Of a stretch of DNA of 64,000 nt, positions 1 to 64,000 are shown in pieces. The stretch is from Thalia democratica (taxonomy: Eukaryota). The number at the start of each line of letters is the position of its first letter. Positions within the stretch are counted from its first letter, which is position 1. Location: positions 55,428,001 to 55,492,000 of the forward strand of contig OZ241826.1 of assembly GCA_965202585.1 (NCBI GenBank), in the 5' to 3' direction. The translations under genes and the position numbers were made by a program. Below the pieces are notes generated by a model. The model was not told the DNA's origin, ran no database searches, and saw only the letters and a program-made list of their open reading frames with translations.

Positions 1-294
1 TATTTAAATCTGAACTAATTACTACTAAACAAGTAAAAATTAGAAGGTGAACAATACAAGTAAAGTAAAGCTATCAAAGTTAGTAAACTAGACTTTCTTC
101 ATATATTTGATTATAAATATAACTTAAAAACAATAAAACTGTTTTGCCTTGCTTTATCGAGTATTCAAAAAATAGTGGTTGAAAATATATTAATCTGAAA
201 AACTGAAAAAAATAAAAACTGTGTTGCTTTTTGAAATAAGCAGACATCACATTCTAATTAACTTAAAAAGTAGAGTTCAGAGCAAAAATAAAAC

Positions 295-1633
295 CAAGTT
301 GTTTTTTAGCTTCTGCCCAAGTAGGTTCGCAGCCCTTCAAAATCATAACAGCTTGCATCACCATTTCAACCATTGCCGGTGGTCTTCCGTACGACTTAAT
401 CTCTGTTATATCTTTCTTGTTCAAGGATTCCAAAGCCTTAAAAATTTACGCTAACTTTTCATTGATATGACATAAATATTTTTATGTAGAAGAATACTTT
501 TATGAATACAAGTTTGTTATGTTGTTTGAACTCAAAAGTCTTTTAAAACATTTTCAATATGATAGTTCTTACTATGTTAAATGAAACCTTTAAATTCATC
601 TGTATTAAAAAATATTTATTGTTAAATAGAAAATGATTAGAATATTTTTATAAGCAAATAATAAATCAATAATGAATAAAAAAAACCAGTGAAAAACAAT
701 TACCTTAGTAGCAGCTTCAAGAGCAGGCATGGCTTCGTCGAGATCTCGCTGCGCATTATCAGCCATGGTCTTGCACTTGACTTCTTCTAAACCGATCCTC
801 TCACTGTAGGCAGTTACACTTCTAGACTGTTCATCCGCTTCTCTTTTTTGTTGAATGATTGTTACAAGATATTCATCCAGGTCTTTTTGAAACGCCGCTA
901 CCTAATAAAATTATTATTCTTTGTTTTTCAAAACAAAGTTCAGCTAGATGAATTTAAATAAGATACCAAAAAAAAAAACACTGTTTAAACTTTACTTAAG
1001 TAATGGAATAATAAACTAGTTAAAAAAATACCTTATACTTTGCATTTAATGCTTTTTGTCTAAATATTTTAAGATTTAAATAAATTGATAAATATATCCG
1101 AATTTTAATAACTGTTATTTAATAATGAGTGAATTTTAAGATTAAAACCAAACCTTGATTACTTTTATGCCTTATTAATTCATACACATCTAATAAAATG
1201 TTTATAATTTACTGACCGCTTTTCGCTTATTTTAAATCTACTAAACATATATGCTTTAAACTAGAAGCTTGGAATTTAGATTATTAATTTTGTTTACACC
1301 TAATGAGCTGGTAAAACAGCTAAATAGTTGTAGTGCAATAACCTAAGTTGATTTTAATTTTGTGTTTTGCATATTTTTACAGTTTGTGCACTTTAAATTC
1401 TCTCAAGTTTTTCAACTGTTTAAAGCTAGTTTGCTAGAATTAAACTTTTAAATACAGCCAGAAATATACTGATAACAGTACAGACAACTTAAAACAAACG
1501 TACTTTAACTTTAGCTTCTTCCAAATCAGCAGTCATACCTTCTACTTTATCTCTGGTATCATTTATTTTAAACAATCCATTTCTTAGCTTGCTTATCTGA
1601 TCACCAAGCTCTTTACGTTTTTCTTTCAGTAAT
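295..1633 (-). CDS. DNAH2: DNAH2-like exons 59-61: stalk coiled coil and start of microtubule-binding domain
   Basis: Exons 1504-1633, 704-901, 295-436. They translate to [31 protein letters not shown] and [20 protein letters not shown]. Confidence 0.93.
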
Positions 1634-4600
1634 CTGCACAGGTTAGTGTGTTAAATTATAAACTAAAATAACTTTAACATCTATACATTTATGTACGTTA
1701 AAGACTAGAAGTTTAAACTATTTTATTTAAATTTCAGTTAAATTACTGCAGCTATTATTCAAATGTATGTGATTTTATGGTACATATATAGATAACTTCA
1801 AAAAGTTAAAGAACTTGTTGTAACTTGTAGCACAACAAAGTTAACAAGAAAACTAAAAAAAATGATATGGAGAAATGAGTCATTGCTAAATTTCTTAATC
1901 CATTAGTTTTATTTATGCTGTAAGTGAAAAATACAAAACAGTTTAAAAAAGGATAGAAAAAAAGTGTAAATGAAATATTCAAAAATACCAGAAACTAAGC
2001 AGTTAGATTTCTTTTTTTTTAATGAGAAAATACTCTTTCTAAACACATTTCCACAGTTATGTTTAAGTTTATATAAAATAAGCTTTTTGGTATCTAAACA
2101 ACTTTAAGATAATTTTAAGTTTATTTATACGTCATCTCTTTTTATTAGCTTAATTTTAATTGTTTAACTGTTACTTCTGATAAAGTTTCTAATTTGTCCA
2201 AATTTAATAATAAAAAATAACAACACTTTACACAATTAAACTTGCTAATTTCTCAAAGTTTTAGGTAGTTAGCTTGTTTATAATTCTTAATCCGTTTTTA
2301 TCAAATTTGTACAAATAAGGTAGAAAAGCATGTCTTCAGTAGAAAAAAAAAAAATATGAGCAAATGTTTTGTAATATCAAATAGATGACTTAACAGTATT
2401 TGAATTGGGAAGGTGTTAGATTTCCGCGTAAAATAAAATCCATAACTTTTACCCCTCTCTTTCAACAGAAAAAACAACTCTTAATATAATTGAAACTCCC
2501 ATAACATCTAACCTTTAATCGCTAGCCCTAAAAATATATTCGTACAAAAAGGTCATCACGTACAAATGATACGCCTTAAACTTAATCAAAACATATTTAA
2601 AACAGTCACGTAAGGGTTAAAAAATGGGGTTTTAATGCTTTTATGAGGTTGTTTTTAAAAATAGAAAAACATTAGTTGATAATAAAAGTTTGTGTAATCA
2701 AGCACTGTTTTATATGCTTAAAATTCAGAACTAAAAAGTATAAAAATGATAAGCTAAGACAAATAGTAAAAAACTAACTTTATATAACCGGTAACTAGTT
2801 CTAAATAATTGGTAGGTGTAACATAATTGTGACGTTTCAGTTCGAAAAGCATTTTATCGGAGTTTTTCACAACTGATCGATGCATCATTACAAACGATTG
2901 TGCGACGTGGTTAGTTATCTGAAATCGTTTTATAAAAAGTATTATTGCTATTAGTAGCAAAAAAAATCTATGCAAAAATATTATAGTAATATCTACTTTA
3001 TAAAATATTTAGAGGAAAACTATTGAAAACTTTTGCATATAAACTGTTGCTTACTTTTTTAAACTTAAACACCTTAATTTAGTCAATTTTTAAACAGTGA
3101 ATTACATGCATAACTTTTTATTTATAAAATTATACTAAATATCATAACAGAAAAATTACATCTTCTTCGTTTCCCAGCTCAATTCCTTCAAGATATTTTT
3201 CAGCTACTTCAAGCAAAGCATCTTTAGGCCACTCCGTAAAAAGATCTATGGTAGTGCAATTAACAAAAGCAGGGTACTGACGTATGCGGTCTCTGAATTG
3301 TTACAAAAAGTTACAGTTTTTTTAAATAAAGATTTTTTGTACAGTTAGTTTCTATTTCAGATTAATTTCAAAATACTTTGAAATGTTTTAGAAGTATTAA
3401 TATCAAATAAGGTAGACGGTAAAGATAACAAAACAATGCTAGTTAGATGAAAGAAATTATTTCTTATACAAATAGAAAAACAATAATTAACCGGAAATTG
3501 TCACCAACAGGACTCATACACAAACAAATGTGAAGATTATTTCGAACTCTACCAATGAAATATCTAAATATTGAATCATTATTAACTTCAACTCCTTGTT
3601 TAACTGCTTGATCTTCTAAGCTGCTTTTAATTTCTTCCAAATCTTCTGTCTAATAAAAAATAAGTAACTTGTAAATTTGAATAAGTAGAATTTGGAAACT
3701 ATATATTCTCAAAGAGCTTTGGATCACATAAATAAACTAAGAGCATTATTAAACTCAACATATTTAAAAAAATTGAAATAATCAAAATACTCAACATACT
3801 AACTTTAAAAAGATTAGGTACTTCACCGCTACTGAGAATATTATTGATGTCCTCCATAAAAGATTCTTCAATGGCCTGAACATCAGTGAATATAAACACT
3901 GTCTGCTTGTTGTCGACTCCCGTTTGATAGTACAATTGTTTTAAATCTATAAAATTTTGAAACTTCAATGACTTTTTGACTACATAAAGTACAAACTTGT
4001 AACATAAATAGTTATAGATACAAAAATATTTCTAAATAAGATAAAGAATATGTACAAGGCGAAAATACTTAAAGATACAATGAATTTTTGAAGAGGCAGA
4101 CAATTTTAGACGGTAGTTTGTAAACTTGAAAAAATATTAAAACTATATGGTTATAATTGCTATCATATACTTTTGATACTTAATTTTATGAAGTGTGAAT
4201 GTTGAACATAAATAACAAAAGTAAAACAGTTGCAAATACACAAAACTATTGACAATATACTAAAAGCAAACGTACCTTCTCTAAACTCAGGTTTCCGATA
4301 GTTCTTGCTGACTTCTATTTGGAAAGTCTTGTATTCACAGATGTAAGAAGCAAGGCGAGTGAGACTCTGCCTTCCAGAGCCACCGATTCCGATAAGCATT
4401 ATGTTTCCACGTGGAGACCTTATGACCCTACATATTCTTGCAACTGTACAATTTATATCATAATTGTTGGTTGCAATAATGTTGTGTTGAAAGATGGGAT
4501 CAGGTTTAAATAAGTTGGTGAAAATCAAAACTACTGGTCTGTTTAATTGACAAGCATATTTAAATTGAGTTTAACAACTACTAAATTTATGAAAATTATT

Positions 4601-7600
4601 AGGTACGATGTACTAAGCATTTGAAATAAAAACTATTGGTATACTCAATGTAAAATTATAGTTTTTATTTATTCAAGTCTGGCTACTCGAAGATATACTG
4701 CGTATCTACATACAACGACTCTTATAACTTTATCAATAAGTAACAAAATTGAAAGTAAATAAAAAAAATTTCAACTTATTTCTATACCACAAAATTTTTT
4801 AGCGTAAGACATGAGACTTTAAGTAGAATGAGTATAAGGCAGTGGTTCCCAACCTTTTTGATACCCCGTACCTAAAATATTTTAATTTGTTCTCGCAGCC
4901 CTTGCAGTACATTAAATGATTTGAAAGAGAACAAAGAAAATATTTATATCATTTTTTTTTAAATAATGTACTATATTAATAAAAATTAAAAATATTTGGA
5001 AGTTAAAAAATACAACAAACTGCGTAAGTTTTTTCTAAGGTAAAATACATCATAACTCACTCTGCCTCTGCAACGATAAACGTTTTCTAAAAGTCAAGCA
5101 AAAGAGTTTTGAGCTCATCGCTTGTTATTTTACCTGCCCTATCTTTTAATAAGTTAAAAATAATATAAACTTTTCATTAAACGAAATAAATATGAATACA
5201 TCTTTAAACAAAAAAACAAAACTTTTAATATTAACTGACAAAAATAAAATTGAAAAACTAATCTAATATTTTTAATAAAAAACTTCTACTAACACGTCGT
5301 TTAACAAACACTCACAAGGTATATAAAAAAAAAACTAAACTTTTATTTATGCAATATTTTTTAAAATGATTAAAAATTCAATAAATGATCCAGTTTAAAA
5401 TTAATGACTCTTTTGTTCCTATTTATTAAAAAATCATTAATTAACGCTATTGTTTATAATTAAATTAGTATTGAGTTTGAACGCTTAATTAAAATTATGC
5501 AATTAGACTATGAAGTAGTTATCAAAGTTTTATATTTTTTATATGATTTGAATCGCTTGTTAGCTTTAAAAATCGATAGTTAAATTTAGTTAAGTAAAAA
5601 AAAAGCTTTACAGTCGCCCAAGTTAAAGAAAAATCTCTATATTTATCTAAAAAGTTGAAAAGCCATCTCCACCCCCCTGGAATGCTGCTTTGCACCACCA
5701 AAGGGTACAAGCACCCCTGGTCGGGAAACCCTGGTATAAGGGGTTTAACGCTAGCTTTAATTATGATGAAGAAAATGAGACACTTTAAATCAATCTAATT
5801 GTTTATAGTTTTTCTTTTAAATAGTATTATTGCTCGTAAAAAAAAGTTCAAGTATATTTTTCTTAACCGCAAAACATTATCTTAACTTTTACCAGTTGTT
5901 TAAGTTTTTAAGCCAGTATGAATATTTACCTTATTTAAATTTAAAATAAATTCACAATGTCAGAAAGTTGCTTTGCAGATGTAGTTGTAATGATTTTCAA
6001 GTAAAATAGAAAAATTACTTTGAAAAACTGTAATAAAAGAAACGACTAAAGTTTTAATGCCGATGGCTACTTCATAATTAAAAAAAATGTCTTTGCTAAA
6101 AACCGTTGTCGATGATCTTGTTAAATTAATGTTTAATTAATTAATATGTTCTAAAAAACTGTTCACAAACCATGTTCAATAGCATCTTTAAACAACACAA
6201 GACTCATTCCAACGACACCAGGAAAATTATTATATTCATCAAGTTGATCATTCATAAATTTTTTAACAACTTTGAAGTCCAACAAATCCTCATAACTTTC
6301 TTCCACGTTCATAAAATCACCTACAGAAGCGTTATTATAAACATCATTATATAGCTTTTTACTATAGAAAATTAATAGAAACACTAGTTTGTTTAGAAAG
6401 TTGTAGTAATAAAACTTCAAACAAAACTAAAAATGTTAAACTAAAAAAATACTGTTTTGATTTTCAAAAAAATTAGTTGATTAAATTATTATATGGTTAA
6501 ATTTATAATGTTCTTGCGCTTACATAGTATTGATTCTTTTGTAAATTAATATCATTAAGTTATGAAACTTGAACAGAAGCGTAAATAATATTCATTTATA
6601 TTGGTTTATCATATCACTATAAAAAACAACAACAATACTTGTATTTAAACAAGGATGACAAAAATATTGACTATTTGTTTCCACTATACATTACAACAAA
6701 AAACAAAAAAGTGTACCGAAAAATGGTGGCTGCTTTGAGGGGCAGAGCGCGTGGAATGTTTGATCGAAGAGTGAAGCAAGTACATCGTTGAGGATGTTCA
6801 TAAACTTTCCTCGGTCCTTGTCGTCGACAAGACGATCGTGGAAGACACGAAAACACTCGTGTATCCACAATCTCGTCATCTTGTTCCTCGTGTCATGTTG
6901 TTCCTTTGACGCGCGCAATAATCCTTGGAATACCTTGGAAAATGTTAAAAATTAAATGTGGTAAATATGGTATGTAGTAGTATAAATGTGCTTAGCTACA
7001 GATACAACGACATTCAGAAATTTATTTTGTAATTTAAAGTTATAAATATGTGTTTATAAAAAAATGTGAAAATAAACATTTTAAAAACAATATATCTTTT
7101 AAATAATTTCATTTAGATGATTAACAGCTGACAAATAATAATTATTGCTTTGTCTTTTTTCCATTCTTACATTAATTCAAAAGCAACTTTATATAATACT
7201 CAACAGTTTTGTATAAAACCTTCGATATATCTCTTAGATTGAACAAGTAGTGAATCTTGTTCGGAGTAGGTAAAAATTTTTCAACGACTGCATTATACAT
7301 TTCAATAGTGGCTTCAGTAATTACAGAGGCAACCGGTTTTACTTCTTCGTCAAAATTTGACAACTTTTGATTAATCATGGTTCCATATATACGGTTTATT
7401 TGCGTTTCCTAAAGATGTAAAGTTTAAACAATCATTTAGACAAATGAAGGAAAAGTCATATAAACAATATTTCTGATGTAATAATGATTGGCATTATAAA
7501 TACTAAAGATGAATTGATATAACATTAGCAAGAAAAAGTTGTTTTATAATTTTTAAATGTCATGAATGCTTAGATAAAAACTAGTTTACAAAGAGCATTA

Positions 7601-10600
7601 CTAACAGACGGGAAGGTCATGTTTATTAGATTGAAGCAACTCTGCAGCCTTCCACTGATCACCTGCCTTCCTCCCCCGGGTGGTCCCATTGCACAAAGCA
7701 GGTACATTCCCTTTTATAATTAGTAGAATAAAATACAACAAACCTTTATAAAAAAAGAAGAAAAACGTAACTGATCACAGCACAAAAAATGAATATTTAT
7801 TTTGTACTCTATGACTGTATTATTTTCCTGTTGATACTAGAGTCTAACTTTTTTATTTAGATTTATGTTTCTGAATAGAGAAAAGAAATATAAAGTTAAT
7901 TTAACTACCTTTGAATATAAAATATAGGATATGAAATATCAAGAACAAAAAAAAAGTTGTTAAATTTCGAACTGAGTATATGTTAAATTTATGTTTCAAA
8001 GTATCGCAGTTAGAAAGAGTTAAAAGCATTAGTTTTATTTTAAAAGTTTTCATGACATAATTAGCTAATAGATAAAACTTATAGACAACATACTTTGATA
8101 TGAGTAGCAGTTTGCTTGGAGCGATCATACCAAAATCCGTAATCAATCATCATCCTGATGAGCTCCAGAGGAGGTTGGGATCCATACATATCCTTGGCAG
8201 GCATGTTGAAATCGTCCATAAAGCACAGCAATTTTTTACCACCGAACGGAACATAAACACCTTTGGTTCGCTTTTCAACTTGACTTTCGATTATCGCTTG
8301 TACATTGTTGGATGTAGTCTGTATAGTTATATCAGCTCATTAATACAATAAAAACTTAAGTATAGAATCTCAAAATAACACATATATTTTGGTTTTACAA
8401 ACACTCACTTTAAACTATAAAATAAAAAAGACAATTAACAAATACTTATTTATACTAAAATATAGTTTGTTTAGTAGCCTTTAAGAGGTTAGAGAGACAA
8501 TTTAAAAGATTTATTATCTAATAATCTTAGAAAAAATTTTATAACTAAATTTTGTTTATTTAACGTAAAATTAAAAAAAAAACAACTATAAAGAGAATAA
8601 ACCGAAAAAGTAGGATGTAAGATGTAGTAAACTTACAATACTTCAAAGATATAAAAAAGACTAAGATATTTTTTAATGTTGAAGAAAACGTATTAAATAT
8701 CAAGTCAAAACTAATCTTATTTATACTTAGGATTTGTTCAACATTTAATTAATTTTTGTATATAGCTGCTCTAAAATTTGTCTATTTGAGAAAATGAAAT
8801 AGCTTAAAGAGGTCTAAAAAACTGTAAAATAGATCATTAAGTACTAAGTAAAACTTAATAGTTTTAGCAAAGACAAAAATTACTAGTTGGTGTTAAACAC
8901 TATAACTGAAAAAGTTTAAATAAATAAGACTAAACAATTGGTTTATTAATTATAAAATTGTAAGAAAAAAGTTTTAATTAAATTATTAATTAAAAAAGTA
9001 TATACTTGTGACGATAAGTTTACAGTTAAGGCATTGTACTCATTGCCTAGTTTGTCTAGTACACTTTGTGCAATGGAAGTTTTTCCAGTTCCAACCGGAC
9101 CACAAATCAATACTGGAAATCCTTGTTTTATCAATGTTGAAACCAAAAAATCGTATCGAATTGTGTCGACTGTTGGCACCATTATCTTGTAAAAAGGCGC
9201 ACTGAAAGAAATTTTAATTTAAACAAAATTGCTTTTAAAACCAGTTTGAAACTTTTTTTTAAAGGTTAAACAAAATATGTATTATGTTAAACTGTTTGAA
9301 AGGAAATAACTTACTTTGAAGGATATTTCCAACCTTTCAAAAGTTTTTCTTCGAAGTTAATCCAAGATTTAGCTTTCGGATCCACAAAGTACTCATACAC
9401 TGTATCCTTAACAAAAATGGATTTGAATTTTAGATTGTCTACTGATCATTAACTTTGTTAAATAAATTAAACCAACTTAAATAATATTATTTTAAGGTAG
9501 ATGTTAAATAAACATATTTTATTTTTGCTTGAAAAGGTCGCAATCTCTTGCCACCGAAACCGGTCGCGAATAAAATATAAAATTTGCACAAATCTATTTA
9601 TATAAGCTCTTTACATCCCAGTAAATTGAGCATTCTTTTTTAGTTAAGGCAAATAACTATACAAGGTAGATGTTAATTAACATTTTAAGCGCCTATAAAC
9701 AAACAATACCTTATTAGGAAAATGTGCTTCAATTTCACGGAGATAGTTATCAATTTTTTTTCTCCCATCTTCATCAACAGAACCACAAATAGACCACATC
9801 ATGCAGAATACAAACCACAATTCTACCATACGGGCCAGATTGTCACCGTCTGCTACATTTATCTGACGCAATAATAAAAAAAAGCATTAAATTAGGATAA
9901 AACTACAATACATTAATCACAATCTTATAAGACTTTATAGAATTGATAAATATTTTATTATTAGGCGGTACTTAAAAGTTTTAAAAACATACATCCAATA
10001 GTACATAAGAAAAAAAAGAAGCTAACCCCATTTTCTTTAGTCGCTAGCGTATCATACAAGTTGCATAGTGAAGTTATACCGTTTAATGTTGTGATTGGAA
10101 CAAGTTCTTTGCAATTCCTTTTTTTAAAGTCCAACATTTTCTCAATGTATTTGTCAAACATTTCTTGTAATAAGGCTACATGCTCCTAAATTAAAGTTTA
10201 TTTTATTTTTTTACGGATAAATTGTAATCTGTTTAAATTTCTATTTCATTGAGGATTATATTTTAGTGATTTAATATATTAACATAAAAATACAAGTACT
10301 AATACAATATATAACAAATAGCATTATTTTTAACCTTATCTTCAAACTTTTGCAGCCATGACTGTACGAATGGCTTGTACCCTAAATCATTGGTGTCAAA
10401 ATAAACCATACCGCACCTACTCGTTGTTGCTGGTGATGCTTGTGCTAAATCTTGAAGCTCAAACAGCAACGAAACCTGAAGCATTCATTGTTAAAAAACT
10501 TTAAGAGTTTTATGTATACTATTATGAAATCAGTATTAAGTCTACATGATCAAATACATTTAAGGCTTGTAAGTAATAGACAGCGAAATAAATAGCTAGC

Positions 10601-13600
10601 ACATAACGTTTTACTAATATTACAAACACTTCTGTAATCGTAACTGTTTTACCTGTTCAGGCATACTAATTCTTTCTCCATTAATGAGCGTGAGTATTTT
10701 ATTGTCATCCATAACAGAGTTCATGCTTTCAATCCACAGGGTGTCGACGGGTGCATCGAAAACAATCCACTTTTCATCAGGTTTTTCATCAGCACATGCA
10801 ACGCGCATCACGCTTGAAAGCACTCCATCCGACCACTCGTTCGTGGAAATATCAAACTCACCGTACAGTTCGCCCAACGACAGTGCTTTAGGATTTATAG
10901 GGTATGCCTAAACAAACACATACTTTAGTTGATAAACAGTATAATTTTGGTTTAACGACACTTGTTAGGCTGTTTTTCTGCAAAGTATGTCAGAAACTTT
11001 AACATGGACTAAGTTAAAAAAATATAAGCGTGTTTTTTAGTATTTTTATCAAGTTAAAAAGCAAAAATAAACAAGCTTAAAATAAATTGTTAAAATATAA
11101 CTAAAAACGAAAAAGGTTATTTACCATTAACATCATTGAAACATGAAAAACAATTTAATACAAGAGAAGAAATCAACTATACCTTAACAATATTGAATCC
11201 TTCAACACCGGACTTTTGCAACTGTGACAGAGTTTTCTGCAGTCCTTTCCAAGTAACCGATTTCCCGCCACCTGACTTACCAACTATCATGGTAGAATGA
11301 CGGGAATTTTTTGTTTCATACAGCTGGATGATTTTCGTTGTCACGTGATCATTCACTTGGTAGTTGCCTTCAGCCATGATTTCATTGATTGCCAACTTAA
11401 ACTGTATGCATTTATAAACATAATAGCATACTTTCACACTCATTTCTAGAGTTTTTTTCATAATTCAGTAAAAGTATAGAAAATACCTAAACGATACTAA
11501 AGAGTTTTTTACATTTAAGTTGGTAGAAAAAAAACTAACTTAAGTTAATAACTAAACGTATTACAGTACAAACTTGTCCATAATCGCTGACTGGTGTATC
11601 TACACCTGGAAACAAATCTCCAATAACACCGTTGAAAATTGGCAAATCAACTTGAGTCAATTTAGCCAGGTTCATATCTTTTAATGACAACAGCAACACC
11701 TTGAAATATAAAGTATTTTTACAAAATGGTTGTTTTAATGCTTGTATCTCTTTTTAACATTAACATAAGGGTTTTATAGAGTTTAGCTTTAAACAAAACA
11801 AAAGCTATTATATTTTTTCATATTCAACAAACTTTTAGTAAAAGTGTATAAATATTATAAAACTTTAAAAAAAATTAAGTCATAGTAATCTATTTTTTAA
11901 ATGAATGATTAGATACTTCAAATCTATTTATTTCTAAAACAAAATATACGTGCTAAATATTTCTTAAGTGTTATTTAAAAAAATTCCTTGCAAAGCATAA
12001 GCAAAACTAATTTATAAAAACAAACGAAAGACTTATGATAATATGATAGAGCTTTAAATAATATTATCAAAAGAAAGATACGTGAATCTATAATCTATAA
12101 TTTTATTACTATGTGCTTCATTTTCAGTAACAAAAAAATGTTGTACAACTTTTTATACATACTTTTGTAGTTGAATAACTTCTATAAGAAAAAGTAACTA
12201 ACGCTTAAACAAAAACTAAATTGATGCTGGATAAGTACTAAGAAAACAAAGGTTATACATAACAGCAAAAATCAGAAGTACTAATCGAGTATCATTTTTA
12301 ACAATCACTATAATAAAAATTGGTTACTTTGAAAAAACACAGTTTATGAGACTAGGGAGTATTAAGTATCAATTACCTCTTCATCAGCCATATCAGGGTT
12401 TGCACGTTTCTTCTTACCAGAATATCTAAGCACGGATACCAAGGCACGAAGAGCAAAGTCGTAATGATCTTGTTTAGATAGTGATTGAATTGCAAGTGAG
12501 TACAGTGTGAACACTTTTTTCGCTAGTACCTTGTTAGTAATTTTTAAGTAAAAATGTTTGTCTAAATTATATAGATAACAAAAACAAAACAAAAGTTGAA
12601 TATTTTTTAAAGAAGTCATATTACAGAAAATTCAAAATCAAATAAAAAACTTACCCTGCAATTACCAAAGCCTTCGCCAAAAAGGAGAATTTCGGCGATT
12701 AAGTTTGAATCGGGAACTACCATTGCAATTGGTCTGAACATAGACTTTAAATTATCAGGAAGTTCAGATCTTCCAGCATATCCTATAAAACAAATTTATA
12801 AAACTATTTTGGTCACAACAGAGGTGCCTAAGATACAGTTTGGTGAGGAGGACTTGCAAGCGATTGATTTTTTCTTATTTAAATATTATGAACTTTTAAC
12901 ACTTGGAAATTCTAAATTAAGTTGTTAGAGTAAAAAAGTCATACACTCATAAAATTGATATTGTACAACTTACTGCACTGAATCAATTCTAGGCCTAATT
13001 TACGGCAGCAGACCTTACTTTTTTTTCGAAAACTTACACTAAGGTTCTAAACTCATACTTATTAACAACATTTTTTAATTGATATGATTAAAAAAAACAT
13101 GCATGTATTTTTTACAAATGTAAAAGTTTTTTTGTTAAAATGTTATAAATGTTAATTTATACTCATAAACTACAAAAATATTATTAAGGGCATAGGGACA
13201 AGCGTATGGACCGTAGTTTTTTCATCGTCATTTTTCATGAAAAATTAAAAGATGCTTAACTTTCAGAAAACATTTCTTTAAAAAGTTAACACGATTAATA
13301 AAGTTGGAACCGTAGTTCTAAAAAATTATTAAAAAAATAAATAATTTATTACTTTATTTTTGAAAAATAAACACATTTCTGGAGTAGAAAGATTTAAATA
13401 TAAGCAATAGACTTACTGTGAAAATTTGAAAAAAAAACTAAAAATACAGAAGAAGATATATTCTTAAGGTAACAGTTGTTTTTTAATTTGCAAAAAAATA
13501 CATATATACCATACAAAAATTACTTCGACTTTATTAAGCGTTAAAAAGTTGTGACACCTAAAACTCTAAAAAATAAGATTAACTTATTAAATACTAAGTA

Positions 13601-16600
13601 AACCCTTTTCACGAAATATTTAAAACAAAATTTAAAATATACATGTGTAAGCAAACTCTGTCATTCTTACTTTTAACTGTGTCGTAAAAGCTACTTTAAG
13701 TATAAATCTAACCTGGATTCATAGTGATAAATAAACCACACGACCACATAAGACTGATTTCGCGACCTTCAAACACGAACCTGGTCATATTGTTCATAAG
13801 AGCTGACAATATGGACAAAATTTGCTGCGCAACAACAGACAACACTTCTATGTTGATGCGATTGAACTCATCAAAGCAGCCCCATGCTCCAGTCTGTACA
13901 CATTTCTAATAAGCTCAAATATTTAGAAAATGAAAACTACCGAGAAAATTGCTGATTACGTTTTTAGAATAAAAAACTTACCTTAAAAAAAAAAGATTTA
14001 GAAGATATGTTTTTAAATCTCTATAAAAAGTAATTCCATAGTTGAGTATGAACAAATCTTTAGCTATTAAAAAGTTGGTTACAGCTTTTTATTCTCTTAC
14101 AAAAATTTTAACAAAGCATTTTTTAACGAACTTGTGCCAAACCACTGAACATTCTTCCCATACTTTTGTAATCCAGTCCTTCAGAACAATTTACTACAAT
14201 AACGTACATTCCCAAAGCTTTTCCCAAATCTTTTGTTGTTTCAGTTTTACCCGTACCAGCAGGACCTTTAGGACTGCCTCCTCTGTTGATGAATTTAAGT
14301 AAATTCTAAAGAATAGCTTTCAAAACTGAACTGAATACTTTTCATAATACTATTTATAGAATGCTCGATTTTTATCTCATTGTTTATAAGTATCATAAAA
14401 ACAAAGTAAAAGATTTCGTAACTAAGGAAAAAGCTTTTGATTTAATTATTTTGACTTCCGCGTACAGTACATCTTAAAACCTATTTATTAGATATTAGAA
14501 AAAAAATTAAAATTTGACCGATGTAAGTGTAAAGCAGTAGTTAGTGTGATATAACATCGATCTGTGAGAGGTGTTATCACAAGACGGCCAGAATTTCCCA
14601 GATATTCATATCCGTACTGAAACTGTGTATTCGTCTGACGTACCAAACAGTCATCAATATCCTGTTGAAAATTTGAATCTTTTTCAAAACTATTAACTGG
14701 AAACAAAAAACTTATAGTACTTAAATTCTAAAACTTTTCAAGCAAACACTTTTGTATTAAAACAACTAAAATAACTCAAAAAAAGATAAGTTATGTGTTT
14801 GCATGATAGCTTCTTAGTTATAAAGTAATTTCGTTTCTTTCCTACTATACATTTAAGATTTTTAAGTCTAATTGCAAAAAACCAAACTAGAATATTATAT
14901 AACTAAAAAAAATTAATTTGTTTTTTTTCTACACGTTAAATAAACTTCAAACTTTATCCCAGTAAAGTCGCAGCTGCTGAAGCCATTCAAACGACATCAC
15001 GTCCATCGTGTTGGTTTTGTACATTTTGTCGATCACGTCGCGAGCGTGCACCTCTATGGTGACAAGAGCGAAAATTTTTGACCTCTGATTTTTGTTAAGA
15101 TATCCTCGAATCATTTCAGAGTATTTGTTAAGCATAGACACCTGTAAAGGAATATCAAATTAATTAAATCTATAGCAAACTATTTTTACATGTTATTAAT
15201 TAAATAAAAGTTGCCTATACAATTACTTAAAATAAATCTGAGAGTATTTTGTAGTACGATTGTATACAGAGAGTTCTAAACTTATTATTTTGTTCTTAAT
15301 TTTACGAATTTAGAGAAAATAAAAGCACTGTAATTTGAAGCTAAAGCCTTTGATTTGTATTAAAAGATAAACTTATTATGCTGATATAATAGTAATAATG
15401 ATTGCAATTTTATTAACAAGAGCTTATAGTACGAGCAAATGTTACATATAAACTTAACTTCATATATTCATTATCATAGTTTTTAAACTAGCTATTAGAA
15501 CTAATATTTTTAATTATCATTAAATAGTTAGCTTAAAAATTGTGGTTATTTCATGTAAGTATTATTGATAAAATCAATTTAAGTAAATAAACTATATCTT
15601 ACTTGTTTTTTCTTAACACTTTTTAAAGGTTTTTTGTCTTGTCTTTCTTTACATGTTGCTAGTGCTCTGGTACAATCAGTAGTCCATTGCATTTGACTTG
15701 ATGCAATAACCATCTGTACATAATAATCAAGTTTTATGCTTATTATTATGTACTTATTTAAAATAATACCAATTAAATTTTAAGTATAAATTTAAGGGCA
15801 TAGGGGGGGGTAAACACCCTTTTTTGGTTTTTGATCTTATTTTATATAGTTTTTACTAAGTTACAAGATGCTTTTTACAGATTTTAAAAATTCAAAATAA
15901 TTTTTGAGATATAGCCGGTCAAAGTCGGAGGCAACAACAGGTTTCTTATGGGAGGCGCAAACTAAAACGGCAAATAACTAGAAATCACTAAAAATCTATC
16001 TCCTCCTACATTTTTTGAGCTAACTACCTCAAATTTTCAGGAAATGTTCCTTGCAATATTTAGAAAATTCTGTCGGAACAGAATTTAAAAAAATTAAAAA
16101 ATAAAAATTTTATAATAAAAAACCTAAAAAAAAACTGTTTTTTTTGTTTATTTTTTTTATAAAATTTTTATTTTTCAATTTTTTAAAAATTCCTTCCGAC
16201 AGAATTTTCTAAATATATCAAGGAACGTTTCCTGAAAGTTTGAGGTAGTTATCTCAAAAAACGTAGGAGAAGATAGATTTTTAGTGAAATAGTCTATTTT
16301 TGCTGTTTTAGTTTGCGCCTCCCATAAGAAACCTGTTGTTGCCTCTGACTTTGACCGGCTATATCTCAAAAATTATTTTGAATTTTTAAAATCTGTAAAA
16401 AGCATCTTGTAACTTAGTAAAAACTATATAAAATAAGATCAAAAACCAAAAAAGGGTGTTTACCCCCCCCTATGCCCTTAACTAAGACTAAAATTAGGTG
16501 AGAAAATTTAAAAAGTAATGGTAATCTTATGTTATGCGAAGATTAATTATTTGATATTAGGTTTATAATTGCTCTTATCGAATAACCAGGTCTATAATGA

Positions 16601-19600
16601 ATAAAAGAACTAAAAAAAAGTTTATAAAGATATTAAAAGAATTTAGTACTTCTTTTTTTGACTACTTATGTGCTTTGCTTCAAAGTAATAACCAACTATT
16701 ACACTAAAGTACTGTTGTTTATATGCATAAAATTTGTTAGCCTACTTAATACAAAAATTAAAATAATCTATTCAATAAAATAATGTACTCTTTATATTCA
16801 CTCTCTTTTACAATATCTAAAAAATATTTAAAACTGAAGTTTTTAATTAATCATTTACCTGACCAGGCCAGTCTTTTACCCACTTATCTCTTTTTGTGAG
16901 CAGCTTTTTAAGAGCTAGATTGCACTTTTTTAAAATTTCCTTCAGGTTCCATCTCATAGTTCTTTCTACATCGCACAACCACGCTTCAACAGGGCCTATA
17001 AAAAGTATTCACTTAACTTGGAATTTACTCTTTTAAATACTAATTGACTTAAAACGGTATTAATATTTTAAACTGAAAACAAAAAAAAAAACAATCGAAA
17101 AAACTGCAGTTTGTTTAAAACGTGAAGTTTTAGAATAACAACAAGCTAGTTTTAAAAAAAATGTTTCAATGGATAAAGATATATTTATAATTGCTTTAAA
17201 CTTTTTAGAGTAAAAAACCTTCTAAAAGAATAGGGCTGGCGTATTCAACATATTCTCCTTCAGATGAGTACATTCCGTGAGCTTCCATTTTATTGCTGTC
17301 ATTTTTCTTCATTAATAGTGACTTGATGTTATCGAAGCACTTGTTCATGTGTTTTTGAACCTGAGTTTTATATCTTTTATAATAACTTGTTTGCAAAAGG
17401 CTCTTAAAACAACATTACTGTATTTTTATACTTCTTTAGCCAAAAAAATTTCATTAAATAGCTTTTGAAAAAAAATTATACGTTTAATTTTTATATAAAA
17501 GTAATTACAGCTTCTGGATTTCTTGATTGCCCGAGTATTTCTAATAAGTCGTCGTTGGACAGGAAATAAAATCTAGGGAATATTTGTCTCTTAGTTTCCA
17601 AATACATATCGAGTGACTTTTGGATTTCCTCCAATTTCGTATTCATATCATTCAGTGTTACAAGCAATCCTTGATTAAATTTTTAAAGTTAGATACGTAT
17701 ATAGATACGAATACATCAGAAGAAAGATAAGTTAAAGTATCTATGTATTCCAAAAAGCAGTATAGTGAACTACAGTTTTTACTTACAAGTTTTTTACGTT
17801 TTTATTGCCTTTAAAAATGTAAGTAACTACTACTATTTTTTCTTAAAACTAAATCTAACTATCAGCATGAAATCAGACCAATTTTATAAAATTTAAGGCA
17901 TATTTAAAAGGTATAAAGTTTAGGAAAATAAACATAAACCGTTTACACTTTATAAATATAACAAAAGTAACTCTTTGTTAATACTTCATTTAATATGCTT
18001 TTCTAGTTATCTTTAGAGATGTACTAAGAGAAAAATTATAAAATAACTAATAGCTTGTACCTAAATAAACGTGAAAAATAGTTTATGAGAACCACGGAAA
18101 CACTATAATAGAGTTTAACTAATTAAAACGTAAAATGAATAAAACTATAAGCATTATTGTAACGAAAAAACAAAATAATTTTTTACGAGAAAAATTGTTT
18201 TTTTGTTTATTTCTTATTAGTTATCTACCGGATTTACAAATTAGGATCCGGCAAAATTCCGGTTCTGTATCCAATTTGAAAATTAAAATCTTCCAGTCAC
18301 TTTCAATTTTGCCGGAATATCTAGTGTCTTAAGACTTAAAAAAAGTTATAAACACATATTATTATTTATCATTACTAATTACTACTAATTACAAATCTCT
18401 CTATATGTTAAGTTTTTAAGATCATTGTGTTCATTCATTTATATTTCACATTGCAGTGAAACTTAGTTGTACCAAATAAACGTAACTGAACTAAAAAATG
18501 GTCAAATTAGAGACTTTTACTATCCTAGTGTAAGTTTGAAAACTTCCTGTAACAAAACAGTCTTTACTCTTACCGTTTCGTTTTATTAAATCATTACAAA
18601 AGAGTTAAATTGGACGAATTTCAAAGTTTTATGTGACGTCACAATTCGTATTGAGAACAGAAAGTGAGAATAAGAAGCGTTAATTAATTCTGTGAGAGTG
18701 AATTTAAAAGTAGTCTTGCAGACGCACGGCAGAGCAGACGCGGGGAACCGCATAGACGATAGAATACTGCAAAGCGTACGAAGCACAATCGAGAAGGTTT
18801 TTTTCGTGATGATTGAGGATAGAAAACTATATCGTAGAGTCTATTTTATATCCATGTCAACATATGTTTAGTACTTAGTTAACGTGCTTACGAGGCTCTT
18901 TTCAGCAGTCTTTGGTAACATTTAATCGTATTTGTTTTCTTTCACTTATTTCACAATATGTTTATCAATTTGTATATAAACCACAATGCACTAATAAACA
19001 GCTTGATAATATTAACTTAGTACTAATATATTAGATTCATCTGGCGTTCCATCTGAGTTTTTGTAATAATTAAAATATCCGTTATTTATTATTATATTTA
19101 TGAGCAGCTTTATCCATACTAAAACACAATCTAATAATATCCTAATTGTGACGGTTACACTTCCCACTAAAATGCCTAAATTTTTTTTTTTGTTCTTGAC
19201 ATCAAACTTCAGAATGTCTAGTGTAAATTTCAAAAATTCGTCCGGGATATTTAGTGTACTTTTCATAACTTTATCGAAATATCAAGTGTAAGTTTTAAAA
19301 CTCCCCGCAAAAATTCTTGAGACCTTTTATTTTTATTTTTCATCACAATCTCAAGAAGATCTAGTGAAATATTTATTTTTGACTTATCTATTTAAATTAG
19401 TGATTTACCGGATACAAAATTAGGATCCAGCTGGTTCCAAATCCGGATCGAAAGATGCTGGATCCAGTAAATCACCAATTTTTATTAATCTGAGCTACGA
19501 CATAGTAAAAAAAAATAGCTTACAGAGTTATGGTCTGTTCAAGTACATCAGTACTATTTCATTAAAAAAAAACAAATATATTCGTAAGCTACTGGATATT

Positions 19601-22600
19601 TTAAATGCCAAGATATCATAATTATTCGCCTGTTTATCAGATGCTAATTTAAATTGCTGACCTTTTTGAAAAATCTATAGTTGTTTCGATTATGTAAAAA
19701 ATTCACCGACTATAAGTTAGTAAACACATCTAGGTAAATGCTCTTTCGTTAGTGTTCTTATTATATATTTTTGGTTTTTTGTAATTCTTATCAACTATTT
19801 TAACGTTTATTTAAAAGTGAGCCATTGTTTACACATTAGCTAGCCATAATTCTACTAGTATATTCTTAAAGAAATATTATAAAAAAAACTGAACACCTTT
19901 AATAAAAATAATATCATAAAATAGTAAAACTTCAAAATAAGGCAATATGTAATAGAAAAAAAAAGTAGGAAAAAATTTAAGGAAACCGTCTTGATGAGTC
20001 GCCCTTTTTGCATTTTTATCCTTGTTCATACTAGCCATGATTTGTTTCCAACTGCTGTTAATTCTATCAAATTCAGCAGATTCACTTGGAAGTTGCTTTC
20101 TTATATCTTCACCCAAAAATATGTTCTAGAATATTTTTTTATAAAATGACTTGATATAGTTTTGTAACTTTAATGTAGTTAGTAACACTTTGTACTCATA
20201 ACTCAATATTCGGTTAACATTCAATTTTTGTTACACTTTGTTGGAATAGTAACAACTTTTTTACTAACAGTATAGAAGTAAATAGTGTAAGATATAAACT
20301 AATTCTGAATTTATTAAACACGATACATTATTCTACGTATAATTAATATAAGTGTCAGCTACACTAAAATACTGATAAAGCTTTTTTTAAATATAGCTTC
20401 ACACTTACCACCAAATATATAAGCTAAAAAGCATGAAGCTAAATTATAAGATTCTAGATAATGATTAACATAAAATACTGAAATTTTTCCAATTTTTAAT
20501 TTGATAAGCTTTGTCTATATTCTTAAAATATTCGACATACATATTTTTGTTTACATTTAAACAGAACTGCATTGTTTATCCTTTAAATTGTTTGTTTAAA
20601 CAATTTACACTTAGTGTCATTATTTTTAAATTGATTCAAACTCAATAGTACCAAACAAGCTAGTTTAAATGTTATAGATAACAATAAACAAACTTCAAGG
20701 TACATCCACTGACGCTGCACATTGAGCAGCATTTCAATAACCTCCATCACCATTGACAAAATTCGCTCCCACTTATCCACATCTGCCTCGAAAGCTTTCA
20801 CAAATCGACTTGACTTAATTGTGCCTAGTAAAACCTGGTGGTCCTCTAATTGCACAAAAACATCGTCCGTTTTTACCAATCTGCAATAGTTAATTTTGAT
20901 TTTCAATAACATAAAATAGGAGTTGGCAACAAATGGCCCGCGACGTACTTTTTAAGCTTGAAAATAACTTGTGCAAAGCTAATAGAATTCAGCTTTAAAA
21001 AATAAAAAAATTATAGTTAATCTTAATTTGTCCGCAAAGACCGTTACTGGTAAATCTGATCCGCCGACTAATTAATTTATATACTCTTAACTTGAAGTAT
21101 AGATAAACTTGTAGTACTTCCAAATTAATTAAAAAAAACATAAATAAATTTATAAGTATTAAATTAAACTACTGCATTTAAAATTAAATGCAGTAGTTTA
21201 TTTTTTTTGAAAATCTTAGAAACTAAAAATGTAAGTAAACTTAATTTTCATAAGTTTTAATAATAAACTAAGACTTTTTCAAAGTATATACAAAGGTCTT
21301 ACTTAAAATGGCCTTTATTTTTATAAGGGGCTGTAGTTACTTCCATGTCTATCCAGACTGAAGCAATATTTTCCAATCCCTAAACAATAGAAATTAAGTT
21401 AAACTATAAGTCCACCTATAATGTTAAAAAGCAAGTTACTGTTTCAATTTGAAGTTCTTTTGTGGCTGAGTTTGAAATATCACTAATTTTATCTGCATAG
21501 TTATCCATTCCCATGTCAACTATTGTTTCTAATGTGAATGAAGAATCGTTGGGATTGAATGTTTTTTGAACCTATTGTCATTAAAAAACGATTATACATC
21601 TGCATTGATATTTGATTTATTAAATAAAACATGCTTTGTACTTAAAATCTAAATTCATTTACTTTACAATCGGAAACAAAAATAGGAAGTTGCATTTAAG
21701 ACATAGATAATAGTGTTAACCAATTCTTGAATTTGATCCCAGTGCCGATCCCTCATTGCTGGGTTTTTTAGATCAGTTATCAGTGGCATTGTTCTACGGA
21801 ACTGGTCTACTCTATTCCTTGATGCAATTACTATCTCCCAGTTCTTTGACTTTAAAATTGACTTTAGTTTAAAACCAAATCACATAACAGAATAATCATA
21901 GTCTTTTACATGTTTTATATTTTATAAGTATATTTTGTAAAAAAAATGTTTAAAGAAAGGTTCATTTTAGATGTAAAATTTGATTTTGAAATATTTGTAT
22001 AATAAGATTAAATTTTTTAAATGATTAGTTTTACATAACGGTTGAACTAGTGTAAATAATAGACTTTTAATTCTTTAGAAAGCTTGTTTAGTTTTCTGTA
22101 AGTGTTTTGAGCAGTATCATCCATTGTTGTAGTGTGAAGGTCTTGAAACTGTCCAGTTTTCCATTCATCATAAAGCTCATCCCATTCTTTCGTAATCATC
22201 CAAACCTTTAATATCGATTTACTGCATTTAAAATATGGAAGAAGCTATTGAAAGGGTGGCAATAATTTTAATTAAAAAATTAGTTCCAGGTTTTCTGAAT
22301 TCCTTCCAGAAATCATAATTATCAAAGTATAAGTTTTTCTTGTCCTCTTTAGGTATAAACTTTAACTAAAGATAAAAGCTGGTTTTAATAGTTTTAAAAT
22401 ACTGTTAATATAAGGTATTGCTATTTTAGATTTATTTCCATTGCAGCCTGTATCAGTTTTATACACAACTTCTTCCAAGTTTTTTTTCATTAGTTTAGTT
22501 AAGTACTAAAAGTTTCAAATAAAAATAAAAATTAAAAAATAGTTAACATTGTTAGATTAGAATAATGTTTTTATAAATCAAATATTCAAGGATTTCATTA

Positions 22601-25600
22601 AAAAATTTTAGGCTACCCATAATTTTTCCAAAATTTATCAATTTATATAATTTTCCTTTAAATCTAAATATTCATCATTTTTTGATTCCTAGATTTTTGG
22701 CCATACTTTATCAGTAAAAATAATAAAACATTTTATCTTTTATGTTACATACCTGCAACAAACATCGGTAATAAGAAAAATAAAAGGCTTTTATAGCCAA
22801 AAAAGCTAAATTTTTAATAGTTGTATCAAAGTTTATTTTTTCCGAGACTTCTATCTTTCTTTCAAAGTTAAAGTTTATTAGCTGTTTAAATAAAAAAGAA
22901 ACATGATGGTGTAAAAAAATAGATTTCTGTTTTTCAATTGAACTAACAGTATCAATAGAATCTAGTTCTTTGATGAGCGCCTGGAGGTCTTTAGACGGAG
23001 CTTGATCAATTTTAAACAGCGTTAACCCTTGTTTTATAATTAACTGTTCTTTCTCAAAATCTTTTATGTGATCTCTGCAAAAATTATAAAAAGTAATAAT
23101 TTAAAATATTAAAGTTGAATAAAAAGCATAACTTTTTTCAATAAATTTTTATTTATCTCTTTGGATTAGAGTTGATAAATTAGATTTTTACTCTTAAAAT
23201 AAACTAAAAGTAAAAAAATATCTGTCAAAATACTAACAAATTTGTATTTTGCAGAAAATAGGTATAACTACACCAGCAAATAAAAATTAAATTGTGTAAT
23301 AAAAAAAAAGTTTTACAAAAGGTTCAAAATATCATAACACACCCTAAGAATTTTTTTATAACTTTAAACTTGTTAGGTGATATGGTAATAAGTAAAATAA
23401 ATATTTTCTGAAGTAACAAAACAATGAACTTTTAAGGTAGTCGAATTATCAAAATATATTGAAGTTTTCTGTGATTATTCAAAAATACAGTTCTACAAAA
23501 TTTAAATTTGTTATTATTTATACACAAGACATAATAAAAAAAAAATCTTACTTAAAGTCCTGCAACTTGTCAGTAGCATCGGAAACATTCCACACGCTAG
23601 TAAACGGCCCGTTGTTGACAAAATCATTCGTCAGTTGGGTTACTTTTTTGCGGAACTCATCACCTTGGGTCAAAAGTCCCAATTTAAACTTTTCTTTGTG
23701 CTTCTTCAGCTGCTGTTCTGAATCTATAATTGCCTGCTGAAAGTCCATCCACTCAGTACCAACTGATTCCAACAAGCCTAATGTCTGTGTTTTTATTATG
23801 AATAATTTACACAATTGCAAACAAAAAGTTAACTTTACAAAACTAAGTAGAACCAAATGAGATTCTAAAATATATTCAAAAATACGTATTTTCATATCTA
23901 GACGAACGACATAAATGTTATAAAACTAATACTACAAATTGATAAAGATAAACGTTTCTAATTCCTGTTTTTTAATTAAATTTCTTTTATACTTTAACTA
24001 CAAAACTATTATAATTAAGGAAATTTTAAAACAACCCCTTCTTCTACAGGAACTTCGTATTTTTCTAATATAGCAAATTGTTCGTGCAATATAGGGATTC
24101 GAGCTTCAGTTTGCTGAAGTCTGCTGTGAAGGCGCTCCCAAAGTTCCAACACGCTGCTCAGCTCGACCAGCGTCGTAGGTGGCTTTAACACTCTTGAAAA
24201 AGTTTAACCGGGTTATTGCAATTTTTACAACTGTATGACTTGGGTTGTAATATACCAAAACAAAGAACAAACTAACTCTACGGTGTTAGTTTTAAGAAAC
24301 TCAATTAAATCGTGTAAACGCTTAGTTGCCATGTCTTTAAGAAGGGTAGTAAATCTGTTCTGCCATTCAACACAGTGTGCTAATAGTGCGAACTTTAGAG
24401 GACTGCTGTCCAGCAAAATAAACTCAATGCTCAGCACAGTTTCCTCTTTTTGCACGTTGTTGCTGACTTCAGTGTACCTGTTAAATGAGTTTACAAACTT
24501 ACAACTAAAACTGTTCAGGATACAAGATTGAAGTATTTGTTTTTATTAAACATTGAAATTTCTTTAAAATGTTTGCAACAAAATCATCAAACGTTTATTT
24601 TACCTGTGATACATGAAATCACCAATTAAAAAAAATTAACATTTTTTAAATAGTAAAATGATTGAGCTTTTAGAGATAAACAAACCTTCCAATATCAGCA
24701 TCAAAACTAGCTACAGGTGGATTCAATCGTTGATATCTCTTTATAAAAGCAGATTTATTAATTTCCCAGATTTCCTTGTAGTTATCCCAGGTAGACAAGT
24801 AATTGCGCAAATGTTTAGAGTTTTCAGTTAAACCATCTTGTATTTGCCTCTGAATTTTACTTAGCTCTTCATCTATTTCTATATTGTAAGAAAACAGTTT
24901 ACCATACAAGTTACAAACTTTACTTCGATAAAAAACGTAATTAAAATATATTTATGTGCTAAGTTAGGGTATAAAAAAGTTTTGTATTGATATTGATAAA
25001 ATAAAATATAATATGAGATTTTTATCTTAGCAATATTTAGCTATAACTTTTATAGTATTTATAAAAACGTATAACAAAAATATGCAACATTCTTCCCAAG
25101 TTTATTAATTTGTTAGATATTACTTTTGATATTGCTTTACAGAAAAAAATAATTTCAATAGATACTGAAGACTATAGGTGTGTTTAATAAGCTAATATTT
25201 AAAAAAACTGTTATCAGGTTGTAATGCAACTAAAACTTAAGCATCAAATTCCGTAGTAATTTTCTTTAATGATAAAAAAATATTTACTGAAACAAACTTG
25301 TTTATCTTTAAATCTATAGACGCTTACTAACCAATAACACGTTCATAGGATCCTTTGTTAGCTCGTATATGTCGACGATTCTTAACCAAGAACTCAGGAA
25401 GTCGTTTAAACATTTTCAATGACGATGTTAGACTTCCACTTACATCCTTGATGCAAGTATGAAGATTTTGCATGGTCGGTTCAAAATCCACCTAAATATT
25501 ATATTAAATTGAATACGGATATCTATCTAAATTTCTAAATAAGAGTTGTCATAAGGAGATGCAAGAAGCATAATATAATGCTTCCTCAGCAGGAACTTTT

Positions 25601-28600
25601 ATCATCAATAAAACACTGCTAAATAGAACATTTAAAAGCAAAGTATGAATAAATATTTTTCCATTTAATAGTTTAAATCCTTTTTTTTACTAAGTACGGA
25701 TTTTACATGAAAAAATTTTTGTAACCACTTAATGTATTTTAAAAACAATCGTTCCATGATATATTTGAATGCATGTTTTACATTTACGGTACATTTTTAA
25801 GTTACGTATACATGTCTAATTAAATCATAGTCTGTACTATGAATTATTTACATCTTCATATTTTTATAAAGTATAGAACCTTTTTGAAGTATTATAAAAT
25901 TTAAATGGTACGTCTCTTTTATAATACTTTTTGTGCATTGCACATAGCGTAAACTAGATAGAATTTTTTTATTTTGAACTTAAAAATATTTTAATAAACA
26001 TAATTTTAAATATAGTAAAGTTCTTTTATCTTTAAGATGTTTTAGTAATTCTAGTTATAACCATTAGCTAAAAAACTAGTTGATAAAAAAAAGAAGTTAT
26101 AACTTGCAAAAAGCGTTATAAATTATTACTTTTTAAACAAATTGGAAAATGGAGTAAAAACATTTAAAAAACATTAAACCTATCTAAAACAAACTCAAGT
26201 ATTACAAGCATTAATAAATCAACTATAAAACACTTACAGTAGGAATATTATGCCTTCCAGGCTGAAGAACAACTTCTACTTTAAAGAGTGGATCTGGGGA
26301 GGACTTTCCATCACCATTGATGGCGCGTGAAATTTCTAACAGAGAATATTTCATATTAAGCCGGTAAGCTTCTTCTACGTACGAATCGATTCGATAAACA
26401 TATTTTGACCAATGAGAATGAACCTGACGTTAAAGCTACCATTATTTGTATTATATATGATTATAGAACTAATGGAACTTTATAATAGTAATATGATAAA
26501 TTAATAAGACAACTATTTTTCTTGATGTTAGCAAGTGAGATTTAGTACTTGACAACTTCATTTAAAAATTTCTTTTTTTACACAAAAATTTAAAAAAATA
26601 TCAAACAACTTAACCCTTCTATAGATAACTTATATTAAACAAAGTCAAATTAAATAATCCTAAATAAAAAAGTATTGTTTATGTTGTTATTTATTTTACT
26701 TTTATGTTTTACCTCACCGCCATCTTGTTCAAATATTTTAAATGTTTTTCTCAAAATATTAATAATTTCAGTGTGCAGTTTATTAAGAGCATTAGTAGCT
26801 CGTTGCTTATGTTGTTGCTGGTCAATCTGAAACTCCAAATCCTTCAAAAAACATAATTAAGTTGAAAACATTACGCTAGTTCAAACAAATTTAAGTTTTA
26901 CCGTACAAAAAATTTAACTGTATAAACTTTTAACTATTCCATAAATAACCAGAAATTTTCAGAGTGATTTATACCCAAAAGAACAGTAGATATATAAAAA
27001 CTAACTTCAATTTTTTAAAAGTATCATAAGGAAAAAAACATTAATCTAGTATAACGTTGTAAAAAAAATATTTGAGAAACTAAACATTATAACAAAATTT
27101 ACCACATCAAAACTAAAACAAACACAAATGCACAAACCTCATATACATCATTATGAGGAATGCTTACAAGTAATACTTGCGTGATTTTTCTACAAGTTTG
27201 AGCAACTCGCATGTTAGTTCGTTTGTACTCATCTACAAGCGCTTGAACCTGCAAAAAGTAAACATTTGCAAATTAGGTCAAGCAAAGATTTTTCGGTGCG
27301 CAAATCCATTCGTCCATTAACCCTATCATTTAGTTTTATCTCAAACCATTTTAATTTTCAAAAATATTTTATAGCGTCTTACTGTATGTGATGCAACTAT
27401 ATATCAATAAATGATGTTACTTTGCTATTTTTGTTGATTTCAATGGTTAAAAAATGCGCAGCAAAGAAAAGTGTTTACAATTTTTTTAGCTAAAACAACC
27501 TAAACTTAAATAAATATTTGAAATATTCCTCTTAATTTCAGTTAAAACAAGCACATTAGTTTGTGGCTGACTCGTCGTCTAACAGGGCTATTCTGAAGAA
27601 GCGCAATTTTTAGGATAAACTACATGGTTATTTGCGCGCAAAATAGGCACATTTCTAAAGACTTTTTAAACAAGCCCCCTATGCCCTTAACTTGTTGGTA
27701 TCTATTAAAAGTTCAAATAGTATGCTGCCTTCTCAAAGCGGAAGGATAGAACGCCATATTATAAAGGAAAAAATATGGTAGAATGAAATACTTAATACTT
27801 AAAAACATTTAATATAGCAGAAAATTATAAGTATTCATGCTACAAATTTAATATTTAATGCAGTTTAAAATTTCTCTACTAAATTATGTAAATTCAAAAA
27901 CTGAATAAATAAGTTATTTTTATGAAATTGTTAAGAAAATACTTAGGGAAACTAGATGAAGTTATACAAAAATTAGTGTGTATCTTTTTTTCCGAAGGAC
28001 TCCAAAGCATTCTTGTATATATTTTTTTATACTCTATACCTGAATTAGAGGCAGGGATGTCAGGGGATGCTGATATAGGATGCATTTAGGACAAAAAACT
28101 CTTAACTCGATCCTTATCATGAACAGCTAAAATATCTAAACAAAATTTAAAAGATTTTTAAACTTGTGTTCGAACTTACTTTGAGAAAAGTAGACGATTA
28201 CAATTGTACAAGAGAAGAAAAACAAATGTTGGCAAACGTAACGAGGGTTCCCATAGATCGAGCTTAAAAAAATTCCTGACTTTTCTAAATCAAATTCTTA
28301 ATTAAAACCGATTTAAAAATACATAACCAAAGACTTGAACGATTTTAATTTATTCCAAAAATTCAATTAGATCCTAAATAAAAGAAAAATTGAGAAATAA
28401 AAATTTTCTAGAAAAACATTGGTAAAATACAGTTTTTAGTGATGATAGATTTTCTTATTAAGAGCATGTTATATCAAATTTTCTTAATTTTTCTGATTTT
28501 TTTCGAAAAATCCCTTTTCTTTCCTGATTTTTGTCATATTTTTATTTATCCTGACCTTTTCTGATTTTCCTGACTTTGTGGCAACCCTGGTCGCCAAAAA

Positions 28601-31600
28601 CTACGTTACAAAGAAGTTTGCAAGCGTGACCTGAAGAGCTTGAATATAAGAACTGATTAATGGAAAAACTAAGTGATTATCGCCGCATTGGTGATTTTTC
28701 ATCAGCAAGAAACTATGTAAAAGAAAGATTTTTTTAGCAGATACAAGAAGACAAAGGAATTAGAAAAAAAAACAGTTTACTGTCTGTGTTATTTTTCTTT
28801 TTGTTTTAAATCTTACCAAACTTAATGTGTATTGTCTTTGTTTTATTTGTTGTAGAAATCCTGTGAGCACGCCACGTATGGCGGGATTGGGCTTAAAGCG
28901 GGTTATCATGAAATCAAAAGTACTAAAAATTGATTTAGTAAACTGTGTTTACATAAGAGAAATTTCTATTACAAAGTTATTCATAAAATGAAAAATTATT
29001 AAGCAAGTTGTTTTAACAACTCTTAAGAACTATGTCAAAGTTGATTGTATTTAATTGACAGAATATACGAATTATAGTTACTGAACTTCATTAATACCCG
29101 TATTGTGTATAAAGTAGCTTGATTTTAACTAATTATTTATACACTAAATTGATAAAACACTTAAAAATTATAAATGTAAAAATAATTTTAAACTACATAC
29201 TTTTTTCGACTGAATTCTGCATTCGTTGACGAACACTTCGGATATTCCTTTAGAGTCCCATGTAAGCTTTCCAAGACCGGGATGAATCTTTTTGTCTAAT
29301 GTTTTTATTCTCTCTTTAAAAAGACCTCGTTCGTCTGGCGTCATCGCTTCAATTATTCGGTTGTAATCTCTTTATTAAAAAAAAACGTCAACAAAAATAA
29401 GAACTTTACTACTTTTATATATAAATAAAACTAGTTTTATGTAGAAAACAAACATGTATAAAACTAATTATTTATACATTGTAGTTCAGCGATCGGAAAA
29501 CTACAGCCACGGGCTCGAAAAGAAAAATCTGTTCAAAAAGTATCTATAAGTTAAGAAATAACTTTTAAAAGAAATTGAGCTTCAATTTCTTTTAAAAGTA
29601 TCTATAAGTTAAGAAATAACTGTTTTAAAGAAATTGAAATTGGGCTTCTTTACAATAAAATTTACAATTTTTATTATTTTCTGATTACGAGTAAGCAAGC
29701 AGAGGGACTTAATTAATGATGGTTTCATTACAACTTTGACTAAAAACTCTTTATTTTTTTAGCATATAACTTTAAAACACTCCGGCCCGAAAAATAGTAT
29801 CTTTTTTCTAACAAATCCGGTCTTTTACACAAAAAAGGCTGATAACTCTGCAGTAGTCAGTGGTTCTTTTACTTGACCGAGCAACAAACCTTACGACGAG
29901 CATGACGTGCTCCCTGAGCATCCTCAGTTCCTCGCGTCTCTTGTACATCTCTTTAATGTAGTGAGGAATCTCAAACAGAAGCCGGTGCCAGTAATGGATT
30001 TCGATGAAAAGTTTCAGCAACGTGCGATCAAAGTTCATGTTGAGCATGCCTTGCACCACCACGCCCTTCTGCATCAGCGGAATGTCCAGCTTTTCTTCCA
30101 CCCCTTCGTCTGAGTTGTGGGCGATCCATTCGTTGAACATCTTTCTGACAAAGTCGTCCAGCGCCGTACTCAACAAATGGTAGCTGGCCCGCGATTCAGT
30201 GCCCTGGCCTATTTCTGGCAGGAAAGTGGCCTCATCGAGAATCTGTTGAAGCATTGAAAGGAATATTTACAAATAGATAACGTTTTAGAAATAGTTACAA
30301 TTTATGAGTTTTAAACGATTACGAGCAATTAATATGTTGATTGAAAATTTTTATAGTTAAACAAATTAAGTTGTAAAATTCTTCCTATGTCCCATCTATG
30401 ATATTTACTTTTAAATTTTAGAAGTTTTTAAATTTTGGTTTAAAAAAAATGTGTTAAAAAGGTAATAAAGTTATTAATTTTCATAAATAGTCGTTATTTT
30501 TGTAGTACATCAGCAATCGTTTTATAAACCAAAATCTAAATTTCATTGTTTGTAGTTTACCAACACCAAAAATCATTGACTAATAAAACCTGCATCTGAC
30601 GATCAATTCTGCGTTTCAGCCCACGAGCCCATGTAGCAGCACCAGCGTATTTGGGTTGGTGTGGAAGAACATGCACTTGCTTGCTACTCAACTCTTTCTT
30701 AACCCGCCCTAACTCGTCATTGAACATTTGATACACCTTTTTCAAAACACACATAATTAGTTGAGACTATTTAGATACGACTAGCTTATATTGATGATAC
30801 AAGATAATTCATATTTCTAGACTATACTTTAAATATATATGCAAATTTTGCTACTTGTATATGTTACCATGTGTATCAGGTTTTTCAAAGAGGGCAATAT
30901 TTTTATAAACATGTTTTGTACTTATAAAAGTAAAATTATAACTGACTTCCGCAGTTTTCCTGTCAATAGCACGCTTGATGGACTCTCGAGCGGAAAATGA
31001 AGAAAAAACTTCCAATAATCCAACACCCTCTTCGACTGTAGTGACAGTTTCAAATGCAACTGTTATCAAATTCTGCACCATCACTTCCAAATCTTTCACA
31101 CCAGCACGAAATCTGATTGTTGAGTAAAAACAAAGTTTTAGTTTATTGAAGTTTAGTAATGTATTTGTACATGACATCAAAAATTACGATAAATAAAACC
31201 ACATATTTATATTGGCTAATACTACATGTAAAGTAATCAATGAAGAATACTAAAAAAGTACTTCAATTTAATTCTAATGCTTTTTTTATTAATTTTACCT
31301 ATTTTTACAATAGCTTATCTATTTAAGCGAAAAAATTACAATATTTGTTATATACATTCGAAAGTTTTAAACAAAATACACTGTTTTATTACAAAGTATA
31401 CAAATATGTTCTAAAAACAGATTAAACTAAACAACTAATCGACTAAATAAGCCTCCATATATATTTAAAAAAAAACAGCTATTAAAACATGTAACAAAGC
31501 TATATCAAAATCATTTCATAGAACAAATCAAAACAAGTCAAGATTTAACATTGGAAACTTTTGTATGAAATATTTTTTTAATCTAAATTATCAATGTATG

Positions 31601-34600
31601 CGTTGAATTCTAAACACGCTAACTTTAATCACATGAACCTTGGTTTTAATTTTTTTTTTTTTTAAATTTATTTATTTATTGACACTACTATTTAAATATG
31701 TAATAGTCTTTATTTTTAAGATTAGTGAAACATTTTTAAGATTAGTGAAACATTTTTAAGATTAAAAAGTATCAGTTAAAATATTACAGCTTAAAGTTCA
31801 ACAAACTTTTGGAAAGTTTAATTTTGTAACAATTACTTTATAAATATTGTTATTATAAATAGACGGAATACTTATTCTTAGCCAAAATTTACATTAAGAG
31901 TTCACTGTGTAACCAAGTACCCAACTTATTTTAAATTTTGTTATTTTTTCAAGCTAAAACATAATTAAACTTGTTGTATTCATCGTGCCACTGAGGGTTT
32001 TTAACATCTAGTATTCCTTTCTTAATAAGGCGCAAAGTTTGTAAATGTTTATCAAAGGTTCCTTCAATTTCAAGCAAACTTCTCAGTATACTTGGACCTC
32101 GTTGACCAGAAAATAATGGAACTGAGCTTTTTTCACCATCCAACCTTTAATTTGACAGTATGTTAAAAATTTACTATACACTATTTATTACTTAATACAA
32201 AAAGGTTAATACTAAAAGCTATATAATAAAACTTTTTAAATTTAATATTATCATTACGCACCTTCTTGCAAACAGTCTTTGACACTCGCATACTTCAATT
32301 AGGTCTTTGCATCTTTGAATAAATGCATCAACTTGCGCAAATATTGAAGTTTTGTCAAGCAGCCATACTTTATCGGAGCAACTGTTTAAGTTTATTTAAA
32401 GTGATAAACTGTTTTATGGTTAAGTTTAAAACGCCTAATTTACACGCATTGCTTGTTTAAGGCAAGTAAGAAAGTTTTTAGCTATTTATTAGTTTTGAAA
32501 AACTTAAAATATTTAAAAATAAATTTATTGAGATTGTAAGACAACAATAGTTAAATAACTCGAAAAGTTTCGAGGCAATGTAACAACAAGGTTGATTTTG
32601 TGAGAATTAACGTGAGTTAAAATCAAGTAAAAACAGGCGATTGATTTTCTTAAAAAATTCATAATTTTAAGACAAACTGATCGTGAATTTGCACGTTGTG
32701 TTGGTATGTTTCCTTCCAGGAAGTGCAGCAATTTATGCAGTTTTGTAACACTACCACACTACTATTCACATACCCGTCGAATATGCGCTCAAGATCAATA
32801 TCTTTTATGCAAATTCTAATTACTTCATTACTCAACTTTCTAAAGAGCTGTGTCAGTCGTTCTCTGTATAAAATATTTTAAGCATCAAACAAAAGACTTT
32901 AAAGTTGAAATATACTTGGAATATAAATTCTACAAAACGAGTAATAAAATAAACCTAAATAAAACTTCAAAAAATTGGCTGCGTTATTGTTTTTATTTTG
33001 CAATAGTTGTTTAAACACATGCACTTTTGAAATATCTTTAACAATCTTATAAACACAAAAAAATCATACTAATATTTAAATTAATAGAAAGAAACTGACT
33101 GGGAGTTGTAATACTTGGAATTTATCCAAATGATGCGAATTATTTGTGTTATCTTTGGAAGTAACTTTGGAACGTCTAACGGGCTTGCATTGAAAAGAGC
33201 AGTACAAGGTTCTTTAAGAAGCGACAGAAACTTCAAATTACTCTGAGCTTGATCAGAGCCTGCCAAAATAAGATTTGCTAGTCTTTTGAAAGGTGAAACA
33301 TAAGACGACTTTGCAAGCTCAAGTATGCTTTGAAGTCTTTTTACTCCGTCCTTGTTAAGCTGATGGCTAATACCTGTTTAATATGTGGTTAATTTTTAAA
33401 TAATATAAAACAAACAAAAATAAGAAGCAACAAATTTAATTGTTTAAAACTTTTCAGTTAAAGCATATAAACATATGCAGATTAAATTAAAAAGATAAAC
33501 ATAATTTTGGTTTTAAAAGTAAACATACCGGATAAATCTTGACATCGATTGTTCCAAAACTCAATCTCTTCCAATGGTCCTGAACTTTCTGAAGTTTCTA
33601 AAGCATCTTGTGCATTTAGAACTTCTTTAATTTGACGAGTCCAGAAAATCATTGCAGCTTCATAATAAATAAACTAAACTTTAGTGTTTGCTAAAATAAG
33701 AAAACTTTTATTTTACAACATGTTTACAACTATACAGTTACAAAAATATGTTTTGAACTAGTATAGTAACAAACATTAATTTAAGCTCTTAAGTTTTTTT
33801 AACTTTAAACAAACATTCAAGACGCTGAACTAGAGGTTTATTGTTAACAACTTCTTCAACTGAAAGATTTGTTCCTTCGCTTGGAATGTATAGCACTGTT
33901 TTTGATTGCATCTTATACTTCATATCAGTAATAGTGGCTAAAAATCTGCATAAAAGTTAGTCTAAATTACTTAAATACTTATTTTAAATTTATATAAATT
34001 AAATACTTTTTATTTTTGCTTGTAAAAAAAAGAGGCAACTACAAAATTTACAGCAAAGTATATATGCAAATATATGCAAAAGCAAAAAACATTACAAATC
34101 AAAACTAAATTTAGACAAAACTACAACAACCTACAAAAATGATACGTTATAAATGAAATAGTAAAACAAAACAAAAGATACCTGTGTAACCCAGCACTGA
34201 AATCATTTCTAATGCTATCCGGCCAACTTTTGTTACTAAACACTAATGGTCCAAACAAGCCACCCATAACTCTTAGTAAACTGTCAAAATACTTTTTACG
34301 CAATGTTCCCCATTGAAATTGACTTAAAAATTCTTCTTCTTCAATTTTGTCTAAGTTAGGCTTTCTATAAAAATTATAAATATAAAAAATAATATTGTAT
34401 ATTAATTCTATTTTTTTAGATTTCAATCTTATTTAAAAAATTAATACCAAAGACTTTGAATTAAAAACTTTCTTTTTCGGACTATGAAAACGACAGTTTT
34501 TTTTGTAAACTAATTTAAAGATATTCTACATTTTTAAGCAAGTATAAAAAAAAAACATTAAACACTCTTATAAAGAAACATAAAAACACTATTTAATAAC

Positions 34601-37600
34601 ACATTTGCATTATATTACCAAAAATGTATGAACTGAAAAATTCAGATGCACTAACTAAGATAAATTTTTAAATACCTTACTAAGTATGACTTATAAACTT
34701 CTGCAGTTAAAGCTTATATGACAAGCTAAATTGAAAATGAAGTTATACAATAAACATCAAAAATAAGTAAAAGTGATTCTACTTAACTTGCATTGACTGA
34801 TTAAACTTTCTTTTTAATTTTTACTATACTACTAATCCACCTGTTTTTACTGTATTTTTCAGCATCTATTTAGCCTTGGACTTTACAACAAGAGTTTATA
34901 AATTTATTTATTAATTAACTTTTACCTAGAATTTTTAACTATGGGATACCACTTAATTTCAATTCATATTGAATATTGTAACAACTAAAAGGTCTGGGTT
35001 AGTTCTGAAACAAGTTTTTATAGTTTTAGAATTTATTTACTTTCCATTTTGAGTGAATCTAATATATGCTTTTCAATTACAAAATTATAACATGTTGCTG
35101 TATAACTACAAATTTAATACATTATTTTTGACTTGACATTAAGCTGATAAAATATTTTCATAATTTAAATTTTACAACTCTTTTTGTCCTTGGAAACTAT
35201 TTGTTAGAAAATAAATAATTGATATTACTTGTCTACAAGTTTATTAATAAATTTATTAACTAGGTCACTCTATCTGTCTTTTTTATGCAGCTTCTGACAA
35301 TCATAAGAAAAAGAAAGACTTAATTTCATTTTCTAACTTCCTAAAAAGAGAAAACTGCTTTTTAAATGTGAGATAGCCTAACTTTTAACAGCCTACTCAA
35401 AATGTTGGTAACATTATTTCACTTTATTTATTGTTACAGACATAGTAAAATAAACAGTAATATTCAGACACGCATTATATAATTAAACTATGATGAAGAG
35501 GTGTAAACTGTTGTAGCTGAAACTTTTTAAAACTCAGTTATATAAAAAATAGCAGTAATAACTAAACAAAACTATTTTGTAACAAAAGCCTCTTAATAAT
35601 ACTTTTTGTATAGAAAATTATGATTATAAGTCTGCACATTTTTTTTACAAACTTATAAAACTAATAAAAGCTTGTAAACAAACTTAATCAAAGACAATAA
35701 TAACAAAAGTAAATACTTGATAAAATAGTTGATTGTATCTGTATTGTCATGTTTTGGTATTGTTTTGCTAACTACAAGTTCTTCCGTCTATAAATACATG
35801 AACAAACTTTAGGTTATAACTAATACAAATATTAGTTTCAAAAACGTAAATACCTGCTTATCTAAATAAAAAACTAAGAGAACTGAGTTTCTGTCGTGAC
35901 AAAATTCTGAACATTCACTGTCATGACTTGTTTTCCAATGTTTTTGTCTATTGAACATCGGCAAGGTTATTCTTGCTTGAAAGCATCTAGGCTAAAAATC
36001 TTTTTAATTACTTAAAATGTATTTACTAAAAAAAGATATTATATATAGATTTTTTTAATCAATCACTAACATGTTTAATAAATAAAAAAATATACCAAAT
36101 GCTGTAAAAACTTAGCTTTTTCTTGTATCAAGATAAGTTGAAAATTTGTATTACTTTTTCACTAAAGAGTGGAAAACAATCAAGTAAATAAAAACTTATT
36201 CATAAAACAGATTTTTAAAAGCATAGAGGGGGGTGTCCAACATTTTTTTTTTACTAAAATTAACATTGGATCTTAAATGAAAGGTTAAAGTACAAACCAC
36301 AAGCCAGTTTTTATAGAATTAAAAAATATTATTTAACTTTTAGGATATTGTAATTTTGATAAAAAGTTTTGGATACAAAGTATGGACCACAAATTTTTGG
36401 GGTCAATTTTTCAAATTTTCTGTAAAAATTACTAAAAATCTATCTTCTCCTTAATTTTTTTAGCTAAAGACCTTAAACTTCCAGTAAACATTCTTTTTAT
36501 AGTTTAAAAGAATTTGAATTTTTGAATTTTAAAAATATATAAAATATAAAAATTTTAGATTAAAAAACAAAAAAAAAATTGGTGGTTTTTTTTTCTATTA
36601 AAAATTAATTTTAAAAACTAAAAAAAATGCTGCATCCAATCTATTTTAAATTTAATAATACACTTTCTCTAAAAATTTAAAAAAGATTGCTTACAAAATG
36701 AAGGAGTAGATAATTTTTTTGTGAAATGGTCAGTTTTTGCGTTTTTGGTTTGTGCCTCCCTTTTGGAACCTATTGAGGTTACCTACTTGGTCGCTCATAT
36801 CTCAAAATTTACTTTGAATTTTTCAAGCGATTAAAAATATCTGACAGCTCAGATAAAACTCTATAAAATAAGATCAACTTGTAAAATTCAAGGTGGACCC
36901 CCTCCTCCTATGCCCTTAACTAGCTTGTAACTTTTAAAATACATTAAATACACAGGGCTGCCACTATCTAAAACAAAAAACTTAGCCTGACTGACCAAAA
37001 ACTAGCCTGAATCATACCTAGTTTATAAGAAAATTGTAATAAAGTCAAAATCTATAAGTATCTACTGTTAATCAAGCTTGAATTCTTAGAAAACCATAAT
37101 ATTGACTAAGATAATTGAGACCTAGATTTAAAAAATTATGTTTGTTTGAAAAAATAACTACTTTAAAAAAATACCCTGAAATATAGATAAAATATCCAAA
37201 CTACTCTGAGTTTTTTGAATAACCAGAAAAAAATTCAATTCTAGCCTGCAGTGGCTTGAGTTTTTCTTAAACTTTGACTTAGTCTGATTAGTGTATGCAA
37301 CCCCAAATACAGTATATATGTGGTGGTATTTTGATCTATAAACATTATTTAGAACATAAAATTTATTAAGTTGTTAATTATAATTTGGATGACAAACTTA
37401 ATCAGTTAATACTATCTAATTTTATTTCATTCAATATTTTAATTAAATAGAGAAAAAGTCAAAAAGGAAACAATCTAAGTAAATGTTAGCTTAAAATGAA
37501 GTCAACATATTGCTAGTATAAAAAATATAATTTAAAAAAGACTAACAATATTTCCAATGACATCTACATCATTGCGATCAATTGAATTTTGTGTTTGATT

Positions 37601-37905
37601 CAGTCTATATTCATACTCGTAGGTATATGAACCTTATAATTTGAATTTTATTATTTTTTTTTCATTTTCATATATTTTAAATAAAGATTATTTTGCTTCA
37701 ATGATTTATTTATTTATATTTAGTAGTAAAAGACCTACAACGCTATTGAACTCAATCTCTCCCCTCTGCAACGATAAACGTTTTCTAAAGGTAATAATGA
37801 TAGTAATAAGATCTACAGCAATAAAGCATAACAAAATAAAAAAAAACCTTCGCATGTATCACCACCTTGCTGATTCGAGTTTTTTCTGCTTGTATTATCT
37901 ATCAT
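295..37905 (-). CDS. DNAH2: Axonemal dynein heavy chain, DNAH2-like (inner arm dynein I1/f beta); 61 coding exons in window, 3' part beyond left edge
   Basis: Spliced translation is continuous across GT-AG introns. Four P-loops: GPAGTGKT (AAA1), GKSGGGKS (AAA2), GPVGTGKT (AAA3), GIGGSGRQ (AAA4). It has a long DHC_N1-type tail and the motifs [21 protein letters not shown] and [10 protein letters not shown]. The DNAH2 subfamily call comes from remembered similarity to vertebrate DNAH2, not from a search. Confidence 0.93.
2779..6320 (-). CDS. DNAH2: DNAH2-like exons 53-58: AAA4 region
   Basis: Exons 6171-6320, 4276-4443, 3804-3946, 3492-3649, 3160-3292, 2779-2918. They translate to [48 protein letters not shown] and [13 protein letters not shown]. 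Confidence 0.94.
4840..5733. mobile_element. Non-autonomous hAT-type DNA transposon (894 bp) in a DNAH2 intron
   Basis: Imperfect TIRs CAGTGGTTCCCAACC and GGTCGGGAAACCCTG. Exact 8-bp TSD GTATAAGG at 4832-4839 and 5734-5741. Confidence 0.85.
6717..9862 (-). CDS. DNAH2: DNAH2-like exons 46-52: AAA3 and lid
   Basis: Exons 9710-9862, 9315-9406, 9006-9201, 8094-8318, 7606-7710, 7220-7408, 6717-6933. They translate to [48 protein letters not shown] and [14 protein letters not shown]. Confidence 0.94.
10027..12529 (-). CDS. DNAH2: DNAH2-like exons 40-45: AAA1 lid and AAA2
   Basis: Exons 12377-12529, 11574-11699, 11183-11401, 10653-10907, 10335-10475, 10027-10185. They translate to [42 protein letters not shown] and [13 protein letters not shown]. 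Confidence 0.94.
12655..15713 (-). CDS. DNAH2: DNAH2-like exons 34-39: end of linker and AAA1
   Basis: Exons 15603-15713, 14953-15141, 14519-14661, 14132-14282, 13713-13893, 12655-12782. They translate to [42 protein letters not shown] and [18 protein letters not shown]. Confidence 0.95.
13188..13625. mobile_element. Degenerate TTAA/Kolobok-like non-autonomous element
   Basis: Left end TTAA|GGGCATAGGG matches the 15796 element. The right end is degraded, so that coordinate is approximate. Confidence 0.5.
15796..16477. mobile_element. Foldback MITE (682 bp), Kolobok-like, TTAA TSD
   Basis: TTAA|GGGCATAGGGGGGG...CCCCCCCTATGCCC|TTAA. The two halves are near-perfect reverse complements over about 300+ bp. 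Purine-starting termini with a TTAA TSD fit Kolobok rather than piggyBac. Confidence 0.85.
16859..23074 (-). CDS. DNAH2: DNAH2-like exons 24-33: DHC_N2/linker region
   Basis: Exons 22948-23074, 22065-22205, 21721-21849, 21440-21571, 21303-21379, 20694-20880, 19987-20125, 17509-17669, 17219-17360, 16859-16995. They translate to [35 protein letters not shown] and GPVEAWL. Confidence 0.93.
18218..18325. mobile_element. Short MITE remnant (TAGT(G/T)AT(T/C)TACCGG family)
   Basis: Shares its terminal motif and CCGG/GGATCC-rich interior with the copies at 19398 and 43196. Confidence 0.45.
19398..19477. mobile_element. Short MITE, probably hAT-derived
   Basis: Terminal inverted repeats TAGTGATTTAC...GTAAATCACCA. 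Flanks atttaaat and atttttat resemble a decayed 8-bp TSD. Confidence 0.5.
23552..27248 (-). CDS. DNAH2: DNAH2-like exons 16-23: mid tail
   Basis: Exons 27138-27248, 26713-26841, 26238-26423, 25332-25491, 24686-24878, 24277-24477, 24036-24192, 23552-23784. Reading phase is continuous; examples are [16 protein letters not shown] and SFDADIGRY. Confidence 0.9.
27280..27690. mobile_element. Truncated TTAA/Kolobok-like element (one terminus)
   Basis: Ends in CCCCCTATGCCC|TTAA like the 15796 family. The left boundary is approximate. Confidence 0.5.
28244..28589. mobile_element. hAT-like MITE remnant
   Basis: Termini AGGGTTCCCA...TGGCAACCCTG (CAGGGTTGCCA type) and repeated CCTGA subterminal motifs. 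No TSD found. Confidence 0.5.
28589..28775 (+). mobile_element. 3' fragment of an RTE-type non-LTR retrotransposon
   Basis: Translates [24 protein letters not shown], which matches the GRPKLRYKDxCKRDLK C-terminal motif of RTE ORFs. Stops and frameshifts follow. Confidence 0.65.
29201..34364 (-). CDS. DNAH2: DNAH2-like exons 5-15: DHC_N1 tail domain
   Basis: Exons 34182-34364, 33815-33945, 33529-33657, 33100-33373, 32678-32863, 32262-32381, 31971-32144, 30947-31112, 30590-30736, 29890-30242, 29201-29369. They translate to [27 protein letters not shown] and [11 protein letters not shown]. Confidence 0.9.
29482..29825. mobile_element. Probable hAT-like MITE with internal direct repeat
   Basis: Starts CAGCGATCGGAAAACTACAGCCACGGGC and has CCGGCCCG near the other end. 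The string aaaagtatctataagttaagaaataact occurs twice internally. Confidence 0.4.
31724..31765. repeat. Short tandem duplication (about 20-bp unit)
   Basis: The unit ttttaagattagtgaaacat repeats about 2.5 times. Confidence 0.7.
35717..37905 (-). CDS. DNAH2: DNAH2-like putative exons 1-4 (N-terminus)
   Basis: Exons 37848-37905 (ATG at 37905), 37547-37632, 35854-35991, 35717-35787. They were inferred from phase-compatible GT-AG boundaries (1,0,0,2). Exons 3-4 resemble the DNAH2 N-terminus; exons 1-2 are supported only by phase and open frame. Confidence 0.65.
36219..36915. mobile_element. Older diverged copy of the Kolobok-like foldback family
   Basis: TTAA|aagcatagagggggg...cctcctatgccc|TTAA, similar length (about 700 bp). 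Shares internal strings (aaaatctatcttctcc, gcctccc, atatctcaaaa, tataaaataagatcaa) with 15796-16477. Confidence 0.7.
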
Positions 37906-38549
37906 TGTCAACTATTTGCATAGTATATAATAAACAAATTATAAAATAACTAAATAAATGTTAAGTGTCTTCAGAAAAAGCAAATTTTAAATTTGAACGC
38001 TTTTTGTTACCATAACATTATATTCTCCTTAGCGCCACTGTTTGGAAGGAGTTGATATAGTTTTAAAACTATAACATGTCAGTTTTCACTCGTCTACCAA
38101 ATTGAGCATGTGATAGTGGGAATCATTCAGTTCCAACCCGCGATCATTTCCTAATCGCACAACTCCCACCCGATCAAATCCGAAATACGCTTACTGACCA
38201 AGGGAAAGGGTTATAATAACAGTAGTAGTAAAAAATAAACAATAAATAATTAATAAAGACTAAAGAAACAGATAGTAAACAAAAAAAATTAAAAAAAAAA
38301 CTTGGCTGGAGTTGTGCGCGGATGAGAATTGTTAGTATACCGTATCAGTTTTATGACCTCTATTTTTTTCTAATACACATTATTATTAAGTTTACAAAAC
38401 AATACTAGCTTAAGAATTCTAGATATCACAGATGATACAGAATACAGATTTTATTGGAATAAAAAAGATACATATTTACATTTTACAAGGCATGAAAACC
38501 TTACTTAGAAGCTCTAGAAGTCTTAAATCATCTTGTAGAAAATAAGCAC

Positions 38550-41020
38550 ATGTAAAGTTAGAAAATTTCATTTTTATCCAGTAAAAATGCAATTTTTAAA
38601 ACTGAAAGTGATAAAATATTGTTAGACAGATAAAAACTTATAACTATTATAAATATAAACTTAAGAGTTTGTTAACAAAAGATCCTAGTGAAACAAGTTT
38701 ACTGGAATGTAAAATAAAAACAAATTATACAGTAATCTTTCTTTATTGTACAAACATATGTTTCTGTGTGTTAACGGATTAACACACTTCAACTGTGTTC
38801 TGTAAAAAATAAATACTGTAATGAACGAATATTAGCTAAAGTAGGTGTATACATGTGTTCATTAAAATAAAATATTTACTACCGATTTTTAGAGGTTAAT
38901 AGTTAATAATAGGTAAAATACTTAAGATTTAATCCTACTGTTATAAAACTATATAACATTTGTAATTATTTAGTCTAAATTAAGTAAAGTAAACTAAAAT
39001 ACGCAACAAAAATACAAATCATATTATAAACAATTTACATGAATGGAAAAAATAACTAATTCAAATTTATTTACCGTTGCTAATGATTAAACAAAATGTA
39101 TCTTATAATTACGTCACAATATATATAAACATTAGTGTCAGCTACTTAATTTGTATTATAAAGTAAAATAATTTAGTCTTTATGTACGGGAAAGCAGTAA
39201 GTATAAAGTTATAAGTATTCGAGAGTAATAACTGATAATAATCTAAACTAGTCAGAAGACATTAAAATAGTCATTAAATAAATAATAAAATAAAATAAGT
39301 AATAAAATAGTACATTAAAATAGTAAGTTTTCAGTAATTTTTTTAAGTCAGTTTGTGGTATGTTCTTTATAAAACTAGGTAATTTTAAATGAGAAATCTT
39401 TGTACTTAATATTAAGTTTATTTTTCATAATTATATAAGGTACGGAATGTCGTGTTGAGGCTGAATTTAAGTTGTAAAAACTATTAGTTTTATAATAAGA
39501 AGGCTTGTTTGTTTTGCTAAGTGTTTATTTTACTGTTATGTTTTCATTATATAATTTTCAGAGTTAAAACAAATTTTATATTAAGTAAAATTTGATATAT
39601 ACTTTTGCTTATTACTTCCTTTTTTACATGTGAAATTAATAAAAACTTGGAAAATTAAACTGTTTGCTAAAACTATTGATAAAATATATTTAAAAAAAAT
39701 TATTTAAGATGATAATCGCACTTTAAAAAAAAAATTAATACACATTTTATTTTTATGTCAGATAACCTTGCTAAATTTATCATAAGACAGATTTTTGATA
39801 AGTGTTTTAACTTATACCAGCTTGTTTACAATTTTTTTTTATTTAGATATTAGTTTATGATTATAATCTCTTAACAGTTTAGATAAAATAAAAATTTTAA
39901 TTTATTTTAAGTTTAGTTTTAAACAATGAAATTTCTATCTTTTTCTAAGAAGTTAAAACAAGTTAACATGGTTAGGGTTTCATCTGTAGATAGGTTCTGA
40001 TTACCAATTAAATGTAACTTTATTTGAGTTGTTTAAATTTAACAACTTATTAACTGATAATTATTAAACTTAATTACTGATAAAAACTGAAGTGAAAATT
40101 TTTTTTAGTTTATTATATGTTGTTATTACTTATAAAAAAACTATTATAGATTTTAAAAACAAGTTGTACAGTAGTCTTCTTTATTGTACGAACATATGTT
40201 TCTGTGTGTTAACGGATCAACACACTTCAACTGGGTTCTGTAAAAAAATAATTACTGTAATGAAAGAATAGAATCATAGAGTAAAGTAGGTGTATACATG
40301 TTTTCATTGAAATAAAATATTTTCTACAGATAATATTAGTTAATAATGGGTAAAATACTTAGTATTAAATCCGACTATTATAAAACTATATACCATTTGT
40401 GATTATTAAGTCTAAAATAAGTAAAGTAAACTAAAATACACAACAAAACAACAAATAATAATATAAACAAACAACTCACGTTAATGGAAATAAAAACTGA
40501 TTCGAATTTTACTGTTGTTAAAAAATGAACAAAATACATTCATTACATCTAATAATTACGTCACGATATAAATGAGGTTATTTCAACTATTTAATTAGTA
40601 TTGCAAAGTTTGTTAATTTAGTTTTTATGTTTGGAATCTATAATTAAATATAAGTATTTTACCTATTATTAAATATTATCTGTAGAAAAAATTTTATTCT
40701 AATGAAAACATGTATACACCTACTTTACTCTATGCCTCTATTCTTTCATTACAGTAATTATCTTTTTTACAGAACCCAGTTGAAGTGTGTTGATCCGTTA
40801 ACACACAGAAACATATGTTCGTACAATAAAGGAAGATTACTGTACAATTTGTTTTTATTTATATTCCAGTGAAGTTCTTCACTAGGATCTTTTGTTAGCA
40901 AACGATTAAACCTATATTTTTGAACAGCTATAGATTTTATAAACGTTTTTTTTTGCCAGAAAAATGTCTTCATTTTTAGGTATTTATTTCCACTTTACAG
41001 TTTGGAAAAAAAAATCGTTA
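38550..41020. repeat. Triplicated repeat: two direct copies (about 38550-39200, 40150-40640) and one inverted copy (about 40650-41020)
   Basis: The core AACATATGTTTCTGTGTGTTAACGGAT(C/T)AACACACTTCAACTG(G/T)GTTCTGTAAAAAA and the flanking GTAGGTGTATACATG are visible in all three copies. Confidence 0.85.
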
Positions 41021-42430
41021 AAACTTTATCTTACAGTTTTTAAGTTTTATTCTCTTAAGTACATGATTTTCAACTGTTTTAGTTCATGTTTTAGCTTTTT
41101 TTGTTGAGTTAACATAAATTAGTTGCTATTTTCGACAAGTTTTTAAAGAGTACTGTTTTACCCATATAAATTTATAACTTTATTAACTTTACCGTTCAGT
41201 TTTTTTGCTGTTTTCTAACTTTATTTTCAAATTTTTATTGTGAGTTTTTTTTTCTTTGTTGTTGAGTTTTACGTTTGAAATTTATATTTCTAACTTGTTA
41301 TATTTAGTTTAAGCATGTGTTATGTTTTTGTACACAAATTCCTAAGATCAGATTTTTTTCAATTTTCGTGTTCAATAAACTTATTATTACCATTGTTATA
41401 GTTTTTAAAGAGCCTTCTATAACGTAGATTTCACTGCTTTTTATTTTGGTCTAAGGGTTTATTTAAGAATATCTTTATATTTAAATTTCGATCAAAAATT
41501 AAGCTAATTCCAAAATCACGCTTGGTTATTTTCTAAAATATCAAGGATTTAATAAAGAATATTAAAAGATTTATATTTATGTATTTATTATTATCTTTCT
41601 AGATAATTACATCATTGTTCTTAACTATTATAAATTTTTTAGAAATCTTCTGCTTGTTTATCGTAGTTTTTGTGTGTTTTTTTATTTGTTATTAACTTAT
41701 AGCGTTTTTTGAAGAAAAAAACTAATTTTATGTTGAACACAACACTTTTTAACAAAAAGTTTGTACTCAACGGGAAGTGCGTACCTGAAAAGACATAGGA
41801 GAAGATTACTGTACTAGATTACTCATATAAGAGCTAGTGAAAAGAAACTAAAAATTATAAATTTTACAGAGGAGAGATTTCTTTAAGCTAATAAATGTCA
41901 ACTCAATTAATTCTAGAACCAATTTGAAAACTTGATTTATCTGATTTGATCGATTACACTATGCCAACAAACGTCCAACATCGAGTAAAAACTTTTAAAA
42001 CGCATACTTAGTCATATTTACAGATTCAACAAAAAACCATACGGACTTGGATTATTTAGAAAGTAAAGTGGTTAGTTTGTTACAAGCAAACATAAACAAA
42101 ACAGCTATTTTATCGATGATAGTATCACTATAAGACCAATAGTTTACAACAAATATTTTTTCATTAGGATAGCTTTTATTTTTTTCTTTATATTTAATGT
42201 ACTTGCTAAAACATGTTTTAGCTTTGAAAGTTTAGTTTGTTAAAGCTTATTGATAATGAAATTTATACTCCTGAAAGCGTTTTAAACACTAAATGTTCAG
42301 TATATTTTCTTAATATAATAACCATTCGATAATTCATTTATTTATGGCCGGTAAAAAAAAATAACAGATCAACGATGAGTGTGTCCTGGACAGTTTTAAA
42401 GTATATATTTTAAGCATAGACTTGGGTAAT

Positions 42431-42727
42431 TAATTAAGTAAAGTTAGATAATAAGACTGTGGTTTATTAGTTTTCAATTAAATAAACCTTTTATAGAATA
42501 ATTATTGGCTACATACGGCCTGCAGGTAAAACCTGGCTTGCCACTATATTTTTAAGGACAACACCTTGTATTAATAAAATTTATGATAAAAATTGTCATT
42601 AAAAGTAATATAGTGGCAATCCAGGTTTTACCTGCAGACCGTATGTAGCCAACCATTATTCTATAAAAAAGTTTATTTATTTGAAAATTAATAAACCACA
42701 GTCTTATTATCTAATTTTACTTAATTA
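42431..42727. mobile_element. Foldback MITE (about 297 bp, arms about 120 bp)
   Basis: 42431-42552 is nearly the reverse complement of 42607-42727, e.g. GGCTACATACGG(C/T)CTGCAGGTAAAACCTGG. Confidence 0.8.
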
Positions 42728-43195
42728 TTCTGTTTTTCCTGGTTGAACTCTAAAACCAATACTCGCAATAAATTCTCAAAAATTTTCAATAAAATTTCTC
42801 AAAACTAGCCAATTCAACTAAAACCTTAATCAAAACACCGTTAGAATTGATAACGCATGTCTGCTAAATTTACAGTTCTTAGCAGTTTAGCTAACATAAA
42901 CGTTTAAAAGTATTAGTTAACTTGGAAAAGATTTAAAGCTTATAATCTCTACAAATTTAATTTTGTTGTCATTAAAGATACTCCCTGAGTTTTAAAGTTT
43001 AGAGAGATTAAAACATAGCAAGTTTATCTCCTATCAATAAGCTAATTAAACATTTTGAAATTAGTTGTTGTTTTTTATCAAAACTTCATTATTAATGTGA
43101 AACTTTCACACCATAAGTAAGACACAGTTGTCAATTATAACACTAAAGTTTTATTCAGTAATATCCAAAACAAGTTGTTTTAACTTAGTATTTTA

Positions 43196-43331
43196 TAGTG
43201 ATTTACCGGATTCACAATATTTTCTTTTCGATAATTTTCAAACTAAAATCTGGATACTTTACCAAATTCTGATCTGGCCGGATTTGGATCTTAAAAGGCA
43301 TTGTTCGGGTACTGGAACCGGTAGATAATTA
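43196..43331. mobile_element. Short MITE of the TAGTGATTTACCGG family
   Basis: TAGTGATTTACCGG...CCGGTAGATAATTA terminal inverted repeats. Confidence 0.55.
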
Positions 43332-45959
43332 ATTGTGTGTCAAAAGACCAGTTTGAAAATACAAAAGTACAATTAAAAACAAGTGTATGCGATTATTATT
43401 ATAACTTGTAGAAAAACATTGTAGTTACATAAAAGGAAACATAACTTCCGTAATAAAATAATACAAAAGTGTTTAATTTTTCTATTCAAGTACTTATAAG
43501 AGGCTTTTAAATTGATATAGCTATGTCGATTGAGTCTAACTCTTTTCTTTTAAAAACAATTCTTGAACAGATTTATGTTTCAACAATAGTTTTGTATATT
43601 AAAAAAAATTTTTAACTTCTACTAAACTTTTTAAAAGTTTACTTAAGTAACTATTCCAAGTAACTTTCTACCAAGTGCTATAAATATATAAGTATGAATT
43701 ATATAAATGTAAAATAATCAAACTCGCTTAAAAATAAAGTTCATGTTTACAGCTGTAATAGTATTTGATACAAATTTTGGTTGTTTACTTACTGTATGTT
43801 TTTCCTTAGAAGATATTATCGCATATTTGACTTATTAAATAGTAAATGAAATTTCTTTATTTATTAAGTTTAAAATACTTACATGCAAAAATTTACAATC
43901 TTTAATTTGTAGATAATCAAATTAAATGTATATATAATTCTTTTGTTAACTACAAGATCTAGCTTTAGGCATATAATGTACACTTTTTGGTTTATAACAT
44001 ATCATTTAAAAGTTAGATTATAATTTTTTAAATTTAAGTACCAAATCGATAAATTTCTACGAAAAAAATCAAATTTTCAAGTCAAAAGTTAATTTTTAAA
44101 AGTACTTATAAGAGGGCTTGTAGGAAAACTTAATTACACTTGAAATTTTGAACAAAACAAGTTTACTTTGTTCATTTATTATTAGAATCAAGTGTTAGCT
44201 TTTAAAAACTAGCTTTAATTTTCTAATTAGTATTTTATCAAAAAACAAAACAAAAGTACCTATTTTGTTCAAATATCTGAAGTTAAAAATACTAACTTTG
44301 TCATTCGAATTTTATGGTAAAAAAATTGAAGAATCGAAAATTTGAGAAAAATAAATAACTTTCAAATACTGTTTAAAAACAAAATGTCTAATTATTTTCA
44401 TTAAGTTGTAAAAGGTAAGCTATCATTTTAGCTTTTAAGTTTTAGATATCATACACTATTTTGTATGCTGTATTCAATAAACCTTTTAATCCTCTAAAAA
44501 AGTTTTTATCAAATATTCATAACACATATGTCAAAAATATAATTCATTATTGATCAGAAAATTTATATTAAATGTTGTTCAACTAGAAATTTTTTTTGTA
44601 ACTTTTAAAATTTGTTTAAAAAATTAAAAATTCAAGCTCTTAAAAAATGATAAACTTGAAATAATTCTAACAACTACTTAACAGTTTTTCTTAGATATAT
44701 AATATTAAATAACTTAAGTCAAATGAAAAGACAAACAAAAAATCATTGAAGACTTAAATACCTGATTATTGCATAAAATAATTTATGATGTAACAACAAA
44801 TTGTAAAACTAATTAAAAAATAATATTAATTATCATCATTATGTAACCACAATAAATAATAAAAGGGAAAACTGTATCATTTGAAATTACTATAAATATA
44901 GATACATTAAATCGCTTGTCTGATTTAAATATGTAAGATTACTTACGAAAATAAATCTATAAAATAATTAACAGTTAAAACAATTGTTTAAGAAAAACTC
45001 ATAATAAGTACAACATGGCATTAAACGGTAAAATATAAAAGTTAACGTGATAAAACTGAATAAACTAAAATAAAGGTACTAATTATCATTACAAAGATTT
45101 TTTTAAAACATTTAAAGTTTTTCATTAAACTAGAAGTTTTGTTAAACAAAAGTAATCTACACTAAAACTATTTAAAAGGTTCGATAAAATCATTTAAAGT
45201 AATAGAATGCTGCTATAATTTAAAACATTAAAAAATTAATTAAATTAAGAACAATAAATAAATTGTAAAAAGTATTCTGGATTCGATTAAAAATTAGTTT
45301 GCTTGCTTAAAAGCGTTGACTCCTAACAGCTTTTTATAATAACTTGGTAGACTGGATTTTTGTGGAGGGTTTAACTTGTTACCAACTGCAAAACATATTT
45401 GTAAAATAAAAACAAATTTAATATTAAGGCACTAACTAATAAAAAAAATGCTTAAAAATTAACAAATTACATAATAACCCGTTGCACAGTAAAGCTAAAA
45501 CAAATATAATTTAAATGTTAAAATTAGTAGATAATTAGAAACACAATATTTTCAATCTCACTTGCTTACTGCAAACTAGAAATGTTTCGCTGTTTTACCA
45601 TCTTATCAGGTATAAAAAATAATCATCTGATTTAAATCATAAAGTCTAAAGTAAGGATCGGCAAACTTTAGCCAACGGGCGACGTACTTTTTGGCTAAAT
45701 AAAACTTATTAATAAAAGCAAGTTTAAGCTTTTCATATTAAAATTTCAGAATCACAATTATATATTTTTCTTGTCAATAAACGCGCTGCGTTTATTATTT
45801 TGATTAAATATAATTGGTAGCTGTTTCATATATTTTTTATAATTTTAAAGTATGATTTTTCAAAAATGCTGTGGCCCACGAAATTCTCTTAGAAATTTTT
45901 TTTTAATGTAACCCGCAAAGAACATTTTTATTTAAATCTTGACTTTTACCATAAACTGC

Positions 45960-46560
45960 TGATTACTGGTATAAAGCATAGTGATCAGAGTTTGAGTTTT
46001 TGTAAGTCTAATGCTTGTGTATACGGTTATTTCTTTAACTTATACCATCGTGCATCTAGTATTGACAAAATAAGTACAAACATATTTACAATTTTTAGAA
46101 CCCCTAGATTTAATAAAATTTATTTTATAATGCCTCTGCATTGAAAAAACTTTTATACTTGACCACGATATGGCAAATATTATATAAAACAGGTGCATAC
46201 AAATGTTTTAAATACATGTTGTTGTGGCTTAAAAATAAATTGATGTAATGCAGAAAATTTTAGACAGCTCATTTATCAAGCTACAAAATTTACTCTATTA
46301 GCTTCCACAATTGCCATTTTTTCTTGTTTGCTTTTTGAGCAGCATTCTGGCTTTAGTGGTACGTTAATTTTAGTTTCGAAAATTGAAAAAAATTTGTTGA
46401 GCTATATTTATCACTTTATAATTTGATCATTAAATTTAACTAAACCTGATGAATTAATAAAACAGCGAACTTACTTTAGTATGCTTGCAACAAACTGAGC
46501 AGACTAGTGTTGCATTCTTCTCATTTACAAAGTTTGAAAATTTTAAATTTTGTCTAGTTA
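45960..46560 (-). pseudogene. Possible degraded DNA-transposase C-terminal fragment (P-element-like?)
   Basis: Broken frames read CSVCCKHTK, LINSSGLVKFNDQIIK and QHVFKTFV. The resemblance is weak and judged by eye. Confidence 0.2.
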
Positions 46561-46989
46561 GTCAACCTCCTAAATATCATTAGCTTAAACTTATATCATT
46601 AAAGGTATTAACTAAGGTATTACGACAACAACATTGAAATTTTTTTAGGTGTTCTAGTATTTTGCACTTAAAGTTTTAATGGGTGGTTTATAGTCTGTAG
46701 TGTTCAAATTAGCAGTTACGCAAGTGATTAAGTTGAATGTCTAGTTAAAAAAAGACGTTTGTATAAATAGTTATAATTATAAATATCAACTCTACTATAT
46801 ACTAGTTTTTATCTGTTAAAAAAACATCTAATAATTATTTAAATGTACGTCGTCAAACTTTTAGGGACAATGCAATTTAAAATGCTTAGTTTTTTTATTT
46901 TTAAAACTTATGAATCTATACAAAAAAATTATTGAAAATATAACGTAAACAAACTTATACAATAAGATATAGAAGACAAAATCTTAATA

Positions 46990-47030
46990 AAACTAAACAT
47001 ATTTCGAGCAGTTCTCATCAGTAGAGTACA
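46990..47030 (-). ncRNA. Minimal hammerhead-like motif in the 3' repeat of the host PLE
   Basis: The reverse complement reads CTA CTGATGA GAACTGCTC GAAA TATGTT TAG. The core is intact, but stem II is 2 bp and stem I only 3 bp. Confidence 0.5.
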
Positions 47031-47449
47031 AAGCTAACAAGAGATAAGACTTACAAACTTATACAGTAACCAAGTTATCAAAAGAGTAATAAGACAAAAA
47101 CAATTAGTAAAAATTAAAATAATTTAAGTTTACTTACATTATAATTAACCTACAGTAAATCTATACATTAATATAATGACACTAACACGTCTTATAAAAT
47201 ACTACGAAAATAAAGAAACAGTATATTCAAATTCTTTTTGCTGACATAAAACCGGTTTTCTTAATAAAAAAAATAGCTTCTAGTTTAATCAAATCGAAAA
47301 CGTTGCTACAAGTTTTAATGAATTAAAATCTATTTAGTCTATTTAGATTTTAACTGTTTGCACATGTTGAATTATTAACAAAATTTTCTGCAGTGGATGA
47401 ACGTTTAGATGCATTTGAAACTTTGACCAGTATATCATATTTCTTATAT

Positions 47450-49116
47450 TATTTATTTATTAAAAAGAAAACAATTAAATTATTTAATGATATTGGCTTC
47501 AAAATAACTATCGACGTTGGCACAACCGTATGTAATTTCTTAGATATAACTTTAAACCTGACCAACAATATTTATAAACCATACCGCAAAGAAAATTCAG
47601 AAGTAAGATATATAAATAACAAATCAAATCACCCTAAAGTTATAAAAAGAAACCTCCCAGCGATGATTGAGAGGAGAATTAATAAACTTTTCAAAAATGA
47701 ACAAATATTTAACAACCACGTAGCAACATACCAAAATGCTTTAAACAATGCCAACTTTAAACATAAGCTAAAATATACAGAAAATGTAAAGACCCAAACT
47801 AAAAAGAAAACAAACCGATCAAGGAAAATCATTTACTTTAACCCCCCGTTCTGCCAATCCGTAAAAACTAACATCGGCAAAGCATTTTTCGAGATAACTA
47901 ATAAACACTGCAAGCAAAACGAAACATTAAATAAAATATTAAACAGAAATAACTGTAAACTATCTTACAGCTGTATGAGCAATATTAAGGTAATAATACA
48001 AAAACATAACAAGAAAACTCTAAATAAAACCAGCAAAACCGAAGAACAAAACGTCACCACCAATAACCCATCCTGCAACTGCCGATCGAAAAACTCATGC
48101 CCCTTGGATAACAATTGTTTAATAAAAAATGTAATTTACAAAGCTACGATAACATCTCCGAAGGAAATAAAATATTATATCGGGTCGACCGGAAACACTT
48201 TTAAAAACAGATGGTACAACCACAACAACAGTTTCAAAAATTATAAAGATAACGGGACCGAACTAGCAAAATACATTTGGCATTTGAAACATAAAAAAAT
48301 CACCTACGACATAAAATGGAGCATCCTCCACCACATTGGGGAAATTAAAAGCATACATAGCATCTGCAAAACCTGTATTTTAGAAAAATAGAAATAGCCA
48401 ATGCTAAGAAAAAAGTCAACTTAAATAAGAGGTACGAACTATTTGCAAACTGTCCACATTTCCAAAAGCTCTGCTTTAAAACTTAAACTAACACCCGCTG
48501 ATTAGTAAGTTAAATTATTTGTAATTGTAAAGAGTTTTTATCGCCCATGTAAAAATTGTTTCCTTTTTTATTTACACCAAAGCACGATACCAAATTAAAA
48601 CTTTTGATTACACAATCTTTATTCAATAAGGAAATTTAACAAAAATTTTCTAACTTTGCAACTAAAGTATATTAATTCAAATTGTGCGCCAATATAGTTA
48701 CGTCATAAACCTAACTTTAAAATTTTTATCTTTAAGTTTAAACAGTCAATTTATAGCATTATCAATTGCAAATGTTGTGTTTAGTATCCTATTTGTTTTT
48801 TCTGGCAACTAACTTCAATGTGAGTCATGTTTTACTATTTTAAGGTATATAGCACTATATTTTTTTGTCTATCATACCAACAAAGTTCTTAAAAGCGTAA
48901 CATAAACTAAAAAAATTTTTTACTTAAGTTTAGTATATTTAAGATTTATTTTTGCTCTTAAACCATTAGTTTTTAGTTTTTATTTTTGCTTCACTTCCAT
49001 TTATTTTGTTCAAAAAATTTTTTCAGACCTATTTACAACAACTGAGGATCTCCTATATGCAAGTATAGGAGTGAAACATTGTTTTGATTGTAATAAACTG
49101 TTGAAATAAATATTGG
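47450..49116 (+). mobile_element. 5'-truncated Penelope-like element of a second family (RT C-terminus/thumb plus GIY-YIG endonuclease)
   Basis: About 310 open codons: NFLDITL, SNHPKVI, RKIIYFNPPF, CNCRSKNSCPLDNNCL, NVIYKATI, YYIGSTGNTFKNRWYNH, TELAKYIWHLK. One frameshift near 48390, after which LNKRYELFANCPH continues. Flanked by a 13-bp direct repeat atatttcttatat (47437-47449, 49117-49129). Confidence 0.92.
49033..49093 (+). ncRNA. Type I hammerhead ribozyme (PLE-associated, short palindromic stem III)
   Basis: Core CTGAGGA (49042-49048). 8-bp stem II CTCCTATA/TATAGGAG. GAAAC (49073-49077). Stem III ACATTGT. GUU triplet (49081-49083). Stem I TTACAACAA/TTGATTGTAA, 9 bp with one bulged A. 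Confidence 0.8.
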
Positions 49117-50539
49117 ATATTTCTTATATAAAAGACAAAAATTCTCTACACTCTATGGTACATACTCTTTTATCCTTTTCCTTATATGTCTTGTTGTTAA
49201 TCCGATATAGCTTGCTTTACAACAGTAGCTCAATTGGTAAACTACCATGCTTTTATTTAAGTTGGATATTAGATCTTTACCACCTAGTGTTAATAGTGGT
49301 TTTGACGTTAAGACAATCCTTGGGTTTGCTGCATAATTAGTTTTTCTTATCAATTGTCCTATTTACTTTTCTAACATTTTTAAACTTTTATCGATGAATT
49401 GGATTTTCAAAGTAACTACACATTTTCAGGTCCTAATGTCTTTCTTTTATCCAAATTTTTAAAGTGTAAATAAATTGCTTTGTTATCTAACACTTGTGGG
49501 TACCTATTTTTGTTTATTAGTAACTTGATCTGTTTGATTTTTATTAGTAGAAACTCTGGGGAACACATTTTATGCGCACGATGACACAGAGTTCTGATTA
49601 GATTCATTTTTCTCTTTAAACTACAGTTTGATTGAAAACTCAAATAACAACCTGTAAAGGTTTTCTTTCTAAAACCCATGTTAAAAATCTCTTTTATTCT
49701 CGTTTAACTTAAACATCTAAAAAAGAAAGTTTATTACTGTTTTCTTTTTCCATTGTGAAACTGATAGAGTTATGAAAATTATTAAAAATATTGAAAAAAT
49801 CATCTATAGTATTCTCGTTTCTGACAAACACAAAACAATCATTAACATACCTGAGGTACAATAATTCATTTTTGAAAGCAGGAATAATTTCTAACTCGAT
49901 ATAATCCATAAATATGTTAGCCAATGTTGGTCCCAAGGGGAATCCCATGGCTATCCCGTCTTGTGAGGAATAAATAAAAGAACTTAAACTAATCTTAACG
50001 CCAGAAGTTGCAAGTCGCAATAGTTTTTTTTAATTAATTCTGTTTATTGTAGGTTTTCGTATCCTATACAATATATCAATACAAACTTCAATGACCCCTT
50101 CATGAGGTACATTAGTAAACAGACTTTTAAAGCCAAACGACGCAATAACCGTATTATTTGCTTCCTTATTTTGTCAACGAACGTAAAGGAATCTTTTAAA
50201 CAATATGCTGAAAAGTGTTTTAACACTGGTTCAAGACTCAGGTTTAAAAACTTCGTCAATTTATACTGCGCTGACTTTACTATATTTAAATTGGGCCTCA
50301 ATTGAATATTTTCTTTAGGAATCCTTTGATGAATCAAAATTTTAACTTTTTGGCTGGGCAAAAGAATTTGACAATATTAATAAAGTTGAAAGTGAAATTA
50401 TTAAGTTTCTGATACAATCATTATTCAAGATTGAAATTAGTGAATATCTGTTTAATTTAGTTAAACCGTATGGGTCAGTTACCCAACATTTGTAAAGGTT
50501 AACGAAAAAATCATATCGAAAACATTTTTTTAAGTTTTA

Positions 50540-51215
50540 TTTTATCTATGGTAAACTCAGCGCAGCATAAATTGGCGAAGTTTTTAAATCTAAGTTTGTT
50601 CCCCAGAGTTTCTATTAAGTGAAATCAAACAGATCGAAACCTATTATTAGATAAAGTTGCTATTAAACAAAAATAGGTACCCATTAGAGTTAGTTAACAA
50701 AACAATTTATTTACACTTGAAAAATTCGGATAAAAGAAAGACATTAGGACCTGAAAAATGTGTAGTTACTTTGAAAATCCAATTCATTATAAAAAGTTTA
50801 GAAATGTTAGAAAAGTAAATAGGACAATTGATAAGAAATACTTATTACTTGCAGCAAACCCAAGGATTGCATTCAAATCAAAACCGCTATTTGTATTTTA
50901 TCAAGAAAACCTGTTTTTGTAAGCAAAAAGATTTTGATTATACTGTTTCTTTATTTTCGCCGTATTTTATAAGGCGTGTTAGTGTCATTGTATTAATGTA
51001 CAGTTTTACTGTATGTTAATTATAATGTAAGTAAACTTAAATTATTTTTATTGTTACTAATTGTTTTTGTCTTCTATTGCTATTTTGATTACTTGGTTAC
51101 TGTATAAGTTTGTAAAATCTTATCATTGTTAGCTTTGTACTCTACTGATGAGAACTGCTCGAAATATGTTTAGTTTTATTGAATTTGTGTACCTTTTATA
51201 TCTTGTTGTATAATT
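50540..51215 (+). mobile_element. Inverted, doubly internally deleted copy of the host PLE including its 3' repeat
   Basis: MVNSAQHKLAKFLNLSL is joined directly to CSPEFLL, and later AANPRI..SKPL is joined to KK..CKQKDFDYTVSLFS. 50880-51215 is an inverted repeat of 46950-47300. Confidence 0.8.
51135..51175 (+). ncRNA. Minimal hammerhead-like motif (mirror copy of 46990-47030)
   Basis: CTGATGA at 51145-51151 and GAAA at 51161-51164. The core is identical to the minus-strand copy. Confidence 0.5.
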
Positions 51216-52267
51216 ACTGATCAGTTATCTTCCAATATTTGAAAAATACAGTATTTAAAAAACAAAAACACTTTAAATAAATAATAAACGGTATAGTATT
51301 TTTTTTACAAAACTTGTACAGTGCTTCGAACATTTTACAAAACTTAAGGAAAACTAGTTCAAAATAAAATCAAAGGTATTTATCGTCCATGTAAAGCCAA
51401 GAAAGTATCACGCATAGCAGGATATTTGGTCAATAATCCTAAGACCGCGTAACACTTTAAGTAACTTGTTTTCAATATTAATATTTTGCATTAAATCTTG
51501 TGGTTTTATAAACATACAAAAAGTTGAAACAAACTTAATAAAACATAAATTTTGCAAAAAAGTAGAGTTTTAATGTACTATTTTATTATTTGATCTAGCC
51601 GTACTTGTTGTAATAAAACTATACTTTCTTTTTATTTTAAACATGTATATGAACATGTAATTATTTATATTTGAGTATAAGATAAGTTTCAAAAACGCTT
51701 GACGTTGTTTTATTTTTTTTATCTGGAAAAAAATATTGACGTTAAGTGCGAGTTAAGCAAACTTATTCTATTTGAATTAGAATCTCATTTTGATTTTCCA
51801 TTCAGCAGTGAAACTTAGTAAATGTCTGAATTTGTGATAAATACTTTTCAACTTGTGTTGTTATCAAAAAATGTAAAACGGTTATATATTCTCTTTGCTT
51901 GGACTACTACAGTTACTATTGAAACTTTCTGCTTTAATGTTGTTAAAAGTATGAATATTTTGGTTTTAATTTTAGAATAACATTAGTCCTTAAATTACTT
52001 CTTTAATTACGTACTACTGAAGACAAAAATAACTTCCACCGTGCATTGTTAGCAAACTTATACAAACAAGATAATTTAATAGAATACTAAAACAAAAAAG
52101 GTATTTTAACAATTTACTTTTAGCAGCCCGTTTTAGTAAAACTAATAGTCCAACAAATTTTTATTTTTGCCATTTAAAAATTAATCATAAATACCTGCTT
52201 TTAATGAATTGGAACTTTACAAAACCAATAGAAAAGTAGTACAGTACAAAGATTAATGCTAAAAAAC

Positions 52268-55200
52268 CTTCTTCAAGTAGAGAGTGAGAGTTGTTTCCAT
52301 CTGAAATTGTGTCGCTTCTTTTAATTTCGCCATTGCTGTGCAGGGGTGTACCACTAACAGGCGCTACAGAGTAATCTTCGTGCTTTATCTAAATATTAAA
52401 AATATTTTTGAAAAAACTTTCTACAAAAAAGCTTAAAAATCAAAGTGTCAGATATCAAAACAATTTTATTTCTTAAAATAACAAATGATACTAATCGAAA
52501 ATGTTTAATTAGTAACCAAAAGAAAAACTCACCGATCGCTTTTGTTTCGGGACAAACTTAAAAGTTTTACTAGACCTAGTACTTAGATCAAAATTTCCTT
52601 CACCTGTAACAAATATGTAGAGGTTTCGTATTTGGAGTGTGTACTAATAAAGACCTATACAGTACTAAAACAGCTGTATAGTTTATTGTATAAATAAATA
52701 ACATTAAAATATTGAAACTAAGTAAAATTTAAAAAGCATTTTTAATCTTTAAACTACGACATCAACGATATTGAAGAAAATTTTAAAACAGGTTTTTATA
52801 TTTGTATAAAAGTACAAATAGAAATGGATTAGTTTGAACAGTTTTATCCCTAATTAACTATTACTACAAACTTCTACAATACTACTCCTGCAAAAAATAT
52901 AAACCTTTCAGTAATTTAAACGATTCTTGCTGTTTTAGCTCTTTATTTTTCTGCTGCAGCGTTTTAGTTGAATTTTCCTTTTTTATCTGCTCTATATTTA
53001 AATGGAGCTCACGAATCATTTGCTCAGCCTTGCTTGTATCTTCATCTTTTAACTGAATTAATTGTTTGTTGAAACTTAATTACTTTTAGTTTAACTAAGT
53101 AACACTTACTGGCTCATTTTCTTTAATAATCATTTTTTTAATTTCCTGTTTTTCTTCATTGTCTTTTTCATCCTACAGATATTGTTTAGTTACAAAAATT
53201 TTATTAAACCGTGATATTAACGTATAAAGTGTTTAAGCTTCCTTATAACAAAATCTGAAGAACTCTAAGTTTATGTAGAATCTGAATTTAGGTAATAAAT
53301 TTTTTATGCTGATACTGAAAATTTTGGTGGAATTACTTACTAATTTTTATTTTCAACCACGTGTATATAAAAATTAAAGTAAAATTTACAATAAAATATT
53401 GCTTTTTTAAACAAAGTAAAAAATAATTTTTAATTTAGCTTGAACTTTTGCGTTATCACTTTTATTTATTTATGGTTGATTTTTTTATTGATATACTTAA
53501 ATAATTTTCTTTATTGATATTTGAAAAAAAACTCTTCATTTCTGTTGTTGCAGTGTTTACTATTGTATAGGAAAAAAGTTCTTATGTTATATTAAAAATA
53601 TTTGTTAAACCTAAAATAGTTAAAGAACTAGACAATGAATAATAAACTTTATTCTAATAATTAATATAAAAAAATATAATTTGATGGTAAGAAAATAAAA
53701 TGATTTTTTTAGATATTATCTTTTTTATAATACTTCACATTACTGATTACGGATTATATACTATAAAAAAAGTTCAATTTCAAGAAGTTAAAGATCACTA
53801 ATTGTTTTTTAAGGTTTTATTAAAAGTTCGAATTTTCTTTTATTATCATTATTGTGCAATGTTGGACTCGAGCATCGATACCCGAGCTACTTAAACAGAA
53901 AGGACATGAAGTGAAAAAATAAGACTAAGTATAAAATAAAATTACAAAATAAAACTCTCAAAAAAAAAAAAAAAACTAAATAGATAAAAACAAACACAAC
54001 ATTTAACAGCAAATAAATTTTTTAAAGACACTATTATAACACATAGTACGTTTAGTTAAAACAAACTTTGTTACTCATGTACAACACATTCATATTTTAC
54101 AGCTGTAAAACTTATTTAACTAGGTTATATTTATATTTTAGCAAATGTATTTTGATACACTGAAATACAATTAAATTTGTAAGATTATAAACTAAATCCA
54201 TTAAAACTTTTTTTTTTCCGTAGAACCATTTTTTTAATCAATTTTGGATTTAATTAGATGAAAAAAAAGATTAATAAATAAAGTGTTTAGCTTAAAAATG
54301 TTGCATATTGCTTTGCTTAATTCAAGTTTTTGAAATCTTATATTAAATAAACAGTGTTTTTATATTTTGTTTTTCAGGTGCTAACAAGGCTTTATAAAGT
54401 GTTTTTGTTTAATACTAGTTTTTTCCAATTTTGAAGTTAAACAAATTTAAACATTAAGTAAACAAATGTATGCTAACTAAAATTACATGTACAATGAACA
54501 TTGTACATAGTTAGCTATACTATATTAATATTTTAAAGCAAATTGTTTTTCATTATATATTACTGATATTCAGACTAACAATTAACTGTATTAGTTTATA
54601 AATTACAATTAGGAGTGGTAAAATAAGAAAAAAATATTTTTTATACTCCACTAAGTAATCTATGCAAATGAAAATTAATTTTATGACAATATAAAACGCC
54701 GGTGAAGTGTTTTAGTTGCTTGAACCTAGCAATAATAAAATATATTCACTAAAGCGAATTCTAGCACATAATAATTTCTTGTTTAGTGTATTTTTTTTTC
54801 ATTTTTGTAAAATGTATATTGTCAAGTATAATGAGAGTATTTTATATAAGTATCATTACTTCATCAAATGAATTGTATTTTGTTAAGTTAGGCTCTTTCA
54901 CGTTATTGACAACTTTTTCTTTAACAGAACTTTCTTTAATTATTAATTTTTCAGCGAAAATAATTTCTTCATCAGGTATAACTTCATCATTGTTGTGATC
55001 AAAAACATCTTCTACTTTTCCATTCTCTTGATAATCAACAGAAACTTTATCACTTTTTTCTGTTAGTAGTCTTTTTATTATAACTTTTAAAATTTATGTG
55101 TACTTTTATTAAACTTACATAAGAAAATACCTTAAATGTAAATAGAAAAAAAATGCCGTACATTTATAAAAAGTAAGCAAAAAACTAATAAACTAAAAAC

Positions 55201-58200
55201 ACTAGAAAATAAGTGTTTACGATACACAATAATTAAAAACCGTCACTTAGTTTTGTGTTATTTTCATCTACAACTACTGCTTCGTGTGAATTGTCCTCAA
55301 ACATTTCAACTGCTGTTTGTTCATTTTCAATTACACTTTCCTCGCTTGTTTCTGCTTTATTTTCATTTTCCTGATAATCAGTAGTATTTTGATAAGAACT
55401 GAATGATAAAAAAACTTAAAACTTTTATGTTTAAGTATAAAACTACACAAAGACAAGTAATGTATATTGTTAGTTTGATTTGATAAAACTTGATTTTAAA
55501 TTATATTAATGATTAATATTAATATGATATATTAAAATTGAAATTCAGAATAAGCTTGTGTTTGATTTTTATATTTTGTTAGTAATTAATTGAAATATAT
55601 ATATTTTTTTTAAGTATAAATGTTTCAGTCATAGCTTATCAAGCAATTTGTTTTGTCAAACATCGGCGAAATTTTTAATCTATCAAGTATTAAACTAAAA
55701 TTCCAAAAGCGATTACTAGTTACATATTAACATTAAACAAATATTTATTCCTGCTCAGCAAAAAAATAAACTAAGCAATAAATAAATTATAAACAACTCG
55801 GTAAAATATTTTCGAAACAAAATGATTAGTGTAGAATACGAGAAAAACTTCTTATTTTTATTTAACTTTCATTCTATTTAAATTAAACTAATGAGACGAA
55901 ATTACAAAAATACTATGATCCTTTAATAGCAACAAAAATCAGTCATTTCAATAAATTACCTAAAGGTAAAAATAAACCATAAAATGTTTTAAATAATGTT
56001 TCAAAGGTTAAAACTCTATCTAAAACTAATACTTTATACATACTACTACTTAAACTAAAGTATGTTTTAATAAAGTTAACATATGGTTACTTAACATCCA
56101 AGTGATATACATGTGGTTTGTTTTAACCTAAGTTCTATATAAACTGCATACCTCATCAAGTATATCACTGTCTACAGATTTTTTCTTTAAAGTTTTATTC
56201 ACTTTTGCATATAAATCCTCGATGTTTTGACTAGAGTTTAATTTTTCACTATTTTCATTAATCTGTTCAGAATTATCTGCTTCTTAGAGTTATTGAAATT
56301 AAATTATTAAACTACTTGAAGTAAATTTAACGCAGATAGGTTTTATTCTTATCTTTGTATGAAAAATAATATTTTAAACAGTTTTAGTTTAATTCTATAC
56401 GAAACTGTTACTTTTAAGTAAAAAGAAAAACATTTTAAACCGCTAGAAAAAAGTATAAATCTAATAGCAAGTGTATTTTAAAAATTAAACTTACAATTCG
56501 TTCACGAGATTAAAATAAATAATATTTACTCTTACTTAATGAGCACAAGTTATTAAAAATATACAATGTAAATACATAAATATAATATATCTAACATATT
56601 GAACTTAGTCTACTAAACATAAAAAAAAAAAAAAAAACTTGAAAAGTATTAAATATAATTTTTTTATTTAAAAATAAAGCTAGTTAATAACGATAAGCAA
56701 AAACTTTGTTTTTTTCTAAAGAATCGTCATCTAAATCACTGCTTTCATCTGAATAAATTTCTTCTTCAAACTGAATTTCGACTGGAAAAATTAAAATTTT
56801 TAGGTTATTAAAAAAAAAAAAAAACAGAAATATCACAGAAGACTAGCTGTAGAAATTATTAAACCCTAAAAATAGTGAATTTATTAACTTTGATATAACA
56901 AGTAAACAATATTTTGTATTGAAAACAGTAGTAAATTTATTAACTCACGAATTTATTTATAAAACAATTTTTCACTCAACTAATAAAATTAGTAAGATCT
57001 TCCATTAAAACAAATATCAAAAAAAAAGGCTTAGCTTAAGTTTAATGTAAAATAATTTAAGGCCATAGAAGGGACAAAGGACTTTTTTCATGTTGATCTT
57101 ATTTTTATTCTAACAGTTGCTTTTTATTGTTTTTCAAAATTCATCTAGTTTTTAAAATACAAGCGTACAAAGTCGAAGAGTTCAATAGGTTTTTTACAAG
57201 ACTAAACCAAAAAGGCAAAATCATTATTTCATACAAAATCTGTTTACTCATACACATGTTTAGTATCATTCTCAAAATTTCTCAGTCTGATCTTAACTTA
57301 AAATCATTATAAAACCTTTAAAATTTTGACTAAATTCTATTTTCATTCTTTTGGTCTTAAAATAAAATATTTAATTTTTTTAAACATTACAATGGAATTC
57401 TTTTCGTTTAATACAAAGAACATATTTTGAAAACCTGAAGTTAATTTTTTTTAAATGAAGGAGATGATTAATTTTTTTTGAAATATTTTTAATTTTGAGA
57501 AAACAGCTAGTTTAAAATTTTTCCTCCGTAGGTTTGTATTGAAAACATTTTACACAACTGTATATACCTCAAGCATTAATTAGAATTTCTATATGTTGTA
57601 TATTAAAAAATTGAGCTTTCATATAAGGTTCAATTTAAACTTTTATCAGATAAAAATTATCCTTATAGGCCTTAAAGTAATTAAAACTAAGTTTAGTGTA
57701 TCACACCACAATAGAAAAATCTAATACCTTTACTTTCGTCACTAAGAACTTGATCTAACATCTCGGTGGCTAAATTTTCTTCTTCGAGAGTTCCTGCCAC
57801 GCTTTTTTCACCAATCTCTAAACAATGTTTATAATTAAAAACTTTAAAACACTCTTAAATAATAACGTAAAAATAAACTCCACAAAACTAGTGATGCAAA
57901 AAAAAATTTAATTTCTATATCTAAAAATAAAACTTAAGAATGTGTTTAGTTTTAATTTGCTGTTAAGTTTAAATTTTCTTTCTGAATCAAGTTTAAAGTG
58001 ATAATCAATTTGAATATACAGCATTTCTTATTATCTCTTACCTTGATATAAATCTTCGCCCAAATCGTCTTTACTTTCATTGTTCTAAATAAAATAATAG
58101 AAATTATTTAAATTAATTAAATAAACGAACTTGAATTATTGTTTAACTAAAATATGTTACAAAATGAGTTTTTAATAATTATGATTTGTTTATTTTTTTA

Positions 58201-61200
58201 AATATATCTAGCATTGTTATTTTTTTGCATTTTCTACAAAAATTTGATTCATAAACAACATTTTGCTCAATGAGCTCGTCAGTACAAGCAAATAGAAAAA
58301 AACGGTAACACTAAAGTACCATTTCAAAATAAATAATATCTTACAATCTCGTAACTCTAACACAACTCTGAAAGGCGATTTAAAAACTATACTTATAAAC
58401 CTTATATTTCGTCAATATATTTTTAATAAAATATACAGCTTATTTAAAAAAAATACATTATTTTTTTATAACTTTTTATTACTACTGTAAACTCACTTTG
58501 GAATTGTTGTTAGGTGGAGGGGGAGCGGGTGCTCTTCTTTTTGTTGGTTTTGCTGAAATAAAAATTCATTTAAAACATTAAAACAAAAATTGTACAATAA
58601 ATACCGATTAAAAAAGGAGAATCCATTGAATAGTGGTAAGATGTGATTGCTTGAATATCATAAACTAAATAAAACAGTTGTATCATCTGTTCTCATACTA
58701 CGAGCACAAAATACAAAATAAGCTTAGTTATGTTATCATCATTAATATCTGAGACTTTTTATAAATTCGAGTTTTATGAATTCTTTGATGCAATAAAAAA
58801 CTAATCCGGGTCATTGAGTAACAATGAATTTACAATTACAATTTTACTTTAAACACATTTTTAATTAATTATTAATGTCCAAATACTTTTAAATTGGCTA
58901 CATTTGTATTTGATGGAATATTTTTTTTTAAGTTTAATAAAGTCAAAAGTTTTAAGAAACATGGAACTGCAGAGTGTTTAAGTAAATATGTTTACTTGAA
59001 AACGTTACAAAACATCATGACTGTTTTAACATATGTACTTTATAACCTTGTTCAAATTTTCTCTGGTAATTTATTTTAAACCTTAAATTGTGAAAGGTAT
59101 CAGTTAACTGCATGTAGCTTTAGCAACTTATACCACATAAGCTATACATACAAATCGCTTCAAATATTTTAAAATATACTTTTTAAAGTAAAAGTGGAAA
59201 AAGCTTAAAACAGTTAACTGAGTTTCAATAGTAAACAAATAAAAATTAAATGAAATAAACATAATCAAAAGATACAAAATTTTGTGGTATAAGTTACTCA
59301 AAAGATACAAAATCAGTTTCAAAACAAAGTTGACTCAATACCATCAAAGTAAAACAAAATTAACAACAGTTGTAAAATAAAATATTTGATATGTTTAATT
59401 TGTCTGAATAATCTGAATAAGTGACAACATCCAATGACCTTAGTTTATTTACTTATTCAGGAAAAATTAGTTTGTTTCAAAATTATAATGCACACCTATC
59501 ATAATTAAAACTTTACTCTGTCGTTGAAACTTAAAAACTTTTTTAATATTCGTAGTCAATAAAGAAACATTGTTTTAAGAATTTATTTTTTATTTGACTA
59601 GTGTTCGTTCACTGATTTACTAAACTAAATAAAAAAACCATAATACAGCTATGCAAATACAAAATTTATATTTAGTCATCCAACTATCTATTATGTTCTG
59701 CTACATATCAAGAAATTTAATACCTTATTTAGTTTATTTTTATATAAAAAATATAGATAGACTAATATAATATGAATGGGAATATTTTTTAAATTTTTAA
59801 ATACAGAGTAGTTGAGAATACAATTCTCAAAATTTTTCATTTAAGAAGTCCTAAGCATGGAGTAAATTGTTTGCTTATATCACATTTGCTAATGCATTGA
59901 CTACGATTTTTTACAAACATAATACAAATGTATTTCATAACAAATTACGATTGAAAATAAATTTAGTAATACCTTTTACAAAAAAATATTTAAAAAATAA
60001 CTATGTATTTTTTTTTACTGTTAAAATTATGGTTGATAAGTGTGCAGTTATAAGGTTATATAAAGATAATTTTAATTTATATTTATATAATTAAGTGTTT
60101 ATAAAACTTGTAGCTTCAGTTTTGGTGGGAGTTGGTGGAGGTATGGACGGGGCAATTCGTTTTGTTGTCTTCGAAGTTTTTCTTTCTTTAGGCAAGCTTT
60201 CTGAAAGTAAAATAAATTTGTATAATAAAGAAACTGTGTAGTTAATAATATTTACTTCATCCAATTTTCTAACATTTGATCGCTTGAATATTTTGAACAT
60301 AATTAATTTGACTTAACATTTAAGCTAAAACTATTTGTCTACCTGTTTAAACATTATATGTGGTTAACTTTACTCAATACTGCTAAGTCATCAGTAATGT
60401 TAGGTAATTAATTATAAATTAAATTACATTAAGTTTTGTTTTAAGTATGTTAAAAAACAAGTTACTTTAAAAACTGTGAAACCCTACTAGAAAAATAAAA
60501 ATACGTTTTCTAAATTTAGAATACATACTAAATTATAGTTTGTTTTATCAGCAATTAATTGGGTAAGATTTATATTGATTTTTTTTCTGATCATAAGTTT
60601 TTCAGTGAAACAAAAATTTAAGTATGTTACATTTAAAACATACAGCTTATACAACAAACTTCTTGGCTTATCTATTATGTTTCTGTTTAATTTATCCATA
60701 TACTATCTTTTTGGTTAGTTGCAGTTTACATGTTTAAGTTGTGTATTTTTAATTGAATAAAAAAGTAGTTTTATAATGTCTAGTACAGCATATTTTTATT
60801 ATAATTTAAACAAAATAAAAAGTTATTACTTATGCTAAAGAATTTTAAAATATAAACATTTTGTAACTTGTCTTCTTGTCAAACATTAGTATTCTTTCGA
60901 AGTTTTAGCATTTTAAATTTAAAGATGATAATTTAAGCATACAACTAGAATTATTTCTGTTTAAATTGTTTTTTGTAATAAAAAAATATTTTAAAAGTTA
61001 TTAAACTTTGATAACGTAAACGTTTCTAGTTTAATCCTTTTAACATAAAGCTAAAGCTTTATTAATAGCTTAAAATTTGGTAAGAAAAACTTGAAAATAC
61101 TTTAGTACTTATTTTTTAGAGGTAAAACTCAGTTATAAATCACAAGTACATTTATAAGAGGGTTTCTATTTCTTAAGATCTAAAATATTTTCTTTTAATG

Positions 61201-63755
61201 TTAAAATCTTATCGGTATAAAATAAAAATAGAGCTATTGTGTTTTAACTTTATCTACCAATTAAGTAATAAAAACTATACTTGTTAAGAATAATGTTAGT
61301 AAGTATTAAAATAAAAACTATTGTATCTGTAATATGGCTTAAAAAATACTAATTTAGTATTTTTTTTCCAAGTTACGCACAAAGATGCAGAAAGTTATAC
61401 TTAATTAATTATAGTTTTGTAAAAAATTGTGTTTAAATATTAGTATATACTACTTTCAATTGAGACAAGTAAAAACGAGATGCAACCTAATTTTTCAAGG
61501 AGAAAGACATCTCTAATATTGTAATCATTTAGTGATTTTTTCATATCCAGACGATTGTTTAATCCGTGCAAAGGATGCCTAAATTCCAGATTGTTAACTG
61601 CTTTTAAATGCAGTTTTTTTATTACTGTGTCAAATATATGTTGCAATGGTTCATTAGGATTAACTCTCAGTATACTCTGTCTCTGGTGTGTTAGACGAAC
61701 TATCAATCGAACTGTGTTCTGTTTAAACGTTATCAAGTAAAAAAAACAAAAGAAAATTTGTTGTACAATCATTGTAATCTATCTCAATTTTAAACAAAAT
61801 TGCTAATTTTCCTAAAAAATAGTTGTATAGTCTCCAAAAATAAGCCTTAGTTTGTTAGTAAATCTTTTAAATTAACTTATGTTAAACCTGCATACATTAT
61901 ATGTTTTAACAATAAGTAATAACAAGACTTTGAAAACTTACTTTTGAAAAATTGTTTTATTAACAAAATTATACATTAATCAACCACTTTAAAAGTTTAA
62001 AAAAATTATTAATATTTTCGCTTAGCTTCTCATTGGATAAGTATTGCTAAAAACTAACCTGAGTATGATAAAATAATTTTATTATCTTGTTAAAAATTGT
62101 TTTGTCATAAAGAGACAAATGTTAAAAAAAATTCTGTGATCTGATTATTAACTTTGGAATAAATTAGAATTTAACAATTTAAATTTAAGTTAGAAATATA
62201 AATAATATAACTTAAAAAAAATTGAGTTTATAAAAAATACTAAAAAACCACTAAACAGTAAAAAGTTTACATAAACACAGAGAAAAAAAAACCTTATTTA
62301 TATAGTTTTAAGTTATTCACATCTTGTCCTTTGCAGACTTTAGGCTCGTGAGTTCTAATGAAAAGTGATTCTTGAACTGAGTGGTGAAAATGTATTTTTC
62401 GCTTTAGATAGAGTTTTCAATTTTGTATTTTTGTAATTCTTTGCACAACTAAGATTATAGAAGAAGTGTTCACAAATGGATGATTTTTCATAGTTATTCT
62501 TTTCATCTCTAACAAAAATGAGCCTTTTTAGCTTTTTCGTTACATGCTATTTTTGTCTGACATGTAACAAAAAAGCTGAAAAGGTTTTTTGTTATTGAGA
62601 ACTATATGAGAACAACCATCCATCCATGACCACGTCATTAAAAATCTTAATTGTACGAAGAATTACATAGACCATCTTAAACATTTTTAATATTACACAA
62701 ATAATACACTTATAGCTTAAATAGGTTTCATATGTACAGTATAAATTTAATCTTGATTATTTTGGATAAAATATTTAGTTAACAGTATATTTCAGTCAAA
62801 GTTATTGTGTCACATATTGTTTCTTATGAATATTCTTTCAAAACTTAACAGAATATATTAAAGTCTAAACTTAATCAAATACTTTTATTGAAATGAAGTT
62901 GAGTCTTTTTTCACTAAATAAACATTAAGTATTTTAAATAAACTAGCTTAAAGTATAAACTGTTTTAAAAAATACAAAACTTTATTACAGCTAGCCCATT
63001 GAAGAAAGGTTTGACATACAAACACATAAAAAGTAATTTTTTTATTGTCAAAATTTTTTTATTATAAAAAACCACTAACATTGTACTTCTTAGAGTTTTT
63101 AAGCTGTTGACTTCAAGTTCTTAAATAAAATTATTTTAATTGTGAAGTTTACAACTCTTTTATATAAATCTTATTGATTTAAATTTCTTGCCAAAAAAAG
63201 AGACATAACAAAATTTACCATTCTTAAAACAATTCAAATTTTTTAAGAGTAAACTGTAAAAACTTAGATCTAATTTCTTGAAAACTGTAAGGTAGAATAT
63301 ATTTAATAAAATTGTTTTTATTTGTGTTTTTGGTTTGTCATATAAATATAAAACACGTTATATATATCAAACTTTTAACCTTTATATCATAAAACAGCTC
63401 TAACTTTTGTATTTAACTCTTCAAAAATATCTGATAGATAAGATAGAAATTTGCTAAATAAGATATGGTTGTTAAAAGCTAATCTAACTTAGTATTTAAA
63501 GCACAGAATATAAACATTCACACAGTTTAGTAAAATACCTCAGTTTTGTTTATAGGTTGTGGTACAATTGCTTGAGAAATAGACACCTTTGATTTTATGA
63601 CAACCATTCTTATACCAGATTCACAAACTTGCAAAGAAGCTTTACGCCTTATACTTTGTTTTGATTGGTTGTTGTACAAAACATCAACAAAATGTGTTTT
63701 GTTTGAAAGGTTAAATTTGGTGCACATAAGTTTTGGAAGATCTCCTACAACAGTC
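52268..63755 (-). CDS. Cordon-bleu (COBL/COBLL1)-like protein, multi-exon, 5' end outside window
   Basis: Exons 63539-63755, 61487-61718 (NTVRLIVRL..ILRVNPNEPLQ..LDMKKSLNDYNIRDVFL, like the cordon-bleu ubiquitin-like domain), 60108-60200 (KRIAPSIPPP), 58497-58552 (KRRAPAPPPP), 58042-58084, 57728-57817, about 56705-56781, 56152-56282, 55247-55398, about 54857-55068, 53110-53172, 52905-53052, 52533-52603, 52268-52388. Most junctions are phase-compatible. A few in the 53.2-56.7 kb stretch could not be joined, so small exons may be missing. Confidence 0.7.
57061..57671. mobile_element. TTAA-flanked Kolobok-like non-autonomous element in a COBL-like intron
   Basis: TTAA|GGCCATAGAAGG...CCTTATAGGCC|TTAA. 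The subterminal ttgatcttattttta is shared with the 15796 family. Confidence 0.7.
62290..62560 (-). mobile_element. 3' endonuclease fragment of a third Penelope-like element
   Basis: Reads SSICEHFFYNLSCAKNYKNTKLKTLSKAKNTF, then after a frameshift QESLFIRTHEPKVCKGQDVNNLKLYK*. This parallels the endonuclease C-terminus at 47200-47450. Confidence 0.6.
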
Positions 63756-64000
63756 CTAAAATAATAAAATCTAAATATTTATTTTTATTAGTTTTACTAA
63801 CTTTGTTTGTATAACTAACAGTTTAATTCTGTATGCTTCAAATATGAAAACTTACAAAAAGATGTACAGTATATGAAAAAGTAAGTATAAGTATGTATCC
63901 TGAAATAGATAAATCTAAACAATTATTTTTATTAGTTTTAAGATTTGTTTTTACTTAATTGTATTTAATTCAGTATGTTTCAAATATGAAACTTTTCAGA

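Follow-up and report, generated by a model that had tools for sequence, protein, structure and literature searches.

A predicted Hydra-clade Penelope-like element nested in an older Penelope/Poseidon-type element of Thalia democratica, with a 13-bp target-site duplication

The window is a 64-kb stretch of the Thalia democratica genome (contig OZ241826.1) and contains one Penelope-like element (PLE) inside another. The outer, or host, element is at positions 46930–51215. The sequence-only reading took this for a single element; a PLE is indeed present there, but it is a head-to-head pair, in which copy A runs in minus and copy B in plus orientation. Copy A is found in two parts. Its 3′ part (46955–47436, minus strand) encodes the C-terminal half of a GIY-YIG endonuclease (..SSTAE..LEAI..KPVLCQQ) with the 3′ UTR/pLTR, and corresponds to reference positions ~2069–2542 of the host family at 78–80% identity. 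This part is the left arm of an inverted repeat, where arms I1, I5 and I6 pair it with 50891–51190. The 5′ part of copy A (49130–50330, minus strand) encodes a 5′-truncated reverse transcriptase (RT; YVNDC) and the N-terminal half of the endonuclease (VVYQLSYCCKASYIGLTTRHIRKRIKEY), covers reference positions 859–2079 and displays many stops and frameshifts. The Pfam RVT_1 profile matches the host fragment in the window with an E-value of 3.2e-8. The insert splits the endonuclease of copy A, as had been claimed from the letters. The host strings quoted in support are also found, YIGLTTRHIRKRIKEY upstream and LEAI and KPVLCQQKEF downstream; in our own reading of the minus-strand DNA the latter two were recognized by eye and are absent from the single translated frame.

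Copy B (50327–51240, plus strand, both ends approximate) lies head-to-head with copy A and starts at reference position ~685. It displays internal deletions at about reference positions 950–1650 (RT region) and 1902–2214 (endonuclease core), and reaches ~27 nt or more further in the 3′ direction than copy A, which constitutes the "tail". The arms of A and B are 75–94% complementary. The flanks of the dimer (46929–46954 and 51240–51262) are loosely alike and too decayed to be called a target-site duplication (TSD).

Copies of the host family are 80–86% identical. Their open reading frames display DKGNG and VIYQYSCCCKASYIG..EH..AEH, with SDKGNGCV in L042 and L043, and the copies have the CCHH arrangement VIYQYSCCCKASYIGLTTRHLRKRIKEH..AEHL, preceded by ~40 residues that lack a Cys motif. 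Host homologs carry RVT_1 and the precomputed Pfam families PF28514 and PF26215. By motif (DKG, CCHH, no linker finger) the host is assigned to the Penelope/Poseidon type and appears to be an old member. As far as the features of this clade (Arkhipova 2006; Pyatkov et al. 2004) are summarized in PMC8557442, the host shares with it DKG, a YxDD RT, a GIY-YIG endonuclease with CCHH (the two Cys lie between GIY and YIG, the His residues further downstream) and no upstream linker finger, as well as the arrangement as an inverted head-to-head dimer of which one arm is tailed; the window host copy differs in being heavily decayed. Few of the database matches to the host are named, e.g. a Schistosoma protein and metagenome bins that are mislabelled as bacterial.

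The 13-mer ATATTTCTTATAT is present at 47437–47449 and again at 49117–49129, and the DNA between the two copies is 1667 bp in length (47450–49116). The insert-homologous part is 47458–49116, on the plus strand, and corresponds to unit positions 1240–2903 of a 2903-bp family; the insert is a 5′-truncated copy. At the 5′ junction there is an 8-nt filler, TATTTATT (47450–47457, plus strand), without a match to host or insert-family copies. Genome matches to the insert query all begin at query position 9 or later, and other copies of the family read ..CACTAGAAAA before TATTAAAAAG, the filler being absent there. A loose end of the Logan contigs at 47458 agrees with this.

The coding remnant of the insert (47458–48391, plus strand) encodes the RT thumb, a linker and most of a GIY-YIG endonuclease, and is 98% identical to residues 217–526 of the L002 open reading frame. 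The protein string CNCRSKNSCPL...VIY...YIG that was quoted from the letters is present, with the linker motif CxCX5C (CNCRSKNSC) at 48074–48100, VIY at 48131–48139 and YIG at 48176–48184. The frame ends with a TAG at 48389–48391. The start of the program-listed open reading frame, at 47393, is host antisense sequence plus TSD and is outside the element. The remainder of the endonuclease, IEIANAKKKVNLNKRYELFANCPH.. (48388–48486, plus strand), is in a different frame. Compared with copies whose frame is uninterrupted, the window insert has a frameshift at the A run 48384–48388; L002, L006, L007, L009 and others show the unbroken CKTCILEKIEIAN..CPHFQKLCFKT, and one metagenome contig has one extra A behind 48383. 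The inserted copy is dead, since 1.2 kb of the 5′ end is missing and the endonuclease is frameshifted.

The 3′ UTR/pLTR of the insert (48487–49116, plus strand) terminates in ..AAATAAATATTGG. A hammerhead is usual in the pLTRs of PLEs. An 8–9 bp hairpin at 49049/49050–49071 is the sole robust feature of the minimum free energy fold of this region. A hammerhead-like core may be drawn around it by eye, consisting of CUGAGGA (49042–49048), an 8-bp stem II with a basal U-U, GAAA (49073–49076) and GUA (49090–49092). The Rfam hammerhead models gave no match in insert or host at E-values up to 10, with the window region and the full unit as queries; other Rfam matches to these two queries were below threshold and at chance level, e.g. 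RT-6 and the AilA thermometer.

The insert family has at least 60 matches in the genome that are 91–99% identical. The best 30 of these share the 3′ end base (one is 2 nt short and one has an internal 3′ deletion) and their 5′ ends are scattered, starting anywhere from query position 9 to past 330. Copies among L001–L030 that have the 3′ end either stop at the base equivalent to 49116 or extend into a tail of ~70 nt. Tandem 2903-bp units are found in L003–L005. Eight composites are head-to-head, and in each of them one end, and only one, has the tail; the two 3′ ends of a composite always differ, one being ..TATTGG and the other carrying the additional 70-nt tail.

The family has a single RT-endonuclease coding region, which is split by a stop or a frameshift in the copies examined. 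The RT motifs are FDIVNFYPSI, YRDDG and the thumb FLD..L...YRK....Y....SNHP, of which the window copy retains only the thumb. RVT_1 matches the family open reading frame weakly (E-value = 2.7e-4, below the Pfam cut-off), and a protein search with the family gave 1260 homologs of ~700 aa. L006 displays RLRWKLFF and FADKTRNLY, whose R, W and D-K-T are almost unchanged across 28 homologs. Invariant in the same 28 homologs are C422, C424, C430, C519, C522, E525, N539, C548 and H550, and the endonuclease residues Y, YIG, R, H, E and N are invariant as well. The stretch from GIY to YIG, VIYKATITSPKEIKYYIG, is without Cys, and the insert endonuclease has CKTC..E and N..CPH. The two endonucleases therefore differ as the sequence-only reading proposed, the insert having the CxCX5C linker finger and the host having CCHH without a linker finger.

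The Pfam GIY-YIG profile gave no match with either the insert or the host endonuclease pieces, and for this reason a comparison of folds was used. A profile search against PDB sequences likewise gave no relevant match. The AlphaFold model of the insert-family endonuclease (pLDDT 85) superimposes on the I-TevI catalytic domain with a Z score of 10.0 and an rmsd of 2.2 over 89 of 92 residues; Z is 8.3 with T4 EndoII and 6.5 with UvrC. As modelled, the C-terminal domain of the insert family has the GIY-YIG endonuclease fold. With the motifs, this predicts that the insert is an EN+ PLE of the "Hydra" clade.

The Hydra-clade motifs given in section 11 of PMC8557442 are RWK, DKT, CxCX5C, a GIY-YIG stretch without Cys, CxxC..E and N..CxH. 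The insert shares RWK, DKT in place of DKG, the CxCX5C linker, an endonuclease without the CCHH cysteines, CxxC ahead of the catalytic E and CxH behind N. It also shares a size of less than 3 kb (the insert unit is 2903 bp), the occurrence of partial tandems and of inverted copies joined head-to-head, and a tail that is confined to one end. There are differences, however. The Hydra-clade tail is 30–40 nt, compared with ~70 nt in the insert family, and Rfam finds no canonical hammerhead in the insert, where there is only the hand-drawn core. (TA)n microsatellites are the target of almost all Hydra-clade families in Craig et al. 2021 (PMC8557442), whereas none of the 13 TSD-bearing targets of the insert family is a (TA)n tract. 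Unlike those published families, the insert family leaves readable TSDs, mostly of 13–15 bp.

Within the whole window, exact matches to ATATTTCTTATAT occur only at the two junctions, and the observed count (with up to one mismatch) was equalled in 0 of 100 shuffled controls. The coordinates and spacing agree exactly with the earlier description of a 13-mer bracketing a 1667-bp plus-strand PLE. Empty sites were sought in natural uninterrupted paralogs only, i.e. without use of a consensus, a repaired frame or a joined sequence. In the alignment, each of 19 uninterrupted host-family copies has just one homolog of the 13-mer, and its flanks are contiguous. The host flanks of the insert fall on adjacent positions of uninterrupted copies, with an overlap of 11–13 nt, so that the host is rejoined when the insert and one 13-mer are removed, as had been proposed; a host with no single 13-mer at this position had been named as the finding that would speak against this, and one homolog is found in each of the 19. 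Because uninterrupted copies have one homolog and contiguous flanks, the 13-bp repeat at this locus is a genuine TSD. Both 13-mers in the window display the same two private differences from the family, ATATAAGAAATAT in host sense where the family majority is AGATAAGAAAGAT. At the site of 47437–47440 the majority is ATCT on the insert-sense strand and the left copy in the window is ATAT.

TSDs of 10–15 bp are present in 13 of 22 analysable independent insertions of the insert family, this locus among them. Four are 15 bp in length, three are 14, five are 13 and one is 10 bp. By comparison, the longest repeat in 462 mismatched flank pairs was 11 bp, and just 3 of these pairs had one of at least 10 bp. 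The remaining nine insertions have no TSD of at least 10 bp; thus a TSD is frequent but not universal. The locus had been put forward as a rare direct readout of the target site, on the view that clean TSDs are not a regular PLE feature. The rarity is not supported, as 12 further independent insertions of the family have TSDs of 10–15 bp; PLE TSDs have also been published. Since TSDs of mostly 13–15 bp are the norm for the insert family, the locus is an ordinary nested insertion and its site is nothing special.

Both PLE TSDs and PLE-in-PLE nesting are already known from the literature (PMC3846280, PMC8557442). Short TSDs of 8–10 bp were described in Adineta vaga (PMC3846280), and TSDs of variable length in PMC8557442. 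The insertion of one Penelope into another in opposite orientation is also published, i.e. Pen2a_Av in Pen3 of Adineta vaga (Arkhipova et al. 2013, PMC3846280), and the orientation and the empty-site logic are alike in the present case. The TSD there is 9 bp compared with 13 bp here, and Pen2a_Av and Pen3 belong to one clade, the insert being full-length with pLTRs, whereas here there are two clades and a simple 5′-truncated insert.

What is observed, namely the anatomy of the nest, the empty sites, the TSDs across the family, the motifs of the two clades and the GIY-YIG fold, makes it very probable that an old inverted PLE dimer was entered later by a young Hydra-clade PLE through target-primed reverse transcription. 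The Penelope/Poseidon-type PLE would have inserted first, as the head-to-head inverted dimer (A minus, B plus). From the age that we infer for each element, the 2.9-kb Hydra-clade PLE would have entered the endonuclease region of copy A much later and in opposite orientation. In the nick order envisaged, the GIY-YIG endonuclease would nick the minus strand at the left-hand border of ATATTTCTTATAT, and the 3′-OH would prime cDNA at the RNA end ..UAUUGG(AUAU), probably aided by ATA(T) microhomology. The 5′ truncation would result from a halt of reverse transcription at unit position 1240. The plus strand would be nicked 13 nt away, or 9–13 nt if ATAT is template-derived; the 5′ end would be joined via the 8-nt filler, and fill-in would duplicate the 13 bp.

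The cut stagger had been read directly from the TSD. The TSD is real, but the stagger is either 13 nt or 9–13 nt because of the template ATAT. The template continues with ATAT... after TTGG, and therefore 0–4 nt of the right repeat, whose first four nucleotides are ATAT, may be template-derived; nick positions at the locus are ambiguous by up to 4 nt. It is somewhat unlikely that the true stagger was shorter, 9–12 nt, with ATAT, ATA or AT of the right repeat copied from the RNA (AUAUAAAU after UUGG). Tandem and tailed copies do read TTGG followed by ATATAAATC, and the next bases at 15 untailed 3′ ends are ATAT in four, ATA in two and AT in two, where ATAT is expected in ~2%. Loose ends of Logan contigs leave the window sequence only at 49120, which also favours copying. 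However the ATAT of the left copy (47437–47440) belongs to the host and has host sequence around it, so ATAT was present in the target; template and target are then the same at these bases and both cases look alike. The 13–15 bp mode moreover includes cases without ATAT overlap (L017, L021 and L007).

A preference of the insert family for other PLEs, a homing-like nesting that the sequence-only reading raised, is very improbable. The only copy of the family in the window does sit in the only other detectable PLE there, which makes up ~4% of the 64 kb, and it falls in an endonuclease-coding region. However the host family is at the junction in 0 of 21 other independent insertions, and the 13 TSD-bearing targets, which are AT-rich and T-skewed, otherwise share only a loose T-rich..TAT|R..AA pattern. 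A protein-level search of ~60 kb of flanks gave only two weak PLE-like matches, one ~0.4 kb from the element in L026 (1.5-kb flanks searched) and one in L006 ~0.9 kb from a composite end, the other end of that composite being beyond the locus. A first look gave 1552 candidate copies of the insert family and 888–1680 of the host family, and since each family numbers roughly a thousand copies, a few nests should arise by chance.

The insert and the host are both repeats of high copy number, and the Logan contigs over them are short (~50–170 nt): none listed spans 47449/47450 or 49116/49117, and the empty-site joint of 47449 to 49130 is likewise not among the listed pieces. Even so, a mis-join of repeats at a shared short word is a very improbable explanation of the junctions, as it would not resume in the host copy that it had left, exactly one base on, and with a 13-bp duplication that has the private variants of that copy, the same structure occurs at 12 other loci on different chromosomes, and the window is deep within a contig of more than 95 Mb.

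By itself the locus is of little consequence, as nested retrotransposons with TSDs are routine. The family level is more useful, on account of its readable TSDs of mostly 13–15 bp, its two alternative 3′ termini and the always unlike termini of composites. Integration of PLEs is poorly understood, and microsatellite targeting hides the TSD in most PLE clades; a genome-wide catalogue of this family could therefore narrow down how far apart the nicks are, which targets are preferred and how the "tail" arises. To our knowledge there is as yet no in vitro system for a PLE GIY-YIG endonuclease. Such a system is named in PMC8557442 as the next task for PLE integration. We tentatively propose, as a generalization that could well go either way, that the insert family uses unique AT-rich sites with a nearly fixed stagger of 13–15 nt and a loose motif (a T-rich TSD ending in TAT, then a purine and an A-run), and that the 3′ ends of its composites always differ. 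If this is true genome-wide, the family would provide a clean natural data set on the geometry of cleavage by a PLE GIY-YIG endonuclease and on its priming at both strands.

The PLE family of the locus is also present in marine metagenomes. One metagenome contig (X1, record 7; depth 3) matches 49124–49236 and then continues into unrelated sequence.

This locus represents a nested retrotransposon insertion of an ordinary kind, with a Penelope-like element (PLE) bearing Hydra-clade motifs inside a PLE of the Penelope/Poseidon type. Two exact copies of the 13-mer ATATTTCTTATAT, at 47437–47449 and 49117–49129, are the only ones in the 64-kb window and bracket 1667 bp as the sequence-only reading had described. 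The bracketed DNA consists of 8 nt (47450–47457) and 1659 nt of element sequence (47458–49116). The 8 nt, TATTTATT, have no match to anything in a genome search. The host left and right flanks were queried individually against the genome. In uninterrupted host copies both flanks map side by side with an overlap of 11–13 nt, and alignment of 19 such copies displays a single homolog of the 13-mer with unbroken sequence on either side. In host sense, most of the host family has AGATAAGAAAGAT at this position, whereas ATATAAGAAATAT is found in both copies in the window. These two copies thus have two private changes in common, as predicted for a duplication of this particular host site. With 462 mismatched left/right flank pairs as a control, the target-site duplication (TSD) finder gave a maximum of 11 nt, and 10 nt or more in only 3 pairs. 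The nest and its 13-bp TSD are thus real and had been read correctly. The insertion point separates the YIG..R..EH half of the host GIY-YIG region from the AEH..E..N half, therefore the insertion is inside the host endonuclease region, as had also been proposed.

The insert sequence at 47458–49116 recurs in the same genome (802 Mb) at 60 or more further places, with 91–99% identity. Upstream of 47458 the other copies go on with the common sequence ..CACTAGAAAA, thus the window copy is 5′-truncated at this position. The 3′ end, ..AAATAAATATTGG, is at the identical base in the best 30 matches, with two exceptions: one copy ends 2 nt earlier and another has an internal deletion in its 3′ part. 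The unit length is 2903 bp as given by three tandem units (L003–L005), and the window insert represents unit positions 1240–2903. The tandem array (G000 C1:84596745–84607213) contains at least three complete 2903-bp units that are 99.9–100% identical, with the coding region in two frames of 185 aa and 500 aa. The window insert cannot be autonomous, because the first 1.2 kb of the unit is absent and the endonuclease frame is broken. This frame ends at a stop codon at 48389–48391 and the remaining endonuclease sequence (IEIAN..CPH..) is in a different frame, from 48388 to 48486. Other copies, L002, L007 and L009 among them, have a frame that is open through the point where the window copy stops. 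A 332-aa open reading frame listed from 47393 begins in host antisense and crosses the TSD and the 8-nt filler; the first ~22 codons do not belong to the element.

Features of the insert family were read from its open reading frames and from an alignment with 27 homologs of ~700 aa. These are RWK, DKT instead of DKG, the reverse transcriptase motifs FDIVNFYPSI and YRDDG, the thumb YRK..SNHP, and an invariant CxCX5C linker (CNCRSKNSC, plus strand, 48074–48100 of the window). The endonuclease displays GIY (as VIY) and YIG with no intervening cysteines, together with R, H, CxxC-E and N-CxH, all invariant. The motif set and the size of less than 3 kb agree with those published for the Hydra clade, a group of C-terminal EN+ PLEs (PMC8557442, section 11). 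However, published Hydra-clade families mostly target (TA)n microsatellites, and none of the 13 targets analyzed here is of this type. The insert endonuclease is not recognized by Pfam and the domain was therefore modelled (pLDDT 85). The top structural matches of the model are GIY-YIG nucleases: I-TevI (Z 10.0, rmsd 2.2 over 89 of 92 residues), T4 EndoII (Z 8.3) and UvrC (Z 6.5).

The host family, whose copies are merely 80–86% identical to each other, is the older one as judged by sequence. Its open reading frames display DKGNG and YxDD of the reverse transcriptase, and the host fragment in the window has an RVT_1 match (E 3.2e-8). The endonuclease motifs, VIYQYSCCCKASYIGLTTRHLRKRIKEH..AEHL..LEAI..KPVLCKQ, read as a GIY-YIG domain that has the CCHH finger known from canonical PLEs and lacks an upstream linker finger. 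The same combination is characteristic of Penelope/Poseidon (PMC8557442).

The host is a head-to-head dimer and not a single element. Copy A, on the minus strand, is at 50330–49117 and 47447–46955 (family positions ~859–2542); copy B, on the plus strand, is at ~50327–51240 and starts at family position ~685. Copy B lacks family positions ~950–1650 and ~1902–2214, the latter being the endonuclease core. As the insertion site is missing from it, copy B is unusable as an empty-site control and the 19 paralogs serve instead. Copy B also reaches ~27 nt further 3′ than copy A, a "tail". A short microhomology, CTATT, is present at the borders of its endonuclease-core deletion (see 49292 and ~47275 of copy A). 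CTGATGAGAACTGCTCGAAAT, a possible minimal hammerhead core in the host pLTR, is found in both host arms, at 47005–47030 (minus) and 51146–51170 (plus); Rfam gives no match for this candidate. Two close homologs of the host reverse transcriptase, P0161 and P0189, are labelled by NCBI "MAG: reverse transcriptase ... [Bacteroidota bacterium]" and probably represent PLE fragments of animal origin that were mis-binned into metagenome-assembled genomes of bacteria.

The modest value of the locus is in regularities found across the insert family, i.e. TSDs mostly of 13–15 bp, a choice between two 3′ ends, and composites in which the one end always differs from the other. Twenty-two independent insertions were delimited, and 13 of these have a flanking direct repeat of 10–15 bp (15 bp in four, 14 bp in three, 13 bp in five and 10 bp in one). 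The 13-bp TSD is thus the family norm. L016 (C1284) and L017 (C1:60.7 Mb), on a small and a chromosome-scale contig respectively, have the identical insertion, TSD and flanks and were counted once; the L016 contig is probably an unplaced haplotig or duplicate contig. The view that PLEs do not regularly produce clean TSDs was too strong, as Adineta vaga Penelopes also have TSDs of 8–10 bp (PMC3846280). The introduction of PMC8557442, citing Pyatkov et al. 2004, relates variable-length TSDs to variable nick spacing by the PLE endonuclease.

Of the 13 TSD-bearing insertions, eight are head-to-head composites (L007, L012, L015, L017, L018, L025, L027 and L028). The TSD encloses the entire composite, which has a 3′ end on each outer side; this suggests reverse transcription primed from both nicked strands. 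The family has two types of 3′ end, ..TATTGG (unit position 2903) or the same followed by a ~70-nt tail that corresponds to unit positions 1–~72. All eight composites have one end of each type (probability ~0.002 if the ends were independent), and the longer and the shorter arm bear the tail equally often (four composites each). A tail at one end only is likewise often found in published PLEs (PMC8557442, Fig. 2 legend; PMC3846280).

At TTGG-ended TSD sites the untailed end is followed by ATA in 6 of 11, and among all 15 untailed ends the next bases are ATAT in four, ATA in two and AT in two. Since the unit itself reads on as ATATAAAT after TTGG, priming is probably by a microhomology of a few nt. 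In the window, the template could then have supplied as many as 4 nt of the right-hand repeat, which places the stagger at this locus between 9 nt and 13 nt. The 13 targets, oriented on the TTGG end, are T-rich within the TSD and tend to end in TAT with a purine next; after the TSD, A is found at +5 in 11 and at +6 in 10. This base pattern, from 13 sites, is suggestive only.

Preferential insertion into other PLEs, which had been raised as a possibility, is not borne out. The host family was absent from the junctions of all 21 other insertions. Flanks totalling ~60 kb were searched at the protein level with reverse transcriptase and endonuclease queries from both clades, and gave two weak matches, at distances of ~0.4 kb (L026) and ~0.9 kb (L006) from where the element ends within the locus. 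Beyond the insert and host, no further sequence of either family was detected in the window. First-look candidates number 1552 for the insert family and 888–1680 for the host family. At copy numbers of about a thousand for each, a few nests should arise by chance, and targeted nesting has no support. Insertion of one PLE into another with a TSD is an event type already known: in Adineta vaga one Penelope is within another in opposite orientation, with a 9-bp TSD (PMC3846280). The empty-site reasoning is alike in the two cases, the control being an allelic site there and paralogs here.

A hammerhead-like core was recognized by eye in the insert 3′ region, on the plus strand at 49042–49092. It comprises CUGAGGA (49042–49048), an 8-bp stem II (49050–49057 with 49064–49071, U-U at its base), GAAA (49073–49076) and a GUA triplet (49090–49092). 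Rfam shows no hammerhead in the insert at E up to 10, and a thermodynamic fold supports the hairpin at 49050–49071 alone. A genuine ribozyme here would cleave 24 nt upstream of the 3′ end that serves in integration and thus would not define that end. An AATAAA sequence at 49092–49097, ~19 nt ahead of the TTGG end, might define it instead.

The insert family is present in several marine metagenomes and in runs from three organisms, in all cases as short contigs. Among the pieces listed, none bridges either junction and the empty-site joint is not seen. One marine-metagenome contig (run X1 record 7, depth 3) contains host sequence 49124–49236, to the right of the insertion, with one mismatch; from 49124 it has 38 nt that differ both from the insert and from the sequence expected of an empty site. 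Run X16 has exact matches to unique host stretches at 47275–47370 and 49172–49372, which suggest that this run and the assembly have their species or sample in common.
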